DNA from: a virus
Lineage: Duplodnaviria; Caudoviricetes
Strand: one strand, 5' to 3'
IMG/VR virus record: IMGVR_UViG_3300047321_000298
Span: 32,001 to 96,000 of that record
Length of the DNA stretch: 64,000 nt
Shown: positions 1 through 64,000 of the stretch, one piece after another
Layout of the letters: each line of letters opens with the position of its first letter
Position numbering within the stretch: position 1 is the first letter of the stretch
The notes under the pieces: model-generated
Told to the model about the DNA's origin: nothing
Databases searched by the model: none
What the model saw: the letters and a program-made list of their open reading frames with translations, nothing else
Position numbers and translations under genes: made by a program

Positions 1-261
1 CGCCGCGCGCAGTGGGCGGCAGTCAAGTCCACGGCCCACATAACGCGCGATCCTGCGCTGCTCGCGGCGATTGCAGACGCGGAACAACGCGCTAACGAAG
101 CGCTCAGGGAAACGTATGGCTCCGCTGCTATCGCACACCCCACGCCCAAGCAGGCCGATGAACTGTGCGGGCTGGCACTGCGTCTTGTCTCCGATACAGA
201 CGGGTACATCGTAACGAAGAATAGTGAGGATCAACATGTCGGATTGGATTCCCGTAGCTGA
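1..261 (+). CDS. 5'-truncated hypothetical protein
   Basis: Open frame 1 from the window edge to TGA at 259-261; overlaps the start of the next gene. Confidence 0.4.
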   Translation, partial: RRAQWAAVKSTAHITRDPALLAAIADAEQRANEALRETYGSAAIAHPTPKQADELCGLALRLVSDTDGYIVTKNSEDQHVGLDSRS

Positions 262-421
262 CGCGAAAGTAGACGGCCAACAGTGCGCCCTGAGGTTCCG
301 TGATCGGTTAGGTTCGTACGAAATCGAGAAGCCGTGTTTTCTGCACGATGACGGTTTCTGGTACGTTATCGACCCACCATCGCAACTAACGGTCAAGCCG
401 ACGCACTTCCGCCTGCTGTAA
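236..421 (+). CDS. Small phage hypothetical protein (DUF551-like)
   Basis: MSDWIPV...PTHF pattern; GAGG ribosome-binding site before ATG 236. Confidence 0.55.
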   Translation: MSDWIPVADAKVDGQQCALRFRDRLGSYEIEKPCFLHDDGFWYVIDPPSQLTVKPTHFRLL

Positions 422-436
422 GCGTACACACAGGGA

Positions 437-465
437 TTTACACAACCCGAAAAACGGTCTATAGT
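437..465 (+). promoter_or_regulatory. sigma70-type promoter of vapBC
   Basis: TTTACA-17 nt-TATAGT upstream of vapB. Confidence 0.7.
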
Positions 466-501
466 ACATACGTCGTACACACACGATGTGAGGAACAACG
501 A

Positions 502-738
502 ATGACCACTACACGGGTTTTCAAGAACGGCAACAGTCAGGCCGTTCGTATCCCTGCTGAGCTTGCATATGACCGTACGGATATCGATCTTGAAATCGAG
601 CGCGTAGGGGACGAGATTCGCATTCGACCGATTGCCCGACCGCTGACCGGAGTGCTCAGGAAATTCGCGAAGTTCGGTGCAGATTTCATGAGCGAGGGGC
701 GCGGTGATCAGGAGCAGACTGAGCGGGAGGGTCTCTGA
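502..738 (+). CDS. vapB: AbrB/MazE-fold antitoxin VapB
   Basis: TRVFKNGNSQAVRIPAE N-terminus; TGATG overlap with the downstream PIN toxin. Confidence 0.93.
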   Translation: MTTTRVFKNGNSQAVRIPAELAYDRTDIDLEIERVGDEIRIRPIARPLTGVLRKFAKFGADFMSEGRGDQEQTEREGL

Positions 739-1145
739 TGCCCCGCTACATGCTCGATACCAACATGTGCATCTACCTGATGAAGAATCAGCCTGAGCAG
801 GTAGCCAAGCGGTTTGCGCAATGTGTCGTGGGCGATGTGGTGATGTCTGCTATCACGTACGCAGAGCTTGAATACGGCGTGGCCGTTTGCGAAAACCCGG
901 CACGCGAGCGGCGTAATCTTTCATCGCTGATCGAGGACATTCCGGTCGTTCCGTTTGATGCACCGGCCGCCGTTGCGTACGGGCCGATTCGGCAAGCCAC
1001 CCGCGACAAGAAAAAGGACCATCTGGACAAGCTCATAGCAGCGCACGCGGTTTCCCTTGACGTTCTGCTTGTCACGAACAACACGAAAGACTTCGTGCAG
1101 TATCCGGGCGTCCGGCTGGAAAACTGGCTTGATGAAAGCCACTAA
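738..1145 (+). CDS. vapC: PIN-domain RNase toxin VapC
   Basis: YMLDTN...ITYAEL...DKLIAAHA...LVTNNTKDF PIN motifs. Confidence 0.95.
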   Translation: MPRYMLDTNMCIYLMKNQPEQVAKRFAQCVVGDVVMSAITYAELEYGVAVCENPARERRNLSSLIEDIPVVPFDAPAAVAYGPIRQATRDKKKDHLDKLIAAHAVSLDVLLVTNNTKDFVQYPGVRLENWLDESH

Positions 1146-1157
1146 TCAGGGGGTCGT

Positions 1158-1532
1158 GTGGTTAATCTGAATGCACTGTTCAAGCTGAAGAAGCCGTGCG
1201 AAAACTGCCCGTTCCGCAAGGTCGGGGCAATCCAACTGCGGCCGGGTCGTGTGGAAGCAATCGTTGACGGCTTGATTCGAAACGATCAGTCCACGTTCCA
1301 TTGTCACAAGACTGTGCACGGGCCGAAGGGTGGCGGTGACGGCGAACTGACGGGCGAGGAAAGCTACTGCACGGGCTCTATGATCTACTTGCAGAAGATC
1401 GGTCAGCCGAACGTGGCAATGCGTTTGGGTGCCGGGTTGAAGATGTTCAAGCCTGACGATCTGGCTGCTCAATATGATGTCGTGATCGATACGATTGCAC
1501 CAAACAAGAAACGCGTGACCGATGATAGTTGA
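1158..1532 (+). CDS. Cys-rich hypothetical protein (possible Zn binding)
   Basis: CENCPF, FHCHKT and YCTG motifs. Confidence 0.65.
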   Translation: MVNLNALFKLKKPCENCPFRKVGAIQLRPGRVEAIVDGLIRNDQSTFHCHKTVHGPKGGGDGELTGEESYCTGSMIYLQKIGQPNVAMRLGAGLKMFKPDDLAAQYDVVIDTIAPNKKRVTDDS

Positions 1533-1557
1533 CGATCTGTGCAGCGGGCTATAGAAT
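1529..1557 (+). promoter_or_regulatory. sigma70-type promoter
   Basis: TTGACG-17 nt-TAGAAT. Confidence 0.7.
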
Positions 1558-1588
1558 GAACTCGTTGAACATCGAACGAGGGGAAAAC

Positions 1589-1756
1589 ATGACACAGCAA
1601 GAACTGTTGAAATCGATTCAGGAGCGGATCGAAACGTTCGAGGGGTACGTGAAAGACGGAGTGTCGAACATGCCGATCAGCGGCACCGTTTCGTTGCTCC
1701 AGCAAATCCAGAAGGATGTGGAATCGCTGGACATCGAACGAGGGAAAAATGGCTAA
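1589..1756 (+). CDS. Hypothetical protein
   Basis: GAGGGG RBS, ATG 1589, downstream of the promoter. Confidence 0.6.
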   Translation: MTQQELLKSIQERIETFEGYVKDGVSNMPISGTVSLLQQIQKDVESLDIERGKNG

Positions 1757-1988
1757 GCCCTACGCAACGCTGCAGCTAGACGAACAACAGTTTCTGTCGC
1801 TGCGAGGTGCCGCGTGTGAGACGCGCAAGACCGTGTTCAAGGCTTGGAGTGATGCGACGGACCCTAACGAAAAGGCGTTCTATCGCGAGCGTGTCGCAGT
1901 CTGGGACAACATGATCCAACTGTTCGATGACCGGCTGATTGCTGACACCAGTCAGGATGCGCCCGATGAGGAAGAGGGCGAGGGCTGA
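1749..1988 (+). CDS. Hypothetical protein with acidic C-terminus
   Basis: GAGGG RBS, ATG 1749. Confidence 0.6.
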   Translation: MAKPYATLQLDEQQFLSLRGAACETRKTVFKAWSDATDPNEKAFYRERVAVWDNMIQLFDDRLIADTSQDAPDEEEGEG

Positions 1989-2103
1989 AAACCCGCTCGT
2001 AGCATCGATTTTTACTGTGATTTTTACAGAGGAATCGGGGCTAAAATGTGCCCTGAATGGTATCCCTAATGCGGGCCATCTACTACACAAAAACAGGTGC
2101 AAC

Positions 2104-2334
2104 ATGAACGCAGCAGAAGGACTAAGACGTATCGCAAAGGGAATCGGCTATTTAGGCTTCGTTCCTCTGGGTCTGGTGATCTACGACATCGTCTACGCTA
2201 TGGCGAGTGGTCGGCACTGGCCCGGAGACAGCCTGCTCAATATCGGCTTTGCGCTCCTTCTGCTTGCAGTCTTCAAGGGGGTTGCGTGGGTCATCCTCGG
2301 ATTTACAGCACCAAAGCGGACTGAGGGAAGCTGA
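2104..2334 (+). CDS. Small two-TM membrane protein
   Basis: Two hydrophobic stretches; AGGT RBS before ATG 2104. Confidence 0.6.
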   Translation: MNAAEGLRRIAKGIGYLGFVPLGLVIYDIVYAMASGRHWPGDSLLNIGFALLLLAVFKGVAWVILGFTAPKRTEGS

Positions 2335-2373
2335 GCGTAGAATTTCGCTTCGATAGATGAACCGGAGGATTGA

Positions 2374-2583
2374 ATGCCGTTGAGTCAGCAAGACCTGAAC
2401 ACACTCGCGCAGTTGCATGCGCTGCGTGGTGCAGAGAAGGACGCAATCGACAAGGCGCTCAAGGCAGCAGTGCAGGAGATAGAAGCAGCCAATTTCGTAA
2501 CGCTCGGAGACTCACACCTTGCGGCCCTACAGGCAGCGCTGACCAGGTATTTCCTGGCGTCGAATCCGGACATCTTGCCGTAG
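2374..2583 (+). CDS. Hypothetical protein
   Basis: GGAGG RBS; ends just before a terminator. Confidence 0.65.
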   Translation: MPLSQQDLNTLAQLHALRGAEKDAIDKALKAAVQEIEAANFVTLGDSHLAALQAALTRYFLASNPDILP

Positions 2584-2607
2584 CTGCAACACCCATCAGG
2601 CCCAAAG

Positions 2608-2648
2608 AAAAAGCCCCCGAATCCAATACAGGAGACGGGGGCTTTTTT
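2608..2648. terminator. Bidirectional intrinsic terminator
   Basis: AAAAAGCCCCCG...CGGGGGCTTTTTT between convergent genes. Confidence 0.85.
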
Positions 2649-2652
2649 GTTG

Positions 2653-3162
2653 CTAGTTGGTCGCTTCCGCTTTCAACTGAGGGCCGAACGACAGGGGCAG
2701 CGGGTCGGCTGCTAGCTCGGTGTTCTTCTGCTCGACCCACAAGCGTAGCTGCGCGGTGTTAGGTGCATCGTAGGACAGCGTGAGATGCGCACGGTAGTCC
2801 GGGAACGAGTGCTGCAACCCTTCACCCAGCAACTCGGAATGCAGCCGCTGTAGGTCCGGAGAATCGATGCACGCAACGAGCACCGGCCGCTGCTTGTGAT
2901 CGAGCCACACCTGCAGGCTAGTCACTGATCCCTTGCACACGCGATCTGCTGGCGGCTTCACACCGAACGGAAGATCATGCTTGTGGTAAAGCACCGTCAC
3001 GTGAAAATCCGTGGAGTGGTTCGGCTTGAACGGTGCACCCGCCAGAAAGTTGCGCAGACTCAGGATCGACTGCTCATCCGGATCGGCCCACACGTAGAGT
3101 CCGGAGCCCGAATCAGCCTCCCGGATTTGATCGTAGAGAATCTGCGCTTCTATCTTGAACAT
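2653..3162 (-). CDS. acb1: 2H phosphoesterase, Acb1 / T4 gp57B-like anti-CBASS nuclease
   Basis: Two HxT motifs (FHVTVLY, AHLTLSY); SGLYVWA and VWLD...VLVACIDS...HSFPDYRAHLTLSY follow the T4 57B pattern. Confidence 0.8.
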   Translation of the reverse strand: MFKIEAQILYDQIREADSGSGLYVWADPDEQSILSLRNFLAGAPFKPNHSTDFHVTVLYHKHDLPFGVKPPADRVCKGSVTSLQVWLDHKQRPVLVACIDSPDLQRLHSELLGEGLQHSFPDYRAHLTLSYDAPNTAQLRLWVEQKNTELAADPLPLSFGPQLKAEATN

Positions 3163-3273
3163 ACACTACCTTCATTGTTTATAGGGCTACCCGGATAGCA
3201 TCGACCGTGAGTGCTGGCTTTTGTGTTGATCGGCGTACGCTATCGTTTGCTGTCATTTGGACCCGCTATGCAG

Positions 3274-3828
3274 TCAACTCCATTTGATCGACATGATTTC
3301 ATCGATGTCCTTTGCTGAAGCCAACTTGGCCTTTAGCTTTGAACGCGTCTGGAAAGCCTCCCACCCTTGTGCGGTTATGGCTGCGTTTAAGCCCTGAATA
3401 TCTTTCAGTGTGAAGGGAACCGGGGTGTTATCGGACGATATCCAGTAGAACCCGCTGGGAGTTTCGCCTAGGATGGAATACGATTGCGCTGCCCTTGCAA
3501 CAGATGCCGCACTTTCTGCATCAGCTTCAAACTTCTTGGTCACACCTCCCTCTGTAGTGAAGGAGATGTCGCTGACCACAGCGGAGTTGTAAGACGCAGT
3601 TATCGTCCTCTTCTGTGCTCCGCGTGCCTGCGACAACAGGAATTCAGGCGAGGGCGGAGTTAGCTTGTCGTCATTTACTGTCCAGCCGCCTTGCACCGCG
3701 AGACAAGCTTGCCATTCGTCATGGCTCAGGGCAATCGCTTCTACGCCTTCTGGCACTGGACTGTCAGTGCTATCGTAGAAGGCAACGATAACCCCATTCT
3801 TATCATATGCTGCGTACTTCTGACCCAT
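3274..3828 (-). CDS. Tail fibre assembly protein (DUF4376-like)
   Basis: MGQKYAAYD...AFYD N-terminus and DUF4376-like C-terminus; directly downstream of the tail fibre; GGAG RBS before ATG 3828. Confidence 0.8.
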   Translation of the reverse strand: MGQKYAAYDKNGVIVAFYDSTDSPVPEGVEAIALSHDEWQACLAVQGGWTVNDDKLTPPSPEFLLSQARGAQKRTITASYNSAVVSDISFTTEGGVTKKFEADAESAASVARAAQSYSILGETPSGFYWISSDNTPVPFTLKDIQGLNAAITAQGWEAFQTRSKLKAKLASAKDIDEIMSIKWS

Positions 3829-3839
3829 GTCGGTCTCCA

Positions 3840-5459
3840 TTAATAGCCTATTGCGAGCCAGTTAGCACCTTTCTGATCGGCTCCGATAACAGCGGACGAA
3901 TTTGTGAAACTCACAACTCCGCTGTAGTTGTTGTTGGCAACGTTTCCGGGGCCAAACAAAGAGACGCTGTTTAATACCCTCAAGCAAGCGTTAGGGAACG
4001 TAATAGGGAAATTAACGGTGGGGAACGTTTGATTGCCGGGAGTGGTGCCCCATTGGAGTATTAGTCCATCTGGTAAAACGTCATACCCGTTCCCTGCGAA
4101 CAGCGTGCCGCTACCTAGTTTTCCGCGCATTGAAAACGGGAACCAGTCCGTCCAGTTAGCACCGTTGTTGTAGCCTTGTCGCCAGTACGGGGGATACCCA
4201 CCGACACCGTGACTATCGCCACCGCCTGTATTCCACGGATACGCGATCTGCGTGATGTCTGAGCCATGCGCGCCGGACACACCGTCACCGATGTTGTGAA
4301 CCCAGATGTTGCAGTTCCAGTTGATCGGCATGTTGGCCGGTAGGTTGCCCGAAGTCGCAATGTACAGCCCAGATGCAAGCGCGTTGCTGTTCAGATCGTC
4401 CGCACTGGTCAGTTGGCGTCCGCTGCTTGTTGACGGGCTCTGAAGCATGCCGACCGCTTGAATCACGCCCGGTTGCGGCATGTACAAGCCGGAACCACCG
4501 TACGCGAGACCAGGTGTGCCCACAGTGGCGAGAGGCGCGCTCGGAGGCGGGTCGATGATCTGCGAGTAGTAAATCTTCAGTCCCGATTGCGTGGACGAAT
4601 ACAGACGGCAGTGGCTACCAACAGCCGGTGAATTCAGCAGCGGGATATTGCTGTACGTGCCATCGTTCGTCACGTTCAGATTGAACCGGTAGTTAGCGCC
4701 TGACGTAACGATGCTCGACACTGACCGGAAAAATCCGTCCGGTGTTTCGAGGACCCACTGACGATTAGCAGATGCGAGCGCAGCAGGCGTGAACAGGGCC
4801 GGTGAAAACTCAACCCATGTCGTGGACGAGTTCAGGACCGGTGCCGCGTTGTTTACCTGATAGTAGGTCGTGCCCAGAGTCCACGATGAGTCACTCGAAT
4901 TTTGCAGGAGCGACGAATCACCTGAAGGGCTTAGCTCGCGCACAACGTACAGCGGAACATCGGGGTTAGCCGATACACCGGGCGGGTACACGTCGGACCA
5001 CTGATAGATATCGAGCACGGCCGGGGGCGCGTTGATTGTGTCGATCTGGAAGACTGCAACCGACTGCTCCAACTTCAACAGGCAGTTGAACGTGTAGCTC
5101 GATACGACGTTCGTGCCCAGGCTCGAATACTTCGTTTGCGGCTCGTCAAAGACGCCCTTTGCAAACATGACACCGCCATCGAGATACAGCGCGACTTCAC
5201 CGAACTGAAAAGGACCGGCATCGACCGGAATCTGACAGATGATGTTGAGCGTGTTGTTGCCGATGTATTCGTAGCTAGTTGGCACACCTGTGAAAAGCAG
5301 GTTGCCATTCAGACCGGCATCAGTGCGTTGCGGATCGTAGCCATAGGCCGATCCAACTTCAAAGCTGGTGATGTGAATGTAGGGACCTTCAGGCATCGCG
5401 GTTGACGCGACAGCAAGCCCCGCATTGGTGATCACCAGAAGTGGTGTGCCGTTACTCAT
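3840..5459 (-). CDS. Tail fibre protein
   Basis: Baseplate-attachment N-terminus (ITNAGLA), knob-like central segment, gp53-like C-terminus LPDGLILQWG...FPITFPNAC. Confidence 0.88.
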   Translation of the reverse strand: MSNGTPLLVITNAGLAVASTAMPEGPYIHITSFEVGSAYGYDPQRTDAGLNGNLLFTGVPTSYEYIGNNTLNIICQIPVDAGPFQFGEVALYLDGGVMFAKGVFDEPQTKYSSLGTNVVSSYTFNCLLKLEQSVAVFQIDTINAPPAVLDIYQWSDVYPPGVSANPDVPLYVVRELSPSGDSSLLQNSSDSSWTLGTTYYQVNNAAPVLNSSTTWVEFSPALFTPAALASANRQWVLETPDGFFRSVSSIVTSGANYRFNLNVTNDGTYSNIPLLNSPAVGSHCRLYSSTQSGLKIYYSQIIDPPPSAPLATVGTPGLAYGGSGLYMPQPGVIQAVGMLQSPSTSSGRQLTSADDLNSNALASGLYIATSGNLPANMPINWNCNIWVHNIGDGVSGAHGSDITQIAYPWNTGGGDSHGVGGYPPYWRQGYNNGANWTDWFPFSMRGKLGSGTLFAGNGYDVLPDGLILQWGTTPGNQTFPTVNFPITFPNACLRVLNSVSLFGPGNVANNNYSGVVSFTNSSAVIGADQKGANWLAIGY

Positions 5460-5740
5460 TTACATACCTCTGTTAATGATTGAAGTGCGGGCTCTCGCAT
5501 TAGTGGTTTACCCGCGAAATGTTGATAAAATCCATTATGTCAAGTTCTGCTGCAACGCACCAAATGAATGAAATCAAATACATAGGTCAAGTAGCTGACC
5601 CTTTAATGAGTAAAAAGCGACAAAACAACACTTATTGCGTGCCCAGGCAACCAATATGCAATTGTTTTTCTGTGCAGCTATTGACAGTTTGTGCAACCCG
5701 TGCAGGTGCGAGTCATCGATGTGGAATCGAGCGGAAAAAG

Positions 5741-5835
5741 TTATCCACACGGCACGCAAGCCGCGTAGTTATCCACTTGCAGGGGAGTTGTTCACAATGC
5801 GTGAGGCTTATCCAACGCTTCGCGACTTATGCACA
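5741..5835 (+). promoter_or_regulatory. Array of five DnaA-box-like 9-mers; candidate replication origin
   Basis: TTATCCACA 5741, TTATCCACT 5769, TTGTTCACA 5788, TTATCCAAC 5808, TTATGCACA 5827; same orientation; AT-rich tract at about 5520-5680. Confidence 0.65.
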
Positions 5836-5846
5836 GCGTTGGAGCC

Positions 5847-6968
5847 TTATGCGTACTGCTGCAGGATGTCGGAGAGGCGTTCCATGTTCGTGTGCAGCCG
5901 GAAGTCTTGCCGCTCGCGTGTCGTGTGCACGTAGCCAGCCGGACGTGTCGAACCATCGAAGAACACCAGGTACAGATACTTGAAGCCCTTGTGCAGGGCC
6001 CCGCGAGCCTTGCGCGTAATCTCGTCTGTCACGCTTCCCCTATCGGCCGGGGGCTCGCTTGTGAGGTCGATCACCAGACCGCGCTTTTCGATCCACAGAT
6101 CAGGCGCGTAGTCGCGTCCTTCCGAGCGATACGTTGGGCCGGATGTATCGATAGATTGCGCAGCGATTCCCTCAGTCAGGAGCCACGGAATCGCCACCTT
6201 TTGGGTGCCAACGACCAACCACGAAGCGCCGCCCGAATCGAGCCGTTGTGGGGCGTTTTTGAAGGCCGCACGCAGCGCTTCGACGGGTTCCAGAGGCGCG
6301 ACCGGCAGCGCCTTTTTCTTGATACGCACGGGCACCGGCAGATCGTCTTCAACTTCGATCTTCAGGTTGTGTGCTGAGTCCCTGAGCTTTTCCCGCACCT
6401 CCCGCCGTTGGCTCGAACTGGTGCGTTTGCCGTTGCTGCGTTCTAGCTCGTTGCGCCGGTTTGATTCCACGCGTTTGGCTATCGCTTCCGGACGTGATCG
6501 CGGATCGACCGATGTACCGTTGGAGCGTTCAAGCTCGCGATCCATGATCATCTCTTTGTACGTCTTCGAGCGACGCAGCGCGCGGCTTCGGTTTCTGAGT
6601 TCCGGCCGCTGCGCTACGTTCGTGTACTTGCCGCCTGATCGTTCTAGCTCGTTGCGTCTGCGCGTCTCGATCTTCGCCGGGTCTTTCCACGAGCACGCAG
6701 CAGAGCAGTAGCTGATGTACTTCAGTGCGCGTTTATCGAACCGGACCGTTTCGTTGCAGCCCGGAGTCTTGCACGTTGATCGCGCGTTAGGAAACAGGTG
6801 CGTGTAGAACTCAAGCTGATTGAACCGTGAGCCCAATGCGTCCTGCAATTCACTAAACAGTTCCGCGTCTATACGGTTGCGCAGCCATGCACTGAATCCA
6901 CCTGGTCCGCTAGGTTTGGATAGCTGCAGCAGCCCCCTCACATCCTTTATAACAAGTTTCTGGTCCAT
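5847..6968 (-). CDS. Putative free-standing homing-endonuclease-like protein (Zn finger, ELERSxG repeats, degenerate PD-(D/E)xK-like C-terminus)
   Basis: CKTPGC...YCSAAC; three ELERSxG repeats; YAPDLWIE...LVIDLTS; inserted in the structural module. Confidence 0.5.
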   Translation of the reverse strand: MDQKLVIKDVRGLLQLSKPSGPGGFSAWLRNRIDAELFSELQDALGSRFNQLEFYTHLFPNARSTCKTPGCNETVRFDKRALKYISYCSAACSWKDPAKIETRRRNELERSGGKYTNVAQRPELRNRSRALRRSKTYKEMIMDRELERSNGTSVDPRSRPEAIAKRVESNRRNELERSNGKRTSSSQRREVREKLRDSAHNLKIEVEDDLPVPVRIKKKALPVAPLEPVEALRAAFKNAPQRLDSGGASWLVVGTQKVAIPWLLTEGIAAQSIDTSGPTYRSEGRDYAPDLWIEKRGLVIDLTSEPPADRGSVTDEITRKARGALHKGFKYLYLVFFDGSTRPAGYVHTTRERQDFRLHTNMERLSDILQQYA

Positions 6969-7043
6969 CTACATATCCCGCAGTTTGCTTGCATATAGCT
7001 CAAATTGGGGTATGTGCGTGTAGCGCTTCAGATGTGTTGGGGC

Positions 7044-7087
7044 TACAGCGTGCAGTCTACAGTTGGGTCTGTACAGCGTGCAGTCTA
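7044..7087 (+). repeat. 16-bp direct repeat TACAGCGTGCAGTCTA x2
   Basis: Copies at 7044-7059 and 7072-7087. Confidence 0.8.
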
Positions 7088-7128
7088 TATAGCGCTCTAC
7101 TGCTGCTTTGTGCTGCGTTTTTTTGTGT

Positions 7129-8247
7129 TCAGAACAGACGGCTAGACTGTATGTTCAGTGCACGTTGCTGCTGATCCGATTGCAGACCGAACACATAGTT
7201 GCGGAACCCGTAGTTGATATCGAACATCACAGGGAACGACGGTTGACTCACCTTAGAGCCGGTTACCGTCAGTTGCTCTGTATCAGCCCATGACAGAGAT
7301 ATGATCCCTGATTGGGTAGTTGAGTTGTTGGATGAGGGTTGCAGTGTCCCCTGTGTTTGGTTGTTACCAGCGAATCCTGAGAGCATCTTGATGAAGTACT
7401 GTCTCTGTGTAAGCTGTGCAGTAGTCGGTGAGTTCGCTGGTGTCATAAGCTTGCCGTTGATGAGGAACTGCGATCCATACTGAACGAACGACGTGCCCAT
7501 TGATCCGCTTTGTGTTCCCATGAATCCCCAGTAGGCTGACGTATCTGTCATGTTTACTGTTGAACCTAGCAGCTTGACGTAGCCATGGCTCGATGAATCC
7601 ATGTTCCTCACTACATCCGCATAGATCGAATACAGAGCGATTGACGGAGTGGCTGGTGCTTGGGGCAGGTTTAAAGCCACCCCTTCAAACGTGATAGACC
7701 CGCCGTACCTGTTGATTCCGTATAGAACCCATTGCGCGTTTGTTTGGCCTGTTGAGAACGTGATAGTCGGTCTCTGGAGGTCTTGCATATACTGCGATTT
7801 ACACTGTGTTCCGGAGACCAATGTGTCGAAATCTCCGTAGTTCGTATCCCCATAGAACGTGAACACAAGGTTAGCTCCGGTGTAGATCGCAACGTCTGAC
7901 TGAGGGAACGAGAAGGTCTGGGAGGCGAGCAGCGCGATATACACAGAGCCCGTTATCTGCTGATTCGGAAACAGCGATTGGGCTGCTTGTACGGCTTTGG
8001 CTATAGTCTGGAACGGCTGTGCTTTGGTACCCGGGTTTGTATCTGAACCTGAGTTGGACACGTAGAAAGCGGTGAACGAACCGAAGTAGGAGTGGCTCCC
8101 AACGTACACGCCATCTGCATTGGACTGAACGAGGTTACCGGGTTGCTGTGAAATCGGCACCTGAGTCGGGGGGATGGTCGCTGACGGGTCCATCGGCCGC
8201 GTTACCTGAAGGGCTGAATCGTAAAACGAAGGAAGCTGGTATGTCAT
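7129..8247 (-). CDS. Virion structural protein with DUF1565 / beta-helix-type N-terminal motif
   Basis: FYVSNSGSDTNPGTKAQPFQTIAKAV; lies in the baseplate cluster. Confidence 0.65.
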   Translation of the reverse strand: MTYQLPSFYDSALQVTRPMDPSATIPPTQVPISQQPGNLVQSNADGVYVGSHSYFGSFTAFYVSNSGSDTNPGTKAQPFQTIAKAVQAAQSLFPNQQITGSVYIALLASQTFSFPQSDVAIYTGANLVFTFYGDTNYGDFDTLVSGTQCKSQYMQDLQRPTITFSTGQTNAQWVLYGINRYGGSITFEGVALNLPQAPATPSIALYSIYADVVRNMDSSSHGYVKLLGSTVNMTDTSAYWGFMGTQSGSMGTSFVQYGSQFLINGKLMTPANSPTTAQLTQRQYFIKMLSGFAGNNQTQGTLQPSSNNSTTQSGIISLSWADTEQLTVTGSKVSQPSFPVMFDINYGFRNYVFGLQSDQQQRALNIQSSRLF

Positions 8248-8251
8248 GTTT

Positions 8252-9496
8252 TCACCAATAAGGGACGTACTGATTAGCTGAAAGCTGCGTGAACCCTTTG
8301 GGGTTGCACAGAAGGTTCTGGCGCTGGCCTACGATCTGGGCCGGAATCAGGTTTAGGCCCTGCGTGCGCTCGACCGGTACCGACGTATAGAACGGGATAC
8401 GCGCGTCTGATCGGGTGGAACCTGGTACGGGCATCCACCCAACGGGGCCAAGAAGCACTGAATAGCCGGATGTCTGACCGTTCGTTGATTCGCCGCCCAT
8501 TAGCGTTGAGGGAACCACCCCGCTTGTTGAACCCTGCCTGTCGGTCGCTGCGTATGCCGGTATGGAATTACCGTTCGTGTCTTTAATCCACGCAGTAGGC
8601 TGCCCCAGCATGTAAACGCCGCTGTAGTTCGTGTTTGCCGGTGTTGTAGTCAGCGCACCCATCGGTATTTGAGGCGACACATCGAACGTGGGTGGAGCAT
8701 CTGATCCATACGAAAACAGATTGGACATCACGATTTCGTTGTTTGCCCACAGACCTATGGCCACGACCTCTGCGTCTGTCCGTTCTCTCGTTTCGTCGTC
8801 CGTCACCCACATATCGAACGATATATCGACCGAATGCAACACGAGGTTGTAGTTGGCAATCTCGTAGAAGAACGAAATCAGCGTGGAGATATCCAAGCCC
8901 TGTAATCCGCCCTGCGCGACAATCGCCACGTGCGTTGTCGGGTACCACGTGCCGCCTTCCCACAGAGGTGTACCGATAGCCGCGTCTCCGTCCTTGAAGA
9001 AGTGCACGTAATCCTGCGTCCACAGGCGTGACACCTGAAGCGATGAGCTTAGGCAGTAGTTGATGAAGTTGATAAACGACTGCGTGCCCTTGCCGAACCA
9101 GTAAGCACCGACCCAGCGCGCAATCGCCTGGTACGAGTCGTTGGATATGATCCCCGCGTTCATCAGCTTCATGCCAAGCATATTCACCTGTTTGACGAGA
9201 ATCTGACGTTCGGGCTGAGACCACGCCTCAAACGGGATTAACTGCGCTTCTTCGACATACTGTGTTTCCAGTGCAGGATTCGATACCCACATGTTTCGCA
9301 GATCACCCAGAATCTCGGTCGGAATATCGACTGAAGCTTCGAACACATCGTCAATCGCATCCATAAATTCAACGAAATATGGGTTCTGCGCCATGTACGG
9401 CGGAAGAAGGATTGAACGCGGGGTCCGGTACCCCAAACGCTTGTTCTCAACCGGATTCGTGGATGGAACATCCAGCGTGTACTGATATTGAGTCAT
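8252..9496 (-). CDS. Baseplate wedge subunit (P2 gpI / T4 gp7-like position)
   Basis: LLPPYM...EFMDAID N-terminus; follows the baseplate J-like gene. Confidence 0.6.
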   Translation of the reverse strand: MTQYQYTLDVPSTNPVENKRLGYRTPRSILLPPYMAQNPYFVEFMDAIDDVFEASVDIPTEILGDLRNMWVSNPALETQYVEEAQLIPFEAWSQPERQILVKQVNMLGMKLMNAGIISNDSYQAIARWVGAYWFGKGTQSFINFINYCLSSSLQVSRLWTQDYVHFFKDGDAAIGTPLWEGGTWYPTTHVAIVAQGGLQGLDISTLISFFYEIANYNLVLHSVDISFDMWVTDDETRERTDAEVVAIGLWANNEIVMSNLFSYGSDAPPTFDVSPQIPMGALTTTPANTNYSGVYMLGQPTAWIKDTNGNSIPAYAATDRQGSTSGVVPSTLMGGESTNGQTSGYSVLLGPVGWMPVPGSTRSDARIPFYTSVPVERTQGLNLIPAQIVGQRQNLLCNPKGFTQLSANQYVPYW

Positions 9497-9505
9497 GGAT
9501 CATCC

Positions 9506-11353
9506 TTAACCTATCGAGCTACGTGACGGCTGGCCTGAATCGATCTGCTGCTGACGCTCTGAATAGAACACGTTGATAACCGGAGGCTGAGCCAGCGTGT
9601 TGTACTGGATAGGCGTGTTAGCTATCGTTGTGGGCGTCGGTCCTGAAGGCGTCAGTGTCCCGTTGTCCGTGAACGTGTAGGTAGCTGCGGATGTTGCCGG
9701 AACCGTCGTCAGAATCCCCAAGCTTGCGCCCGGTGCACGTCCCCACACTGTGTACGATGCAGCGTCCATCACTGCGGGCCAGGTCAGCGTGATTCCGTAG
9801 TCGGCGGTTGTCGAAATGACTTGAGGGAATACCCAGTTCGTTGGGGTTCCCGACTGCCCATTCGTCAACGTCGTTGAAATCGCATAGCCGTACACCAGTT
9901 CACCAAGCGAGCCGCCACCTGGAACGAGCGTGTACGTGATCTGCGGGCTTGTTGGAGCCGTCACGATCATCGGCCCTGTCGGAGACAACACTTCTACGTA
10001 CGAAATCTGTCCGGGGCTCGATTTGAATGCTGCGCGCTCAAGATCGGATTCATAGAAGTTCGTCCGAAGCAGGCCGGGGCGTGGAGCAAACAGCTTTATG
10101 ATCGCGTCCGTCACCTGCGTCTGCACCTGTTGCGGAAGCGCAGAGTTGAAGATGTAGACGTTCATCTGCACGGTGCGAGGGACCGCAATGGGCTCCTGCC
10201 ACAGGAAATAGCATGAGTACATGCTCACAGCCTGACAGTAGTCCGTGAACTCCTTGATCTGCGCTTGTGACCATGGGCTAGTGGTCAGTCCCGACACGCG
10301 GATCACGTTCATCCAGCGGTAGTCGCTCGGATTGATTTCGCGCTGCGCTTGTGTCACCGCATCAACGATTCCGGGAAACGTTGCGACGGTCGCGAGATAC
10401 TGCGATTTTGTGACTGCTGATTGATACGTGCCGAACCCGCCTGATGCCACGTTTTTGTACGCGAGAGTCGGATTCTGGTTCGATCCGCCTTGCGGATTGT
10501 CAGTCATCACGCCATAGATCAACGGGAATCCGGTGACCGTGACTTGCGTGCCCGATGTCGTCAGCGAGTTGCCGTTTGCACCATGAGTCACCGGGTACGT
10601 GATAACGACCGTGTCAGAGACTTGCGGAATCGAGCCGAACGCTTGCAACGTGCCGAACTGCGCAGACGTTCCGCCCAGGTTGCCGAATTGCAGGAGCAGG
10701 CGTCCATCGCTTGTCGTAATGTCCGCGTATCCCGGGAGTCCATCGAAGTTCCACAGACCGCCATACGATTTCGGGATTATCGTGCTGTTGATCTGAACAG
10801 TCACGTCCTGATCAGAGACCACAAACGCATCTTGCGAACCCACAAACGTCTGGCGCTCGGTGCCCAGGCCGTTCATCTGGTAAGAGTACAGTTGCCCCTC
10901 ATACAGCGTCACAGCCAGCGGAATATTCGCTTTGAAGGTCAGCGCATCACGGTTGAAGAAGTAGTTACCAGCGGCTGAGAATTGCGTGTAGGGCGGAAGC
11001 GTGACATCGACCGGGCTCGTGATTGACGCGGGAGCCTGAGCGGGCAGGCAGCGAGCAATACGCAGGCCCTGCATTTGCGTGATTGACAGGATCGCTGAAT
11101 CTGACTGTGCGGTTTCAGCGAATGCATCCTCCGCTTCGCGGATCACACGGCCTTGTGCAAATGTCCCGACAGTCGAAACCAGTTCGATTAGCGTCTGTGA
11201 GGTCTGCGTCGTGAGGTTACCGACCCAAACAGGTTTCTGTTGCAAATAGGCTTGAAACTGCTGCACGAATTGATCGACATCGGCAGTCAGATCGCTCAGT
11301 ACAAGCGTTACTGCTGGCGTCGATGTGGTGCTTGAGGTAGCGGGCGTAGACAT
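9506..11353 (-). CDS. Baseplate wedge protein (gpJ / T4 gp6-like)
   Basis: ETAQ...ILSI...G motif, GG...AVTKSQY motif; follows gp25. Confidence 0.8.
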   Translation of the reverse strand: MSTPATSSTTSTPAVTLVLSDLTADVDQFVQQFQAYLQQKPVWVGNLTTQTSQTLIELVSTVGTFAQGRVIREAEDAFAETAQSDSAILSITQMQGLRIARCLPAQAPASITSPVDVTLPPYTQFSAAGNYFFNRDALTFKANIPLAVTLYEGQLYSYQMNGLGTERQTFVGSQDAFVVSDQDVTVQINSTIIPKSYGGLWNFDGLPGYADITTSDGRLLLQFGNLGGTSAQFGTLQAFGSIPQVSDTVVITYPVTHGANGNSLTTSGTQVTVTGFPLIYGVMTDNPQGGSNQNPTLAYKNVASGGFGTYQSAVTKSQYLATVATFPGIVDAVTQAQREINPSDYRWMNVIRVSGLTTSPWSQAQIKEFTDYCQAVSMYSCYFLWQEPIAVPRTVQMNVYIFNSALPQQVQTQVTDAIIKLFAPRPGLLRTNFYESDLERAAFKSSPGQISYVEVLSPTGPMIVTAPTSPQITYTLVPGGGSLGELVYGYAISTTLTNGQSGTPTNWVFPQVISTTADYGITLTWPAVMDAASYTVWGRAPGASLGILTTVPATSAATYTFTDNGTLTPSGPTPTTIANTPIQYNTLAQPPVINVFYSERQQQIDSGQPSRSSIG

Positions 11354-11363
11354 GAATTAAGCC

Positions 11364-11786
11364 TTACGTATTTGTTGTACTCACACTGAAACTGACGGCG
11401 GAAGGCTGTAGATTCAGATTGATGGTGAATGCGATACGCACCTGATACCCCGGTAGCGTCATATCAGGCGTCACATACGAGTTCGAGTTATCGAGCGTGA
11501 TTCGTGGCTCCCACCGCTGTAGAGCCTGGATCATCGCCACGTTCATTTTGTTCGCGGTTGATTGATCAATTGGTTCTTGCAGGAACTGGTACCAGAGGGA
11601 GCCATACAGCGGCTGGAAGATTCGGGAGCGTGCGCCAATCGCACAGTTGCAGATGTTGTAGATCGAGTTCTGGACTGCCAGGACGTTCGGCAGTCGGTCC
11701 GGGGCAGCGTTCAGCGTGACAAGACTATTTACGTCGATCCACGTTGCCCCGTTTAGCGAGATTTGGTAATTCGTTAGTTGTGCCAT
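11364..11786 (-). CDS. Baseplate wedge subunit gp25 / gpW-like
   Basis: IGARSRIFQPLYGS...FLQEP...ALQRWEPRI. Confidence 0.85.
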   Translation of the reverse strand: MAQLTNYQISLNGATWIDVNSLVTLNAAPDRLPNVLAVQNSIYNICNCAIGARSRIFQPLYGSLWYQFLQEPIDQSTANKMNVAMIQALQRWEPRITLDNSNSYVTPDMTLPGYQVRIAFTINLNLQPSAVSFSVSTTNT

Positions 11787-11791
11787 GGCTA

Positions 11792-12577
11792 TCAAATATG
11801 CGGGGTAGGTGTGTTGGTATTGCGTTGCGCTCCATCATCGTCGTACACATGGAAATGTTCGTTGTAGAACGTGCGCATGTTCGCCATCGTTTGTCCGTTG
11901 CCGGTGCTCGTGCTGTCCGTGATGTCACCGCCAGCCGAAATCGTTGTGCTTGCGAGGACAGGGCCGTTGAACTGATGGACAGATGCTGTGTATGACGCTG
12001 GGCCCGACGCGTTCAGGTTGTACGCTGAGCAATTGATGTTTGCGGTGCCCGTCACCTGAAACTGCAGATTCCCTGACACCTGATGCGTTTCGTTGGCCTT
12101 TACCACGTGGATCACGTTACCGGCTTGATCGTAGGAAACCGTGTCGCCTGACTGATGGGTCCATACCCAGGTACCGGCTGACATATCGACTTGCAGCGAA
12201 TTGCCCTGCGGATCGACAAAGCCCCATCGGGTCGGTACGTTGAACCACGGATGTGCGTTAGGTTGCGTGTACAGCGTCTGATACAGGGGCTTGTGCTCAT
12301 CCCCGTTCTGAAGCTCTACCATGACCGTAGACCCCACCTGCGGGAAGCCGTAGACCCCATAGGGGCCCTTTGGTCCGGTACCGAAACCAAAAGGGGAGTC
12401 CTTGATTGCGCCAATCCACGGAACAGCGCCCTGCGTTGGATCGAACAGGCCGGGTACCGTTGCCTGGACTCGCGCGATACCCAATGAGTCCGTGTTCACA
12501 GACACAGTGCCCGCGTAATAGCCTTGCCCGTAGTCTTCTTTGTGTTGAACAGCATCATTGATCGTGTTGAGCGGCAT
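11792..12577 (-). CDS. Baseplate central spike (gp5 OB-fold / gpV-like)
   Basis: D..GIARVQ..VPGL, PQVGSTVMV OB-fold; C-terminal HxH apex motif (EHFH). Confidence 0.85.
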   Translation of the reverse strand: MPLNTINDAVQHKEDYGQGYYAGTVSVNTDSLGIARVQATVPGLFDPTQGAVPWIGAIKDSPFGFGTGPKGPYGVYGFPQVGSTVMVELQNGDEHKPLYQTLYTQPNAHPWFNVPTRWGFVDPQGNSLQVDMSAGTWVWTHQSGDTVSYDQAGNVIHVVKANETHQVSGNLQFQVTGTANINCSAYNLNASGPASYTASVHQFNGPVLASTTISAGGDITDSTSTGNGQTMANMRTFYNEHFHVYDDDGAQRNTNTPTPHI

Positions 12578-12580
12578 AAA

Positions 12581-13702
12581 TCACCCTGACGTATAGGGGG
12601 TATTCACACCTTGGCGAACACCCAAAATCTTTTCTGCGTATTGAGCACCAGTCACCAGAAGCGAACGACCGCCCACGATGTACGTACCTGAGTACGCTAT
12701 GTCCTGCTTGTTCACATCGGAGTCCACGGCAAACGTGAACGTATCGAGAAGCCTGAACGTCGTAGGCGTCTGGATCAGAAACTCGACATCGAGCGAATAC
12801 AGATTCGCGATGCGCATGTTCTGGTAAATCGCGCTCTCATAGTTCGCATGCGTGTTGCCTACGTCGATCCCCCCGAACGACTGATATCCCCGCGCGACGG
12901 TCTGCTTAACCGTTGAGTTGAAGAGGGGACTTGAAACGTCGGGCGAGAACGTGACCTGTTCGTTCGCTGTACTAAGATTCGCGCCGACCATAGATTGCGC
13001 ATATCGGGTGTTCTGATACCCCGTCATCTTGTTTGCGATCCCCGATTTCGCTTTCGGGTTGTAGTCGGCTGCTGTGTAAGCTCCAGACTGATACTCGCCA
13101 AGAATCACTGTCTGCGTCGGTCCCGGAAGCTTCGTCACGTCGCGATAGACCATTGATCCATCGGGATTGACGCCTAGCTCCATATACGAGGTTGCTGATG
13201 CATAGCCACGACGCTTTATGATGTTTGCAAACTCACCGTACGTACGATTGCGGGGCATCCATAGCTGTGCGTCGTTTGTTGAGTCTCCAGAGAACGACAT
13301 TCCGCATTTGCTTGCGATCTGCTGGAGCGCGGCGCTTGACGTACCCTGAATTCCACCTATCGAGGTGCCCGCCCAATACAGAGGGAGGTCCAGATATCCA
13401 TCCACCTCGTAGGTGAAGCCGTTACCGTTGAAATCCTTCGTATGGTGAAACTTCCGGAAGTTGTAGGTAACGGTAGGAGAAGCCAGCGGTTTCAGCGTTA
13501 TGCGCAGTGGTATGCCGTCCTGAAGCTCAAGCTGATCGAGCGAGTGCAAACCATCGAAGATGGAGAAGTGACAGAGCGGCAGGATTCCACGCGTCCACCA
13601 ACTGATCTTGAGGAAGTTGAGCGTGTTGATCGATTCGAGCGGAAATTCCTGATTGTTTATGAACAGCGATACTTCAATTTTCCCCTCAACAACGTATCCC
13701 AT
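12581..13702 (-). CDS. Baseplate hub protein (gp27 / gpD-like)
   Basis: Size, beta-rich composition and position upstream of the spike. Confidence 0.65.
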   Translation of the reverse strand: MGYVVEGKIEVSLFINNQEFPLESINTLNFLKISWWTRGILPLCHFSIFDGLHSLDQLELQDGIPLRITLKPLASPTVTYNFRKFHHTKDFNGNGFTYEVDGYLDLPLYWAGTSIGGIQGTSSAALQQIASKCGMSFSGDSTNDAQLWMPRNRTYGEFANIIKRRGYASATSYMELGVNPDGSMVYRDVTKLPGPTQTVILGEYQSGAYTAADYNPKAKSGIANKMTGYQNTRYAQSMVGANLSTANEQVTFSPDVSSPLFNSTVKQTVARGYQSFGGIDVGNTHANYESAIYQNMRIANLYSLDVEFLIQTPTTFRLLDTFTFAVDSDVNKQDIAYSGTYIVGGRSLLVTGAQYAEKILGVRQGVNTPYTSG

Positions 13703-13709
13703 TTGTACC

Positions 13710-14060
13710 TCAGATCGTTACCGACGCCTGCTGAGTGGACTTCTGCTTACTCAGGTATGCGAGCAGCGCGCTCTTCGTCGGTATGTTCAAAACAATGCCA
13801 ATCGCTATATCTGAAAGCGGATCGGAATAGCCGTTGTATGCGAGCAGGCCGCGCCATAGCGAGGTATCACCAAAGAACCGATAGCTGAGACCCGGCAGGT
13901 TTGCCATATCGGTTGCAGTCAGTTGGTACTGCGTCTGCGGCTGCACGTTGAACCGTATATTTTTGTACGCGGACCGAAAGATGTCGTAGTTCTGTCCGGT
14001 TGAATCCAATGGCGTATAGTTCGACCAGTTGAAGTCTCCGGTGTAGCCAATAAAAGGCAT
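13710..14060 (-). CDS. Baseplate protein gp53 / tail X (LysM-like)
   Basis: LPGLSYRFFGDTSLWRGLLAYNG..DPL...G.VLNIP. Confidence 0.75.
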   Translation of the reverse strand: MPFIGYTGDFNWSNYTPLDSTGQNYDIFRSAYKNIRFNVQPQTQYQLTATDMANLPGLSYRFFGDTSLWRGLLAYNGYSDPLSDIAIGIVLNIPTKSALLAYLSKQKSTQQASVTI

Positions 14061-14071
14061 GAGTCACCCCA

Positions 14072-15031
14072 TCAAAGACTGAATGTGTAAGCTGAATTTC
14101 CCGACACGCCGAACGAGTTGGATTGAGGACTGCCAGCGCCTGGAGGGAGGGAGAACTGCGAAGCGGATGCCGTAGCTGGAGTTGAGTTCGCACCTGGATT
14201 AACAAACAACGATTCCAGATCGCCCTGTGTCAGCATGAACAGGGGCTTGAACCTCACCGATACGCGTGCGTGGTGTGGAAGCCCCGTCTTTGCGTCGAAG
14301 TTCGACAAGAACGTCTGACGCACTCCAGTGACCACCACCGAATCGAACTTCAGATAGTTGCCAATCCAGATCGTGATCGGATTCTTGACCAGCGATTTCC
14401 AGTAGGCTGCGGAGCCAATGCCTGGGTTCTGCGTGATCGACTGTACCGCTGCGCTGTTCGAGCCGTCCGTTGTCTGCGTATTCGGGTCGGTCATCTGACC
14501 GGACTGCGTGTTGATGCCCAACTGACTAGCGGCACCGCCTGCTAAGTTTGATGCGCCGTTAAACACCGCACCCAGTACGGACGAGCCGGACGCAAAAGCG
14601 GTCTGCAAAGTAGTGACCGCTGCGGAGCCCGCAGCCGCCCAATCGATGTAGGGTCCTGGGCTTGACAGAAAACCAGTAGCCGAACTTACTGAAGGCATCA
14701 CCATCTTCAATAGATTCACGATGTTATTGCGCACATCGGCTACAGGATCGGATTCTGTGTGGAATTCAATCTCAACAGCCAGTTCGGTATCGGTTGACCC
14801 CGACCAAAGCTGTGCGGTAAATGCCTGCACCGCAAGCTTGGTTCCCATTAGAGCCGCACCGATGTTGATTACCTTATTGTTGCTCAGGCCCTGAGGGAGC
14901 ATCTGCTCATAGGCCGCGCCCACATCCATTTCAAACTGTTCAGGCATTGGTGCTTCTACGGTGAGCGTGCTGGACCCAGAATTGTTAGACAGCGTCTGCT
15001 GTATAAGCACAACATAGTTCGTATTCGCCAT
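14072..15031 (-). CDS. Tail tube initiator / baseplate protein (gp48-like)
   Basis: LWSGS...LAVEIEF...GNYLKFDSVVVTGV tube-like fold pattern; position. Confidence 0.55.
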   Translation of the reverse strand: MANTNYVVLIQQTLSNNSGSSTLTVEAPMPEQFEMDVGAAYEQMLPQGLSNNKVINIGAALMGTKLAVQAFTAQLWSGSTDTELAVEIEFHTESDPVADVRNNIVNLLKMVMPSVSSATGFLSSPGPYIDWAAAGSAAVTTLQTAFASGSSVLGAVFNGASNLAGGAASQLGINTQSGQMTDPNTQTTDGSNSAAVQSITQNPGIGSAAYWKSLVKNPITIWIGNYLKFDSVVVTGVRQTFLSNFDAKTGLPHHARVSVRFKPLFMLTQGDLESLFVNPGANSTPATASASQFSLPPGAGSPQSNSFGVSGNSAYTFSL

Positions 15032-15038
15032 AGCTATC

Positions 15039-16463
15039 TCACGTATTTACTGCGATCATTTCGCCGTTTTTGCCGGTCAAGATCGTTTTGCTTCCTGATG
15101 GCTGAGGCAGCAAGCCGCCCGCTCCTGGCTGCGACTGCGCGACCTTCGATGGAGTTGCTGCTGCGTTTGATATCGTGGTTCCGGGCTGCACCGAGACACC
15201 AGAGTCAGCTACTCTTGTGGGGTTCGCATTGCTAGCAAGCAACGCGATGACTTCGCGTGCGCGGTTGCCGACCTGTGTGAACCATGCGCTCGAAGTCAGA
15301 GATTGAACCGCGCCTTCGATGTTGAACATCTGCATGAACTTGGTGAACTGCGGCCAGCGCTTCCACCACGACGCACCCATGTTGTACGTAAGGTCGATCA
15401 GTGCCCCCTGACCCTTGGGGTTCAGCCGGTCGAAGTTTGGAATCTGCATTGCAGCTTTCTTGTGAGACTCGAAGTCCTTATCGAACAGAGCCATCACTTC
15501 CTGCATGCTGAATTCACGGTTCCACTCCGGGGGCAGTGATCTACCGTCACCGATCAGGTGACCCACGCCCACGGTCCACAATCCACGCGAGTCCTTATAG
15601 GGCTTCGTCTTCACACCCTCGTGGCGCATGATCATTTTCTTGGTGTCTGCGTCACTGCCGGACAGATTGGTTGCCGCTGCGTCGCCTGCTGCGTGCGGTG
15701 CTTCAGCAACAATCGCTCTACCACTGTCCGCAACGGTTGGCTGCGAGGGTGCTACCGGCTGCGAGGGCGCTACGTATGAGCTACCCTGATCTGCGGTTGT
15801 CGGCGCTTCGGAAACCTCCGCCCGTTCCGCTGCGTTAGCAAAGTCTGGCTCACTGGCTACGTCCGTAGGTGAGCCAGTGGACGAACCCTTGAAAAACTTG
15901 TCGTAGACATACCAGGCCAAAGCCGCTGCACCACCGGCAAGCGCGATGAATGGCCACAGTTCCGGATTGACCCCGATGAACTCAAGAACGCCCATGAAGA
16001 TAGGGCGGATCAGCCACTCAAGGACACCGCGAATCGCATTCCGGACGACGGTTTTAACTACGTCCCATATCGCTTCCAGCGCATAGCGCATGATGCGTTT
16101 GATGACGGTCTTGAGCACCTTCTTGATCGTGCGTTCGACTATGCTCTTGATCAGTTTCTTACCAAGGCTTTTGAAGAAGTCCGCGCGCTCGCGCTTCTTC
16201 ATTTCTTCGATGATGTCTGCTGATTCGAGCATCGCTTTTACGATGTCGTCCTTGTCAGCGTCTGTTAGCTTCGAAGAGTGATACTCGCCCAACGCCTCGA
16301 ACGTCCATTCAACAGTTGGTGTGTTCTTTGCGTTGGGCACCACCATGATGTCCAGCAGATCGTCTAGCGGCATTTCACCAAGAGATGCCATGATCCGATC
16401 TTCATCACGGTCGTCTGATTCCTTGTAGGGAACCAGGGACGCAGCATCCATTAGTGTTTGCAT
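15039..16463 (-). CDS. Tail-associated protein with T4-type (GH24) lysozyme domain
   Basis: HEGVKTKPYKDSRGLWTVGVGHL has the E-x8-D-x5-T catalytic spacing of T4 lysozyme. Confidence 0.85.
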   Translation of the reverse strand: MQTLMDAASLVPYKESDDRDEDRIMASLGEMPLDDLLDIMVVPNAKNTPTVEWTFEALGEYHSSKLTDADKDDIVKAMLESADIIEEMKKRERADFFKSLGKKLIKSIVERTIKKVLKTVIKRIMRYALEAIWDVVKTVVRNAIRGVLEWLIRPIFMGVLEFIGVNPELWPFIALAGGAAALAWYVYDKFFKGSSTGSPTDVASEPDFANAAERAEVSEAPTTADQGSSYVAPSQPVAPSQPTVADSGRAIVAEAPHAAGDAAATNLSGSDADTKKMIMRHEGVKTKPYKDSRGLWTVGVGHLIGDGRSLPPEWNREFSMQEVMALFDKDFESHKKAAMQIPNFDRLNPKGQGALIDLTYNMGASWWKRWPQFTKFMQMFNIEGAVQSLTSSAWFTQVGNRAREVIALLASNANPTRVADSGVSVQPGTTISNAAATPSKVAQSQPGAGGLLPQPSGSKTILTGKNGEMIAVNT

Positions 16464-16465
16464 TA

Positions 16466-18331
16466 CTAGCCTGTGAAGTACGGTGTGTTCATCATCATCA
16501 GCGAATCATCAGTGCCCGTATGGAAGTTGAACGTTGACATGCCGATCTGAGGACCACCCTTTGAAGGACGGTTATCTCCAGTCCCAGCAGAAGCGCCCAT
16601 ACCTGCGGCAACCCCTGTGTTGGGGACTGCAACACCCGCCGTCATAGAAGCGGATTGAGCAGGCGCAGAGGTCGTTGATGTCGTGTTGCTGATTGAGGTC
16701 GGACCCGATACGGACGAGCGATTTCCGCCAATCGTCGTAGTCGAACCACCAACATTCACCGAAGATTCGCCCGGGTTCGTGGTGCTGCCACCAACTGAGG
16801 TTGTCGAACCTTCGAGGTTGACCTTGTCGGCACCGACAGTAATTCCCAGCTTGTTCGCAACCCACGACTGCCAACTTTGATGGCCCTCGCCAGGTGTGCC
16901 CTTCGCTACGGCGTTCGGGTTGCGGTCCTTGTTTGCCGCATCCATCTTTGCCATTTCCGCCTTTTGTTCGGGCGTCAGGTTGTTCAGGTCTGCGTGGCCC
17001 GCCTTAGGTCCCGTGAGCTTCGCTGCCGGACCATTGCGTGACGCGTCAACCTCCTGCTGAGTTACTGTGTCGGACTTCGGATGCAGCTTTTCGAGCACCC
17101 AATCGAGCACCTCATGCGCCTGTTTCCCGACCCAATCCCACGCTTCACCGACCGCCTTTTTAAGGTTGTCCCACGTCGCGTACTTGGTGATCAGATCACC
17201 GATTGTCTTGAACAGTTGCGGATTCGTTGCCATCAGGAGCAGGGCACCGCCCAATGTCTTCAGCCAACCCCAGCCATCGTCGTCGCTGCTCTTCTTCTTG
17301 CTCTTTGAAGGATCACCGACAATCGACTTGTACGAGTTCCAGAACGTGTCTGCTCTGTTCTCGTCCTCTTCCTTCTGATCTACGGTTGAGTCGTCGTCCT
17401 TTTGCAGGAAGTCCATCAGCTTCTGGTAAAGCGATGTCTGGTCTGATGCTGCCTTCGTGATTGCCTGCTCTGCGGCCGAACTCAGCGATATTGAACCTGA
17501 AGCAACAGACGACTTCGTGTGAGGCTCCATACCTCCGGTCTGATCCGTCAATGCCTTTGGCCCACTCGGCTGCACAAGTTGCATCGCGCTGTCTGCAATC
17601 GTGTGAGGCTCCATGTCAATCACGTCGTGCATCGCGTGACGTTGTTGAAGCGGAACCAACGCGTTGTTCGTCGCGCCGTGTGGAGCGGGAAGGGCTAGCG
17701 CTCCAGCATGTGGCGCATGGGCCTGCTTTGCCGCACGTTCCTTGTTGATCTGTTCCGCAAGATCGCGAAGCGTCGTCTTGAACACGTCGGCAATCTTTTC
17801 GACCAGCGACGTTTCGCGAGTCTGCCAGCGATTCGCATCAGCTTCGAGCAGCGACTCTTCCAGCAAGTCGTTCGCAGCAAGTAAATCGCTAGTCGAAGGA
17901 AGATCAGTCGGCAGCGCCTCGTGCACACCTGTGAAGCCGGTGTTCATCGTCTTCGTCAAATCCTCGTTGGATTCGAGGGCAGACAGTTCGATGAATTCCT
18001 TGATCGTTCCGACTATGTTCGGCTCGATTGTCTGGAGTGCTGCGTTGAGCGCCTTCTCGTAGGCCGTCAGGTTGTCTGCGTTGTCTTCGCGGATACCTTG
18101 CTCCAACTGCGCGTACGACGCTTCGAATTTCTTCGCCTGCACTTCGGATGCGGAGATTGCTTGTGCGAATGTCGTTGCTGCCAGAGACGAAAGACCGTTC
18201 AGGACCGAAGAGACGCGCGAGAAGTCTGCGGTGGATGCCCGACCCTGAACGATGTTGTTGAGTGACGAGCCTGCGCTGTTTTGCAGGCTCTGCCATTTCT
18301 TTGATGCCTGATCACTATTGAACCCAGCCAT
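16466..18331 (-). CDS. Tape-measure-like protein
   Basis: Helical, Ala/Ser-rich, Trp-spaced segment; lies between chaperone-like genes and the lysozyme gene. Confidence 0.6.
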   Translation of the reverse strand: MAGFNSDQASKKWQSLQNSAGSSLNNIVQGRASTADFSRVSSVLNGLSSLAATTFAQAISASEVQAKKFEASYAQLEQGIREDNADNLTAYEKALNAALQTIEPNIVGTIKEFIELSALESNEDLTKTMNTGFTGVHEALPTDLPSTSDLLAANDLLEESLLEADANRWQTRETSLVEKIADVFKTTLRDLAEQINKERAAKQAHAPHAGALALPAPHGATNNALVPLQQRHAMHDVIDMEPHTIADSAMQLVQPSGPKALTDQTGGMEPHTKSSVASGSISLSSAAEQAITKAASDQTSLYQKLMDFLQKDDDSTVDQKEEDENRADTFWNSYKSIVGDPSKSKKKSSDDDGWGWLKTLGGALLLMATNPQLFKTIGDLITKYATWDNLKKAVGEAWDWVGKQAHEVLDWVLEKLHPKSDTVTQQEVDASRNGPAAKLTGPKAGHADLNNLTPEQKAEMAKMDAANKDRNPNAVAKGTPGEGHQSWQSWVANKLGITVGADKVNLEGSTTSVGGSTTNPGESSVNVGGSTTTIGGNRSSVSGPTSISNTTSTTSAPAQSASMTAGVAVPNTGVAAGMGASAGTGDNRPSKGGPQIGMSTFNFHTGTDDSLMMMNTPYFTG

Positions 18332-18334
18332 CTT

Positions 18335-18487
18335 TTACCCCACGTACTGTTTTCCTTCCTGTGCCGCTTTGATACGGTCATCCCGCCGCGCCTGAGCAGC
18401 ATCGGAAAACTGCTGGAACTTATAGATAGGAGTGTCCTCGCTGACCTGAACTCCGTACTCGCTCAGAATCAGCAGTTCCCTATCCAT
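18335..18487 (-). CDS. Small gp51-like baseplate/tail assembly protein
   Basis: 50 aa ORF directly after the gp26-like gene, as in T4-like phages. Confidence 0.5.
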   Translation of the reverse strand: MDRELLILSEYGVQVSEDTPIYKFQQFSDAAQARRDDRIKAAQEGKQYVG

Positions 18488-18500
18488 CACTTCCTTGGCG

Positions 18501-19844
18501 CTAGTTAGCGGGAAAGAAGCTGTGGGCAGCAAGCGAAAGCTTACTTTCGCTCATTGCGCCACACCCCTTGCACTGGATTTTTACGGTTTGATCTACGCCA
18601 TAATTACGTACCGCTTTGTCGTAGTCCTTAATTAGCTGCACCTGATCAGGAGTCGCGTTCTCAACAATGGCCACGCGCTGATCCAACGTCAGGTGAAGCT
18701 CCTGATGCTGAATGTGCGTAGCCAACTGTGCGAGGAACGAAAACTCAGCACGCTGATCCGGGTCCTGCATCTTCGGATGCTCTGCGAATTCGATTACATC
18801 GCGCATCGTCGGAGGACGAAACACCATGGTCGATGCGTCGCTGAAGTGATAAACCTCCGGATCAGGAATCGTTTCGAGTTCGGTGACCTTGACTGATGCG
18901 TTGGTGATGACTTGCGAAATCTCCAGCGACGATTCAGGAAGAACGGCCGCTTCGATTTCCGCATAGTGCTCTGCGGTCATCTGTCCGGCACGTACCATCG
19001 CCTGGAAGTCGATCAAGCGCAGACCATTCTCTACACGACGTGTATGCTCCGGATTCTTGCATCGCGTGGTGTGCACGAAATTCGATTTCGTGAACGAGTT
19101 CTGACGCAGCCAGAACAGCACGAAGTAGAAATCGGGTAGCGTCAGTTCGAACGCGAGGGGCACGCCACTCCATGCCGGATCACTCGTGTACAAAACAGAA
19201 GACACTGCTTCAACTACAGGCTGCAGTGACTGCTCGCGATGCGCCTTCTGGAGCTTGGCTATATGCTTAGCTAGGAACGGCTTTGCATAGAGGTCCTTGA
19301 ACCCGTAAAACGCGAAGTGCGAGGGCAGACCCAGCGAGAACGAGGAACCATCTGCGACTGGTGTCTGAAACCCGGGCATCGGGTTGCTTACCTGATTTTG
19401 AATGTCCGGCGCAGTCTCGTGCTGCTGCATGGACTGATGGACCCACGAGAAATCATCGGCCGCTGGTACCTGCGGTTGCACAGCCTGAGCAATCGGCCGT
19501 TGCTGCGTTTGCGGGGGCCGTGATTGAGCCTGTTGCTTGGCCTGCGGAGGAACGCGGTGCTGAACCATCGGAGACGGTTGCGGCTGAGCAGCCGGTGCCG
19601 CCTGCGTTTGCGTTTGAGCCAGAGCCATCTGGTCCAAGCTCTGCGCGTGCATCGCAATGCCAGGACGCTGCGGCTGCTGTACACGGGGACCTTGATCCTC
19701 AGTCGGCACCATCATCGGAACGCCCGGGAGCTTGATCGGCTTCGGAAAATGCGCGACGCTTTTCATGCGGTCCTGTTGGGCGCGTGCCAGCGCATCCTTT
19801 TTGTCCTGCGTGAATGGCATGAATTCTGTCTTCTTTTCAGACAC
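18501..19844 (-). CDS. gp26-like baseplate hub assembly chaperone with Q/P-rich N-terminal extension
   Basis: RPPTMRD motif, IQCKGCG, ends LAAHSFF; low-complexity first ~150 aa. Confidence 0.65.
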   Translation of the reverse strand: MSEKKTEFMPFTQDKKDALARAQQDRMKSVAHFPKPIKLPGVPMMVPTEDQGPRVQQPQRPGIAMHAQSLDQMALAQTQTQAAPAAQPQPSPMVQHRVPPQAKQQAQSRPPQTQQRPIAQAVQPQVPAADDFSWVHQSMQQHETAPDIQNQVSNPMPGFQTPVADGSSFSLGLPSHFAFYGFKDLYAKPFLAKHIAKLQKAHREQSLQPVVEAVSSVLYTSDPAWSGVPLAFELTLPDFYFVLFWLRQNSFTKSNFVHTTRCKNPEHTRRVENGLRLIDFQAMVRAGQMTAEHYAEIEAAVLPESSLEISQVITNASVKVTELETIPDPEVYHFSDASTMVFRPPTMRDVIEFAEHPKMQDPDQRAEFSFLAQLATHIQHQELHLTLDQRVAIVENATPDQVQLIKDYDKAVRNYGVDQTVKIQCKGCGAMSESKLSLAAHSFFPAN

Positions 19845-19873
19845 GTTATTAACTCCGGTTTATGAGCAAGAAT

Positions 19874-21028
19874 TTAGAGTGAGGCGAAGCCCGAACCAAC
19901 GGCATTAATCCCGCGTTGGAGCAGGGCAGAGCCCGCGTTGGTTATCACTGAACCAAAGCTGTTGATGGTTGCGGTTATCGCGTTGTTAGTGCCGTTCTGA
20001 GCCACAGAGCCGGGAAGGATTGAACCCGCGTCCACCAGGTTCACAAAAACGTCCCCGACTTCGAAGGTCACTTGATTGATGATCCGGTTGCTGTTGCCGG
20101 ATTCCATGGCGTACGACTCAACGTTAGACGGCCAGCATTCGGTGTACTCGACAATCGCCAGAACGTTCGACGTAACGTCCAGCAGGTAGATGAAGATTGG
20201 AAACTTGTAGTCGGAAGGACGACCCCAACCACCTCCCATACTCGCTGCCTGATTAGCGGAGAACGGCGTGATAATCGCGTTCTGCCACGCCTGTATGTAG
20301 GTCAGCGCAACGTTTGATGAGTCCGCGTAGATTCCGAGACGCAAGCTGCCAACTGAATACTTCGCTGGGTATGCACGCGGGCGGCCCTCACGGAAAATGT
20401 GCTGAGCCTCAAACGTGCGGAAGGGCAGGGTAGCCTGCTCAACGTAGTACCACGGAAGCTGCGCAGCGTTAGACGTTGCAATCTGGCCGCCCAAGGCCGA
20501 GGTCAACCCACCGGCCAGTGCTGAACTCAGGTTCGATAGAATCGAACTGGAGGTCGCATTGGATGCCGTCTGGTTCGAGCCCGGAGTAATCACGGGCATC
20601 TGCGCGTACCACGTGTACGCGAGCATAGGATCGGAGCGAGCTTGCGCACCAGCCAGATCGTAGCCCGGGTTGATACCGTTATTTGACGAGCTTTGGAAGG
20701 AGGTCCCGGGACTCGAAAGCACGGAGCCGGACGACGCCATCCCACCTAAGCCGGATATAGCGGCCGAAAATGCGTTTGCCGGGGCTGAGGCGAGCGTAGA
20801 AACCGCTGCAGAGACATTCCCCGTGAGTAGGTCACCGGCTGCACCAACGACCGAACCTAAGGCCGATTTGACGGTATTGGACGCGGCACCTACGACATTA
20901 GATACAACTGTGTTCTTGGCGTTCGAAACAGCACCGGTAATGCCAGTCTTGATACTGTTGATCTGGCCTTTGGTATTTACTTTGATTTGACTTTCGGCGG
21001 AAGATACTGCATCGGAGAGAAACGACAT
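19874..21028 (-). CDS. Tail-tube-like (gp19/gp54-type) protein with S/A/G-rich N-terminus
   Basis: YVEQATLP...AWQNAI...IVEYTECWPSNV...VTF tube fold pattern. Confidence 0.7.
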   Translation of the reverse strand: MSFLSDAVSSAESQIKVNTKGQINSIKTGITGAVSNAKNTVVSNVVGAASNTVKSALGSVVGAAGDLLTGNVSAAVSTLASAPANAFSAAISGLGGMASSGSVLSSPGTSFQSSSNNGINPGYDLAGAQARSDPMLAYTWYAQMPVITPGSNQTASNATSSSILSNLSSALAGGLTSALGGQIATSNAAQLPWYYVEQATLPFRTFEAQHIFREGRPRAYPAKYSVGSLRLGIYADSSNVALTYIQAWQNAIITPFSANQAASMGGGWGRPSDYKFPIFIYLLDVTSNVLAIVEYTECWPSNVESYAMESGNSNRIINQVTFEVGDVFVNLVDAGSILPGSVAQNGTNNAITATINSFGSVITNAGSALLQRGINAVGSGFASL

Positions 21029-21108
21029 AGGGCAGACCTTTCAAAAGGTGCGCCCTAACAATGAATGACAGGCGTTTGAACCTCTAACGCCTGTCTGTGC
21101 GTTAGGGC

Positions 21109-21152
21109 AAAAAAGAGGGCGGCAAACCCTCGAAGGTCTTAGCGCCGCCCTT
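21109..21152 (-). terminator. Intrinsic terminator
   Basis: AAGGGCGGC...GCCGCCCTCTTTTTT on the minus strand. Confidence 0.75.
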
Positions 21153-21236
21153 GATACAGTTACATGCAAGCCCCCTTCCCTATGGGAATTCCGCGGCCCT
21201 TGCTCAAAGCCAACTTGCGTGCACCTGTTCGAGTTA
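21109..21236 (-). ncRNA. Candidate ~125-nt structured small RNA
   Basis: ORF-free; bounded by the AATTTCATAG motif and a terminator; helix GTGCACGCAAG/CTTGCATGTA and hairpin TTCCC-ATA-GGGAA. Confidence 0.35.
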
Positions 21237-21251
21237 CTATGAAATTGGAGG

Positions 21252-21710
21252 TCAGTTTCCCCAGATCATCAACAATGCCGGGTCCACAGGGATATAGCCA
21301 TTAGGTGCTGGTCTCAGCAGCGATATGGAATCCGGCGCGAGCCGCCCTTGCGGAGGCAAGTAATAGCCGTTGTTTCTGGCGTCATCAAGAACGACCATCT
21401 TGGGATCGGCCTTCGGCACGTACAGGTCACGCTGAATCAGCGTCCGTGTGTTTTCCACTTCTTCCGGCCAGTGCTCTTCTGTCCGATAGGCAATCCAGTC
21501 CTTGGCTAGTTCCGGCTTTACGAGCAGGGTCAATCCGAGTCCTGAAAGCATACGTTCCGGCTGCTTGTCGAGACCAACGACCACCACCTCTGAGTACTGG
21601 TGACGGGCGTTGGCCAGCAGCGTAAGACAGTCGCGAAGCATCTGCCCTTCAACTGCTGGCGTGTACTTTGTGTAAGTCACACCGATGTAGAAAATACGAG
21701 GCTTGTTCAT
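21252..21710 (-). CDS. Hypothetical protein
   Basis: In operon downstream of the portal; overlapping stop/start. Confidence 0.7.
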   Translation of the reverse strand: MNKPRIFYIGVTYTKYTPAVEGQMLRDCLTLLANARHQYSEVVVVGLDKQPERMLSGLGLTLLVKPELAKDWIAYRTEEHWPEEVENTRTLIQRDLYVPKADPKMVVLDDARNNGYYLPPQGRLAPDSISLLRPAPNGYIPVDPALLMIWGN

Positions 21711-21934
21711 CTCTTTGTCCCCTTAGCTAGGGCTCGCGCTTTCTCCAGCGGAACCAGATAGACGCGATCATTTGATGCCAGAGTAAATCGCACCAGGTCA
21801 GGATCAGAGGACTGACGAACTCCAAACTTTGTACCTTTCTCCAAAGTAACACTGCTCGTTATCTTCAACGACCGGCCGCTGTAAGTGAACCAGTCGAAGT
21901 TTTCCTCAGTTTTCTTCAGAAGGAAGCTGTACAT
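21707..21934 (-). CDS. Hypothetical protein
   Basis: Translationally coupled to the portal gene. Confidence 0.65.
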   Translation of the reverse strand: MYSFLLKKTEENFDWFTYSGRSLKITSSVTLEKGTKFGVRQSSDPDLVRFTLASNDRVYLVPLEKARALAKGTKR

Positions 21935-23829
21935 TATTTGTAATTCCCAAAACCCGGAAGCGTTGCGCGGCCCAGCTTTTGCACGTTAGCCCGACGCAGC
22001 TTCTCCTGATAGTGCGGGTCACCATCGACCTTCTTCGCGATCTTCATAATCTGATCGTGCGCACGGTGGCGACGGTCTGCCATCGCCGCAGAAGGGATGT
22101 GCCGAACCTGATCGGTTTTCGTCAGCGCCCACGCATCACCCGAATCACCGAAGTCACGTGAAAGCAGGGGCTTGCGGTACGCGCGTTGTTGCATGAGGTT
22201 TGCGCTCATCGACGTATGCTGGTTAGTCCGTTCGATCAATGCGGAGAGTTCCGGCTGCTCTGCGTCATCGATTTCACGCTCGTCATCATCGAACTCGTTG
22301 GAGAAATGATCCTCGCCTTCGTGCGACGTATCCTTGCCGGTGAATTCCTCCAGGCGCTGACGCAACACCTTGTCTTCATCGAGGTCGCGTACCAGCGCGT
22401 CCGGGTCGATCTTTGCAGCGGCCATCCACATCTTGAGAGGGATAGGGACGCCCTTTTCCGAAGCCATTTCGAGCAGTTCCATCATGTTCTCTTCGCCCTT
22501 CGCTTCAAGCTCCTTGTGCCAGTGAAGCTGCGGCATCTTGAGGTTCGAACGGTTGGCGCGGTTGAACAGGAAGTCCACAATCTTGCCGCTCTTCGCTTTG
22601 TTCTTCGGATCGACATACAGATCGTTGACCACAGCAATCAGCGGGAACAGCTTCGCATAGAAGACGCGGTCTGTCAGGTCTGTGCGGTAGCTATTCATCG
22701 TTTCGAGGAACGTTGAATATGCAGACTCTGCCGCCGCGTACGACGATTCGCCAGACAGGAACGACTCACTGATGCCCAGCGCCCGGAGCTTGTACGGAAC
22801 AAGCACATCGGCCATGTCCGTCCACTTCCAGAAATCGCCACCGGGTCGGATGTCTGCGGCCTGCACCGAATTACGTGTCGAAATCCATCCGCCCAACGGG
22901 TCGAATTCGGCCTGCTGGAACTGCGACACGAGCGCCTGGAGTTCTTCGCCGGTCGGAGTCCAGTTGTCATCGCCAGCCGTCAGGTGAGTCATCGCGCGCT
23001 GACGACGCTGAGCCTCAACAAGCGTCCCACGGAACAGCGTCTTTTCGATCAGATACATCGGCAAGATGCGGTGCAAGTAGGACGTGTATGCGCGGTCCGT
23101 TGTTGAACGGCGCGGGACGAACAGTGTGGTCACCGGGTCCAGCGTGAACGCGCCCGACTTCAGCATGTCCAGGAACTGCGGAGGCATCGAGTCGAGATAC
23201 TTACGCGCGTACTCTGACGTGTCGTGCATGAACTGCTGTGTTGACTGACCAACACGCACATTGATCGTCGGGTCGATACCCCAGAACGGGGAGGGGATCA
23301 CGGCGCAGGACAGCGCGTCATGAATCAGCGTGTCCATGAACTGCTTTGAACGTGGATCGAACACCAACGATCCGCAGAAGAAACCATCAGTCAGGTGAGC
23401 CGTCGATATCGTAGGCATCATCTGGCGGAGGTTCAGTCGGTCTAACGCCTCTTCATAGAACTTCAGTTCTTTCTCTTCCAGACCGCGCAGTTCCCAATCG
23501 GAGAACGGAAAATGCGACTGGATGTCCACAGACGAACCCGCTGTGTTATCGAACAGATACATATCCCGGTAGAACAGGGCTAGGGTAGAGGTGTCGATCA
23601 GATGCGGGTCTGCGGGGATGATACCCGTCATGTAGTACTGGTAGTTCGACTGCCAAAACCCGTTCACGGACATTGATGCGCCGCCCGATGTTCCGCTCAT
23701 ACCCATGCTTGCGGTCACCTGCGTCATCGAACGCGGGGACGCACGGTGTACGATGGTGTTCCCCGGTGATTCGCCCATCATGTTTATTGAGCCGTTTGTA
23801 ACGCCCAAAATGCGCTTCTTGCTGTACAT
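21934..23829 (-). CDS. Portal protein
   Basis: Stem-clip-stem pattern ending LRALGISESFLSGESSYAAAESA; near TerL; AGGA RBS before ATG 23829. Confidence 0.75.
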   Translation of the reverse strand: MYSKKRILGVTNGSINMMGESPGNTIVHRASPRSMTQVTASMGMSGTSGGASMSVNGFWQSNYQYYMTGIIPADPHLIDTSTLALFYRDMYLFDNTAGSSVDIQSHFPFSDWELRGLEEKELKFYEEALDRLNLRQMMPTISTAHLTDGFFCGSLVFDPRSKQFMDTLIHDALSCAVIPSPFWGIDPTINVRVGQSTQQFMHDTSEYARKYLDSMPPQFLDMLKSGAFTLDPVTTLFVPRRSTTDRAYTSYLHRILPMYLIEKTLFRGTLVEAQRRQRAMTHLTAGDDNWTPTGEELQALVSQFQQAEFDPLGGWISTRNSVQAADIRPGGDFWKWTDMADVLVPYKLRALGISESFLSGESSYAAAESAYSTFLETMNSYRTDLTDRVFYAKLFPLIAVVNDLYVDPKNKAKSGKIVDFLFNRANRSNLKMPQLHWHKELEAKGEENMMELLEMASEKGVPIPLKMWMAAAKIDPDALVRDLDEDKVLRQRLEEFTGKDTSHEGEDHFSNEFDDDEREIDDAEQPELSALIERTNQHTSMSANLMQQRAYRKPLLSRDFGDSGDAWALTKTDQVRHIPSAAMADRRHRAHDQIMKIAKKVDGDPHYQEKLRRANVQKLGRATLPGFGNYK

Positions 23830-23866
23830 GTGTTTAATCCTGTTGTTCGATGCACTCGTACACGGC

Positions 23867-24364
23867 TCATTGCCTTGACCTTCGCGCGTATCGGTTAAAG
23901 TCGGCATTCCGGAAGGCCAAACGTATGCATAGGTTCAGCTTTGTGTCAGAGGCGATTTCTCGGTATTCCGCACGTTGAACCATGCGCAGGGTGTACCTAG
24001 CGCTCGCACCGTTCTTGGCTATGAACTTACGGACAACGAAGATGCCAACGCCTTTCGGAATGTCGCCCTTGATCTTCTCGTAGGTCTTGGAACCAACTAC
24101 GAAAAACAATTTATTCGAGTAGTCCAGATACTTGGGCCACTTACCTGCACGGTGATCCACGTAAAAATCAGCGGGGCAGCTTTTGATTTCGCAGATGACG
24201 ACTTCGCCTCTCATGTTGACGGCGAGTAGGTCTGCACGCAGCGCCCCGCTTGGGTTTAATCCGACCTCCGCATTCACCGCATAGCACTTATCTGTGTAAT
24301 ACCTTCGCACCTGATCCTTCAGAAGCTGTGCGATATCCTTGCGGGTCATCTGTGTTTTGATCAT
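23867..24364 (-). CDS. MmcB-like PD-(D/E)xK endonuclease
   Basis: EVGL...RADLLAV...ICEIKS...DF...KWPKYLDY. Confidence 0.75.
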   Translation of the reverse strand: MIKTQMTRKDIAQLLKDQVRRYYTDKCYAVNAEVGLNPSGALRADLLAVNMRGEVVICEIKSCPADFYVDHRAGKWPKYLDYSNKLFFVVGSKTYEKIKGDIPKGVGIFVVRKFIAKNGASARYTLRMVQRAEYREIASDTKLNLCIRLAFRNADFNRYARRSRQ

Positions 24365-25050
24365 CGTTGAAGGAACTTCACCATGTCGTCTCGTATCTTT
24401 CCGTACTGATCCTGGAGGAACGCTGCGATACGTTCCCGGCTATCCAGTTGGACCTTTCGAAACTGTTTGTACTGTTCCTCGTCACCCACAACTTCCTTGG
24501 TATCGTGCGCGACCTTTGCATACTCGGTCATCACCTGCATCGCCATGTCCAGGAACGCGGGGCGCAAGATGTTTTCTGTTATGGCGACGCCTAGCGCGCC
24601 CCGATCCTTAGTTGATTGCAGATCGATCACAAGCTCACGAATCGTCTGAACCAGCCCGTTGTACGAGTGGACACCGTACCGGCCGTTCGACTCGTGAACG
24701 CCCTTTTCGACTTGCGCAATCAGGTTGATTGACGACTGAATCAGTCGCTTGTTGAGTTTGGAGATAGTGGAGTCATCATCGTCACCAGACTCCAGCAATT
24801 CGACCATCTCTTCAGCGTCGTCACCGAAAACGGTGCGGAGATTGGCGAGGTTCGACGGAGCGTCTGTCGCTGCTTTCTTACTCTTGCGCTCAGGCTCAAC
24901 GATCACCAGTTCTGTGCTCGCTTTCTTTTTCTTCAGACGGGGTTGGTCGTCATCATCGTCATCCAGCGACATCGTGGGGCGCTTGCTCTTCGGCTTGCGA
25001 TTAAGATTGAAGTCCTCATCGACTTCGACAGCAACAGACTTTTTCGGCAT
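24361..25050 (-). CDS. Hypothetical alpha-helical protein
   Basis: Long ORF coupled to its neighbours; charged N-terminus. Confidence 0.7.
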   Translation of the reverse strand: MPKKSVAVEVDEDFNLNRKPKSKRPTMSLDDDDDDQPRLKKKKASTELVIVEPERKSKKAATDAPSNLANLRTVFGDDAEEMVELLESGDDDDSTISKLNKRLIQSSINLIAQVEKGVHESNGRYGVHSYNGLVQTIRELVIDLQSTKDRGALGVAITENILRPAFLDMAMQVMTEYAKVAHDTKEVVGDEEQYKQFRKVQLDSRERIAAFLQDQYGKIRDDMVKFLQR

Positions 25051-25053
25051 GGC

Positions 25054-25293
25054 TTAGACTTGGGAATCAGGGATCGGTATTGCGATGCGGTGCTCGTCGC
25101 ACGTGAGTACCGGGAATCCGTTTGCGTGTGAGCGCTCCATCGGCTTGCGGCACTCCGGGCAGAGACCGGCACCGGCCACGTCGGCGGACATGTCGATACG
25201 CGCGTGAACCTTGGACGCAGATGATTCGAGCTTTTTCTGTTTGTCAGAGACGGTTGCAGATGCCGTCATAAATGCTGCTGGTATCTTTTTCAT
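25054..25293 (-). CDS. Small Zn-ribbon protein
   Basis: CPECRKPM...TCDEH. Confidence 0.6.
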   Translation of the reverse strand: MKKIPAAFMTASATVSDKQKKLESSASKVHARIDMSADVAGAGLCPECRKPMERSHANGFPVLTCDEHRIAIPIPDSQV

Positions 25294-25520
25294 TTCAATT
25301 CCTTGGGTATATAAATCGTGTCCTTGCGCGGAGTCATTCCCTCAGGACATGCGAAGAACTGGAAGCGTGTGCCGTGGCGGTCACCGGAATTCCAATCCTT
25401 CGTTAGATCAGCTACCGCCCGATGCGCCGCGCGCTTATTCTTGTACTGCTTTGGTGTATCCCACCACCTACCGGTTTCAAGTGGGGTGTGTAGAACGCGG
25501 CACCATACGTACCATTTCAT
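25290..25520 (-). CDS. Hypothetical protein
   Basis: ATGA overlaps on both sides. Confidence 0.6.
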   Translation of the reverse strand: MKWYVWCRVLHTPLETGRWWDTPKQYKNKRAAHRAVADLTKDWNSGDRHGTRFQFFACPEGMTPRKDTIYIPKELK

Positions 25521-26134
25521 GCGGATGTCCTCGGTGTTCGTTTCTGTTTCGGCGGCAGGCGGGATGAGTTCTCTGCCTGCAGCATGACCTTGTGCGGGTC
25601 ATAATCGAGCAACGAACCGGTCCCCTTTTCCAGACCGAAGATGCCGATGAAACACGCGTCCAACTGGTGCGGAGTAATCGCGCATTCTGCGTACATAGCA
25701 TCGAGAGTCAGCGGATCAAATCGCCTGTTCCAAGCGTTCTTCCAGGTAGCGGCTGTGATTGCCTTGATCGGCAGTCTGTAGCCCCCTAGAAGCCCGACCA
25801 TGACCCCAACGTATTCGATCAGGGGCCCAGACTGTCCACGCGTCTGGAACCGCTCTACGACGATTCCATTAGGCTGGTACACTTGAACCCATTTGTCGAT
25901 TTCGGCAAGGAAGTCGTTGCGCTGCTGACCGTACGCAACCAGGTCAGAAATCGGCTTTGTTACCAGCGAGTTCGCAACGATCTTCACCTTGCCGTGTTCG
26001 TTGCACGCAACTACTGAAATTCCGCAGTTGCGCGAACCAGGGTCCAGAGCGAGCACACGTTTTGTTGCATCGAGCAAGCCCGAACTTTCCGGAAGTGTGT
26101 ATTCCTTGTTCGGTTTTATTGGTTTTTTCGGCAT
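25517..26134 (-). CDS. ruvC: RuvC-like Holliday junction resolvase
   Basis: RVLALDPGSRNCG, IVVERFQ and HQLDA RNase H-fold motifs. Confidence 0.8.
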   Translation of the reverse strand: MPKKPIKPNKEYTLPESSGLLDATKRVLALDPGSRNCGISVVACNEHGKVKIVANSLVTKPISDLVAYGQQRNDFLAEIDKWVQVYQPNGIVVERFQTRGQSGPLIEYVGVMVGLLGGYRLPIKAITAATWKNAWNRRFDPLTLDAMYAECAITPHQLDACFIGIFGLEKGTGSLLDYDPHKVMLQAENSSRLPPKQKRTPRTSA

Positions 26135-26180
26135 CTCTTATAGACCTCAGGAAGATGCTATGAAATTAAAGCGAATCACC

Positions 26181-28391
26181 TCATCTGTATCGCTGGCCGT
26201 AGCGGTTAGCCATACCGGAACGTGACGCAAATCCTGGCATTGGCATGCCCACTCGATTCCCGTCGTAGTTGTACTTTCGAGCCTCAGACAAGCGCTCCAT
26301 GACCTTTTCGTTATGGATGCATTTAGTCAGCAGCACAATCGCCCGCCAGATATCGTCCGTGGTGTGTTCGCCCTTTTCGGGTGCCCGCGTCGGGCCCGCA
26401 TCGCGAACGGTCACTGCCTGCAACAGGAAGTGAGCCACGGGCTTATTCATCATTTCCGTACGGTAGTTCTCCACGCGTCCGTCCAGGATGAAATCGATGT
26501 CTATTTGCTGGACTGTCGGCAGTATCAGGTTCTTGTTCTCGAACATCGCACGTGTCGCCTCGAAGTCGGCACGCTTTGGCGAGTATTGCTTCGGCAAAGT
26601 CCGGGGTTTTCCATCCGGATTCAAGCCCATGTCCTGACGTATGCGGTACAGCAAATCAATCGACTGCCACTGGTCGGCACCGAGCCCCACGGCGTTCAGG
26701 TCCTTTGCCAACTTCAAAATCACTTCCTGATATAACAGGTTGAAGTTGATCTTTCGGCCCTCCGTAGGCATGCATTCGAGAATCGTGGATACGATGGTCT
26801 TGCCCGTATCGAAGTCGTAGTGCCCGCCAGTAATCACGAATGAGTTGTTGGTGTGCCCCGCGTCGATTGCGATCACGGAGGGGTAGCGGAACGTTCTGAT
26901 CTTCTCGATCTTTCCGTAGACCTCGCCTGCGATGTCGTACTGGTAAATGAAGTTGTGACTGTTGTTGCCGTTGACGAAAATTCCTTCTTTCATCGTAGAC
27001 GGCTGAATGAAACGCGAGTGCACGGCTGGCGGGTTCGCGCCCCAATCTCGCTCTGCCTTTTCATAATTAGAGTTATAGGCAGCGACGATCATGGGTGATT
27101 GTCGTGTGAAACCCGGGTTCACTTCCCAGGTTGGCAAGTTAATGCCTAAGATGGTTTCACGTCCTACGTCTGTCTCTTTCGATTCCTTCAGCAGGCGCAT
27201 CATCTTGTCGCGCATGGAGTAGGGGGAGGACACATTGAAGAGAACAGGTTTCGGGCAGGTGAAGTAGCCTTGTTTCATCAGGCTCTCATACACCATGTTC
27301 ATCGTACCGAGACTTGTGAAAAGCGATTTGTGAGCTTCGTCAGCGTTGGCACGCTCCGAAGTCTCGTCTTCTTCCGTGTCGCCCTTCGGCAAAGGGAAGA
27401 GACCCAACTCGTCCAGACCGGCGAAGATTCGCGTGTCACCACGGAGAACCGTTGAGCGCGGGCCAGACGGGTAGATAAAGAGGTTCCGGTGATGGAATCG
27501 CATGTACTCGGTTGATACCTTGTACAGTTCCTTGCCGTATTTCTCTTTGTAGTGATCCATGATTTCGAAGTACTGCTGAAACCACACAGAGTCTTCGATA
27601 ATCTTTTTATACGGTGCCCACATCAGACCACGGGCTTTACCAAACGTCAGGCTGACGAACGTACCAGTAAGTTCGGTTGACGACTGCATCAGCTTTGTGA
27701 GCGTAGCAATCGGCGGAAATTTCAGATGCTTGTGCGTCAAGTACGACGAGTACATAGCCAGAGTCAGCGACTTACCGGAACGCTGACCTAGGACGTTCGC
27801 CAACTGGATGTAGTCATTCAGACCATACTTACGTTTCAGCAGACGCTTCGACCGGCCGCAGTCAGGACACTTTCCCTTTTCCAGCAGTACGAGGTGGCGG
27901 GTGAGCTTACGGGTGTCGTAGTCCACCGGCACATTGTGGACATCTAGCCATTCTTTCTTCGAGCAGCAGGGGCACACTTCACCGAAGAGCATCAACCCAA
28001 TCCACATTTGCCGCGCGAACGGTGGATTGATCTTCTCGCCAAGAAGGTTGAAGCAGTAATCGAAGAAGTTTTTCGCCATCTTTAGATCGCGAGTATCAAT
28101 CTTCAGATCGTGCAGGGTCCCCGTCTCGTGATCTTCCGCCTCGTGCATGTAGCGACGGATGTCGAAGTCATCAATGGGGGAGCCGTCCGTGTCGTACCCG
28201 CCATCCTTGATGATATATTCCGTGTCCTTAACTTCCTTGACCTTGACGCCCCTTGGTGTGCTCTTGATCCGCTTTTTCTGAATGTCCTCCATCTGACTAT
28301 CCGACAGGAGCATCGGAAACAGAATGTCGGCTTTTGCCTTCATCAAGCGAGTCGTCGCATCGTCTACCTGGCTATAATCTACCTTTCTCAT
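26181..28391 (-). CDS. terL: Terminase large subunit
   Basis: GQRSGKS Walker A, AGLDE Walker B, IAIDAG...DD nuclease; Cys-rich insertion near the N-terminus. Confidence 0.9.
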   Translation of the reverse strand: MRKVDYSQVDDATTRLMKAKADILFPMLLSDSQMEDIQKKRIKSTPRGVKVKEVKDTEYIIKDGGYDTDGSPIDDFDIRRYMHEAEDHETGTLHDLKIDTRDLKMAKNFFDYCFNLLGEKINPPFARQMWIGLMLFGEVCPCCSKKEWLDVHNVPVDYDTRKLTRHLVLLEKGKCPDCGRSKRLLKRKYGLNDYIQLANVLGQRSGKSLTLAMYSSYLTHKHLKFPPIATLTKLMQSSTELTGTFVSLTFGKARGLMWAPYKKIIEDSVWFQQYFEIMDHYKEKYGKELYKVSTEYMRFHHRNLFIYPSGPRSTVLRGDTRIFAGLDELGLFPLPKGDTEEDETSERANADEAHKSLFTSLGTMNMVYESLMKQGYFTCPKPVLFNVSSPYSMRDKMMRLLKESKETDVGRETILGINLPTWEVNPGFTRQSPMIVAAYNSNYEKAERDWGANPPAVHSRFIQPSTMKEGIFVNGNNSHNFIYQYDIAGEVYGKIEKIRTFRYPSVIAIDAGHTNNSFVITGGHYDFDTGKTIVSTILECMPTEGRKINFNLLYQEVILKLAKDLNAVGLGADQWQSIDLLYRIRQDMGLNPDGKPRTLPKQYSPKRADFEATRAMFENKNLILPTVQQIDIDFILDGRVENYRTEMMNKPVAHFLLQAVTVRDAGPTRAPEKGEHTTDDIWRAIVLLTKCIHNEKVMERLSEARKYNYDGNRVGMPMPGFASRSGMANRYGQRYR

Positions 28392-28393
28392 GA

Positions 28394-29101
28394 TCAGTCC
28401 AGTTGTTCAGACTCTTCGCTGATTGGTTTTCGTTTAGGCTTCGACGTTACCGGCTGCGGCTGCGTTGATGCTGATCGGCGCTCCGGTTCTGTTGGGTGGA
28501 GTATCATCACTTCCTTTTTCGGAGTGATCGAGCCGACGAGTTCAGGAACGAGCGTTTCCGGCACGCCCATGTATTTCGCGATGAACTGTGCCATCCGGTA
28601 GCCGTGTGCGTACCGCATCATTTTTTCGAACTGCGCGAACGGCTCCTGATCAATAGGGGCGTCCAGTGTTCGCTGAAGCACGTCCATCGCCTGCGTGGTG
28701 CCTGCACTCACAGCCAGCACCTTGGGGCCCATTTCCTTCGTGAAGAACGAATAGACCTTTTCAATGTTGGGCGTCAGCTTAGGCGGCAGTTCTTTCGCGT
28801 ACAGCTTGAGCTTCTTTTCAACTTCGCCGTTCACCACTTCCAGAGTGGTTGGTTGCACGCCTTGTTTAAGCGTATCCACCGACTCAGCGAACGAGGGGCT
28901 TAGATGGAAAAAGAAGCGCGAGCGTTTCTTTTGCTGGTTGTTCTTTTCGGGCTTTGGTTTGCGCTTCGGGGCAGGGTCATCTGCAGCACGCTTCGCTGAC
29001 GGCGTTGCGTACGCAATGTTAGCAATGGCCGAAAGCACGTCATCTGCATCCTGCTCCTGCTTCCTTGTCTGAAGAACCAAATAACTGCTGCTTCCGGCCA
29101 T
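28394..29101 (-). CDS. Hypothetical protein
   Basis: Long ORF between the recombinase and TerL. Confidence 0.7.
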   Translation of the reverse strand: MAGSSSYLVLQTRKQEQDADDVLSAIANIAYATPSAKRAADDPAPKRKPKPEKNNQQKKRSRFFFHLSPSFAESVDTLKQGVQPTTLEVVNGEVEKKLKLYAKELPPKLTPNIEKVYSFFTKEMGPKVLAVSAGTTQAMDVLQRTLDAPIDQEPFAQFEKMMRYAHGYRMAQFIAKYMGVPETLVPELVGSITPKKEVMILHPTEPERRSASTQPQPVTSKPKRKPISEESEQLD

Positions 29102-29106
29102 TTCGT

Positions 29107-30525
29107 TTATTCCTCGTCGCTCTCTGCGGTCTTGCCAGCCTGACGTGTCAGGCTGAACAGTTCTTCTGCCTTGCCGGACCGCATCTGTTTGAAACAGTAT
29201 TTCCGCAAGTCGAACGGCTTGTAGCCGAGTTGATTACAGATTTCCGTTTTCTGTGCCTTGTCGCCCAGAATCCATTGCTTCAGAGTCAGCCAATGAACAG
29301 GCTTGGCTGTCGGTCCAAAACCGTCGATGTTGACCTTCAGCTTCTTGCGGTCGTTACCGACAATCTGTCCCGTCAACTGCATGTAGTACAGCGTGTCGAA
29401 CACAGGATCGATACCGCGAGCCTCACCCTTTTGGTCTTCAACCCAAAGGCGAATCCAGACCTTGCGATCTGGTAGCGAAAGCTTGTTTTTCTTGTTCTGG
29501 ATACGCACGTAGCGGTAGCGGTCCACGCCTTTACCATCGGCTGACTTCTCGATTTCGCGGCGCTCTTCCTTGTCCAACTGACCATTGAACGGAAAGCCTG
29601 AGGTCAGGGACGTGAACCACGAGCGTGCGTCACTGTAAAACTTGAGCGCGTTACCGCACGCTTCCTTTTCCTTCGGTCCGTACATGGCCATCGGAATTTC
29701 GCGCAACTGGTTCAAGCCGTACAGCGCGACCATCTTGTCAGCCATGCGCGCCTTGATCCGGGGCAGGTGCTTTGCGTAGAATCGTGCGTGAACGCCCAGC
29801 GAGTTATCTACTTCTTCCTCGTCGTTCGAATCCGGATTCAGCGCAGGCCACGAGTCCATAATGATCAGACCCTGGAGTTTGCCGTCCTTGGCTTTAACCC
29901 ACAGACCCTTACCGTATTTCCGGCGCATGGTTGCATCTGCAACATCGCCTACCATCGCTTTGTGTTTCTTGTTGTCCTCATCGAACACGAGCCACCACTC
30001 ATCGCCAACGTAGCGCTTGTCCGGCAGCATCTTCAGCGTCGAGTGAAACCAGTTGAAGAACCGTTCGCCAGACTTAGGGCTCATGTAACGAACGCGAGGT
30101 GTGATCACCCACTTGCCGCTGGTCTTGTCCTTCTTGCCGAACAGTTGATCGGTCGTGAGGTTCACGCCCATCGTGCGCAGAATGTTCGACACGTACGGAA
30201 TCGAATTGCGCGTTGAGCCTTCTGCGTCGGCAAAGACGATCATGTCGATGTTTTCCTGCACGGCCGATGCCATCACGTTCAGTGCCGCAGTCGTCTTCGA
30301 TGACTGCTCGAAGCCCGCGCCACCGTACATTGCCGGACGGACACCGCCACCCAACAGGTGGTCATAACACAGCAGGCCCGTTGACATCGGCTCCGAGACA
30401 TCATTGATGTCTGTATCGAGACCTTGCCGAGCACCGACCTCGTCAAGCGTGTCGTTGATCATCCCCGAAATATCGAAGTATGATGTTTCCTGCGTTGCTT
30501 CTTTCGCAACTTTTTTCGTCGCCAT
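29107..30525 (-). CDS. recA: RecA/UvsX-like recombinase
   Basis: GFEQSSKT P-loop, IIMDS, LNQLRE, GNALKFYSDAR. Confidence 0.88.
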   Translation of the reverse strand: MATKKVAKEATQETSYFDISGMINDTLDEVGARQGLDTDINDVSEPMSTGLLCYDHLLGGGVRPAMYGGAGFEQSSKTTAALNVMASAVQENIDMIVFADAEGSTRNSIPYVSNILRTMGVNLTTDQLFGKKDKTSGKWVITPRVRYMSPKSGERFFNWFHSTLKMLPDKRYVGDEWWLVFDEDNKKHKAMVGDVADATMRRKYGKGLWVKAKDGKLQGLIIMDSWPALNPDSNDEEEVDNSLGVHARFYAKHLPRIKARMADKMVALYGLNQLREIPMAMYGPKEKEACGNALKFYSDARSWFTSLTSGFPFNGQLDKEERREIEKSADGKGVDRYRYVRIQNKKNKLSLPDRKVWIRLWVEDQKGEARGIDPVFDTLYYMQLTGQIVGNDRKKLKVNIDGFGPTAKPVHWLTLKQWILGDKAQKTEICNQLGYKPFDLRKYCFKQMRSGKAEELFSLTRQAGKTAESDEE

Positions 30526-30549
30526 TCAATGCACCTGAGTTTGGGGTAC

Positions 30550-30590
30550 AAAAGAAAAGGCCCGCAGCCCTCAAGAGAGGGTCACGGGCC
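30550..30590 (-). terminator. Intrinsic terminator
   Basis: GGCCCGTGACCCTC...GAGGGCTGCGGGCC followed by TTTTCTTTT. Confidence 0.75.
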
Positions 30591-30614
30591 GGGTTTCAAT
30601 CGAGGGACTAACGA

Positions 30615-32123
30615 TCAATCGTCTAGGTCGTCGTCATCCTCATCACGGGCGGGCTTACGCTTCGAACTGCGCTTAGGAGCAGGTTCGTCGTCTTCATCTT
30701 CATCCGGATCGGGACGGCGCTTTTTCGAGGTGCGCTTCGGTGCCGGTTCGTCGTCTTCGTCTTCGTCGTCGCGGGACGCTTTGCCACGCTTCTTGGGCGG
30801 CTCGTCGTCTTCATCTTCGTCGTCTTCATCCGGATCAGGGCGGCGCTTCTTGTTCGACTTCGACTTGGCGCTCACGCCTTCGTCGTCCTCGTCTTCGTCT
30901 GAATCGTCATCCCCGTCATCGTCGTCTTCCTCAGAGGCACGTTTTGAGCGACCCTTGGCTGAACTGGCGCTGCTTGTGCCGGTCTTGCCTTTGCCACGAC
31001 GCGGTTCATCGTCATCATCGTCTTGATCGTCATCGTCTTCATCCTCATCGCGCGATGATTTCGAACCACGCTTCTTGGGCGGCTCATCCTCATCGTCCAG
31101 ATCGTCGTCATCGTCATCCCGCGACGGCTTACCACGCTTTTTCGAAGCGGGTTCGTCGTCCTCGTCATCCTCATCTTCATCCGGGTCGGGGCGGCGCTTG
31201 CTGCTACGCTTGGGGCGATCTTCTTCGTCCTCGTCTTCATCTTCGTCAGATGAACGACGCTTGCTGCGCTTCGGCTGCTCGTCCTCGTCCTCGTCGTCTT
31301 CATCACGCTTCTTCGAACGCTGCTTGCGCTTCGGCTCGTCATCGAGTTCGATACCGGCGCGTCTGCAGAACCCTTCGAAGTCGCGCTTCACTTCCTCGTC
31401 GGTCTGCTCGGTGACCAGGTTCGACGTGTCGTAGCGGAGAAGTGCCAGTTCTTCTTCGGTCAGCGGCGTGCGCTCGCCCAACTGAATCTGGTACTGATCA
31501 GCCGGTGACTTCTCACTGTCGTAGTAAATACGAACATCGCAGCCGTAGGCTTCGTCTGCAACACTGTATGCTTTGCTACCTGACTTCTTCGAACGAACGA
31601 CGTTCAGTCCCTTGAGTTCCTTCACCTTCTCAACGAGTGAAGGGGGCATTGCAAACACCGTCCACGGCGTCCACGTATCGGAATCCTTGTCCTTGAAACC
31701 CGACTCGCGCTCTGCACGCGTGGGCTTCGTCAGAGTTGACGGAGCCTGACGCTGTGCCGAGCGCAACAGGAAGTCCGCATAGAACTTCTTGTTGATCTGG
31801 ATCGTCATCTTCTCTTTCGCTACACCTTCGTCCTTCTCTTTCTGCCAGAGCGCGAACCACGGATCGTAGATCGTGGAATCGAACGAGCCAGATTGCGGGT
31901 CCCACGAGCGAAGATTGACCGGGAATTTCCCCTTGCCGCCGCCTTCCTTCTTCTTGTAATTAACCCAGCCGGTTGCATAGCTGTTCAGTCCGCCATACAG
32001 TCGCCCCGTTACCCATTTCTTTTCAGGAAGCTTGAGTAGGTTGACCAGGTCAGTTACCTTGACCTTTTCTGAGCGCGAGTTTGTCTTAGCGTCGTCAAAA
32101 GAGACGCTTCGTTGTTTAGCCAT
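30615..32123 (-). CDS. Probable ssDNA-binding protein (gp32-like) with ~240-aa acidic/basic low-complexity tail
   Basis: Globular N-terminal half next to the recombinase; C-terminal blocks of D/E alternating with K/R. Confidence 0.6.
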   Translation of the reverse strand: MAKQRSVSFDDAKTNSRSEKVKVTDLVNLLKLPEKKWVTGRLYGGLNSYATGWVNYKKKEGGGKGKFPVNLRSWDPQSGSFDSTIYDPWFALWQKEKDEGVAKEKMTIQINKKFYADFLLRSAQRQAPSTLTKPTRAERESGFKDKDSDTWTPWTVFAMPPSLVEKVKELKGLNVVRSKKSGSKAYSVADEAYGCDVRIYYDSEKSPADQYQIQLGERTPLTEEELALLRYDTSNLVTEQTDEEVKRDFEGFCRRAGIELDDEPKRKQRSKKRDEDDEDEDEQPKRSKRRSSDEDEDEDEEDRPKRSSKRRPDPDEDEDDEDDEPASKKRGKPSRDDDDDDLDDEDEPPKKRGSKSSRDEDEDDDDQDDDDDEPRRGKGKTGTSSASSAKGRSKRASEEDDDDGDDDSDEDEDDEGVSAKSKSNKKRRPDPDEDDEDEDDEPPKKRGKASRDDEDEDDEPAPKRTSKKRRPDPDEDEDDEPAPKRSSKRKPARDEDDDDLDD

Positions 32124-32160
32124 CTGGAAAGTCCTTTGAGGGGAGGGTTACACTATTTAT

Positions 32161-32526
32161 TTACTGCGGAGCAACCGGTTTCATGTGCTCAACACAACTC
32201 GTTAAATCTCGCAACATGTCCAATAAAATCCGCCGTTGTTCAGCAGCGTCCTGCGTTTGAAGCACAGCGTTGAGAGAGACAACCGTTGCTTGAAGCACTG
32301 CCTGCTGCTGAACGGAGCGCTCATATGCCTTAAGCTTGATTTGCTCAGTGATCAGCGAAACGACGGCGGCCATTTGCTGGTCGTTCAGTTTGTCCATGAG
32401 CAGGCGACCCGCTAGCTCTTCAGCTTGCTTCGCCCGCATCGCATAGTTGGAGACGAGGCTCTTCATCGCGGCTAGCGACAGTTCAAGTGAGGCTTCGCGG
32501 CTGTTGTTGCGTGACTGGAATGTCAT
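32161..32526 (-). CDS. Hypothetical coiled-coil protein
   Basis: Coupled to the sigma-like gene. Confidence 0.65.
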   Translation of the reverse strand: MTFQSRNNSREASLELSLAAMKSLVSNYAMRAKQAEELAGRLLMDKLNDQQMAAVVSLITEQIKLKAYERSVQQQAVLQATVVSLNAVLQTQDAAEQRRILLDMLRDLTSCVEHMKPVAPQ

Positions 32527-33497
32527 GCATCCTCCAGAACAAACATTCGGAGTATTTCGCGATGCTCAGGACTGACGGTCTCAGGTATGCCCATGGACGC
32601 GCGGAGTATCCCCAGAGGGTCGAGCGGCTTCGTGATGTGCGCAACGTGCTCGATCAACTCTGAGGAAGTGTCTTGCTCGCAGTAGCCGATTACGTCTGAG
32701 ACGGAATCTCCAAGCTCTTCAACCAGAGACTCATACGACTGATCGTTCTGTGTCTTGGCTAACTCAGCTACTTCGGATCGGCCGCTCTTAAACCAGTTCT
32801 GAATGAACGTCGTGAGAACACCCTGACGCGCGTCGCACCGGTCAATCGCCCGCGATGTCACCATGAGATAAATCTGCACAATGTCATCGAGCTTGATGTA
32901 GTGGTTGTAGTCCTTGTACGTGGCTTGGGCGGAGTTCAGCGCTAACCGGTAATACTTCTCGGTGATCATCTCCTTCCACTTTTGCGCCTTCTCGTACCAG
33001 TACTTGACCTGGAGAATGCAGTTGTAGAGTGAGCCGCCCGTGCGCAGACCAACGGCGCGTTCCATCTGCCACATTTTCGATTTGCGGATCGTCGTGTCCA
33101 TCTCGATAAACGGCGAATGCAGCTTCTCGTAGCCTGCCAGGCAGCGGAGGAAGACCAGGATCAATCCGAATGACAGACCACGGTTCAGGAACATCTTCTT
33201 CGCGTGCTCGCGCGCCTTAACCGTGTCCTGCGTTGTCACCAGATTGAAGAGATGGATGGGTAGCTTGGCGCGGTCGTCGCTGGAAAACTTGGTGCTCGAT
33301 TTCAGCGTCTGGTTGGAGACAACCTTAGCGATGTAGTTATTGAAGAACGCTGGACACTCATCGTGTATCGGGGATAGGGCGTTCCATAGGAACATGTCCA
33401 GCGTCTGCAAATATTCCAAGCTGAGAAGATTCTTTTCGATCTTCTCCCGTATGTTCTTCAGCTTGGAAAATGATTCTGAATGTTCATAGTCCTTCAT
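32523..33497 (-). CDS. Phage sigma70-like factor, C-terminally truncated
   Basis: KEMITEKYYRLAL...LDDIVQ...RAIDRCDARQGVLTTFIQNW matches sigma region 2; ends shortly after a region-4.1-like SPEHREILRMF. Confidence 0.7.
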   Translation of the reverse strand: MKDYEHSESFSKLKNIREKIEKNLLSLEYLQTLDMFLWNALSPIHDECPAFFNNYIAKVVSNQTLKSSTKFSSDDRAKLPIHLFNLVTTQDTVKAREHAKKMFLNRGLSFGLILVFLRCLAGYEKLHSPFIEMDTTIRKSKMWQMERAVGLRTGGSLYNCILQVKYWYEKAQKWKEMITEKYYRLALNSAQATYKDYNHYIKLDDIVQIYLMVTSRAIDRCDARQGVLTTFIQNWFKSGRSEVAELAKTQNDQSYESLVEELGDSVSDVIGYCEQDTSSELIEHVAHITKPLDPLGILRASMGIPETVSPEHREILRMFVLEDA

Positions 33498-34324
33498 TTT
33501 CTACCTTTCGATGCCGGACCACGGTTCGCGCGTCCCGGTGCGGCCTTCGAGCTTGGCGCTCGCATTGCTGCCGGTGGCGGTTTCACGGCTACGGGCTTCG
33601 GTGCTGTTCTGGGGGCAGTCATCATCGCAGGGGGTGCTGAGCGCGGAGGCTGCGACTTAACGGCTGGTGATTTCTTCGCTGGCGGGTTCTGCATTGACTT
33701 CGGAAGCGTGGATTGTTTCTTGCCCGGTTTCACTGAACGCTGAACATTCTTCGGCGTGTTGATCTTCACGGGCTTGATCAGTTGCTCCTTGCGTTTGCGT
33801 TCTTCCTCTTCCTTCCGGCGCTTCAACTCGGAAGGCGGAACCTGAATCTCAGGCACACCGATAGGCGACTGGCCTTTCTTGGGGGGCTTCGGTCTTGGCA
33901 ACTGATCTTTGATCTTGTTGTACAGAGCAACAAGGTGCTTGCACTGAGCGGGCCGCATTTGCGGGTTGCGGATCACTGGGAGTTCGCCGTTCGAATATTC
34001 GATGTCGGCCGCCTGCTTGTGATTCAACGCGACTTCCCAACGGTATTTGAAGTCAGCACACGAGCACGAAACAATCACGTGTAGATACGTGTCGAGAAAG
34101 ATGATGACGGTCACGTACCGGTTTGGCTTTCCGTTCTTGCCTGTCTTGTTCTTTACGAACTTCTGCTTGTAGTGATCCCAGACCTTTGTTGAGTAGGATG
34201 CTGAGGCAACATAGCCACGTCCCAGCGAATCCCATCCCTTTTTCTGGTGCACGATCTTTACGTACTTTGCAGACTCGTGGCGACGTTTGTTAACTCTTTT
34301 GACAATCTGGGGCAGCGTTAGCAT
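33494..34324 (-). CDS. SWIM zinc-finger protein with basic Pro-rich tail
   Basis: VSCSCADF...CKHL. Confidence 0.7.
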   Translation of the reverse strand: MLTLPQIVKRVNKRRHESAKYVKIVHQKKGWDSLGRGYVASASYSTKVWDHYKQKFVKNKTGKNGKPNRYVTVIIFLDTYLHVIVSCSCADFKYRWEVALNHKQAADIEYSNGELPVIRNPQMRPAQCKHLVALYNKIKDQLPRPKPPKKGQSPIGVPEIQVPPSELKRRKEEEERKRKEQLIKPVKINTPKNVQRSVKPGKKQSTLPKSMQNPPAKKSPAVKSQPPRSAPPAMMTAPRTAPKPVAVKPPPAAMRAPSSKAAPGRANRGPASKGRK

Positions 34325-34379
34325 AGTTACCTCTAATGCCTTATGTAGAACATCAAATTACGCTGCCCCGTGCTTCGCT

Positions 34380-35441
34380 CTATGCTTCGTACAAGAAGGT
34401 TGTGCCTCCGACAAGTTTGCGATTCGCAGACGTTGACTGAACAAAAACCGTGTACTTGCTTGTATCAAAACCTGCATCCCGTGGATTCAGATTAATAGAT
34501 GCACCATGGGGCAGACCCAACACCTCACGGGCAGCCGCACCCTCGAACAGGTCACCGGTCTCGCGGTCGAGAATCAGGACTTCCTTCGATGCCTGAATCG
34601 TTTCGCGCTTGGTGAATTCGTAGAAGCCACGACCGATCTTGAAAACAAGGCCGTTATCGAGCACGAACTCCTTGATAGCTCGGTCTGTCGTGACTGGAAT
34701 GCGTTGGAATCGCGATGGGTCTGTAGCACGGGCATCGACCGAAGCGAACGTGCCGGTTGCCGGATCACGCTTCATCACCTTGTCGAAGATCGCGGACAGC
34801 GAACGGGTCATGCGCTTTTCGGCTACGACTTCGGCCTCGTACGTCTGTACCGCTTCCGGACTCACCTGGCTGTAGGCAAGCGCAACCAGCATTTCGGTCG
34901 CTTCGCTAAACTGCGAGAGACGCAGGTGGGCACCACCAGTTGTCGCTGCAATCGTCTGGTAGAAAGATTCGGCGTACCGGTTGTTGAGAGCCTGCACGCC
35001 GTGGATCACGACACCCAGATCGAGCAGCGCTTTCGCTTCGGCTCTCCAGTCGATATGTCCAGGGTTATGCGCAAGCATGTGCGGCACATCGTCCCCGATC
35101 ATGATCAACAGACGACGCGAGTCGGGCGTCCACTGCATTTTCGTGCGGGCCTCTTGAAGCACCAGTTCGTAGCATTCGGGCGCGTCACCGCCGTGCGTAG
35201 CTTCGACGTTCTTGACGAAATATGAAACGGCGTTCGGATCGTTCGTCAGTTGCAGGTGCTTCGTCACGTAGGTCCGACCCGCGTCGCAGTAGTCACCGTG
35301 CGCGATGATGCCAACGCGCAGACTTGGAACTTCCTTGAACAGCCGGGTAGCAGTCGCGTCCACACGACGGCGCACCTCAGACAGGCACGGATACATCGAA
35401 CCCGTTGTATCGAAGCTCAGAACAATGTCAATCGGTTGCAT
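34380..35441 (-). CDS. von Willebrand factor A domain protein
   Basis: DIVLSFDTTGSM MIDAS, GGDAPE, IMIGD. Confidence 0.88.
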   Translation of the reverse strand: MQPIDIVLSFDTTGSMYPCLSEVRRRVDATATRLFKEVPSLRVGIIAHGDYCDAGRTYVTKHLQLTNDPNAVSYFVKNVEATHGGDAPECYELVLQEARTKMQWTPDSRRLLIMIGDDVPHMLAHNPGHIDWRAEAKALLDLGVVIHGVQALNNRYAESFYQTIAATTGGAHLRLSQFSEATEMLVALAYSQVSPEAVQTYEAEVVAEKRMTRSLSAIFDKVMKRDPATGTFASVDARATDPSRFQRIPVTTDRAIKEFVLDNGLVFKIGRGFYEFTKRETIQASKEVLILDRETGDLFEGAAAREVLGLPHGASINLNPRDAGFDTSKYTVFVQSTSANRKLVGGTTFLYEA

Positions 35442-35522
35442 TTATTCTCCAGGGAAGGGAGTTCGATCAGAACAGGCGGAAGAACACGCCGAACCACAGC
35501 ATGCAAATTGTGTAGAAGCTCA

Positions 35523-35654
35523 TCAGATGACCCTCACATGTTTGTAGATAAACGCGCAGGCCGCGCCTATCTGCTGCCCACACGACCAGATACCGCTGAT
35601 CCCGGACCATAAGATCACGGCGAGGATCAGCCACCGCTGAATATGGCGCTTCAT
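35523..35654 (-). CDS. Small membrane peptide
   Basis: MKRHIQRWLILAVILW...; ATGA overlap with the thyX stop. Confidence 0.45.
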   Translation of the reverse strand: MKRHIQRWLILAVILWSGISGIWSCGQQIGAACAFIYKHVRVI

Positions 35655-36592
35655 TTCGCTGTCCCGTAGAGAGCCACTGTCTTGCCGTACACTTGGCGCA
35701 TCGCCTGGATCGAGCCCAGACGCTCCAAGATGTCGCGGTGCTGGAACCAACCACCTGTGAAGTTGCGGCAGGAGCCGTTTACCTCAGCGCCATAGGCTTG
35801 GTGCTCGGTCGGTGAGGCGTGAAGTGGCTTGGACTCAACGAGCCGCTCATAGAGCGCAATATCTGACTCGCGCGAGGGATTTTTCTTGTCGTGAGTCAGA
35901 TACGAAACGCGTGCGCAGCGTGCGGCCGACATCGCCAAAAGGTCACAGACGGGAACATGCATACGCTCTTCGAGCGAGATGTATGGCAGGTGCCAGTTGC
36001 GTGCGTCGGAGCCGTTTGATGCGTATTTCACGACGCGCGGCTTTGACGCTTCGTAGGCCGTGATCATCGTGTGTGCCAGGTCTTGAATGTCCGGCTGCGC
36101 GTCTTCGTGGTCACGCAGTTCGTACCAGTTCTCCCATTCCGTAGCGGTAGCTACGACAGAGATTCGGGAATACGGCTCCAAATGTCGATTCACGATCTGT
36201 TTGTGGTAACCGGCTTCAGAGAACGCTTCAGCCCAATTGGCAGAGTGCGCGGCTGCACGGTCCCACGCTTCCTCGCGGGTCAGGAGTTCGCCTGTCATCG
36301 GATCGGCCACGAGGTTAGTGCACTCTTCGTGTGCTTGCATGCCCGGTTGGTTCTTCCCCCAGTGCACGGGCTTTGCTGCGTCCGTGCGTACTTCTTCGAG
36401 CAGCTTCGCAGTCGGGATGGCGCGCGACGAGGAAGCATTGCGCGAGAAAACTCGGTGAGTCAAGAACTCGGCATGGACGGCACGCCAGTAGCGTAGCTGG
36501 AACGTGAGCAGTTCCTTGCCGGTGTGTCCGTTAATCGAGTGTTCGATGACGGATACGAGTGCGGCTTTGCCTTGGAAGGTTTGATAGTTCAT
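35651..36592 (-). CDS. thyX: Flavin-dependent thymidylate synthase
   Basis: EFLTHRVFSRNASSSR, ARCARVSY, HASPTEH. Confidence 0.92.
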   Translation of the reverse strand: MNYQTFQGKAALVSVIEHSINGHTGKELLTFQLRYWRAVHAEFLTHRVFSRNASSSRAIPTAKLLEEVRTDAAKPVHWGKNQPGMQAHEECTNLVADPMTGELLTREEAWDRAAAHSANWAEAFSEAGYHKQIVNRHLEPYSRISVVATATEWENWYELRDHEDAQPDIQDLAHTMITAYEASKPRVVKYASNGSDARNWHLPYISLEERMHVPVCDLLAMSAARCARVSYLTHDKKNPSRESDIALYERLVESKPLHASPTEHQAYGAEVNGSCRNFTGGWFQHRDILERLGSIQAMRQVYGKTVALYGTAK

Positions 36593-37935
36593 TTCTTCTC
36601 TTTGTTGAACAAGTTTTGAGTTTTGGGTTCAGCCGTTTTTCGAGCGTGCTTGATCCGGGCCCGTGAAATCTCGACGTACTCTGGCGTCATGTCGATACCC
36701 GCGAATTTGAAACCTTCGAGCATGCAGGCTTTGCCCGTCGAACCTGAGCCCATGAAGGGGTCAAGCACAATTCCGTTGGGTGGAGTTACGAGTCGGACCA
36801 GATATCGCATCAAGTCTGTAGGCTTGACTGTGGGGTGAATATTGGCTCTTGGAAGATTCGGATTTTTAGCCGCATCTTTTGACCACCCACCGCCCCCGCC
36901 GTCCTTACTAGCTATGTGTGCCTTGGACTTCTTTTCAAAACTTTCCAGTCCGTCGTCACGATCTTTCTTTGATGCCTTGGCGCAGTAGAAGAAACGAGCG
37001 GCTGACCCCTTGTCGAGATATTGATTCGCACTATTGTCGTGTGGGTTCTTAAACTCCCCGTAACTCACGACATTATTTTTCAGGCCGCCCTTCTGGCGAC
37101 CGCCACCTCCCGAGGACCTCGCATCGGGGAATGCGGCTAGTACCTCATCCGAACCATCGTGGGTCACGTTCGCAGGCCAGCGGCCTAGGTCGCTTCCGTT
37201 AAAGCCCTCTTTCGGCGTCCACCCATCGTCGTTCATTCGCCCTAGTGAGCCAGGTGGGCGCTTTACGCGAGTTGATTCCGTTCCGACACGGCAACCATCA
37301 ATGTTGATAGCGCCTGTTCTGTGAGCCAGCACATTGTTAGCTACTGTTCCCTTGAAAGGTTTACGCGCAACACAGATGGGCTCGTGTGCCGGTTTAAGTG
37401 CAGTGCCCCAGCCATCCCACTCTTTTGCCGCGTCTGTTGCAGGTGCGGTAATAGCAGATAGATCAATGGTTTTTGTTTGTTCACCCGCGTGTAGCCTTCC
37501 ACCGCGCACATCTTGTTTGGGAGTTGCTTTTCTGCCAGCAGTATGATGGCCAATCACTTGGCGTTCTGCGCCTGCTGCCTTATCCAGAGCCTTTCCAACA
37601 TTTTGGGATTTTGGAAATCCCGAACCGTATAACCACATAATCTGGTCACGAATTTCGAAGCCCGCATCTTCGATTGCGCACACCATCCGATGGTAGGTAC
37701 GCGATCCGCTGAACGCTAGAAGATGTCCACCCGGTTTCAGAACTCGCAGTGCTTCTTTCCACAGATCGACGTTGTTGGCTATTCCCGATTTGTCCCAACC
37801 TTTTCCCATGAATCCGAGTTCGTACGGCGGATCACAAACTATCGAATGCACGGAGTTAGAGGGTATGGTTTTTAGAACTTGTTCGGACTTCCCCAGGAAC
37901 AACTGATATCTTGAACACTTATACTTTGGTTTCAT
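36589..37935 (-). CDS. DNA amino-methyltransferase (m6A/m4C, beta class)
   Basis: DPPY motif IV, HPTVKP, VLDPFMGSGSTG motif I; start at MKPKY. Confidence 0.9.
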   Translation of the reverse strand: MKPKYKCSRYQLFLGKSEQVLKTIPSNSVHSIVCDPPYELGFMGKGWDKSGIANNVDLWKEALRVLKPGGHLLAFSGSRTYHRMVCAIEDAGFEIRDQIMWLYGSGFPKSQNVGKALDKAAGAERQVIGHHTAGRKATPKQDVRGGRLHAGEQTKTIDLSAITAPATDAAKEWDGWGTALKPAHEPICVARKPFKGTVANNVLAHRTGAINIDGCRVGTESTRVKRPPGSLGRMNDDGWTPKEGFNGSDLGRWPANVTHDGSDEVLAAFPDARSSGGGGRQKGGLKNNVVSYGEFKNPHDNSANQYLDKGSAARFFYCAKASKKDRDDGLESFEKKSKAHIASKDGGGGGWSKDAAKNPNLPRANIHPTVKPTDLMRYLVRLVTPPNGIVLDPFMGSGSTGKACMLEGFKFAGIDMTPEYVEISRARIKHARKTAEPKTQNLFNKEKK

Positions 37936-38293
37936 ATTCGAACGGCTGAAGTAGGTCTGGTTGGACCACGATGAACTGCGCACGCGACGAGTCAGAGCCC
38001 GGGTTCTCATTCACCCACTGCATGTTTCTGTCCAGTGCCATATCCGTGAAGATCAGGCGACCGCGAACCTCCAGGATCAGGCCAACCTTCTTGAACTGAG
38101 CGGGAAGGACAATCGCGTCCTTTTGGAACGTCTCGAAGTCATCGCTCAAAAGCTGTGCTGTGTTCGAGTCCACAACGACGTGCTGCACGTCCGGCATCAG
38201 AATTCGAGCAATGAAATCCCCGGTCGTCGTGAATTCGAGGCGCTTCACATCAGCCGGGAAATGTTTTGAGCGGTAGTGCTGCCGTTGACCCAT
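37919..38293 (-). CDS. Hypothetical protein (start uncertain)
   Basis: Fills the gap between coupled genes. Confidence 0.5.
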   Translation of the reverse strand: MGQRQHYRSKHFPADVKRLEFTTTGDFIARILMPDVQHVVVDSNTAQLLSDDFETFQKDAIVLPAQFKKVGLILEVRGRLIFTDMALDRNMQWVNENPGSDSSRAQFIVVQPDLLQPFEYETKV

Positions 38294-38639
38294 AGGGAAC
38301 CTGTTGTGGATGTTTGATAACGCAGTCCATGAACTTCTGACGGAACGACTCAGGGATATCCGGATGCTGGATAACGAACTGCAGAAGTAGGTTCTTCACC
38401 TGGAGTGCAATGGCTCTTGGATCAGAGCCGTCCCAGACAAACGCATCAGTGAACTTGAGGTGGTGACCTCTGCGCGTTGACTCGAAGGCGAACTTGCAGG
38501 AGGCTTGAGGTCGTCCAACTGTTCCGTGGATGTTGAGGAAAGCGCGACCCGAATTCATGTTCATTGAGTAACTGAAAGACGTTACGTCAACGGTCATCGC
38601 ACCCTGCTTCTCATCTTTGAACGTAAATTTTGTTCCCAT
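38250..38639 (-). CDS. Hypothetical protein
   Basis: ORF in the operon. Confidence 0.6.
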   Translation of the reverse strand: MGTKFTFKDEKQGAMTVDVTSFSYSMNMNSGRAFLNIHGTVGRPQASCKFAFESTRRGHHLKFTDAFVWDGSDPRAIALQVKNLLLQFVIQHPDIPESFRQKFMDCVIKHPQQVPYGSTAALPLKTFPG

Positions 38640-38851
38640 TGTTTGTAGTATTTCCGTTCGATTCGTTTTTGTATGTGAGCACCTCGATTGTCGTCAGGTG
38701 GATCAAACAATGGTTGGCACTGCTCAGCCTCAAAGACTTTCGCTTGTTCGACAAGAATTTTTGCGATGTTCTCTGACAAAGGGGTGGGCCCAACAACGAG
38801 GATTGGCGTTCGATCACGTTGTGGTGAATCTTTCGGCTTCTGGTCCATCAC
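38594..38851 (-). CDS. Hypothetical protein
   Basis: GGAG RBS; ORF in the operon. Confidence 0.5.
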   Translation of the reverse strand: MMDQKPKDSPQRDRTPILVVGPTPLSENIAKILVEQAKVFEAEQCQPLFDPPDDNRGAHIQKRIERKYYKQWEQNLRSKMRSRVR

Positions 38852-39137
38852 TATCTCCGTTCGTCCACTGGCTAAGCCACTCCCGCTCCTGCTCTACCCA
38901 CCAGTCAGGCGGTCGCACATCTATGTTCAAAAATCCAGTTTGTAGGGACTCAGGCGGGTTATTCGATTCGTCGCAGACCACGATGTATTGAAGCGGTTCG
39001 ATTGAACCCTCGTTCTTCCACTTCTCCAGCAACTGATGCGCACGGTTGGTGATTTCACGCAGCAGCATTGGACTGATGGGTTCAGAGAGGAATTCATCAA
39101 CTAGCAAGTCGCGCAGATACTGAGCGTTGACTGACAT
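38814..39137 (-). CDS. Stand-alone tail-sheath C-terminal-domain-like protein
   Basis: EFLSEP...G.I...YIVVCDESNNPPE...G.LNIDVRP resembles the sheath C-terminal signature. Confidence 0.6.
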   Translation of the reverse strand: MSVNAQYLRDLLVDEFLSEPISPMLLREITNRAHQLLEKWKNEGSIEPLQYIVVCDESNNPPESLQTGFLNIDVRPPDWWVEQEREWLSQWTNGDSDGPEAERFTTT

Positions 39138-39383
39138 CTAGCGCCTCCCAGTCCGAGCACGTGCTCGCTTCTTGTCTCGATGGAGGGCTTTACGAAGCGC
39201 TCGATTTTTACGTCGAGCTTCTTCGGGGCGCTCCCAGCTATTGCCGTGGTACACGATCCATCCAGAAGCGCCATCCGGTGGTGCGGGAAGTGTTAGCGTA
39301 AGAGTGTTCGACTCCGAGTCTGTGCAATCGGGAAGCTCTCTCCAACCGTTGCCGAAGGCCACATGCGTTGTCCTGAATTCCAC
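39138..39383 (-). CDS. Hypothetical protein, basic C-terminus ...RARARTGRR
   Basis: GTG start overlapping the upstream TAG. Confidence 0.55.
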   Translation of the reverse strand: MEFRTTHVAFGNGWRELPDCTDSESNTLTLTLPAPPDGASGWIVYHGNSWERPEEARRKNRALRKALHRDKKRARARTGRR

Positions 39384-39598
39384 TAGCGTCTCCCAGTGCG
39401 TGCACGCGCCTGCTTCTTACGGAGGTTCGCGCGCAACCTGCTGCTGCGAATAACCTGACGCCATATTTCACCAAACTGCACGTCCTGAACTTGCGTAACC
39501 TGCGCTGCAGCGGATTCCCATGACGGGCCGTCGTCAAGCGTGAAGATCGGGAGGTTCACCCCGCGAAGAGCGGGCTGGCGTTCTTCACTTACTTTCAT
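39383..39598 (-). CDS. Hypothetical protein, basic C-terminus ...QARARTGRR
   Basis: C-terminus duplicated with its neighbour. Confidence 0.55.
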   Translation of the reverse strand: MKVSEERQPALRGVNLPIFTLDDGPSWESAAAQVTQVQDVQFGEIWRQVIRSSRLRANLRKKQARARTGRR

Positions 39599-40607
39599 TT
39601 TGTGTCCTCACGTGAGACAGCGATTTCTCCACGAGAGAGACGACAGACTTCGGAAGCTTCACGCCGGTTAGGTGCAGAGATACGGACTCAGCAAATAGCT
39701 CAGCGACGCTCTTTGTGGCGTACTCGGTGACCAGCGGCTTCAGGTCGTTCATCGAGACGCCTGACACGGGCCACACCTCGCGAATGTCGTCTTTGAACCC
39801 GGCTTCGAACAGAACGTCCAGTTCCTTGATCGAGAGCTTGTGCTGCTGCTTGATGTGCTTCAGTATCCACTTCAGGGCCAGTGAATTTTCTTCGTCCAGT
39901 TGACCCTTGAAATCAGAGGGGAGGTCCTCTTGAGACAGAAACTGGTCCAGCAACTCAGTGCACACCTTCTTGTCGATGTCTTCGACCAGGATCGTTGAGT
40001 TGTACAGTTGGACCCACTGACCACGCAGCGACTTCGAGTGCAGAAACTCGCGGTCCATGTGGTGTGCGTGCTCGTGCAGGATGACCCACAGATAGTCTTT
40101 CGGCTCAACCATTTCCGGCCGGAAGATGAAGCGGTGCGGATTCTTTTCGGGATCGCGCGAACGCTTGTACATACCGCAATACTTCTCGCCGTTGTAGCGC
40201 TGGATTTCCCAGATGCTTGATTCCGGCTGAATCGTAAAGTCCAGACGTTGTTGCTTGAGAACGCGTGCGGCTTTATCGAAGGACTTGAAGATGCGTTCAG
40301 CAACTTCCTGTTCTGGTTTATAGAACCAGTAAAGGGTGCCAAACTGATCATGCGTCTTGCGACCCTTGTACAGCGTCGTCAGATCGCAGTCGTACGCTTT
40401 GCCCGGTCGTGGGCTGCGCCCAAGATTTATGATGATGTCTTTGGTCGGAACCTCAACGGTTTTACGCAGGGCGCGCACATGAGAATCCTTTTCGAGGGCC
40501 CCCACGACAATCCCTTGATCAACACCGGACACCTTGAAAAGAAAATTCTTGCCGCTATCGCCAGTACTGGCAATGACGTAGTCACCACTTTCGAATTTGG
40601 ACATCAC
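39585..40607 (-). CDS. Putative zincin metallopeptidase
   Basis: ILHEHAH (HExxH) and distal EYATKSVAELFAE. Confidence 0.6.
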   Translation of the reverse strand: MMSKFESGDYVIASTGDSGKNFLFKVSGVDQGIVVGALEKDSHVRALRKTVEVPTKDIIINLGRSPRPGKAYDCDLTTLYKGRKTHDQFGTLYWFYKPEQEVAERIFKSFDKAARVLKQQRLDFTIQPESSIWEIQRYNGEKYCGMYKRSRDPEKNPHRFIFRPEMVEPKDYLWVILHEHAHHMDREFLHSKSLRGQWVQLYNSTILVEDIDKKVCTELLDQFLSQEDLPSDFKGQLDEENSLALKWILKHIKQQHKLSIKELDVLFEAGFKDDIREVWPVSGVSMNDLKPLVTEYATKSVAELFAESVSLHLTGVKLPKSVVSLVEKSLSHVRTQNESK

Positions 40608-40618
40608 ACAGACCTATA

Positions 40619-40653
40619 GAAAAAGGCCCGAACCTTGTTTCAGGATCGGGCCT
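40619..40653 (-). terminator. Intrinsic terminator
   Basis: AGGCCCGA...TCGGGCCT followed by TTTT. Confidence 0.7.
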
Positions 40654-40675
40654 CGTACACGGAGCAGACGGGCAC

Positions 40676-41776
40676 TTATTGGGCCATCACCTGGACAACG
40701 GGAGCTTGCGGAACGACAGGGATCACAATCGGTTGCGGAACCGGCTGCGGCTGAATCGTGATCGGCGTCTCGACCACTTCCGGGGCGGGTGTGGGCGCTG
40801 CGACTTCGGCAGGGATCAGAGCTTCAGTGACCACTGCGGGAGCCTCCACGGCTGCTTCCGGTGCTCCTGCGACCGTTTCTTGCGCGGCTAGGATCGTAGC
40901 CGGATCGAACTCGCTTTCTGCGGAGCTAACAACGGGCTGCGTTGCTACGGGGCCAAGCTCCACAGCTTCCACGCCCGGGGTCGGTGCCGTATCGAGCGTC
41001 TTGTTCGCCGTGCCCACCAGAACCGCAGCGTACAGGCCGTTCACCGAGTATTCAGGAACGATGCCGATCCATGCGTCCCACACGATTTCGTCACGGCGGA
41101 ACTTCGTCAGGACCGTGAAGTAATCGACCGTGTTGACTTCTGTTGACGGGTGGAACACTTCGCGCAGCGACTCTTCCGTGATGTTGCCTTCGAGCGGGAA
41201 GAGCAGCTTGTGTTCGGTCAGGTCGTATTGTTCGTTGGGCGAGTTCGAGTACAGAACGACTGCCTGCGACAAGTCTTCAGCCGTCAGCTTCGGCATGCGA
41301 AGGTCCGGATTCTGAGAGATTGCGAACGACACGCTCAGATGCGTCGGCTCTTCGTTGCTCGCGGTCAATTCGCGCAGCATCTGCTCCGCAAGCGTCTCGT
41401 CGGAGTTTGTCGTGGCCGGTGCGCGAACAATCAACGAATCTTCGTCTTCGCCGTCGTCCGTGATTTGGATTACCGCGTCGTCTTCGTCTTCAAGGGTGCT
41501 GTAATCAGCCGGGTTGAAGACGATCAGGCGATTCAGGCGCTGTTCAAGCTCGCCATCGACGTTGTAGAACTGGTAGACCTTCAGAAACTTGTCCACGTCA
41601 CGGTTGTACACGTTGCCTTCAACGTCCGTGTAGATGACCTGTGGCGGATGGTCTTCCTGTGTTTTCGGGCTCAGGGTCAGGTTCGTCAGGAACAGGAATT
41701 TGACCTGGCTACCGTCCTTGCGCATCCATACACTGCCTTTTGACAGTTGCAAATCGAGGTTTTCGTTAGACGACAT
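40676..41776 (-). CDS. Acidic hypothetical protein with P/A/V/E-rich tail
   Basis: AGGA RBS; own terminator. Confidence 0.75.
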   Translation of the reverse strand: MSSNENLDLQLSKGSVWMRKDGSQVKFLFLTNLTLSPKTQEDHPPQVIYTDVEGNVYNRDVDKFLKVYQFYNVDGELEQRLNRLIVFNPADYSTLEDEDDAVIQITDDGEDEDSLIVRAPATTNSDETLAEQMLRELTASNEEPTHLSVSFAISQNPDLRMPKLTAEDLSQAVVLYSNSPNEQYDLTEHKLLFPLEGNITEESLREVFHPSTEVNTVDYFTVLTKFRRDEIVWDAWIGIVPEYSVNGLYAAVLVGTANKTLDTAPTPGVEAVELGPVATQPVVSSAESEFDPATILAAQETVAGAPEAAVEAPAVVTEALIPAEVAAPTPAPEVVETPITIQPQPVPQPIVIPVVPQAPVVQVMAQ

Positions 41777-41818
41777 TCTAAAAATCCTTTAGGGAAGGGG
41801 TTACGCCTGCTTCATTAG

Positions 41819-42193
41819 TTATTTACTCGTCGCAGGTGCATCTTTCGCAGGTATTTGTGCACCCGCTTTCACGTTTATATTCAACAACTTAGAGGTCAGT
41901 TGCACGTATCTGGCAAAGCGTCCGGAGCAGTCGGTATAAGCGTTTGCCCATGCAGAAATGGGGTCCAACGTGTCGCTTTCTGAGTACGGCCGGGTGTCAA
42001 GCGAAGCCATCGGCGTGCAGGGTGCGATTAGCTGCTCGTCAATCGTTACGGACTGCTTGGCAGCAACGGTAGCCGGTAGGTCAGGGGCCACAGGTTTAGG
42101 CGGGGCCATTGAGCAGCCGCTAACAAGCACGGACACGCCGACAACAAAAAGTGCAAGTGCCACCAGCACTAGATCGCTCTTCTGTAGCTTCAT
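41819..42193 (-). CDS. Outer-membrane spanin (Rz1-like lipoprotein)
   Basis: Signal peptide with lipobox LVSGC, Pro-rich; follows the i-spanin. Confidence 0.78.
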   Translation of the reverse strand: MKLQKSDLVLVALALFVVGVSVLVSGCSMAPPKPVAPDLPATVAAKQSVTIDEQLIAPCTPMASLDTRPYSESDTLDPISAWANAYTDCSGRFARYVQLTSKLLNINVKAGAQIPAKDAPATSK

Positions 42194-42600
42194 TGAGATG
42201 CCCCGATAGGTGCTGAGGCAGGCGACTCAGCTTTCAGTATGTTGTTGATCGCTTGGACCGTTGGCAGAGACCAGCCGCACGATTTCGCTGTTTGCGGATT
42301 GGCTTCGCGATACTGCGTGACAACGCGCGACCGGGTAGTCATGGCCGCGAACGTAGCTGAGGCTGCGTCGGCGCGTGCGGCCTGCGCGTCACTCTCGAAC
42401 TGCTCCAGCTTGCCGTTGTTTGCTGCAACCTGGAGATTGTTCGCATCGACCATCTTGTTGATTGTGGTTTGCTGCGTGTCCCATGCCACTTGATAGCCCT
42501 TGCTGTAGCCGTGACTCGAACCGGCCTCAAACGCACCGAGTAGAATCGCTAGGACTGCCACAAGGGGTAGCACGTACTTCAAAAGTAACGTTCCAATCAT
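42190..42600 (-). CDS. Inner-membrane spanin (Rz-like)
   Basis: N-terminal TM followed by a coiled coil; precedes the lipoprotein. Confidence 0.72.
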   Translation of the reverse strand: MIGTLLLKYVLPLVAVLAILLGAFEAGSSHGYSKGYQVAWDTQQTTINKMVDANNLQVAANNGKLEQFESDAQAARADAASATFAAMTTRSRVVTQYREANPQTAKSCGWSLPTVQAINNILKAESPASAPIGASQ

Positions 42601-43640
42601 TCCTGCACCTCGCACGAGAAGTATTTCGATTTGATACGGTCGATAATCCACGCGGGACAGTTGCCGGGATCAAACAAATCAACCCCGTCCTCTTTCGCGC
42701 GTTTCGACGGCTCCGGATAATGCGCATATAGCTGGTAGGGCGAACCCTTCACGGCCCACAACCTGATGGCCACAACGTCGAAGAAATTCCTTAGCTGGGG
42801 TTTCAATTTGTCGGTTGCGTCGATGCCCGCATCGTCACCGTCCATCATCAAAATGATGCGTTCGACTCCTGAGATTTCCAGCAGACGGGACTTTTTGTCG
42901 GACCAGGACTGGGTGCCGAAAATACACACAGCAGGAATGCCGGACATAATCAAACGCAAGGCATCTCGCTGACCTTCGACCAGCACCAGCGTGTTCAATC
43001 CCATGTCCTTCATCATCTGCAACGACAGATCGAATGGCCACAATCCGCGCGATTTTGACCAGCCGTCGTGATCGATGGCAGCGGCCAGCAGGTAGGAGGG
43101 TTTGTCCTTTTTCTTCTTCAGACGTGCGAGAAAGAAGCCTTCGGTTTCACCCTTGACGACGACCGGGAAATGAATGAATTTTTCTGTTCCCCATTTTTCA
43201 TATTCTTCGAACCACCGATAACAAAAACGAGCGCCAAGCTCGATCAGGAGATTCGTGGGTATCTGACGCCAGAATTTGTTTCGGGGAAGCTTCGAGAACT
43301 TGAATTTGTCCTTGCGATATTTCTCTTGGACAGTGAGCATCGATAGACCTTTGCTCATTAACAGGTCCATCGCTTCCTCATCCTTGGGCGGCCCCTTGGT
43401 GTAGGGCTGCAGTCCCAAGCGAGGTGCAACTTCGTCCCACGTAGCACGAGCAGGGCACGCAAAGCATTTGAAACGGCCTAGCCCACGTTCCCCTAACCAG
43501 ATGCTGCCTGAGGGCGTCCGCTCGCTGTGGTAGGGGCACAGGATCATCACCCGGTTACCTGCGTCTTTCTTCTGCCCCGCGTACCGTGCTAGCTGATCAC
43601 GGATGAAGTTGTATTTATTCTGCCGATCAATCGCGTCCAT
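42597..43640 (-). CDS. dnaG: DNA primase (Zn finger + TOPRIM)
   Basis: CPYHSERTPS...CFAC; LVEGQRDA; MDGDDAG. Confidence 0.9.
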   Translation of the reverse strand: MDAIDRQNKYNFIRDQLARYAGQKKDAGNRVMILCPYHSERTPSGSIWLGERGLGRFKCFACPARATWDEVAPRLGLQPYTKGPPKDEEAMDLLMSKGLSMLTVQEKYRKDKFKFSKLPRNKFWRQIPTNLLIELGARFCYRWFEEYEKWGTEKFIHFPVVVKGETEGFFLARLKKKKDKPSYLLAAAIDHDGWSKSRGLWPFDLSLQMMKDMGLNTLVLVEGQRDALRLIMSGIPAVCIFGTQSWSDKKSRLLEISGVERIILMMDGDDAGIDATDKLKPQLRNFFDVVAIRLWAVKGSPYQLYAHYPEPSKRAKEDGVDLFDPGNCPAWIIDRIKSKYFSCEVQE

Positions 43641-44364
43641 TTTCCGTTTTCCGTCTAGGCGGAAGCACATCTAGATTCGGGTTCTTGTACAGCACCGCTT
43701 CGAGCGCGTTAAACGCTTTCAGCAAGCCATCGGTTTCCGTGAACGTGTTGCCCCACGAGTACCAGCGTGAGCACAGACTTTGCGTGTGGATGAACAACGG
43801 CCGGTTGTAGATCGCGGGGTACCGATAGAACACGTACCGCGTTGGCTCCTGATCGCGGATTTCCGGAATCCAGGAGTCGTCCGTCGAAAACAGCAGCCTC
43901 ACAGACTTATTTACTACGTCGTAGCAGCCCGTGAGGTGTAGCGGAACTTTTTCGGCCAGGACAATGAAGTACGAGTGATCCGACTGGTTGTTGATGATCG
44001 CTAGATACGGATCGTCTAACAGCAACCGAACATCCGACATCATCTGGTTGAGCTTGTACAGATTGCGTGCGCCTTCGAATCTCGAATCTATTTCCGTCAG
44101 CAACTCTTTGAGTTTGGTTGTGATGGTCGCAGATGCCGGACCGGATTCAGATATCACCGATACAGTGAGATACTTGTTGCGCTGGGGGATCGCAACAACG
44201 TCCTCTGTCTTGTTCAGACTGGATATGAGCAGGGAATAGATACCGCGAAATCGGGATTCGGTGTGAGCCCCGTGTTTCGTCTGTTCGTCCCTGAAAACGG
44301 GGAACGGTTTTACTGGCGTTGTTGCAGCCAGCATCACCGAGCCATAGACAGATGACTCTTGCAT
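43627..44364 (-). CDS. Hypothetical protein
   Basis: ORF in the replication operon. Confidence 0.7.
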   Translation of the reverse strand: MQESSVYGSVMLAATTPVKPFPVFRDEQTKHGAHTESRFRGIYSLLISSLNKTEDVVAIPQRNKYLTVSVISESGPASATITTKLKELLTEIDSRFEGARNLYKLNQMMSDVRLLLDDPYLAIINNQSDHSYFIVLAEKVPLHLTGCYDVVNKSVRLLFSTDDSWIPEIRDQEPTRYVFYRYPAIYNRPLFIHTQSLCSRWYSWGNTFTETDGLLKAFNALEAVLYKNPNLDVLPPRRKTENGRD

Positions 44365-44385
44365 AGGGGAACCTCTGAGGGCTGG

Positions 44386-44757
44386 TTAATTCGTGGCGAG
44401 CATCTGGGGGACGGTGATCGCGCGGTTGCGGACCGTTCCACCAAAGAGGTGCGCGAGTTCGACGGGATTCTCAATCTCTGAATCCATGAGCACGTCAATT
44501 ACGTCGAATATCAGTAGCTCGCGCTGATCGGCCGTAGAGGCAAAAAACATCGTTGAGTACAGTTCCTGCTCAAAGACGTAAGTGCCTCTAGGCTCAGATG
44601 CGTCGTATGACGTGATGGTGAGTTGCATGTCGAACACGCCGCTAACCTTCGTCACAAACAGCAGATACGTGATGGGCGTGTCCTGCTTCTCCGCATCAAA
44701 TATCTGCCATTCATCATCACCAACCCGATCTACTGTGTATCGGGCCTGTGCTGTCAT
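44386..44757 (-). CDS. Hypothetical protein
   Basis: ATGA overlap with the polymerase stop. Confidence 0.65.
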   Translation of the reverse strand: MTAQARYTVDRVGDDEWQIFDAEKQDTPITYLLFVTKVSGVFDMQLTITSYDASEPRGTYVFEQELYSTMFFASTADQRELLIFDVIDVLMDSEIENPVELAHLFGGTVRNRAITVPQMLATN

Positions 44758-47700
44758 GCTTCTACTTCCTCCTTAATTGCGTCCCTGATCTGTGCGTCAA
44801 GATCGGGAACGTTCAGCAGCGGGAAATTCTTCTGGAGCCAACGGCGCGTATCCTTCATCGTCCACGGCTTGAGAATCTTCTCTAAAACTTCGGACTGTGA
44901 GCCTTCGAGCACGCCCAGTTCCTCCGAGTCCTTCAGGGTTGATTTCAGGCCGGAAATGAGGTTAGGCAACGACCAGTCCCACTTGTAGGTCTGTGCGTCG
45001 TGTGCCCCGATTTCGATTTCGATTTCGGGCTCGACCGTGAACTCGATGTTGAAGTCTTCGAGGTACGCTTGAGTCACGCCATACGTCGCCTGGTATTGCA
45101 GAATGTGGATGAACGGAATCACCATTTCGTAGGGGACGCTGTAGTAATTTGCGTCGTGCACAGTTCGATTGAACAGAACACGCCAGTCCCAGTTGGTCCC
45201 ATCGAGGCTTAGCCACTCCTTGAAGCGTCGCAGGTGCATGTAGTAAGCCTTCATGATTTCCCGCCCAGCCTTCACCCCAATCTCCGATGCCATACCCTGC
45301 ACTGGAGCGTTAGAACCACGCCGCACCTGTTCCGCAACGATTGCCCGGTTCTCTGTCATGGCCGCAGGCAGAAAGCGACGACGGCCGTTAGGCGCGTAGA
45401 CGTAATACTCGTTTTCTGCCATCTCCTGCATCTTCTTGGTCCAACGCGCGCCAGCTTTGAATTCCTTGAACATCTTGTCGATGATGTCCTGCGCGTAGCC
45501 CGTGCGATCTTCTTCGAGCAGGGCGGTCAGCTTCAGGTCAAGCTCTTCGAGCATCTTGTTGATTTCGATCAGACGCTTGCTGTCCTTCGTGACCAGCGAT
45601 TCTTCGTAGAGCGCGGAAATCTTGCCCTTCAACGAATCCATGTCACCCTTCTTCGTGTCGATACCCAAGGTCTTTGCTCCCTTGCCGTACAGCACGCCGA
45701 ACACAACCGCCTTCACGGCGTCACGGAGCGGGTGATCCTTGTCCACCAACTGACCGAAGAACCGGAGCACGTTCAAGATGTGGATGTCGCCTTTCTCCTT
45801 GATCGCCTTCTTGTTCTCGTCTGTCGGGTTCTTGATGAAGTCTTGGCGCAGCTTCTGGCCAGCACGGAACGCTTCGGCCAACACCTTGTCTCCAGCGATA
45901 ATCGACCACACGCGAACTTCGTGAGCAGAGTAGTCGTACCGGATCATCAGGTACCCTTTCTTCGCCACGAACATGCGCTTGATGATCTTCGCGAGCTTCC
46001 CGCGCGATGGAATCTGCTGAAGGTTCGGACCCATCGAAGCTAGACGGCCGGTGACCACGGCCCAGATCGAGTAGTCGGGTCTCAGGTGATTGTCGAACGC
46101 CGCGTCGATGTTCACGGTGAGCCGCTTGTACCACCCCTTGACGTAGGTGGACATCAACTTGTGCAACGCTTGAAATTCACCGTACAGCGAGATGATCTTG
46201 TTCGTGTCCTTGTAGTGAGCAACGAACGCTTTGTCGATGGCCGGTGCGCCCGTAGCAGTCTGAGATAGCGGCTCTAGCCCCAGGATATCGAGAAAGAGCT
46301 TCCGCTTGTGGAGCGGCTTCGTCAGCTTGAACATCCAGGTTGCTGCGACATTCTTGAACCCTAGTCCCGCAGACTTGAATCCCGACTCGTTCAGCAGTTC
46401 CTTGTTTGCCTGCTTTACTTCCCGGTGGACCTTGAACTCGCCTTCCGCCCGTGTCAGTTCCTTCTGGAGTGGCGACTCCGCACCGAGCAGGTGCTTCAGG
46501 TACGATTTCTGGATCAGAGACCCGTCCTGCTTCAAATGCGATAGCTGGTGAGCGGTGTCGCCCATCTGGCAGAGCATGTGCCGCAGGTAATACGGCTTGT
46601 AGTTCTGCCCAGCAATCTCCATGAACGACGAGCGACGTATCTGCTCTTTACGTATGTGGAAAATCGACACAACGTCAGTCGCAGCGTACGCCAGAAAGTC
46701 TTTGGATGACGGATCGGTCGAACCGGTGTTCGAACGTTCCTCTTTCGAGAATGCGGCCTTGAAATAGAAGTCGTTGCCGTACGAGCAGTAGATCGGCCGC
46801 AGACCACCGAACTTCGAACTGTCGTTTGCTGCTTCATCGCGGATCGACGTGACGTGATTAAGCGCCGAAATGTTTTCGTCTAGCTCGTGCTCGCCAAACG
46901 TCACTTCCCAAACGTCGTGCCAGATGATCGGAATCTTCAGGCATTGTCTGATCACACGCAAATCAAACATGCCGTTCATCGTTATGAGAAGCTTGCGATC
47001 CTCGTAGTCCTTCGAGAACCGTTTTTTCAACTCACGTTTTATGTACAGACGCTCGTCGTCCGTCCAGTGCACCAGCGGGTGATCAACAGGAATCACGTAG
47101 CCGGTTTCTGGCGCGTGGTCCATACAGAACTGGATCGTATATATTCGATTGAACAGGACCGACAGGTTACGTGTTTCCGTGTCTACCGCGATGATCCGCG
47201 CTTCATCGAAACGGCGCATCACCTGGTTGAATTTCTCAATCGTATCTACATACTTTGGCTTTGCCTGTATGTGCGAGAGATTGTGCGGCATCCTTCCGAT
47301 AAACAGATTCATCAGATGCCGACACCAGAACCCTAAGAGGTTTGCGTACTCGCCGTCCTTCTCCATGAGTTTGAAGAAGTCCAGGGTCGATACCACTTTC
47401 AGATCGAGCCCCTGGACCTTCAGTTCGTGGACCCACCCACGTTTGTATTGTGGGTGTTCGATCATCGGAAATAGCGCACGCATCGCCTGATCGCCGGACA
47501 CCAGGATGTGTGTCGGCTTGATTTTCTGAATCAGCTTGTGGATGCGTTCGGCAAACAGGCCCTCAGCCTCACGGCGATGGCCCGGACTCAAATGCAGATG
47601 TCGGAACGCGTTGAAGTTGGCAACCGTGTAAGCCGCTTCAGGTAGCCCCTTCTTCTGGTAGGGAACCGACAGCTTCCGTGCGTATTTGATAGCGTTCTTC

Positions 47701-47897
47701 ACCGGGGTCATCGTGTCCTGATGACCAAGCATCTCGCCTTCTTTCAGGTCCCGGATGTCTACCGTCTGCATCACGACCAGGACGCGGGTCTTTGAGTCAC
47801 CCCACGTCCTACACTGCTTGATGCCTAGCCCGTAAGGCTCGCGTTTGGCGAACGCTTCGGTTTGTATGTCAAATGCAAATGCCCGCTCAAGCAACAT
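44754..47897 (-). CDS. Family A DNA polymerase with 3'-5' exonuclease and N-terminal UDG-like domain
   Basis: AVDTET exo I; YDYSAHEVR motif A; RDAVKAVVFGVLYG motif B; NAPVQG; TVHD motif C. Confidence 0.93.
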   Translation of the reverse strand: MLLERAFAFDIQTEAFAKREPYGLGIKQCRTWGDSKTRVLVVMQTVDIRDLKEGEMLGHQDTMTPVKNAIKYARKLSVPYQKKGLPEAAYTVANFNAFRHLHLSPGHRREAEGLFAERIHKLIQKIKPTHILVSGDQAMRALFPMIEHPQYKRGWVHELKVQGLDLKVVSTLDFFKLMEKDGEYANLLGFWCRHLMNLFIGRMPHNLSHIQAKPKYVDTIEKFNQVMRRFDEARIIAVDTETRNLSVLFNRIYTIQFCMDHAPETGYVIPVDHPLVHWTDDERLYIKRELKKRFSKDYEDRKLLITMNGMFDLRVIRQCLKIPIIWHDVWEVTFGEHELDENISALNHVTSIRDEAANDSSKFGGLRPIYCSYGNDFYFKAAFSKEERSNTGSTDPSSKDFLAYAATDVVSIFHIRKEQIRRSSFMEIAGQNYKPYYLRHMLCQMGDTAHQLSHLKQDGSLIQKSYLKHLLGAESPLQKELTRAEGEFKVHREVKQANKELLNESGFKSAGLGFKNVAATWMFKLTKPLHKRKLFLDILGLEPLSQTATGAPAIDKAFVAHYKDTNKIISLYGEFQALHKLMSTYVKGWYKRLTVNIDAAFDNHLRPDYSIWAVVTGRLASMGPNLQQIPSRGKLAKIIKRMFVAKKGYLMIRYDYSAHEVRVWSIIAGDKVLAEAFRAGQKLRQDFIKNPTDENKKAIKEKGDIHILNVLRFFGQLVDKDHPLRDAVKAVVFGVLYGKGAKTLGIDTKKGDMDSLKGKISALYEESLVTKDSKRLIEINKMLEELDLKLTALLEEDRTGYAQDIIDKMFKEFKAGARWTKKMQEMAENEYYVYAPNGRRRFLPAAMTENRAIVAEQVRRGSNAPVQGMASEIGVKAGREIMKAYYMHLRRFKEWLSLDGTNWDWRVLFNRTVHDANYYSVPYEMVIPFIHILQYQATYGVTQAYLEDFNIEFTVEPEIEIEIGAHDAQTYKWDWSLPNLISGLKSTLKDSEELGVLEGSQSEVLEKILKPWTMKDTRRWLQKNFPLLNVPDLDAQIRDAIKEEVEA

Positions 47898-47932
47898 GGG
47901 TTGATCCTTAGTTCGAACTCTCTACTTGCTAT

Positions 47933-48652
47933 TTACTGCGGGCAAAGCGCTTCATTGCGGTGTTGAGCGATGTCGTCCCCTAACGCCAGCAGACAGTCGT
48001 TGAGGAAAGTTGACTGCATGTACTGCCCATGCTCGGTGTACATACGGGCACCAGTCAGGAACTTGCTAGTCTGTTCGATGAACCGATCATGATCAGACAT
48101 GAAGTTGAAACCCATCTCCAAGCCCAGACCGATTGTCAGTTGACGACCTTCGGCTGAATAAATCATCATCAGATCGGCGTCACGCATGCACTGATGCATG
48201 AGCGAAGCGGGTTCGCGGGGAAAGGTCCCGTTGGAGAACTCCGTGCAGCGGATGGTGTCGATCACCTTCGCGAGCGTTGAACTGGAGACCACGTCGTGTA
48301 GCCGGTACTGCGCGAAGCGGGTCGCGCGGCCGATGTTCTCGCGGTCGGACGTGCGGCCTCCGCTGTGATTGTGGTCATGGAACAGCGCAGCGAGGACGAG
48401 CGCGGGGATGCTGGTATCTAGCAGGGGGCCTGGGCTGTTCATGGCGCACGAGTGGGCCCAGTAAACACAACTCAACTCGTGATGCAGATTGTGGTATGGG
48501 TTCTGCGTGTGCGTGCCCGATTGCGCGAGAAGCATGAGGGTACTGAAATCATCGGGGAAGTAATGCGAGAGAATATTCAAACCCTCAACTGAGGGTTCGA
48601 GTGCCACCTCGTCCGAGATTAGCGGGATGATCCGGGTGTTTTCGTTAGTCAT
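47933..48652 (-). CDS. HD-domain phosphohydrolase, class I cyclic-nucleotide PDE-like
   Basis: NPYHNLHH, AALFHDHNHSG, RDADL. Confidence 0.75.
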   Translation of the reverse strand: MTNENTRIIPLISDEVALEPSVEGLNILSHYFPDDFSTLMLLAQSGTHTQNPYHNLHHELSCVYWAHSCAMNSPGPLLDTSIPALVLAALFHDHNHSGGRTSDRENIGRATRFAQYRLHDVVSSSTLAKVIDTIRCTEFSNGTFPREPASLMHQCMRDADLMMIYSAEGRQLTIGLGLEMGFNFMSDHDRFIEQTSKFLTGARMYTEHGQYMQSTFLNDCLLALGDDIAQHRNEALCPQ

Positions 48653-49649
48653 TTTTGAGTTTGAGCAGGTGAGGGAGGATCATTGATGCGACGTGTTGCA
48701 TCAGAGGAACAACCACTGAATTACCGAACTGCTTGTAGGCACGTGTGTCGGAGACTGGGATTACGAATGAATCGGGGAATCCCATCAGGCGCGCGCACTC
48801 GCGGGGTGTCAGCTTGCGTGGGTTCATCGAACCACGGCTAACGAGAATTTCGGAGCCGTCCTTGTAGTAGCGGGCACTCAGCGTACGCGCGACATCTGAC
48901 GGTCCGACGACCGAGCAGCCGAACCCGTTACCCGCGTCCTTGTGCTTCTGTGCGTAGCCCTGAAGGAACGCCCACAGTTTGTCGCTCAGGACGTAGCGCG
49001 GATTAATGCCACCCGGAACGATGAAACGGTCGTCCACTGGCTCGGACCGTCTGTGTAGTACCTGAGCCATAGTGACGCCATCCGTAGTCGGTAACGGCTT
49101 CTGATCGAAGGAGAAGGGCACGGGCCTACGGAACCCAACGATCACAATGCGCAGCCGCTTCTGCGGTGTGAAGTGCTGGCCGTTCAGCACGCGATAGTGC
49201 ACGTCGTAACCAAGATCGGTCAGCGTCTGGTAGATCACGCGGAACGTGTTGCCGCCGTCGTGGGACAAAAGATTGCGGACGTTTTCAAGCATGAAGGCGT
49301 GAGGCTGCTTGTGCTTGATGATGCGTGCAACATCGAAGAAGAGGGTGCCGCGCGTCTCGTCTTCGAACCCGTGCTTGCGGCCCATCGAATTGTTTTTCGA
49401 TACGCCTGCAATTGAGAACGGCTGACACGGAAACCCTGCAACCAGCACGTCGTGGTCTGGAATAGATGACGCTTTGATGTTCGTGATGTCCCCATGGATC
49501 GGATCGTCACCGAAGTTAGCGCGGTACGTCTGCTGTGCGTAAGAGTCGAACTCAGAGGTGAACACGCATTCGCCACCCACGTTTTCAAACGCAGTGCGGA
49601 GCCCGCCGATCCCTGCAAACAGGTCAATGAACGTAAATTTTCTCTTCAT
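48645..49649 (-). CDS. dcm: C5 cytosine DNA methyltransferase, Dcm/EcoRII-like
   Basis: FIDLFAGIGG, GFPCQPFS, ENV, TLSARYYKDGSEIL target-recognition segment, KQFGNSV. Confidence 0.9.
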   Translation of the reverse strand: MKRKFTFIDLFAGIGGLRTAFENVGGECVFTSEFDSYAQQTYRANFGDDPIHGDITNIKASSIPDHDVLVAGFPCQPFSIAGVSKNNSMGRKHGFEDETRGTLFFDVARIIKHKQPHAFMLENVRNLLSHDGGNTFRVIYQTLTDLGYDVHYRVLNGQHFTPQKRLRIVIVGFRRPVPFSFDQKPLPTTDGVTMAQVLHRRSEPVDDRFIVPGGINPRYVLSDKLWAFLQGYAQKHKDAGNGFGCSVVGPSDVARTLSARYYKDGSEILVSRGSMNPRKLTPRECARLMGFPDSFVIPVSDTRAYKQFGNSVVVPLMQHVASMILPHLLKLKND

Positions 49650-49852
49650 GCTCTTTTGTTCCACAGTTCGACTGCCTCTCTCTCGCGTTCCCCAACCGGT
49701 CCCGATGCTTCGGGCCCCAGAGCCCCGCATTTTGAGCAACGGACGCACCAGAACGAGAACCCGAAGCCAACTTCATAATTTTCAATTTCGTTGAGGCTAC
49801 CTTTACCGTTATCGAATGGGCACGGAAGGATGGAAGGGAGCTTAGACTTCAC
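49646..49852 (-). CDS. Lar-family (restriction alleviation) Zn-binding protein
   Basis: LPCPF...VRCSKCGALGP...AVELWNKR. Confidence 0.7.
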   Translation of the reverse strand: MKSKLPSILPCPFDNGKGSLNEIENYEVGFGFSFWCVRCSKCGALGPEASGPVGEREREAVELWNKRA

Positions 49853-50048
49853 GAACGATCCTCAGGGCCTCAACACGCTGGATATCCAGGCGACCCTCCG
49901 GAGTGTTTACGTTCATTAGCAAGCGCCACGACCCGTCGGGCAGTTTGTCTAGATGGATGAATTCCTTTTCAACGGCGGGCGTCGCGAACTTCGACAGGTC
50001 TAGCAACAGGTGAAGGTCAGGACCTTCAATCTTGATCGAGCGTTTCAT
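49842..50048 (-). CDS. Hypothetical protein
   Basis: Coupled ORF. Confidence 0.55.
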   Translation of the reverse strand: MKRSIKIEGPDLHLLLDLSKFATPAVEKEFIHLDKLPDGSWRLLMNVNTPEGRLDIQRVEALRIVREV

Positions 50049-50746
50049 TTCGCGGGTGCCCTCTTGATGCGCGACAGGAAATCGGGATACTTCGAAAGAA
50101 GCTTCAGGTGGACTAGAGCCTGATTCTCTGCATCGTTGAGCGCTGTGTGTTGAGCTTCAGACGTGGGCCATTCGAGTTCATCGATATAGAGAATGCCTAG
50201 CGTCCGGAAGTCGATCTTCTTCTTGTAATGCCATGGCGCAGAGCCCCACATCGATTCCAGAACGGGTAGATCAAAGTCGTTGCCGTTGGCAGACATGTAG
50301 AGTTCGGTCGGGTCGTCCAGTTCTAGCGAGCACTGGACATCTGCATAGAACCTGCAGAACTCAGCCAGAGATTCGGCCACTGTCATTCGGTCGCGGGAGG
50401 CAACGTCGCGACGTGCGCTTTCTGACTGTTGGAGCCACCAGAAGAACGCGTCTTGTTCCGGCTTCCGACCGGAGTCGAACTGCTCCTGTAGCTCGATGAA
50501 CGCCTCGAAGCGCTTGAACACCCCGAACGTGAGGTTGTAGGCAACGGCACCAATACTCAGGACCGGGGCGCTCGACTTTAGCCCCATAGTTTCGCAATCG
50601 ATCATGATGAACGAGCGGTCACCAGCGCCTTTATTTCCGTTTGTCATTATCTGTTCTTTTATGAGCATGACGATTCGCCGGTCTTCTTCCGGATCGTCGT
50701 AAATGGTTGTTTGCAACTCAGTCACCCAGCAGTCGATCTGCTGCAC
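50045..50746 (-). CDS. DEDD 3'-5' exonuclease (phage exoribonuclease-like); start uncertain
   Basis: MIDCETMG, ANGNDFD, HTALNDA. Confidence 0.85.
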   Translation of the reverse strand: MQQIDCWVTELQTTIYDDPEEDRRIVMLIKEQIMTNGNKGAGDRSFIMIDCETMGLKSSAPVLSIGAVAYNLTFGVFKRFEAFIELQEQFDSGRKPEQDAFFWWLQQSESARRDVASRDRMTVAESLAEFCRFYADVQCSLELDDPTELYMSANGNDFDLPVLESMWGSAPWHYKKKIDFRTLGILYIDELEWPTSEAQHTALNDAENQALVHLKLLSKYPDFLSRIKRAPAK

Positions 50747-51059
50747 GCACGATGACTTTCACGGCCTTGTCGTCGTACAGCTTTTCCATATGTGGGTCTT
50801 TGATGCAGGTGACTTCCAGCCGCTGACCAATGTGCTTTTCGGTCCAGTCCTGGATAATCTTGGTTTTCTCTTCAACCGTCAGTTCGTCGTCTTCAGCGAC
50901 ACGTGCTGTGAATATCTTGACGGTCTTGCCCTGCGCGAGATAGCGCTTGATCAACGCCACGATCTTCGGTACGGGCTCACCAATGTGTTCCGAGCCTTTC
51001 CATCCATCGTAGTAGGCCGTCGTGTTGTCCAAATCGAAACCGATCCAGCCGTCACTCAT
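50718..51059 (-). CDS. HAD-superfamily phosphatase
   Basis: WIGFDLDNT, IFTAR, K...YDD. Confidence 0.8.
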   Translation of the reverse strand: MSDGWIGFDLDNTTAYYDGWKGSEHIGEPVPKIVALIKRYLAQGKTVKIFTARVAEDDELTVEEKTKIIQDWTEKHIGQRLEVTCIKDPHMEKLYDDKAVKVIVRAADRLLGD

Positions 51060-51570
51060 GTCCCGCTCCGATATAAACAGGTATTGTCTGTTCAGCTAGC
51101 TTCATCCCTTCGGGGGAGATAGCGACGCTTGCGTTGTGCCGAAGTACATTCAATTCTTCGGGGCTGATCCAGGCATCAGGCTGACTTGCCCTGGGCCATT
51201 TGATCAGCACCTCGTCTTCAATTGCACGCGCGAATTGACGCCATCCCCAAAGCTTCGCGAAGCTATCCAGGCCACCGGGCATCGACTGCGCAACGGTGTC
51301 GATATCTGGATCGGAGAGTCGCGGCGGGTCTGCTTGGGGAGCAAGTTCCGGTTTGCTTTCAGAGGGCTTCCTGATGTTCCAGGCTTCACCAATGTTGAAT
51401 GTCATATTGCGTGCGTACGAGAATTTCGGGCCCGTAGCTCCGCACCCGGTACACACGCAAAACAGATTGACGGCAGGTTGACCCTCGTAGCCCACTGTTA
51501 CGCCCTGCGAACCGCAGAAAGGGCATGGGTCAAAGACCGTTTGTGGTTGTTCCATCGATAGTGTTTCCAT
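51052..51570 (-). CDS. Lar-family N-terminal domain protein
   Basis: PCPFCG...CTGCGATGP...AWNIR plus a C-terminal extension. Confidence 0.65.
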   Translation of the reverse strand: METLSMEQPQTVFDPCPFCGSQGVTVGYEGQPAVNLFCVCTGCGATGPKFSYARNMTFNIGEAWNIRKPSESKPELAPQADPPRLSDPDIDTVAQSMPGGLDSFAKLWGWRQFARAIEDEVLIKWPRASQPDAWISPEELNVLRHNASVAISPEGMKLAEQTIPVYIGAGHE

Positions 51571-53175
51571 TTAATCCTCCGCTAGAACGAGAGCCATCGA
51601 TTCAGAGGCTCTGGTTGCTGCTGTATATAGATGATTCCAACGCTGATCAGCGAACACCTGTGATTCGTCAATGACCAGCGTCTTTCCGAATTGCGAGCCC
51701 TGCAACTTGTGCACGGTCCCCGCGTATGCGAACGTGAACGCGTCGGTTCCTGCAATGTCCTTCCAGTAGGGTTCGGGCAGGCTCTCATCGAAGTGATGAG
51801 TCGAACACACTGTGTCGATAATCACGGGTGAGCCATTCGCATCGAACAGGTCAAGAGCACGGACCTTGAAGTGCAGACCCTCAACGCGCGTCGCTTCGAA
51901 TCCAAGTTCGGGTCTGCGGTGGTCGATGAGCTTCATCATCGGCTTGATTTCAGGCGTCGAGCACGTCCACTGCGTACCGTTCAGGAAGCCGTTCTGCTTG
52001 TTGTTCTTCGTGCACATCAGCTTGTCGCCGCGCACAGGGAACTGCGTATCAACGTCGAATTTCCCGCTCAGGATTCGGTGGCGTCGATTTAGGGTGTGGC
52101 GCGTGCGGTTGAGTCCAACGATGATCTGATCGCTGCCAATGATCAGTTCATCGGTGACCTTGAAGCCGGGGCGGTACACGCGAGATTCGCCGTATCTACC
52201 GGGCTTTGGTAATCGCCCGTTGCGAATCTCTGTCGCTAGCCAGATCAACGGATTTTCGGCCGCTACCCGCTCCACCTCTGTTAGGGTGATGTCTGCGTCG
52301 CCACGCGTGAAGAATCCTTCGCCCTTGATAGGCTTCACCTGACCGGGGTCTCCCAGCACGAGAATCGGGATACCGAACGAAAGTAGATCAGCCCCTAGCT
52401 CGTCATTGACCATAGACATTTCGTCACAGATCAGCAGCTTCGCCTCGCACAGCGGAGACTCAGGGTTTAGGGTGAATCCCTTCGCCTTGCCCGTTACGTA
52501 ATCTATAACTGGCTTGTAGATCAGCGAGTGCAGGGTAGATGCACCTGCACAGCCTTTTGACGCTAGGACAGACGCAGCTTTGCCGGTGTATGCAGCGAAC
52601 AGGACTTGCCCGCGTTCGCCACCGGATTCGCCGTTCTCGATACACCACGCAATCTCTTTGGCTAGTGTCGTCTTGCCGGTGCCCGCGAAACCGAACAGCC
52701 TGAAAACCTGCTTGCGACCATTTGACTTGTACCACTTGAATACAGAGCGCAGCGCTTTCGACTGCTGCCCGTTCCACTTCAGATTGGGTCTATCGGCTAC
52801 AACGTGTGAGCCGACTGCCGCGATCCCGCCGAACAGTTCGTCTAACGTTGGGTCGGGTACCGGTTGCGGTGGTTCGTCGTGCTTCGAAGGTTCCCAAAAA
52901 TCCGCAGGATCATTGAGAACAAACGCGGTGATCAGGTCGTGCAAAAGAAGATAGCGCGAGTCCTCTTTCAACACAGGAGGATCGCGCTTCTCAAGTACAG
53001 ATCGTCTTCGAAAAATGTTGTGTGGATCAGCTTCAAGGTGGACCATGCAGGAAGAAAATACGATACGTGTAGTTTGCTTCTGCAGGTCCAACACTTGGTC
53101 AGTCGTCAGAGTCGTTCTGAGTGCCGCATCTTGGATGAGCGAACGAGTAACGCTTTTTGTTTTGTTCCGTAACAC
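51571..53175 (-). CDS. RecD/Dda-like SF1 helicase
   Basis: GFAGTGKT, ICDEMSM, GDPGQ, TVHKLQGSQF, YTAATRA. Confidence 0.92.
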   Translation of the reverse strand: MLRNKTKSVTRSLIQDAALRTTLTTDQVLDLQKQTTRIVFSSCMVHLEADPHNIFRRRSVLEKRDPPVLKEDSRYLLLHDLITAFVLNDPADFWEPSKHDEPPQPVPDPTLDELFGGIAAVGSHVVADRPNLKWNGQQSKALRSVFKWYKSNGRKQVFRLFGFAGTGKTTLAKEIAWCIENGESGGERGQVLFAAYTGKAASVLASKGCAGASTLHSLIYKPVIDYVTGKAKGFTLNPESPLCEAKLLICDEMSMVNDELGADLLSFGIPILVLGDPGQVKPIKGEGFFTRGDADITLTEVERVAAENPLIWLATEIRNGRLPKPGRYGESRVYRPGFKVTDELIIGSDQIIVGLNRTRHTLNRRHRILSGKFDVDTQFPVRGDKLMCTKNNKQNGFLNGTQWTCSTPEIKPMMKLIDHRRPELGFEATRVEGLHFKVRALDLFDANGSPVIIDTVCSTHHFDESLPEPYWKDIAGTDAFTFAYAGTVHKLQGSQFGKTLVIDESQVFADQRWNHLYTAATRASESMALVLAED

Positions 53176-53202
53176 AGGCGGTCCTCACTGTGGCCTTTCG
53201 GT

Positions 53203-53694
53203 TTAATGTAGGTATGCGGGCACCTCATCGTCGGACTCTTCATCCATGCCCAGGACCGTGTCCGCGTCAGAATCCAGACCGACAGTGCGCTGAGTCGGGA
53301 CCTTGGACATCGAGCGCATTTCGTAGATCAGATGGCGCTGAACAAACTCTTCAAGCGCCTCTTCGGGCAGATCGTCAGGCAAGTCATCTGCATCCGGGAT
53401 AAACGCAAGCGCCTGCCGGAAGATCAGAGCGCGCTGCCACTCTGGATGAGGAAGTACCGTGTACACAAAATCAATGAACCGATCTGTGTATATCTCCATA
53501 GCAAACTTTCCGTGCATGTAGGAAGCCGATGGAATCTGCTTGGCCTTCGCTATGTTTTCTTCGGTGAATTGAGGGCACTCCTTGATAAAGCCGCCGTAGT
53601 GCACGGCCCCAAGGAAATCAGCATCGGCTAGCGCTGGGTCATCTACGTCAACCAAGACCAGCAACTTGTCTACATCCGCATGGCTCATCGTCAT
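53203..53694 (-). CDS. Hypothetical acidic protein
   Basis: GAGG RBS before ATG 53694. Confidence 0.65.
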   Translation of the reverse strand: MTMSHADVDKLLVLVDVDDPALADADFLGAVHYGGFIKECPQFTEENIAKAKQIPSASYMHGKFAMEIYTDRFIDFVYTVLPHPEWQRALIFRQALAFIPDADDLPDDLPEEALEEFVQRHLIYEMRSMSKVPTQRTVGLDSDADTVLGMDEESDDEVPAYLH

Positions 53695-53751
53695 AACTAA
53701 CCTCAACTGAAAGTGGTACCTCTAAATGGGCACTACCATCAAATTCGGAGG

Positions 53752-54141
53752 CTAGTCTTTGCTCAGGAGCTTCATGTCTACGTCGATTACGTCCGGGTCC
53801 GATTCAATCAGGCGCGGTGCATACCGATGATGTGACGGCCCACTCAGCGCGGGCGTTCGCTCTACGCTAGGAGCGGCCTGCATGACCACACACCCGCCGA
53901 TGTTGAACGTTGGATTAGCCCGCTCACCGTCCCAAGACATGTACGATTTTCGAATCGGAACAGTGCACTGAAACCACATCGAAGGGCGGTCCAGTGTATG
54001 AAAGCAGTCGCCCACCGTCACCTGCGATAGGTACGCCTCGAAAATCTGGTTGCCCCGGAATATCTCTACGAGCTTATCGTTGTAGCCTTGTCTGTGATGC
54101 CCAACTGCGTGCTCTTGCTTCTTCTGGATATCCTGGCCCAT
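53752..54141 (-). CDS. Hypothetical protein
   Basis: AAGGG RBS before ATG 54141. Confidence 0.55.
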   Translation of the reverse strand: MGQDIQKKQEHAVGHHRQGYNDKLVEIFRGNQIFEAYLSQVTVGDCFHTLDRPSMWFQCTVPIRKSYMSWDGERANPTFNIGGCVVMQAAPSVERTPALSGPSHHRYAPRLIESDPDVIDVDMKLLSKD

Positions 54142-54151
54142 GATTTGCCCT

Positions 54152-54529
54152 TTAGTGGCGCGTCTGCGGTTCGAAATCTCCGAGTGAAGACTCGACCTTC
54201 GAACCAACCGTGTCCGCTACTTGCTGAAGTTCTTCGTGCAAACTCAGCGGCCCGACGTTTGGATGTTGCTCGCGAATACCCTTGAGGATGCCTGCGACGA
54301 CATCTGGAGCGTTCGATAGTGCGCTGCTCTTGAGCAGAGAATCGGCGTAGTTTGCGGCCCAGATCGTGAGGATTCGCAGTTCGTGACGAGTGATCTTGAG
54401 GTCCAGCATTTCGCGGAGGTCGGCGGGAATTCCTGCAGAACCGCAGTGAGGACAAGACGTGGCTGTCGCTGTCTCTTCGGCCGTGAAGGTGGTTCTGCAT
54501 TCCACGCACAGAATGTATTTCTCTGACAT
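54152..54529 (-). CDS. Zn-ribbon protein
   Basis: CVECR...CPHCG; GGAG RBS. Confidence 0.7.
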   Translation of the reverse strand: MSEKYILCVECRTTFTAEETATATSCPHCGSAGIPADLREMLDLKITRHELRILTIWAANYADSLLKSSALSNAPDVVAGILKGIREQHPNVGPLSLHEELQQVADTVGSKVESSLGDFEPQTRH

Positions 54530-54629
54530 TGTGTTCTCCGTTTTAACGGGGGCAAATACCCCTCACTTCTTATTTACGACAGTGGAGCAAGAAAGGGAGC
54601 GTGGTTGGAAATATGGGACCGACAGACGC

Positions 54630-54666
54630 AAAAAAGGGGAGTCGGATTTTAGTTTCCGCTCCCCTT
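54630..54666 (-). terminator. Intrinsic terminator closing the RNA cluster
   Basis: AAGGGGAGCGGA...TCCGACTCCCCTTTTTT. Confidence 0.8.
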
Positions 54667-54780
54667 GCTATTTTCTTTCTTCTGGACACTTCATAGTCAA
54701 ATGTGCAGGAGAAAGAGCGAATGCAGAAATCGTAGCTGAATCTGCATCCGCACTTCGGACGTTAATCCCAATCACATAGA

Positions 54781-54963
54781 GCAAGTCATCAAGGCTAGTT
54801 ACGATAACAAGAAAAGCCGACCCTCTACCGCTGAGGTACTCACCTCCCAAGATCACTTCAGCCGACAAATGATCTAGGGCAGGTGAGACGGGATTCGAAC
54901 CCGCGTCTTTCGACTTGAACCAGTGCTCTCATCCATTGGGTGCACTGGCAACCTTCCGCCTGC
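54781..54963 (-). ncRNA. Circularly permuted tRNA-like RNA 2 (Y-RNA-like)
   Basis: T arm GCGGG-TTCGAAT-CCCGT, then CTCACCT pairing with downstream AGGTGAG, then TA and D arm CCTC-AGCGGTA-GAGG; outer stem GCAGG..AAGGTT / AGCCTT..CTTGC. Confidence 0.7.
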
Positions 54964-54986
54964 TTTAAACTGCGATTGCTTAATAC

Positions 54987-55280
54987 AATGAGATTTGGGT
55001 AATACGATCAATGAAAGTTGCCGCTCGCTGCCGCACGTCTACCAATTCCGTCACCTCTGCACCAAACACGCTGCCATACTCAAAACCGGGTTATCGGGAA
55101 CCGGCTCTGATTAGAGCAGACGACCCAAACTTTTCCCAAGAAAAGATCGCTACCGTGGGAATCCACCCCCGTCGAGAAAGGTGGCACGACTACATACAGC
55201 AGTGTGTTTGGTGCAGAGGGGTGGAGTCGAACCACCACTGAGCTTCTACTATCAACGATAACTATAACGATTTCCCATTT
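54987..55280 (-). ncRNA. Circularly permuted tRNA-like RNA 1 (Leu-like D arm, internal CCA)
   Basis: T arm GGTGG-TTCGACT-CCACC + CCTCTGC-A-CCA (55209-55236) precedes GCAGAGG-TG-ACG-GAATTGGTAGA-CGT (55035-55060); 16-bp perfect inverted repeat. Confidence 0.72.
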
Positions 55281-55289
55281 ATCTCAACT

Positions 55290-55937
55290 CTATAATTCAA
55301 TACTTTTTGAAGCGTACCGTCGTTTAGCCGCGAGTGACATATTAAGCCGCGCCTGTTCGCTGTGAACTCTTCCTCGGTTCCCCTTCCCGGTCATGCCGCG
55401 TCGTTGACCTTCCGACATGTTCATGCGGGACTGTTCAGTGTGGACACGCCCAAGGTTCAGCCTGCCTCCCATGCTAGGAGCCTTACGGCCCGCCGCCATG
55501 TTTCTCTTAGACTGTTCCGTGTGTTTATATCCACGTTCACGATGCTGCCAAGCCTCAGCCATTTTCCGTCGCGCTTCTGCGTCGTGCATATCGCCGCTGC
55601 GTCCCTCACCGCCGTCTGTCATATTCGCTAAACACCCGGTGCCGTTGTTGCGCCGACCGTAGAAAGCTATCGTGTTGATTTCACAGCCAAACGCCTGTTT
55701 CTCCGTTAGCTCCGTGGCCTCATACTCAATGTGAATTCGCTTACCTTCGCGAATCGCCTTGCGTATGATGTGGTTCTTGTAACTTGGTTTGGCTAACAAC
55801 TCAGGCTTCAAATGATTTCTAGCACGATTTGCCTTTCCTTTTCCGACGTAGAAGGGTAGCTCTTCATCATCCACTCTGAATTTATAAACGTAATATATTC
55901 GGTGTCTATCAAAGGGCTTCCCGTTCTTTCTCGGCAT
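55290..55937 (-). mobile_element. GIY-YIG homing endonuclease with NUMOD3 repeats
   Basis: YYVYKF...FYVGKG...R GIY-YIG; HTEQSKRNM / HTEQSRMNMS / HSEQARLNMS. Confidence 0.88.
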
Positions 55938-56014
55938 GGCATAGGTCTATTTACTGTTGACTCTTCGAAATGAAATTGAATTCTATCGGAACGTCATCAG
56001 AACGCAACAGACGG

Positions 56015-56206
56015 TTACTGCTGTTTCTTCAAATCGAAAAAGAAGGTTAGGCGAATCTCACCGATGCCGGATGTCTCGTTGTCGGTCAGATCGTCTGAGT
56101 TCGAAATCGGATAGCAGTCCGTGAAGGTGAGATGTCTATCGTCATCGGTAACCACCCTGAGATTCGAACCTTCCCACCACAGACTTTTGATCCGGTGTTC
56201 GGACAT
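56015..56206 (-). CDS. Hypothetical protein
   Basis: ORF directly after the 56209 gene. Confidence 0.55.
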   Translation of the reverse strand: MSEHRIKSLWWEGSNLRVVTDDDRHLTFTDCYPISNSDDLTDNETSGIGEIRLTFFFDLKKQQ

Positions 56207-56208
56207 GT

Positions 56209-57003
56209 TTAAACCTGGTTGCTGGCTGGCGGATTACGCAGCGGCTCAAGGATCACTGCAATCAGGTCGCGGCCGATGTTCTGCGTCATCACAGGCACCG
56301 AGTTCGCGCGGGTCCGAGCCTGCTTAACAGCCGTGATCAGTTCGTCCAGAGTCGCGATAACCTGCGCCTTCTGGATTGCGGTCGTCGCGCCCGACACGTT
56401 TTCCTGCGTGAACGTGCCGATGATCTTGTCGCTGGTCACTTCCTTGACCTGTGCCGGGTGCTTGTCCGAGTGCGGGTACAGGACCACGGGCACAGTCTGC
56501 TTTTCGGTCTTGGTCGTGATCGACGGATGTGCTGCCTTCCACGTACCGGCTTGTGCCGCGTTGGGGTCGATGCGCCAATCCTTCGATGCGTCCAGCGTCG
56601 GGATTTGCATCGCGAGCTTGCGCAGTTCGCCCAGACGCACTTCCAGACCCATCAACTCATCGACCGGCACATTCTCTGCGAATGTTTGTCCACGGAATTC
56701 GATGTTGGCGAGAGCGGTCGTGTTGGTCAGGTTCTTCGACGCCAGAACGTCTTCGGCCTTCGCCCAGTAGCTCAGGAAGTAGTCCAGAGTCGTGAGCACC
56801 GTTGTCGGCAGCGTCTTATCCTGGCGCGCGGCCTTTTCGAGGTCTTCGTTGTTCGGATCGTCACCGAGCAGCTTCAGGGTCTTCGTGAAGCCCGTGAAGT
56901 AGTTGTCACCCTTTTCAAATTTCGTCAGGGTGTCCTTAGCCATCGCGTCGCGCGAATTTGTTGCCGTCTTTTCAGCGGCCAACAGTTCATGAAGTTGAGC
57001 CAT
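56209..57003 (-). CDS. Conserved-looking helical phage protein (MAQLHELLAAEK... family)
   Basis: Resembles a widespread phage/bacterial hypothetical family (recalled, not searched). Confidence 0.7.
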   Translation of the reverse strand: MAQLHELLAAEKTATNSRDAMAKDTLTKFEKGDNYFTGFTKTLKLLGDDPNNEDLEKAARQDKTLPTTVLTTLDYFLSYWAKAEDVLASKNLTNTTALANIEFRGQTFAENVPVDELMGLEVRLGELRKLAMQIPTLDASKDWRIDPNAAQAGTWKAAHPSITTKTEKQTVPVVLYPHSDKHPAQVKEVTSDKIIGTFTQENVSGATTAIQKAQVIATLDELITAVKQARTRANSVPVMTQNIGRDLIAVILEPLRNPPASNQV

Positions 57004-57084
57004 GTGTGTTTGTATGAGCAAGAGTTATGGGGCCTTACACTTCTTATTTACTGGAGCGTCCACGTTTCCGCTCGATTATTTTAG

Positions 57085-57112
57085 TTGACGGTCTGTGCAA
57101 TCAGTGTATAAT
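57085..57112 (+). promoter_or_regulatory. Near-consensus sigma70 promoter
   Basis: TTGACG-16 nt-TATAAT. Confidence 0.75.
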
Positions 57113-57149
57113 CGTTTCTGTGGTGATGACGAGCGAACTGGGGAACGAA

Positions 57150-57344
57150 ATGGCTACGAAGAAGAGACTGACAACGGCACAAAAGGCGGCGTTGAAGGCG
57201 TACGAATACGCTTTGAGGCAGGAAGATCGTTACCTTGGTTCTGTGTTCGTTACGCCGCAAGGTCAGCGCGATGTCGAAGCGAAGACCAGGGCAGCATACG
57301 ACCACTGCAAGTCGTTGGGCATGACGCACGAGCATGGCCTTTAA
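57150..57344 (+). CDS. Hypothetical protein
   Basis: First gene after the promoter; GGGG RBS. Confidence 0.65.
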   Translation: MATKKRLTTAQKAALKAYEYALRQEDRYLGSVFVTPQGQRDVEAKTRAAYDHCKSLGMTHEHGL

Positions 57345-57374
57345 AAGCAGCATCGCAAACTTAAAGAGAACAGA

Positions 57375-57602
57375 ATGAATTCTGCCTACTACGCTCCGCT
57401 GGTTCTTCTCCCCGCTATCGTCACTGAGCCAGGGAGTTACCTGACCCGTTGCGGCGAAACCGTGACTGTCACCGCCGTTTCGATTCGGCATGATCACGGA
57501 TGCAAAGGCACCTACTCGAACGGCGTCAGTGAAGGCTGGCACAAGAGCGGTCGTATTTTCGCGGGGCAAGAAACCGCGAACGACATTGTCAAAGCGGTTT
57601 AA
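57375..57602 (+). CDS. Hypothetical protein
   Basis: YLTRCGETVTV...W...G small beta protein. Confidence 0.65.
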   Translation: MNSAYYAPLVLLPAIVTEPGSYLTRCGETVTVTAVSIRHDHGCKGTYSNGVSEGWHKSGRIFAGQETANDIVKAV

Positions 57603-57641
57603 CGCGAGCGTGGCGGTTCGGGAACCCTTCTAGGAGCAGTT

Positions 57642-57827
57642 ATGACTTTCGAAGAATGGATGCAGCGGCCGGTGTACGTTGCTCAGTGTAAGACTGCGAC
57701 GCTGGCCGGGGAGTTGGGAATCAGCGGCTACTATTTCCGCAAGCTCCCGGCGTACCGAAGCGAACAGGACAAGGCTGACCGAAAACTGATAGCGGACGCG
57801 ATGCGCAAGATTCGGAACAACCGGTAA
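57642..57827 (+). CDS. Hypothetical protein
   Basis: AGGAG RBS; ends before a terminator. Confidence 0.65.
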   Translation: MTFEEWMQRPVYVAQCKTATLAGELGISGYYFRKLPAYRSEQDKADRKLIADAMRKIRNNR

Positions 57828-57843
57828 GTCGAGCAGATAAAAG

Positions 57844-57879
57844 AAAAGCCCCGTCAAATCTCACTTTGACGGGGCTTTT
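57844..57879. terminator. Bidirectional intrinsic terminator
   Basis: AAAAGCCCCGTCAAA-TCTCAC-TTTGACGGGGCTTTT. Confidence 0.9.
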
Positions 57880-57883
57880 GTTT

Positions 57884-57961
57884 TGGCAGGGGGTACAGGA
57901 TTCGAACCTGTGCATGCTGGGATCAAAACCCAGTGCCTTAACCGGACTTGGCGAACCCCCA
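57884..57961 (-). tRNA. tRNA-Gln(TTG)
   Basis: Cloverleaf; CTGGG-TTTTGAT-CCCAG; encoded CCA. Confidence 0.92.
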
Positions 57962-57976
57962 ACTGAAACAAACTAC

Positions 57977-58107
57977 TGGTCGGAACAGCAGGAATCGAAC
58001 GCTGCGTCATCCTCTCCCTACCGGGCTTCAAGACACATGCGGTGTGCTGAGTGCATGCTGAATTGTGGGTCCCGGCGAGGATTACTCTACCTTTGAGCTA
58101 TGCTCCG
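57977..58107 (-). ncRNA. tRNA-Pro-like shell with anticodon arm expanded into a long nested helix
   Basis: Acceptor CGGAGCA/TGTTCCG + A-CCA; D arm GCTC-AAAGGTA-GAGT; bulged T arm; ATCCTC/GAGGAT, GCCGGG/CCCGGT, TTCA/TGAA, GCATGC/GCATGT. Confidence 0.72.
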
Positions 58108-58196
58108 AGTGGAACAGGGTGAGCGTGCGTGCGCTCAAGAAGTGGCGAGTTTCAGGCGGGCCTCTTTGTTGTGTTGCTCGCACGCTCAAAACTTAC

Positions 58197-58484
58197 TTAC
58201 GAAACGACGCCCATGATTTCAGCTTCTTGGAAAAGCGTCAGTTCTTCACCGTCAACCTCAACCGGGTAACCAGCGTTCGGATTGAAGTGAACGATGTCAC
58301 CGACCTTCACTGTCATAGGTACGACGCGGCCGTCAGCCACGAAATGACCGGCACCGACTGCAACGACTTCGCCCTGATCGGGACGCTGCTCGCGGTTGGA
58401 AGGGATCACGATGCCTGAGGCAGTCGTCTGCGGCTTAACAGTGACACGGACCAGCAAGCGATCATACAGCGGTTGAAACGGCAT
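58197..58484 (-). CDS. groES: Co-chaperonin GroES
   Basis: QPLYDRLLV, TTASGIVIP mobile loop, GEVVAVGAG, VKVGD. Confidence 0.93.
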   Translation of the reverse strand: MPFQPLYDRLLVRVTVKPQTTASGIVIPSNREQRPDQGEVVAVGAGHFVADGRVVPMTVKVGDIVHFNPNAGYPVEVDGEELTLFQEAEIMGVVS

Positions 58485-58513
58485 TTTGTACCTTTGATTT
58501 GAGCAAGAAACTT

Positions 58514-58589
58514 TGGCTCCATAGCCTGGGCTCGAACCAGGGACCAACGGATTAACAGTCCGCTACTCTACCAACTGAGCTACTATGGA
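58514..58589 (-). tRNA. tRNA-Asn(GTT)
   Basis: Canonical 76-nt cloverleaf with CCA. Confidence 0.95.
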
Positions 58590-58608
58590 ACAGACGAGAA
58601 CTTAATTC

Positions 58609-58694
58609 GTATAGGCGGTGATGATCGAAGCCAGCGGGCCCGCTAGGAGGCGCGTACAAGGAAGACGCGCTACGACGATCATCACCGCCTATAC
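58609..58694. ncRNA. Candidate structured RNA: perfect 19-bp stem closing two hairpins
   Basis: GTATAGGCGGTGATGATCG / CGATCATCACCGCCTATAC; inner AGCG/CGCT and GCGCGT/ACGCGC hairpins. Confidence 0.55.
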
Positions 58695-58844
58695 AAACTT
58701 GAGGGGTGGAGACTTATCGTCTCCGACTTCTTGTGCCGACAGCAGGTAGCTAATCCGCTGAATACCTGTAGATTCAGGTTGTCCTGGTGCGCTAGACACT
58801 GCAGGCTCCGTTTCCAGAGCGTTGCAAGCGTGACCGGCGAATTC

Positions 58845-58920
58845 TGGCGAGGTGTAGGGGATTCGAACCCCTGACATGCGGATAGACAATCCGCTGCTCT
58901 ACCAACTGAGCTAACACCCC
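58845..58920 (-). tRNA. tRNA-Asp(GTC)
   Basis: Canonical cloverleaf with CCA. Confidence 0.95.
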
Positions 58921-58938
58921 TTTACTGATTGAAACTCG

Positions 58939-59097
58939 AAGGTCGGGCAGGATTCGAACCTGCGGACGGTATGGGAAAGTCGGACCTTTGACACCGATAG
59001 CCTGATCAGGAGCAACCGCCTACGCGTTGATGCTCTGGTCAGACAGTCCCAACCCGTTCTTGTCTCGGTCACCATTAAGCCACTCTGGCACCGACCC
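58939..59097 (-). ncRNA. tRNA-like shell (U73, Cys/Gly-type end) with ~110-nt structured insertion replacing the anticodon arm
   Basis: Acceptor GGGTCGG/CCGACCT; D arm CCA-GAGTGGCTTAA-TGG; perfect T arm GCAGG-TTCGAAT-CCTGC; no CCA. Confidence 0.72.
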
Positions 59098-59106
59098 TCA
59101 CAACTC

Positions 59107-59364
59107 TTAAGCTCCGTGCGGCGTCAGCCTTACATGCCCGTCGTCGCTAAGTACTGCCCGCCACTGATCACCACCGTGAGACTTTGGCGTTCGCATGATG
59201 TAGTGAACAGCATCACGTGTCCGGTACCCGCTGATGATGTGTACAGGAGGGTCCCAGCGCGCTTCGTTATCTCGCATTTCCGACACGGTCAGCGCCCGGG
59301 GCCAGGGCCAACTCTGCGGTTGCGTGACACCAAAGCCGAATATCGAAGACACCTCAACTTGCAC
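59107..59364 (-). CDS. Hypothetical protein
   Basis: GAGGTG RBS before GTG. Confidence 0.55.
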   Translation of the reverse strand: MQVEVSSIFGFGVTQPQSWPWPRALTVSEMRDNEARWDPPVHIISGYRTRDAVHYIMRTPKSHGGDQWRAVLSDDGHVRLTPHGA

Positions 59365-59388
59365 GGATCACCTCGTCAAAACGTTTAG

Positions 59389-59473
59389 TGGTGGGTGCGG
59401 AAGGATTCGAACCTTCGAAGGCAGAGCCGCCGGATTTACAGTCCAGCCCGTTTGACCGCTTCGGTACACACCC
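59389..59473 (-). tRNA. tRNA-Tyr(GTA)
   Basis: Class II cloverleaf with CCA. Confidence 0.95.
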
Positions 59474-59513
59474 ATTACTAAATGTTCCAATTACTACGGC
59501 CCAAAGAGTTGGG

Positions 59514-59624
59514 CATCCCCGGGAGGACTCGAACCTCACAGCGCCCCGTAACTGCTGTCGCAGCGCGAGACACGTCGGACCGAAGTCCGCACGTACAGGC
59601 TACCAATTACCTGCATACAGGGGT
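59514..59624 (-). ncRNA. tRNA-like RNA with cUUCGg tetraloop in place of the anticodon loop
   Basis: D arm CAGG-TAATTGGTAG-CCTG; CGGAC-TTCG-GTCCG; CTGC-GACA-GCAG; T arm GAGG-TTCGAGT-CCTC; acceptor 6/7 paired. Confidence 0.72.
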
Positions 59625-59635
59625 ACTGATACAAT

Positions 59636-59723
59636 TGGCGGAAGCGGTGAGATTCGAACTCACGGATAGTTTCCCATCGCCGGTTTTCAAGACCGGTGCC
59701 TTAAACCCCTCGGCCACACTTCC
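59636..59723 (-). tRNA. tRNA-Ser(TGA)
   Basis: Class II cloverleaf with CCA. Confidence 0.95.
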
Positions 59724-59909
59724 CCTTCACTAACCTATTTACTACAGCGCTTCGGTTTCCCGAAACTTTCTTTGCAAATCTTTCTGCTGTGCCCGACGCT
59801 GCTTCGACTGAACGTTGCGCCCGTGCTTTCCACGCTCGCGAAACATCATCTCTGCAATCATCGGGTTGCGCGGCTTCATCAGATTGTCCACCACGTTACC
59901 TTTTCAAAT

Positions 59910-59986
59910 TGGAGGCGGTACCCAGATTCGAACTGGGGAACCAAGGATTTGCAATCCTGGACCTTAGACCACTCAGACATACCGCC
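59910..59986 (-). tRNA. tRNA-Cys(GCA)
   Basis: TT-GCA-AA loop, U73, CCA. Confidence 0.9.
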
Positions 59987-59997
59987 GTATTTAAAAC

Positions 59998-60074
59998 TGG
60001 TGGGCCGTGCCTGACTCGAACAGGCAACCAACGAATTATGAGTTCGCTGCTCTAACCGCTTGAGCTAACGGCCC
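59998..60074 (-). tRNA. tRNA with CAT anticodon, Ile2 (lysidine) type most likely
   Basis: GGGCCGT acceptor and CT-CAT-AA loop resemble E. coli ileX. Confidence 0.88.
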
Positions 60075-60076
60075 AC

Positions 60077-60289
60077 TTACAGAATGAATAACAGTTCCCT
60101 GAGCTTGCCGTTCTGCTCCAGCAATACCTTGCAACCCGCGTCTCGCTGCTTCTGCAAGAAGCTCTCGGTGCTGATGGCCCTGCGTACGGCTTCTGACAGG
60201 CTGATGCTTTGCGATTCCGCTAGATACTGGAGAGCGTCAGCCACGTCCGGTGCGAGGTCTGCGTTCAATCTCACTTTCTTCGTCTTCAT
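60077..60289 (-). CDS. Ribbon-helix-helix (CopG-like) DNA-binding protein
   Basis: KVRLNADL...LQYLAE...SLSEAVRRAI. Confidence 0.75.
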   Translation of the reverse strand: MKTKKVRLNADLAPDVADALQYLAESQSISLSEAVRRAISTESFLQKQRDAGCKVLLEQNGKLRELLFIL

Positions 60290-60419
60290 TTTCTGCCCCG
60301 ATTCGGTGTTGTAACTGAGGCGATTTTACGGAGCAGTGAAGCGACTGTGTGATCGGTGTTCTACTAGGAGTACCGCAGAGCAGGTAAGTCTTTGATTCTA
60401 CAAGTAGCACCTGCAACAT

Positions 60420-61025
60420 CTATTGCGGTTCGAACGTGAACTTTTCCAGGAACTCTGAAACCGGACGCGACCATATGGCACCAGCTTCGTCACGGTACAC
60501 GACAGTCGGAACGAAATCCGGCTTTGTCGAGCGTTCGTTCGACACGATGAGAACTTCGTATTCGTTGCCAGTCTTCGGGTGCGTCCACTTGCGGCCTGCT
60601 CGCAGATTTTCAGGAATCGGCGCGGGGGCACGGACTGCAGCCACGTTTACGACTTCCGCACCTTGCACAAACGTGGTCGTAAACTCCACGCAGTCACGGG
60701 TTGCGACGAGTCCGATTTTGCCATCGTCAACGTTCAAGCCTTTGGTGAAGCGTGCAGCGATGTCCTGAAGCTCAGCCTCGGTCGGGGTCCACGAGTCGTT
60801 GCCTGCCGTGATGTGAAGCAGCGTGCGTACTTTGTCTGTCATGTTCGATCCTTCGTTCAGTCCTTTCTTGTAGGACTGGAAAATTGCGTCTGCTAGGCAT
60901 GGAACATCCCAAGGACGCTTGTTGATAAACAAGGAGGCGATTGAGTTGGCTTCGCTCATGCACCACGCGGGGATTCCGTGAAACGTTCCGTCATCTCTGG
61001 CGTTGAAACCTTCGGGCATCGTCAT
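60420..61025 (-). CDS. Fusion of a portal-clip-like segment and a DUF1653-like domain
   Basis: HITAGNDSWTPTEAELQ vs portal HLTAGDDNWTPTGEELQ; C-terminal WTHPKTGNEYEV...VVYRD...IWSRPVSEFLEKF. Confidence 0.75.
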   Translation of the reverse strand: MTMPEGFNARDDGTFHGIPAWCMSEANSIASLFINKRPWDVPCLADAIFQSYKKGLNEGSNMTDKVRTLLHITAGNDSWTPTEAELQDIAARFTKGLNVDDGKIGLVATRDCVEFTTTFVQGAEVVNVAAVRAPAPIPENLRAGRKWTHPKTGNEYEVLIVSNERSTKPDFVPTVVYRDEAGAIWSRPVSEFLEKFTFEPQ

Positions 61026-61204
61026 AGATCAAGAAATGTTTTGTAGAAGGACTCGAACTGCTTTTCGCATTCGATGATTGCCATCTGCTCAGCGTCCGGC
61101 CGTCCCTTCAATAGTTTGCGTCTGCGCCGGATGTCCTCGAAGTCCAGAAGCATAGACTTGTAGAATTCCGGATCGAAGAAATCACGGTTGGATATCAGCA
61201 CCAT
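61022..61204 (-). CDS. Hypothetical protein
   Basis: Coupled ORF. Confidence 0.5.
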   Translation of the reverse strand: MVLISNRDFFDPEFYKSMLLDFEDIRRRRKLLKGRPDAEQMAIIECEKQFESFYKTFLDL

Positions 61205-61476
61205 ACGACTTTGTTTTCGCGCACGAAGTAGTGCGAGTTGCACGGCATCTGGAAATTGCCGATAGAAGGGGAGAGCGTCACCTTGCCGTCGATGTTCGTC
61301 ATGGACCAGCCGGTGTACGGATTGTGAATCGGGGTGACCGTCTGTTGGTTACACCAGCCACACGCACACAGGTGGATTGCTACCCCGTATTTCTCGGATA
61401 TGTACAGCTTGCCTTGTTCGAGTTCGGAGTCGATAAGCTCAACGAAAACAGGCTCCAGTTCAAACAGCTTGGTCAT
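61195..61476 (-). CDS. DUF6527-like protein
   Basis: HLCACG...VTP...W...VTLSPSIGN...C.SHYFVR. Confidence 0.75.
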   Translation of the reverse strand: MTKLFELEPVFVELIDSELEQGKLYISEKYGVAIHLCACGWCNQQTVTPIHNPYTGWSMTNIDGKVTLSPSIGNFQMPCNSHYFVRENKVVWC

Positions 61477-61530
61477 TCGTGCCTCACAGAATGAAACAGG
61501 CTGCTACCTGTTGAGGGCAGCAGCCTGCGT

Positions 61531-61803
61531 TCAAAAGTCCGGATAGACTCCGGTATCCAGAAACTCATGCCAGCGGTTGGATGCGCGGTTAGACAGTTCA
61601 TCCGAGTCGGACACCTCGTCCCAGTGCGCGCGTTCGTCAAACGATTCTTCGCTGCGTTCGATGCGAGTGAGTAACCGTTCTTCTATCTTACGAACGAACC
61701 GGCGTTCGCGCTGCCGATGCTTTGGGCTGGGTCCGCAGCACGGACAGTGGTAGCCGCCCGGACCGTAGCTGATGAGTTTGTGGTGATAGCCTTTTGCTTT
61801 CAT
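61531..61803 (-). CDS. Hypothetical protein with HCPCC motif
   Basis: GGAGG RBS, ATG 61803. Confidence 0.6.
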   Translation of the reverse strand: MKAKGYHHKLISYGPGGYHCPCCGPSPKHRQRERRFVRKIEERLLTRIERSEESFDERAHWDEVSDSDELSNRASNRWHEFLDTGVYPDF

Positions 61804-61872
61804 GATTGCCTCCATTAGATGATCTAATGTCGCTTCATGATTGCCTCCTTGTCGGTCGTTACTCTTCAGTAT

Positions 61873-62088
61873 TTAGTCTCTAGTCCGATACTCATCTGGG
61901 TACAGAGCAGACATCGCCACCACGGAACAGTACGAAGCGCACCGCTCATCCGCTAGGCCCAGGTTCATTGCGTCGGCTATCAACAGTAACGCCCTGCGTG
62001 TGCGCGTAGGCGCATGCGGTTCATTCGTTACTGACTTCACCAAGTCCACGCACTTCGCCTGTATAGCTGCGTCGGTACTCCAGACCAT
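61873..62088 (-). CDS. Hypothetical protein
   Basis: GGAG RBS. Confidence 0.55.
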   Translation of the reverse strand: MVWSTDAAIQAKCVDLVKSVTNEPHAPTRTRRALLLIADAMNLGLADERCASYCSVVAMSALYPDEYRTRD

Positions 62089-62091
62089 AGC

Positions 62092-62310
62092 TCAACTCCT
62101 GTAGAAACCCATGTCGATGAAATCAGAGTTGTTCAGGCCAAGGTACTCGAACTCTGCGTACGCCTTGTCTGAAATCTTCAGAGGCTGGCCATTTGCGCCC
62201 AGCCACTCGATGTCTTTGACCTCGTGCTTGTTCACAGAACGCAGGAACTTGCGCGCGTTGAGCACGTCCTGAACGTTGATCTTGACCTTTTCCTTGGGTT
62301 TCTGTGCCAT
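62092..62310 (-). CDS. Hypothetical protein
   Basis: ORF downstream of tRNA-Pro. Confidence 0.6.
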   Translation of the reverse strand: MAQKPKEKVKINVQDVLNARKFLRSVNKHEVKDIEWLGANGQPLKISDKAYAEFEYLGLNNSDFIDMGFYRS

Positions 62311-62328
62311 GCTTCTCTCTTGTATGTG

Positions 62329-62405
62329 TGGTCGGAGATACAGGATTCTAGCCTGTGACCCCTTGATCCCAAATCAAGTGCGCTACCAGACTGCGCTAAT
62401 CTCCG
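62329..62405 (-). tRNA. tRNA-Pro(TGG) with atypical T loop CTAGAAT
   Basis: CGGAGAT/ATCTCCG acceptor, TT-TGG-GA loop, CCA. Confidence 0.88.
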
Positions 62406-62539
62406 AATGAACGCCCACTCCCCTGAATTTGCAGCAGGGGCTAGACGCTCGGATGTTTCACCGAACGCAACTACCGCGATGTTTCACCAGGCGCGGTGTT
62501 CCTGGATGACCTGAAAGTCGGACAATCAGGTCACGGGGA

Positions 62540-62615
62540 TGGAGCAGGATACCGGGCTCGAACCGGTGACCGACAGCTTGGAAGGCTGCGACTCTACCAA
62601 CTGAGTTAATCCTGC
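62540..62615 (-). tRNA. tRNA-Gly(TCC)
   Basis: Canonical 76-nt cloverleaf, U73, CCA. Confidence 0.95.
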
Positions 62616-62621
62616 GTTACC

Positions 62622-62816
62622 TTAGAGACCTCGCGCTTTGAGCGCGGCTTGCAGCAATGACCTACGTGACTGCCAGAAGCGGCGCTGCGTAGCTTCCGAT
62701 AGATAAGAAGCGCCTTGGCCCATCTCATAGTTCATCGCGTAGTCGGCCGCTTCCTGCGCTGCGGCCTTCAGTTCTTCGTCTGACATCGCGTCGATGTTCA
62801 GTGGTCTGGTGTCCAT
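62622..62816 (-). CDS. Hypothetical protein
   Basis: ATG 62816 (MDTRPL). Confidence 0.55.
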   Translation of the reverse strand: MDTRPLNIDAMSDEELKAAAQEAADYAMNYEMGQGASYLSEATQRRFWQSRRSLLQAALKARGL

Positions 62817-63064
62817 CTGGTTAAACCCTTGGCTACTAGATAAGGGACCGACGACACATGTCGGTACGTGCGTTTGGTGCGTTTGGCCATTTCCCACACG
62901 CAGTCCATACCAGCACACACGGCGTGGAGCTTCAGCGCCTCATCGCGCAACATAAATACATGATCGCGATTGTGGAAATGGCGCTCGCACACGTGGCACC
63001 GGTCCTTGGTGAACGCGGGCGGAAACTTCCGGTTGAACAGAAACGTACGGATGAACTTGATCAT
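62798..63064 (-). CDS. Hypothetical protein with CxxC...C...C motif
   Basis: CHVCERH, CAGMDC. Confidence 0.55.
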   Translation of the reverse strand: MIKFIRTFLFNRKFPPAFTKDRCHVCERHFHNRDHVFMLRDEALKLHAVCAGMDCVWEMAKRTKRTYRHVSSVPYLVAKGLTRWTPDH

Positions 63065-63078
63065 TGCGTTGTTTCGTG

Positions 63079-63155
63079 TGGTGCCCCGTGACGGATTCGA
63101 ACCGCCAACATTCGCATTACAAGTGCGCTGCTCTACCAGTTGGAGCTAACGGGGC
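63079..63155 (-). tRNA. tRNA-Thr(TGT)
   Basis: Canonical cloverleaf with CCA. Confidence 0.95.
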
Positions 63156-63182
63156 ATCAGACTCACATCTCAGCGAGTCCTT

Positions 63183-63440
63183 TTAAATTGCGGCCAGTGC
63201 GTCGAACTTGCGCTTACGGTTCTGGAAGTCAACTTGGATCACGTTGCTTGGAGGCGGGATGATCCCGTCGTCCTTCATGGCTGTGATGATCTTCCGATGA
63301 AGTTCCTCAGCCTTCTTGGTAACCAGGGAGCCAGCATTCGAACTGGTGAGGAACGCGGGTCCCCATCGGTGCTCAGAACGAAGCGTGTCGCCGTTTCGTT
63401 CAACGTATTCAAACGAGATGATGAAGTTACCGTCGATCAC
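63183..63440 (-). CDS. Hypothetical protein
   Basis: AGGA RBS before GTG. Confidence 0.55.
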   Translation of the reverse strand: MIDGNFIISFEYVERNGDTLRSEHRWGPAFLTSSNAGSLVTKKAEELHRKIITAMKDDGIIPPPSNVIQVDFQNRKRKFDALAAI

Positions 63441-63461
63441 GCTTTGTCCTATACCAGAAAG

Positions 63462-64000
63462 TTAGTTTGCCAGGTTGTCCACGTCGCCACCGGCTACGAC
63501 CGACGAGTACGCGCAATCCACGCTCGTAGCGCCAGCAGCCGTAGCCGTGAAGTAGTTCGATGTTGACGCGTTCAACGCAGACTTGGCGAAACCACGCGAA
63601 CGGACTGACGAAGCATCAAACTGCACAGTGTTGCCGGACAGCACACCGAGGTTCTTCGTGAACAGGTCCAACGACCCACGCGGACCCATAACCGTCACGG
63701 TCCACCGGCCTGTTGCGTTCAACTCTCCGATCATCGATTTCAGACGCGCTGCCGTGTATTTACGGCTGTGGTTTTCATCACCGTCAGTAAAGACTTGCAG
63801 CAGGAACTGTGCGTTGGAGAGCGCACCATCGAAACCCTGCGCGGTCTCGATAGCCAGGCCAATTGCGTCGTACAGGGCCGTCCAGCCGTCTGGAATGTAG
63901 TTTGATTTGTTGAGGTGAGTCGCACGGTCCGGATGCGCCGCCGCGTACTCTACCTTCACCTTGTCGTTACTGGAGAAGGTGACCAGTGTGGCCGTGACCT
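63462..64000 (-). CDS. vWA domain protein (5' end outside the window)
   Basis: TLVTFS, GWTALYDAIG, VFTDGDEN; frame is open to the window edge. Confidence 0.85.
   Translation of the reverse strand, partial: VTATLVTFSSNDKVKVEYAAAHPDRATHLNKSNYIPDGWTALYDAIGLAIETAQGFDGALSNAQFLLQVFTDGDENHSRKYTAARLKSMIGELNATGRWTVTVMGPRGSLDLFTKNLGVLSGNTVQFDASSVRSRGFAKSALNASTSNYFTATAAGATSVDCAYSSVVAGGDVDNLAN

What the first reader, a model, noticed from the sequence alone, without database searches (positions are those of the whole stretch)
59514..59624. tRNA-like RNA whose anticodon loop is a cUUCGg tetraloop and whose variable arm ends in GNRA
Seen: between tRNA-Ser and tRNA-Tyr lie a recognisable D arm (AATTGGTAG) and T arm (TTCGAGT). 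The anticodon arm is ACGT..CGGAC-TTCG-GTCCG-ACGT and the extra arm is CTGC-GACA-GCAG; there is no CCA. Established: UUCG and GNRA are the most stable RNA tetraloops. Two of them in one element indicate selection for a folded, non-decoding RNA rather than decay.
Basis: partly seen in the sequence, partly recalled or inferred. Interest (0 to 1): 0.75.

Follow-up and report, generated by a model that had tools for sequence, protein, structure and literature searches.

The report
Non-decoding tRNA look-alike in phage tRNA cluster
A soil jumbo phage carries, between two normal tRNA genes, a gene for a tRNA-shaped RNA whose codon-reading loop is sealed by a four-base cap, so it cannot decode; it belongs to the poorly understood kind already seen as the tRNA-like stable RNAs of phage T5.

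Summary
On the minus strand, 59624-59514 folds as a tRNA body: a 7-bp acceptor stem with one C.A mismatch, a D arm with an AAUUGGUAG loop, and a T arm with a UUCGAGU loop. The anticodon arm is a 3+5-bp helix capped by cUUCGg, and the variable arm is an 11-bp helix capped by GACA. ARAGORN and Rfam do not call it. ARAGORN does call a tRNA once the capped helix is swapped for a normal anticodon arm and the variable arm is shortened.

"No CCA" is true only for the 7-bp register. The 3' tail GCCCAA pairs with downstream UUGGGC in a conserved hairpin.

Only three haplotypes exist. UUCG is invariant and GACA varies to GAAA, but that test has no power. There is no two-sided covariation.

Against the most distant carrier the element diverges 4.5%, versus 17% for the rest of the alignment and 7% for tRNA-Cys plus tRNA-Ser. 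The next relatives lack it: the Ser-Tyr slot is empty or holds an ORF.

Best reading (0.5): a co-transcribed, non-decoding tRNA mimic. It is the same kind as T5 RNA1 and RNA2, as a covarying metagenomic family found here, and as elements this scan noted before on other phage DNA. Main rival (0.3): a neutral relic. New member of a known kind; function open.

The parts
59499..59625 (-). Whole module: tRNA-shaped RNA plus 3' hairpin. It is present or absent as one unit between tRNA-Ser and tRNA-Tyr.
   Evidence: Folds. The indel boundaries come from comparing the spacer with L169, which has an empty slot.
59618..59624 (-). Acceptor stem, 5' strand (ACCCCUG). Position 2 is a C.A mismatch here and a U:A pair in L179.
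59594..59615 (-). D arm: a 6-7-bp stem around the loop (U)AAUUGGUA(G), with the elbow GG. Invariant in all three haplotypes.
59573..59593 (-). Anticodon-arm substitute: 3 bp, a bulged G, then 5 bp closed by cUUCGg (UUCG at 59581-59584). There is no 7-nt loop.
   Evidence: UUCG is invariant. The lower stem has C:G to U:G in L003, and C.A plus G:U in L179.
59543..59571 (-). Long variable arm: 6 + 5 bp with a small internal loop, capped by GACA (59556-59559). The cap is GAAA in L003 and L179.
59523..59537 (-). T arm: 4-bp stem GAGG/CCUC (the fifth layer is U.C) and loop UUCGAGU. L179 has one extra G in the 5' strand.
59514..59521 (-). Acceptor stem, 3' strand (CGGGGAU, 59515-59521) and discriminator G59514.
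59499..59514 (-). 3' hairpin GCCCAA-CUCU-UUGGGC. It sequesters the discriminator and the would-be CCA. The loop is CUCA in L179.
   Evidence: 6 of 6 pairs invariant.

Best explanation
It is a gene for a tRNA-derived, non-decoding small RNA, that is, a tRNA mimic.

Inferred steps. It is transcribed with the minus-strand tRNA polycistron. RNase P releases its 5' end before A59624, because the acceptor/T stack, the U at -1 and the GCC after the stem are all tRNA-like. It folds into an L shape, because the D-loop GG and the T-loop U54/U55/C56/A58 elbow bases are intact.

Shown. The anticodon loop is replaced by a rigid cUUCGg-capped helix and the variable arm is a long GNRA-capped helix. The RNA therefore has no anticodon loop with which to read a codon, and none for an anticodon nuclease to cut. 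The 3' hairpin probably protects the end and argues against aminoacylation.

Most likely role (inferred, not shown). It occupies proteins that recognise the tRNA body, as a decoy or competitor in the tRNA-centred conflict with the host. The phage also carries its own tRNAs, an RtcB RNA ligase and YrlA-like RNAs. It is the same kind of thing as the 'tRNA-like stable RNAs with unknown functions' of phage T5.
For: The tRNA body is intact and ARAGORN accepts it after the anticodon-arm swap.

It lies on the same strand as, and between, two real tRNAs, with no promoter- or terminator-like site on the minus strand nearby.

It is the lowest-diverging feature against L179: 4.5%, versus tRNA-Cys 5.2, tRNA-Ser 9.1, the small ORF 20.9 and tRNA-Tyr 32.9. 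Against the rest p=6e-5; excluding the two divergent tRNAs p=0.003.

Of the changes at stem positions (six positions), four keep the pair through G:U intermediates, and in L179 the acceptor stem is a perfect 7 bp.

No relative has a decoding tRNA in this slot. It is empty in L169-type contigs and holds an ORF in L181, so in-situ decay has no visible parent.

The kind recurs. T5 RNA1 (same AAUUGGUAG D loop) and RNA2 are annotated stable tRNA-like RNAs in the T5 tRNA region, fold the same way and are also missed by ARAGORN. A metagenomic family of about 100-nt RNAs with a UUCG- or otherwise capped anticodon stem, A73 and CCA shows compensatory changes in 10 of 24 pairs.

The genome also has RtcB and further tRNA-shaped, non-decoding RNAs.
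Against: There is no expression data; no RNA run holds the stretch.

Only three haplotypes exist and there is no two-sided covariation.

Mismatches sit in the acceptor stem (C.A) and T stem (U.C) of the window copy. L179 has a C.A in hairpin 1 and an inserted G in the T arm.

Against the closest haplotype, 3 of the 9 substitutions in 1.8 kb fall inside the element (p=0.015).

It is absent from the next relatives.

Low divergence against L179 could reflect recent recombination, because the flanking spacers are about as conserved as the element.

The fold's z-score is modest.

No binding partner is identified. The decoy role is inference only.
Confidence: 0.5

Rival explanations
1. Neutral relic. 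It is a tRNA-derived sequence, a pseudogene or piece of junk cargo in a variable inter-tRNA slot, that is still transcribed and perhaps processed but does nothing and is on its way to loss.
For: It is restricted to one small clade and absent from the nearest other relatives. Mismatches sit in the acceptor, T and hairpin-1 stems, and L179 has an indel in the T arm. There is no covariation. Substitutions are locally enriched against L003. No homologue turned up in GenBank phages, IMG/VR, JGI metagenomes or GTDB genomes beyond the three haplotypes.
Against: Decay of a 7-nt anticodon loop does not produce a longer, almost perfectly paired helix closed by cUUCGg together with an 11-bp GNRA-capped arm. 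The element diverges as little as bona fide tRNAs and far less than the neighbouring ORF and spacers. The elbow nucleotides are invariant. No intact parent tRNA exists at this locus in any relative.
Confidence: 0.3
2. Cis-acting processing or stability module. The tRNA shape only recruits RNase P (with RNase Z or RNase E) to cut the polycistron, or the fold plus the 3' hairpin protects neighbouring tRNA precursors. The released RNA has no function of its own.
For: It sits inside a polycistronic tRNA cluster interspersed with small ORFs. The 3' hairpin is conserved. tRNA punctuation is an established way of cutting transcripts (own knowledge).
Against: It lies between two tRNAs that are themselves RNase P substrates, so an extra cutting signal is redundant. 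Relatives do without it, with a 27-nt Ser-Tyr spacer. It does not explain the capped helices.
Confidence: 0.1
3. Chargeable non-ribosomal adaptor. After 3' trimming and CCA use (8-bp register) or CCA addition, a synthetase that ignores the anticodon aminoacylates it (SerRS or LeuRS act on type-II tRNAs). The amino acid then goes to a non-ribosomal acceptor.
For: It has a type-II body with a long variable arm. A CCA lies in phase with an 8-bp acceptor register. Anticodon-independent charging is established for Ser, Leu and Ala (own knowledge; irregular soil tRNAs that are charged but not used in translation are described in PMC5389517).
Against: The discriminator and CCA are sequestered in a conserved hairpin. 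The acceptor pairs A1:U72, C2.A71 and C3:G70, with G or C at 73, do not match the E. coli Ser or Leu identity sets (own knowledge). The phage has no CCA-adding enzyme gene. No transferase gene lies nearby.
Confidence: 0.05
4. A real decoding tRNA with an intron or an unusual loop.
For: A neighbouring element (57975-58110) was noted by the scan (e1-5411890) as a tRNA-Pro body whose 55-nt insert, if removed, would restore a Pro anticodon loop; here I confirmed only the body, an insert of about 60 nt and the CCA end. The phage has RtcB, the ligase used in tRNA splicing elsewhere.
Against: No excision I tried leaves a 5-bp stem with a 7-nt loop and U33. There is no bulge-helix-bulge motif. Opening the cUUCGg closing pairs gives 6- or 8-nt loops, never 7 (reading). 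ARAGORN in intron mode finds nothing in the L003 copy, which differs from the window's at three bases.
Confidence: 0.02

Closest known systems
Phage T5 'tRNA-like stable RNAs with unknown functions' RNA1 (144 nt), RNA2 (125 nt) and RNA3 (73 nt), as annotated in NC_005859
   Same: They lie in a phage tRNA cluster on the tRNA strand. They have paired 5' and 3' ends, a D arm and a GGUUC-type T arm. The region between D and T is expanded into long hairpins without a 7-nt anticodon loop. ARAGORN does not call them. RNA1 even has the same AAUUGGUAG D loop.
   Different: There is no detectable sequence homology. The T5 RNAs were seen as stable RNAs, while this one has no expression data. The T5 inserts are longer and are not simple tetraloop-capped helices. 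The host clades differ.
Metagenomic 'family F' found here (L124, L125, L127-L130, L057, L007, L015)
   Same: A type-II, Leu-like D arm; an anticodon stem closed by UUCG or extended into a longer hairpin; a long variable-arm hairpin; and a normal T arm and acceptor. Ten of 24 pairs show compensatory changes, so this architecture is under selection elsewhere.
   Different: Family F has a clean 7/5 structure, A73 and an encoded CCA (CCG in two members). Its members stand alone, not in tRNA clusters. Its covariance model scores the window element at only 16 bits, below real tRNAs, so it is an analogue and not a shown homologue.
allo-tRNAs and 'irregular tRNA' polycistrons of soil Acidobacteria and phages; tRNA-Sec (Mukai et al. 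2017, PMC5389517)
   Same: A soil setting, a long variable arm, a 6-bp D stem, a possible long-acceptor/short-T reading (8 or 9 plus 4), and a suggested non-translational role for some members.
   Different: Those RNAs keep a 7-nt anticodon loop. Their D loop is a tetraloop, while here it is 8-10 nt with GG. The ninth acceptor pair is lost in L179.
YrlA / bacterial Y RNAs (Rfam RF02553) and the tmRNA tRNA-like domain
   Same: They are tRNA mimics that keep the elbow and lack an anticodon. YrlA-like modules lie 4.5 kb away in the same cluster (scan note e1-5411886).
   Different: YrlA is circularly permuted and works with Ro60. There is no Rfam hit on this element and no TROVE gene in the genome. 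tmRNA needs G3:U70 and has no D stem, and neither applies here.
Phage T4 stable RNA species 1 and 2 (rnaD, rnaC); MHV68 vtRNAs (own knowledge, not checked here)
   Same: Virus-encoded, tRNA-cluster or tRNA-shaped stable RNAs that do not decode.

Membership tests
Canonical tRNA (Rfam RF00005 / ARAGORN) | 7-nt anticodon loop on a 5-bp stem | tested here: not met
   The loop is the 4-nt UUCG closed by C:G on a 3+5-bp helix. Opening pairs gives 6- or 8-nt loops.
Canonical tRNA (Rfam RF00005 / ARAGORN) | Detected by the family model | tested here: not met
   No RF00005 hit at E<=10 on the element alone or at E<=1 in 10 kb. ARAGORN finds nothing.
Canonical tRNA (Rfam RF00005 / ARAGORN) | Acceptor, D and T arms with elbow nucleotides | tested here: met
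   ARAGORN calls a tRNA after the in-silico anticodon-arm swap with a shortened variable arm. GG is in the D loop and UUCGAGU in the T loop.
Canonical tRNA (Rfam RF00005 / ARAGORN) | Free discriminator plus CCA 3' end | tested here: inconclusive
   The 7-bp register gives G then CCC. The 8-bp register gives C then CCA. Both are sequestered in a conserved hairpin.
Phage tRNA-like stable RNAs (T5 RNA1/RNA2/RNA3 kind) | Lies in a phage tRNA cluster on the tRNA strand | tested here: met
   It lies between tRNA-Ser and tRNA-Tyr on the minus strand.
Phage tRNA-like stable RNAs (T5 RNA1/RNA2/RNA3 kind) | tRNA-like ends, D and T arms, with the middle expanded and no anticodon loop | tested here: met
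   for this element; for T5 RNA1 and RNA2.
Phage tRNA-like stable RNAs (T5 RNA1/RNA2/RNA3 kind) | Accumulates as a discrete stable RNA | not testable with these tools
   No RNA run holds the stretch.
Phage tRNA-like stable RNAs (T5 RNA1/RNA2/RNA3 kind) | Sequence homology to the T5 RNAs | tested here: not met
   blastn of the element against 50,697 phage records gives only two chance-level hits (E=1).
allo-tRNA / tRNA-Sec-like | Long acceptor with short T stem (8/4, 9/3, 8/5 or 9/4) | tested here: inconclusive
   The window copy allows 9 pairs (one C.A) plus a 4-bp T stem. L179 loses the ninth pair and gains a G in the T arm.
allo-tRNA / tRNA-Sec-like | Long variable arm and 6-bp D stem | tested here: met
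   11-bp variable arm and 6-7-bp D stem. The D loop, however, is 8-10 nt and not a tetraloop.
allo-tRNA / tRNA-Sec-like | Functional 7-nt anticodon loop (UCA for Sec) | tested here: not met
YrlA (RF02553) | Model match, permuted topology, Ro60 partner | tested here: not met
   No hit on the element. The topology is not permuted. There is no TROVE gene in the genome.
Metagenomic family F (model R2) | Scores above ordinary tRNAs with the family model | tested here: not met
   16.1 bits, E=0.028, below five real tRNAs in the window.

The most novel reading that the evidence does not exclude
The RNA is a dedicated decoy. It presents a type-II tRNA body that has no cleavable anticodon loop. This titrates a host defence nuclease or other tRNA-modifying toxin that recognises the tRNA elbow, acceptor or long variable arm. 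That would protect the phage's and the host's tRNA-Ser, -Leu and -Tyr, working alongside the phage RtcB ligase and its own tRNA set.
Probability: 0.15. Interest if true: 0.7.

Novelty: new member of a known kind. Interest (0 to 1): 0.35.

Why it matters
Phage tRNA clusters are now read as counter-defence against tRNA-cleaving immunity. tRNA-shaped RNAs that cannot decode have been known in T5 (and T4) for decades without a function. This scan keeps finding them in unrelated phages.

This element is a small, clean example: about 125 nt, with two capped helices, an intact elbow, and a presence/absence polymorphism among close relatives. It could serve as a test case for whether such RNAs are decoys, processing signals or junk. 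It does not by itself open a new category.

Tried and rejected
1. Burkholderia phage FLC9, the best blastn hit to the flanks, has Tyr-Asn-Ser in another order and no element.

2. Model R1, built from the window and L003, finds only the element itself in the whole 245-kb genome. In 100 viral loci it finds only weak, tRNA-like matches.

3. The genome search 'relatives' is not available for virus records.

4. The search for related loci with the 201-aa neighbour returned only the L003 contig. With the 45-aa neighbour in metagenome contigs it returned nothing.

5. The pattern D-loop...CTTCGG...T-loop in GTDB genomes returned ordinary tRNA-Leu genes with UUCG-capped variable arms, plus chance downstream matches.

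6. The pattern with this element's D arm and T loop in JGI metagenomes returned five unrelated long tRNAs.

The matches are a heterogeneous mix of long tRNA-like genes, intron-bearing tRNA-Tyr and adjacent tRNAs, and are not homologues.

8. Model R2 of family F is not specific, because real tRNAs score higher than the element.

9. No RNA holder is listed among public runs. Laying contigs of four rhizosphere DNA runs gave only the L003 haplotype over the element in two runs. The other two had no contig covering it.

10. Rfam found no family at E<=10.

11. The intron hypotheses were rejected. Removing the hairpin-1 top, the hairpin-2 inner stem or both never restores a 5-bp stem with a 7-nt loop and U33.

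12. Neither hairpin recurs elsewhere in the genome, so they are not repeated elements.

13. A possible group I intron in a second Leu-type tRNA-like RNA at genome position 124.5 kb has no Rfam intron hit.

Full report
**Setting.** The window is bases 32001-96000 of a 245.5-kb IMG/VR virus record with direct terminal repeats, that is, a jumbo phage. Public DNA runs that hold the stretch are rhizosphere metagenomes. A minus-strand tRNA cluster runs from about 55.2 to 63.2 kb. ARAGORN finds 11 genes in the window and the same 11 in the whole genome, one of them dubious, and no tRNA-Leu. The flagged interval lies between tRNA-Ser(UGA) 59636-59723 and tRNA-Tyr(GUA) 59389-59473.

**Observation.** Read on the minus strand, 59624-59514 has these parts:
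- A 7-bp acceptor stem, ACCCCUG/CGGGGAU, with a C.A mismatch at position 2:71.
- U8-A9.
- A 6-7-bp D stem around the loop (U)AAUUGGUA(G).
- A helix of 3 bp, a bulged G and 5 bp, closed by cUUCGg.
- An 11-bp helix (6 + 5 bp) closed by GACA.
- A 4-bp T stem, GAGG/CCUC, with loop UUCGAGU.
- Discriminator G.

The minimum-free-energy fold returns these arms, but its z-score against shuffles is only -1.9. ARAGORN and the Rfam tRNA model do not call the element, and no other Rfam family matches even at E<=10.

As a direct test of the body, I replaced the UUCG helix in silico with the anticodon arm of the neighbouring tRNA-Ser and shortened the variable arm. ARAGORN then called a tRNA using exactly the acceptor, D and T arms listed above. 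The native sequence, and the swap with the full-length variable arm, were not called. So the tRNA likeness is real, and the two non-canonical arms are what hide it.

- A CCA does follow, at 59512-59510, if U59625:G59514 is taken as an eighth acceptor pair with C59513 as discriminator. The real tRNAs of this phage all encode CCA.
- The tail GCCCAA (59514-59509) pairs with UUGGGC (59504-59499) in a 6-bp hairpin found in every copy.

**Relatives.** An exact-pattern scan of IMG/VR found one carrier, a 153.7-kb contig (L003). Over 6 kb it is 97.5% identical to the window.

A search with the 45-aa protein encoded 118 nt upstream of the element found three more groups. That gene is real: a divergent contig differs from it mainly at third codon positions. 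The groups are:
- L179/L180, 84% protein identity. They carry the element, scoring 128.7 bits with model R1.
- Ten contigs of the L169 type, 78% identity. They do not carry it. tRNA-Ser is followed after 27 nt by tRNA-Tyr.
- L181, 80% identity. The slot holds an ORF instead.

Comparing the spacers shows a clean indel. L169 keeps the same first 7 nt and last roughly 14 nt of the spacer. The element plus its 3' hairpin is the piece that is present or absent. So the unit is about 125-140 nt and includes the hairpin. The Ser-Tyr gap is a variable cargo slot. No relative has an intact tRNA there.

Contigs of two other rhizosphere runs carry the L003 haplotype. No further variant was found in GenBank phages, IMG/VR, JGI metagenomes or GTDB genomes.

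**Evolutionary signal.** The three haplotypes differ by eight substitutions and one insertion.
- Inside the structure there is no pair with changes on both sides.
- Four one-sided changes keep a pair: C:G to U:G, U:G to U:A twice, and G:C to G:U.
- The C.A at acceptor position 2:71 is U:A in L179, which gives a perfect 7-bp stem.
- One pair of hairpin 1 is C.A in L179.
- GACA is GAAA in both L003 and L179.
- L179 has an extra G in the T-stem 5' strand.
- UUCG never changes. With eight substitutions on 116 nt, however, the seven constrained tetraloop bases escape by chance 61% of the time.

The more telling figures are rates. Against L179 the element has 4.5% substitutions. The comparison values are 5.2% for tRNA-Cys, 9.1% for tRNA-Ser (which shows three compensatory pairs), 20.9% for the small ORF, 32.9% for tRNA-Tyr and 17% for everything else aligned (p=6e-5; p=0.003 without the two most divergent tRNAs). 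The element is not different from tRNA-Cys plus tRNA-Ser together.

Two observations point the other way. Against L003, three of the only nine substitutions in 58600-60400 fall in the element (p=0.015). And the spacers next to the element are about as conserved as it is, so a recent recombination tract could mimic selection.

**What it is not.**
- It cannot decode. The loop has four bases, and opening the closing pairs gives six or eight.
- No excision I tried yields a 5-bp stem with a 7-nt loop and U33, and there is no bulge-helix-bulge motif.
- It is not YrlA: there is no model hit, the topology is not permuted, and the genome has no TROVE gene.
- It is not a tmRNA-like domain, because it lacks G3:U70.
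- It resembles allo-tRNAs and tRNA-Sec in its 6-bp D stem, long variable arm and possible 8- or 9-bp acceptor with a 4-bp T stem. But those RNAs keep an anticodon loop, and the ninth pair is lost in L179.

**The kind is known.** The T5 record NC_005859 annotates RNA1 and RNA2 as 'tRNA-like stable RNA with unknown functions' and RNA3 as 'putative tRNA-like RNA'. All three lie inside the T5 tRNA region. Folding them shows the same plan:
- RNA1 has paired ends, the same AAUUGGUAG D loop, a GAAGG/CCUUC T arm, and about 80 nt of hairpins in place of the anticodon and variable arms.
- RNA2 is similar.
- ARAGORN skips all three.

Independently, my pattern scan of IMG/VR turned up a family of about 100-nt RNAs with nine distinct sequences. 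These have a Leu-type D arm, an anticodon stem closed by UUCG or extended into a longer hairpin, a variable-arm hairpin, a 7/5 acceptor/T structure, A73 and CCA (CCG in two). Ten of 24 pairs show compensatory changes. Its model does not score the window element above real tRNAs, so I treat it as an analogue and not a homologue.

The scan's index lists sealed-anticodon tRNA look-alikes in at least 18 other genomes. Those are unchecked notes and I do not count them as evidence.

**Context in this genome.**
- The cluster also holds YrlA-like modules next to a DUF7873 gene.
- It holds two further tRNA bodies with large inserts, at about 57975-58110 and 58935-59090. The latter is conserved in L169 and L181, where it ends in CCA.
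- A stand-alone 153-nt Leu-type tRNA-like RNA with its own terminator lies at genome position 124531-124683.
- The phage encodes RtcB. It has no CCA-adding enzyme and no Rnl2-type ligase.

The phage therefore invests heavily in tRNA supply, tRNA repair and tRNA mimicry.

**Verdict.** The most likely reading (0.5) is a co-transcribed, RNase P-matured, non-decoding tRNA mimic with an intact elbow and acceptor. Its anticodon end is sealed, and its 3' end is probably protected by a hairpin. A decoy or competitor role for tRNA-body-binding proteins is the most plausible mechanism, but it is inference only.

A neutral relic remains a serious rival (0.3). The reasons are the narrow distribution, the stem mismatches and the lack of covariation. 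A cis processing role (0.1), a chargeable non-ribosomal adaptor (0.05) and an intron-bearing tRNA (0.02) are less likely.

It is a new member of a known but functionally unexplained kind. Interest is moderate to low for this single element. It would be higher for the class if one member were ever given a function.

Noticed in passing
window 58935-59090 (-): A roughly 155-nt tRNA-shaped RNA upstream of tRNA-Asp. It has a 7-bp acceptor, a type-II-like D arm, a GCAGG/CCUGC T arm and about 90 nt in place of the anticodon and variable arms. Homologues in the more distant relatives L169 and L181 end in ACCA.
   Followed up: partly
window 57975-58110 (-): A tRNA body (C1:G72, A73, CCA) with an insert of about 60 nt in the anticodon arm, just upstream of tRNA-Gln. 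An earlier scan note reads it as tRNA-Pro with an intron-like insert. The phage has RtcB.
   Followed up: no
G000:C1:124531-124683 (+), outside the window (L189:232-384): A stand-alone 153-nt Leu-type tRNA-like RNA. It has acceptor GGAGCGG/CCGCUCC, D arm GCGAAAUUGGUAGACGC, discriminator G and CCA. A 62-nt insert lies inside the anticodon stem, and a terminator-like hairpin follows. Rfam gives only a weak tmRNA hit (16 bits) and no group I intron hit.
   Followed up: partly
G000:C1:143003-144133 (+), outside the window: A full-length RtcB RNA ligase gene (407.6 bits). The genome has no TROVE/Ro60, no CCA-adding enzyme and no Rnl2-type ligase.
   Followed up: partly
window 59742-59894 (-): A 45-50-aa, highly basic protein gene between tRNA-Cys and tRNA-Ser. 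A divergent contig differs from it mainly at third codon positions, and homologues at 78-84% identity occur in all related contigs, so it is a real gene. It has no Pfam family on record (precomputed column; not scanned here).
   Followed up: partly
window 58547-58563 (-), tRNA-Asn: Between the window and L003, tRNA-Asn differs by two blocks of three adjacent bases. By their positions these look like compensatory changes in the anticodon stem.
   Followed up: no
window 59474-59635 compared with L169:4753-4779 and L181:474-785: The tRNA-Ser to tRNA-Tyr gap is a variable cargo slot among relatives. It is empty (27 nt), holds an ORF of about 90-120 aa, or holds the tRNA-like module.
   Followed up: yes
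L124, L125, L127-L134, L057, L007, L015 (IMG/VR contigs): A covarying family of about 100-nt anticodon-less, Leu-type tRNA-like RNAs with A73 and CCA. They stand alone, not in tRNA clusters. In both loci examined (L127, L128), radical-SAM genes lie within 1-2 kb. There is no match in GenBank phages.
   Followed up: partly
L008, L032, L039 (IMG/VR contigs): Type-I tRNA-Tyr(GUA) genes with an insert of 25-29 nt right after position 37, as in eukaryotic or archaeal intron-bearing tRNA-Tyr. They sit in contigs filed as viral.
   Followed up: no
L169:6470-6600 and L181:1610-1740: Relatives carry a composite tRNA-like RNA with two T arms in tandem (GGUUCGAGUCC, then about 55 nt, then GGUUCGAUUCC) behind one D arm.
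   Followed up: no

Follow-up and report, generated by a model that had tools for sequence, protein, structure and literature searches.

Why would a phage encode a relative of its portal clip outside the portal, in a small gene far from its structural genes, and what might a free clip do there? The question is raised by a minus-strand gene in a 64,000-nucleotide stretch of viral DNA (hereafter the window; bases 32001-96000 of a viral contig that is complete at 245.5 kb and has terminal repeats). Its product, P0001, was described in an original prediction as a two-part protein in which a stand-alone copy of the phage's own portal clip is fused to a DUF1653-like domain and acts as a decoy against portal-sensing defences or as a regulator of packaging. 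Published work describes the clip as three strands and one helix that join two stem helices, and as the place where terminase and tail dock (PMC12847820). This knob at the outer end of the portal is a hub for the terminase, for neck proteins and for at least two kinds of bacterial immune sensor, and a large, conserved and overlooked family of free clips gives a direct handle on its interactions. We find that the middle of P0001 belongs to such a family, in which a known virion domain, previously unnamed in this form, leads a second life as small accessory proteins. Literature searches returned no account of free clip domains, a clip paralogue, a portal decoy or a phage-encoded clip decoy.

The gene and its neighbourhood

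The phage that encodes P0001 as an accessory protein is a phiRSL1-like jumbo phage of 245 kb, with hosts that are probably soil Betaproteobacteria. The P0001 gene and the features around it are as follows.

60420..61025, minus strand: P0001 gene, 201 amino acids in three domains (from the ORF list and the sequence)
61022..61243, minus strand: 73-aa ORF upstream of P0001, its stop overlapping the P0001 start
61195..61476, minus strand: DUF6527 gene (PF20137, 'BubE'; Pfam E 1.9e-16)
60077-60289, minus strand: RHH-like ORF of 70 aa directly downstream of P0001, with a weak, below-cut-off match to ribbon-helix-helix (CopG) proteins (E 0.0016)
58197..58547, minus strand: Cpn10/GroES gene (Pfam E 2.5e-27), 1.9 kb downstream of P0001
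55290-55937, minus strand: ORF of 215 aa with NUMOD3 and GIY-YIG-like matches, within a region of tRNAs and tRNA-like RNAs

In the sequence ATGA the start codon of P0001 shares bases with the stop of the ORF before it, an arrangement that suggests translational coupling; a family match was sought for this 73-aa ORF and none was found. The order of the neighbourhood (DUF6527, 73-aa ORF, P0001, RHH-like ORF, tRNAs, GroES and then DUF7873) is syntenic, with DUF6527 as the upstream marker of the module gene or genes in the window and, in identical order, in the metagenomic phage contigs L059 and L061, and with GroES as the downstream marker in these three and in BcepSaruman and Motura. The gene lies 37 kb from that of the portal, in a tRNA-rich accessory region away from the structural genes, and the region is of accessory or early type and not a morphogenesis block. 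The 215-aa ORF is, from its sequence matches, a probable homing endonuclease. A tie of DUF6527/'BubE' to bacterial ubiquitin-like systems would suit a counter-defence island.

A search for loci related to P0001 alone returned as its only match a near-identical contig from the same sample. The gene is covered without indels, junction included, by contigs of four independent rhizosphere runs, so the fused form is not an assembly artefact; one contig of run X2 spans the whole gene at a depth of 84. Among the public runs with the sequence, no RNA data set is listed. The rhizosphere runs differ from the window at three positions: at 60577 all four have A, not G, on the plus strand, which changes Pro150 to Leu in the DUF1653 barrel, and two more differences are found at 60660 and 60684. 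Comparison of P0001 with its orthologues gives dN/dS values of 0.15-0.34, with dS near saturation, and by this measure the fused form is under purifying selection.

Three domains, two of them unrelated to the portal

Where the original prediction saw two parts, overlooking the N-terminal one, we distinguish three domains in P0001.

60843..61025, minus strand: N-terminal domain 'PEGF...WDVP', residues 1-61, two helices (pLDDT 93-98)
60651..60842, minus strand: portal-clip-like module, residues 62-125, with a strand at 66-74, a helix at 83-97, a conserved 'GLVATR' segment and a strand at 113-121
60426..60608, minus strand: DUF1653-type small beta-barrel (SH3/Tudor-like), residues 140-200, preceded by a 14-residue linker (126-139)

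The N-terminal domain has no Pfam match. It is found alone in proteins of 62-101 aa and at the N-terminus of larger ones (340-370 aa), and it is a separate mobile phage domain, unrelated to the portal. A portal-derived origin was considered for it, since a tblastn match joined residues 3-116 of P0001 to the Motura portal (E 9e-4), and was rejected: hhalign gives the N-domain family and the portal family a probability of 0.35%, and the domain is independently mobile. Its motif, 'LPEGF...GIPxWAM..AN...R.WDVP', is widespread and unnamed, and recurs in P0011-P0017, P0042, P0065, P0075, P0092 and P0113; some of the 340-370-aa proteins end in 'WMPLP' motifs that may resemble DUF551.

The DUF1653-like C-terminus that had been predicted is real. 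It is matched by Pfam PF07866 (E 9.9e-5, with a score of 23.1 bits that lies 0.4 bits under the cut-off of 23.5), by phrog_4767 (E 2.9e-11), by the DUF1653 crystal structure 3be3 (chain 3be3_B, Z 6.2, rmsd 3.0, 60 aligned residues) and, in Foldseek, by phage DUF1653 proteins of BFVD (E 8.8e-6 to 4e-4). A shape search of the ESM Atlas returned rows of the DUF1653 type only, one DUF1653 cluster having a TM of 0.79 by the hit, and CarD aligns to the barrel at Z 6.7. The model thus places residues 140-200 in the 3be3-like class of small SH3/Tudor-like barrels. P0001 resembles DUF1653 (PF07866; 3be3) in the sequence and beta-barrel fold of its C-terminal 60 residues, and differs from it in that the barrel is fused to two other domains. 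Functional work on DUF1653 was sought in the literature and none was found. A second DUF1653-like barrel opens a 366-aa protein at 40676-41776 of the window (minus strand), where it is followed by a long tail rich in Pro, Ala and Val; it matches P0001 140-198 weakly (E 8.4e-4) and has no Pfam match.

Homology of the middle module to the portal clip

The portal protein of this phage is of the phiRSL1/BcepSauron type, with an identity of 67% to the portal of Ralstonia phage phiRSL1 and of 64% to that of Burkholderia phage BcepSauron, and it contains the segment with which the middle module is compared.

21934..23907, minus strand: portal protein gene, 657 aa (phrog_16240, E 1.6e-208)
22837..23019, minus strand: portal segment 297-357, the end of stem helix alpha3 and the clip, homologous to the free module

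The similarity was first noted between residues 71-87 of P0001 (HITAGNDSWTPTEAELQ; 60765-60815, minus strand) and residues 308-324 of the portal (HLTAGDDNWTPTGEELQ; 22936-22986), and both sets of positions are exact. The match itself holds and its count does not: 11 of 17 residues had been given as identical and a recount gives 12. As had also been claimed, the likeness continues past these 17 residues, with 19 identities over 50 (38%) between P0001 65-114 and portal 302-349. A BLASTP comparison of the pair shows P0001 62-125 to be homologous to portal 297-357 (E 4e-8), and the PHROG portal profile phrog_16240 matches P0001 52-122 (E 3.2e-4). The relationship is also found in the opposite direction, as a profile built from the small proteins alone recovers full-length portals among 1.84 billion representative proteins (E about 1e-4), and in hhalign a profile of 35 small-protein modules aligns to columns 299-359 of a 30-member portal profile with a probability of 99.1% (E 1.9e-18). 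A tblastn search of 50,697 phage records with P0001 1-140 returned portals only. By every one of these comparisons the similarity is far beyond chance, and P0001 62-125 is best described as a true homologue of the portal clip.

In the 30-portal alignment the segment 297-357 is the most conserved stretch of the portal family, with a run of invariant residues, and 12 positions are conserved both in 135 free modules and in 43 portal segments: H71, G75, W79, P81, T82, E85, L86, F93, A/G96, T109, R110 and V113 in P0001 numbering. The free module thereby keeps the clip signature H..G..W.PT..EL.....F..A...TR..V. With the clip of the phiRSL1/BcepSauron-type portals (phrog_16240) it shares these 12 positions, the order of strand, helix and strands, and the phage lineage. 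Unlike that clip, it is a free-standing unit of 60-70 residues without wing, stem or crown, its gene lies in the accessory region, and it often occurs as a tandem duplicate or in fusion with small domains of unrelated kinds. P0001 was also considered as a portal of the phrog_16240 type in its own right and was rejected as such, being 201 aa long against about 550-700 aa for the full architecture of wing, stem, clip and crown; the portal-family HMM covers just 52 of its residues.

Position and fold of the shared segment

PDB sequence searches with P0001 and with the portal gave no matches, and the structural comparison rests on AF2 models. For the portal model (mean pLDDT 62.7) the comparison gives Z 17-18 with the portals of lambda, G20c and T4, and Z 14-18 once Mu is included. 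Residues 306-361 of the model are flanked by the long stem helices (alpha3 and alpha5) at 277-305 and 362-376, so the segment sits where the clip is expected, as had been predicted. The clip stretch itself is modelled at pLDDT <50; low pLDDT is common for parts that depend on ring contacts.

The model of P0001 is better defined (mean pLDDT 86.9), the two strands and the helix of the module standing at pLDDT 70-90. The clip had been expected to show a beta-alpha-beta-beta order, of which the model gives beta-alpha-beta, the conserved 'VATR' segment not being a strand, and the top structural matches are the stem-clip regions of two solved portals. In an exhaustive structural search, P0001 39-123 matched best the Mycofy1 portal at residues 222-299 (Z 5.5, rmsd 4.7 A, 76 aligned) and the Mu portal at 210-280 (Z 5.4, rmsd 5.4 A, 71 aligned), values of Z that are modest and within the background range. 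By interpolation from the portal-to-Mu alignment, Mu 210-280 corresponds to about 286-365 of the window portal, which is the homologous segment. In a Foldseek search of the P0001 model against the PDB the module had no significant match and the C-terminal barrel alone scored. Structural identity of the free module with the clip is, on these models, likely but not proven.

A fusion of two tandem genes

The original prediction also overlooked that the P0001 gene combines two tandem genes, which are separate in related phiRSL1-like jumbo phages. The loci of L059 and L061 contain two overlapping genes, the first encoding the N-domain and a module (P0003, P0006) and the second a module and a DUF1653 domain (P0004, P0005). 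In alignments P0001 spans the entire first gene, at 65-68% identity, and at 46-47% only the distal part of the second. One module must therefore have been lost, and the alignments indicate that P0001 arose by fusion of the two tandem genes with loss of the second module. Its syntenic orthologues are 64-68% identical to it, with dN/dS of 0.15-0.26.

The module had been called a copy of the phage's own portal clip, yet it is 51-57% identical to its orthologues in other phages as against 38% to the portal of its own phage, and a recent derivation from that portal gives way to membership of a large, old and diversified family of free modules.

A large family of free clip modules

The family comprises >110 clusters of proteins of 50-250 aa, a third of which have two modules. 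Among the best 150 representatives, the non-portal proteins include 83 with a single module and 36 with two; 6 have the N-domain and a module, 17 the N-domain alone, and 14 are portals. The partners to which the module is fused are DUF1653, a WYL_2-like barrel, a DUF7768 deoxyribosyltransferase-like domain, a major-capsid-like region and tandem repeats. In a tree of 178 segments, portals and free modules are split by a single, weakly supported branch (SH-aLRT 63). No Pfam entry covers the family. Two PHROG families whose function is not assigned, phrog_11049 and phrog_35504, have profiles that match portal 300-355 and resemble the module in being small phage proteins that match the same portal segment; family members other than P0001 match phrog_11049 at 1e-7 to 1e-3, whereas P0001 has no match to either at E 0.1, and both families stand without a name or a noted link to portals. 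An ESM Atlas feature search with a 71-aa family member gave no usable match.

All ten related large viral genomes searched in IMG/VR have a portal copy and most have a non-portal copy, the latter with strong matches in BcepSauron, in Motura and in three metagenomic genomes, and with weaker ones in phiRSL1 and in two more. In single-sequence tblastn searches of cultured phages the module occurs only in genomes with this portal type, and free copies only in BcepSauron/Saruman, BCSR5 and Motura. Copy number and architecture vary between close relatives. The family merits a name and a Pfam entry, and its cultured carriers make it testable: BcepSauron/Saruman with the two-module protein P0019, Motura with QDH83427.1 and BCSR5 with QRE00113.1.

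Several members have further features. The two-module proteins P0020 and P0023, from short contigs (loci L093 and L092 respectively), have signal-peptide-like N-termini, with a twin-arginine-like 'RRSFLVG' and a lipobox-like 'KRRTLLASALGIL...ALSC'; these motifs suggest export, which is hard to square with a cytoplasmic role. In P0090 (475 aa) a clip-like module, at 274-328, occurs together with a region that matches a family of major head proteins (phrog_2522, E 4.5e-9). Elsewhere in the genome studied here, beyond the window, the module profile has a third and very weak match (E 0.11), in a 264-aa frame at G000:C1:100166-100333.

What a free clip might do

The reading towards which we lean, tentatively and at somewhat less than an even chance, is that the free module is a soluble clip mimic which competes for a protein that binds the clip. 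From its retention of the clip signature we infer that it could mimic the docking surface of the portal: the module would present the clip surface in soluble form and would bind, and compete for, a protein whose usual ligand is the clip, with avidity or a second specificity perhaps supplied by the domains on either side of it in P0001. We count for this the homology, the position and fold of the clip, the size of the family, its recurrence beside the cognate portal, the evidence of selection and the accessory character of the gene. On the other side, the conserved positions could do no more than determine the fold; agreement with the structures of solved clips is modest (Z 5.4-5.5, rmsd 4.7-5.4 A), and the clip of the phage's own portal is modelled at pLDDT <50; and the signal-peptide-like P0020 and P0023 fit a cytoplasmic packaging or immune target poorly.

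Two kinds of partner can be envisaged for such a mimic. That P0001 binds a host immune sensor of the clip, as a decoy or sponge, is by analogy possible, if doubtful. Activation of SpbK comes about by its clustering on the ring of clips, with escape through a mutation in the clip helix, and the contacts of Avs4 with portal monomers involve stem, clip and wing (PMC12847820). The decoy idea stays plausible because the clip is the epitope sensed by SpbK and part of the footprint of Avs4 (PMC12847820). SpbK/YonE of the Bacillus phage SPbeta and Avs4 thus supply its premise, that the clip is a surface recognised by host defences (PMC12847820), with the difference that SpbK and Avs4 are host sensors and the free clip module is a phage protein. 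A monomeric clip might occupy an SpbK-like sensor without the clustering caused by the 12-mer ring, the form of the decoy idea that we find most attractive, and a decoy would lack the 12-fold platform or the full monomer surface required for activation of the sensor. That free clips, as monomers or tandem dimers, soak up sensors of the SpbK-like, Avs4 or Avs11 type without activating them is, on this analogy, unlikely in our estimate. The clip alone makes up no more than a part of what Avs4 contacts, and binding of a decoy might set a sensor off rather than block it. The variable, fast-changing architecture of the module gene and its location favour a conflict gene. The other partner, which we also think improbable, is the phage's own terminase or neck adaptor, so that the free clip would exert timing control on packaging or head completion; a phage partner specific to the lineage would likewise agree with the way conservation runs in parallel in portals and free modules. 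Decoy modules would represent the first counter-measure found to immunity directed at conserved virion proteins, and a new class of counter-defence, by mimicry of the phage's own conserved virion protein; if the modules are packaging regulators, they would reveal a hidden control step in the filling of jumbo-phage heads.

The alternative that survives best, one with a real minority chance of being right, is that the clip fold has been re-used for an unrelated job, as a generic small alpha/beta domain for interaction or oligomerisation that has spread among the accessory proteins of jumbo phages. What P0001 does would then depend on its N-domain and DUF1653 barrel and not on the partners of the portal. 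The great diversity of domains to which the module is fused (DUF1653, WYL_2-like, DUF7768, capsid-like and tandem repeats), the signal-peptide-like N-termini of some members, the place of the P0001 gene amid early or accessory genes and not morphogenesis genes, and the resemblance of the DUF1653 barrel to the RNA-polymerase-binding Tudor-like domains of CarD and UvrD all speak for such re-use. It accounts less well for the 12 positions, the polar H, T, E, T and R among them, that are conserved in portals as well as in free modules, and for the finding that the free copies of cultured phages occur only where the portal has the same clip sequence type.

A third possibility, which seems to us quite improbable, is that the module binds the portal itself. 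The clips of neighbouring subunits touch one another in the ring, so that portal monomers could be capped by a free module, acting as a chaperone or as a shield from monomer-sensing immunity (Avs4), or the ring assembly of a co-infecting relative could be poisoned. The module is homologous to the clip, all four portal subdomains, the clip included, add to the contacts between subunits (PMC12847820), and the frequent two-module proteins could imitate adjacent clips; that the 'VATR' segment is not a strand in the AF2 model is what would be expected if it paired with a neighbour. A predicted complex of four module copies, with a score of 0.22 (mark 0.42), speaks neither for nor against self-association. 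A poison of the portal would, however, hurt the phage that makes it unless tightly timed. That P0001 is a non-functional relic of a partial duplication of the portal gene or of a homing-element event, as the intein-like and other insertions beside the clip in the portal genes of relatives and the homing endonucleases nearby might suggest, is close to refuted by an intact ORF with a coupled start, by the identity and dN/dS of its syntenic orthologues, by a motif kept in >110 diverged clusters, and by the lower similarity of the module to the portal of this phage than to its orthologues elsewhere.

Insertions beside the clip in related portals

Some portals of this type are enlarged next to the segment discussed above. 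P0119, P0133, P0154 and P0158 (1016-1047 aa) have a large, intein-like insertion with endonuclease-like matches directly after the clip, and the portal match ends at about residue 300-340 in the portals that bear insertions. Insertions or interrupted matches were seen at loci L046-L048, L050, L052, L054, L056 and L057; in other relatives the portal match ends at residue 389, and L052 contains about 116 additional residues in frame. It seems that mobile elements are directed at the best-conserved region of this portal.
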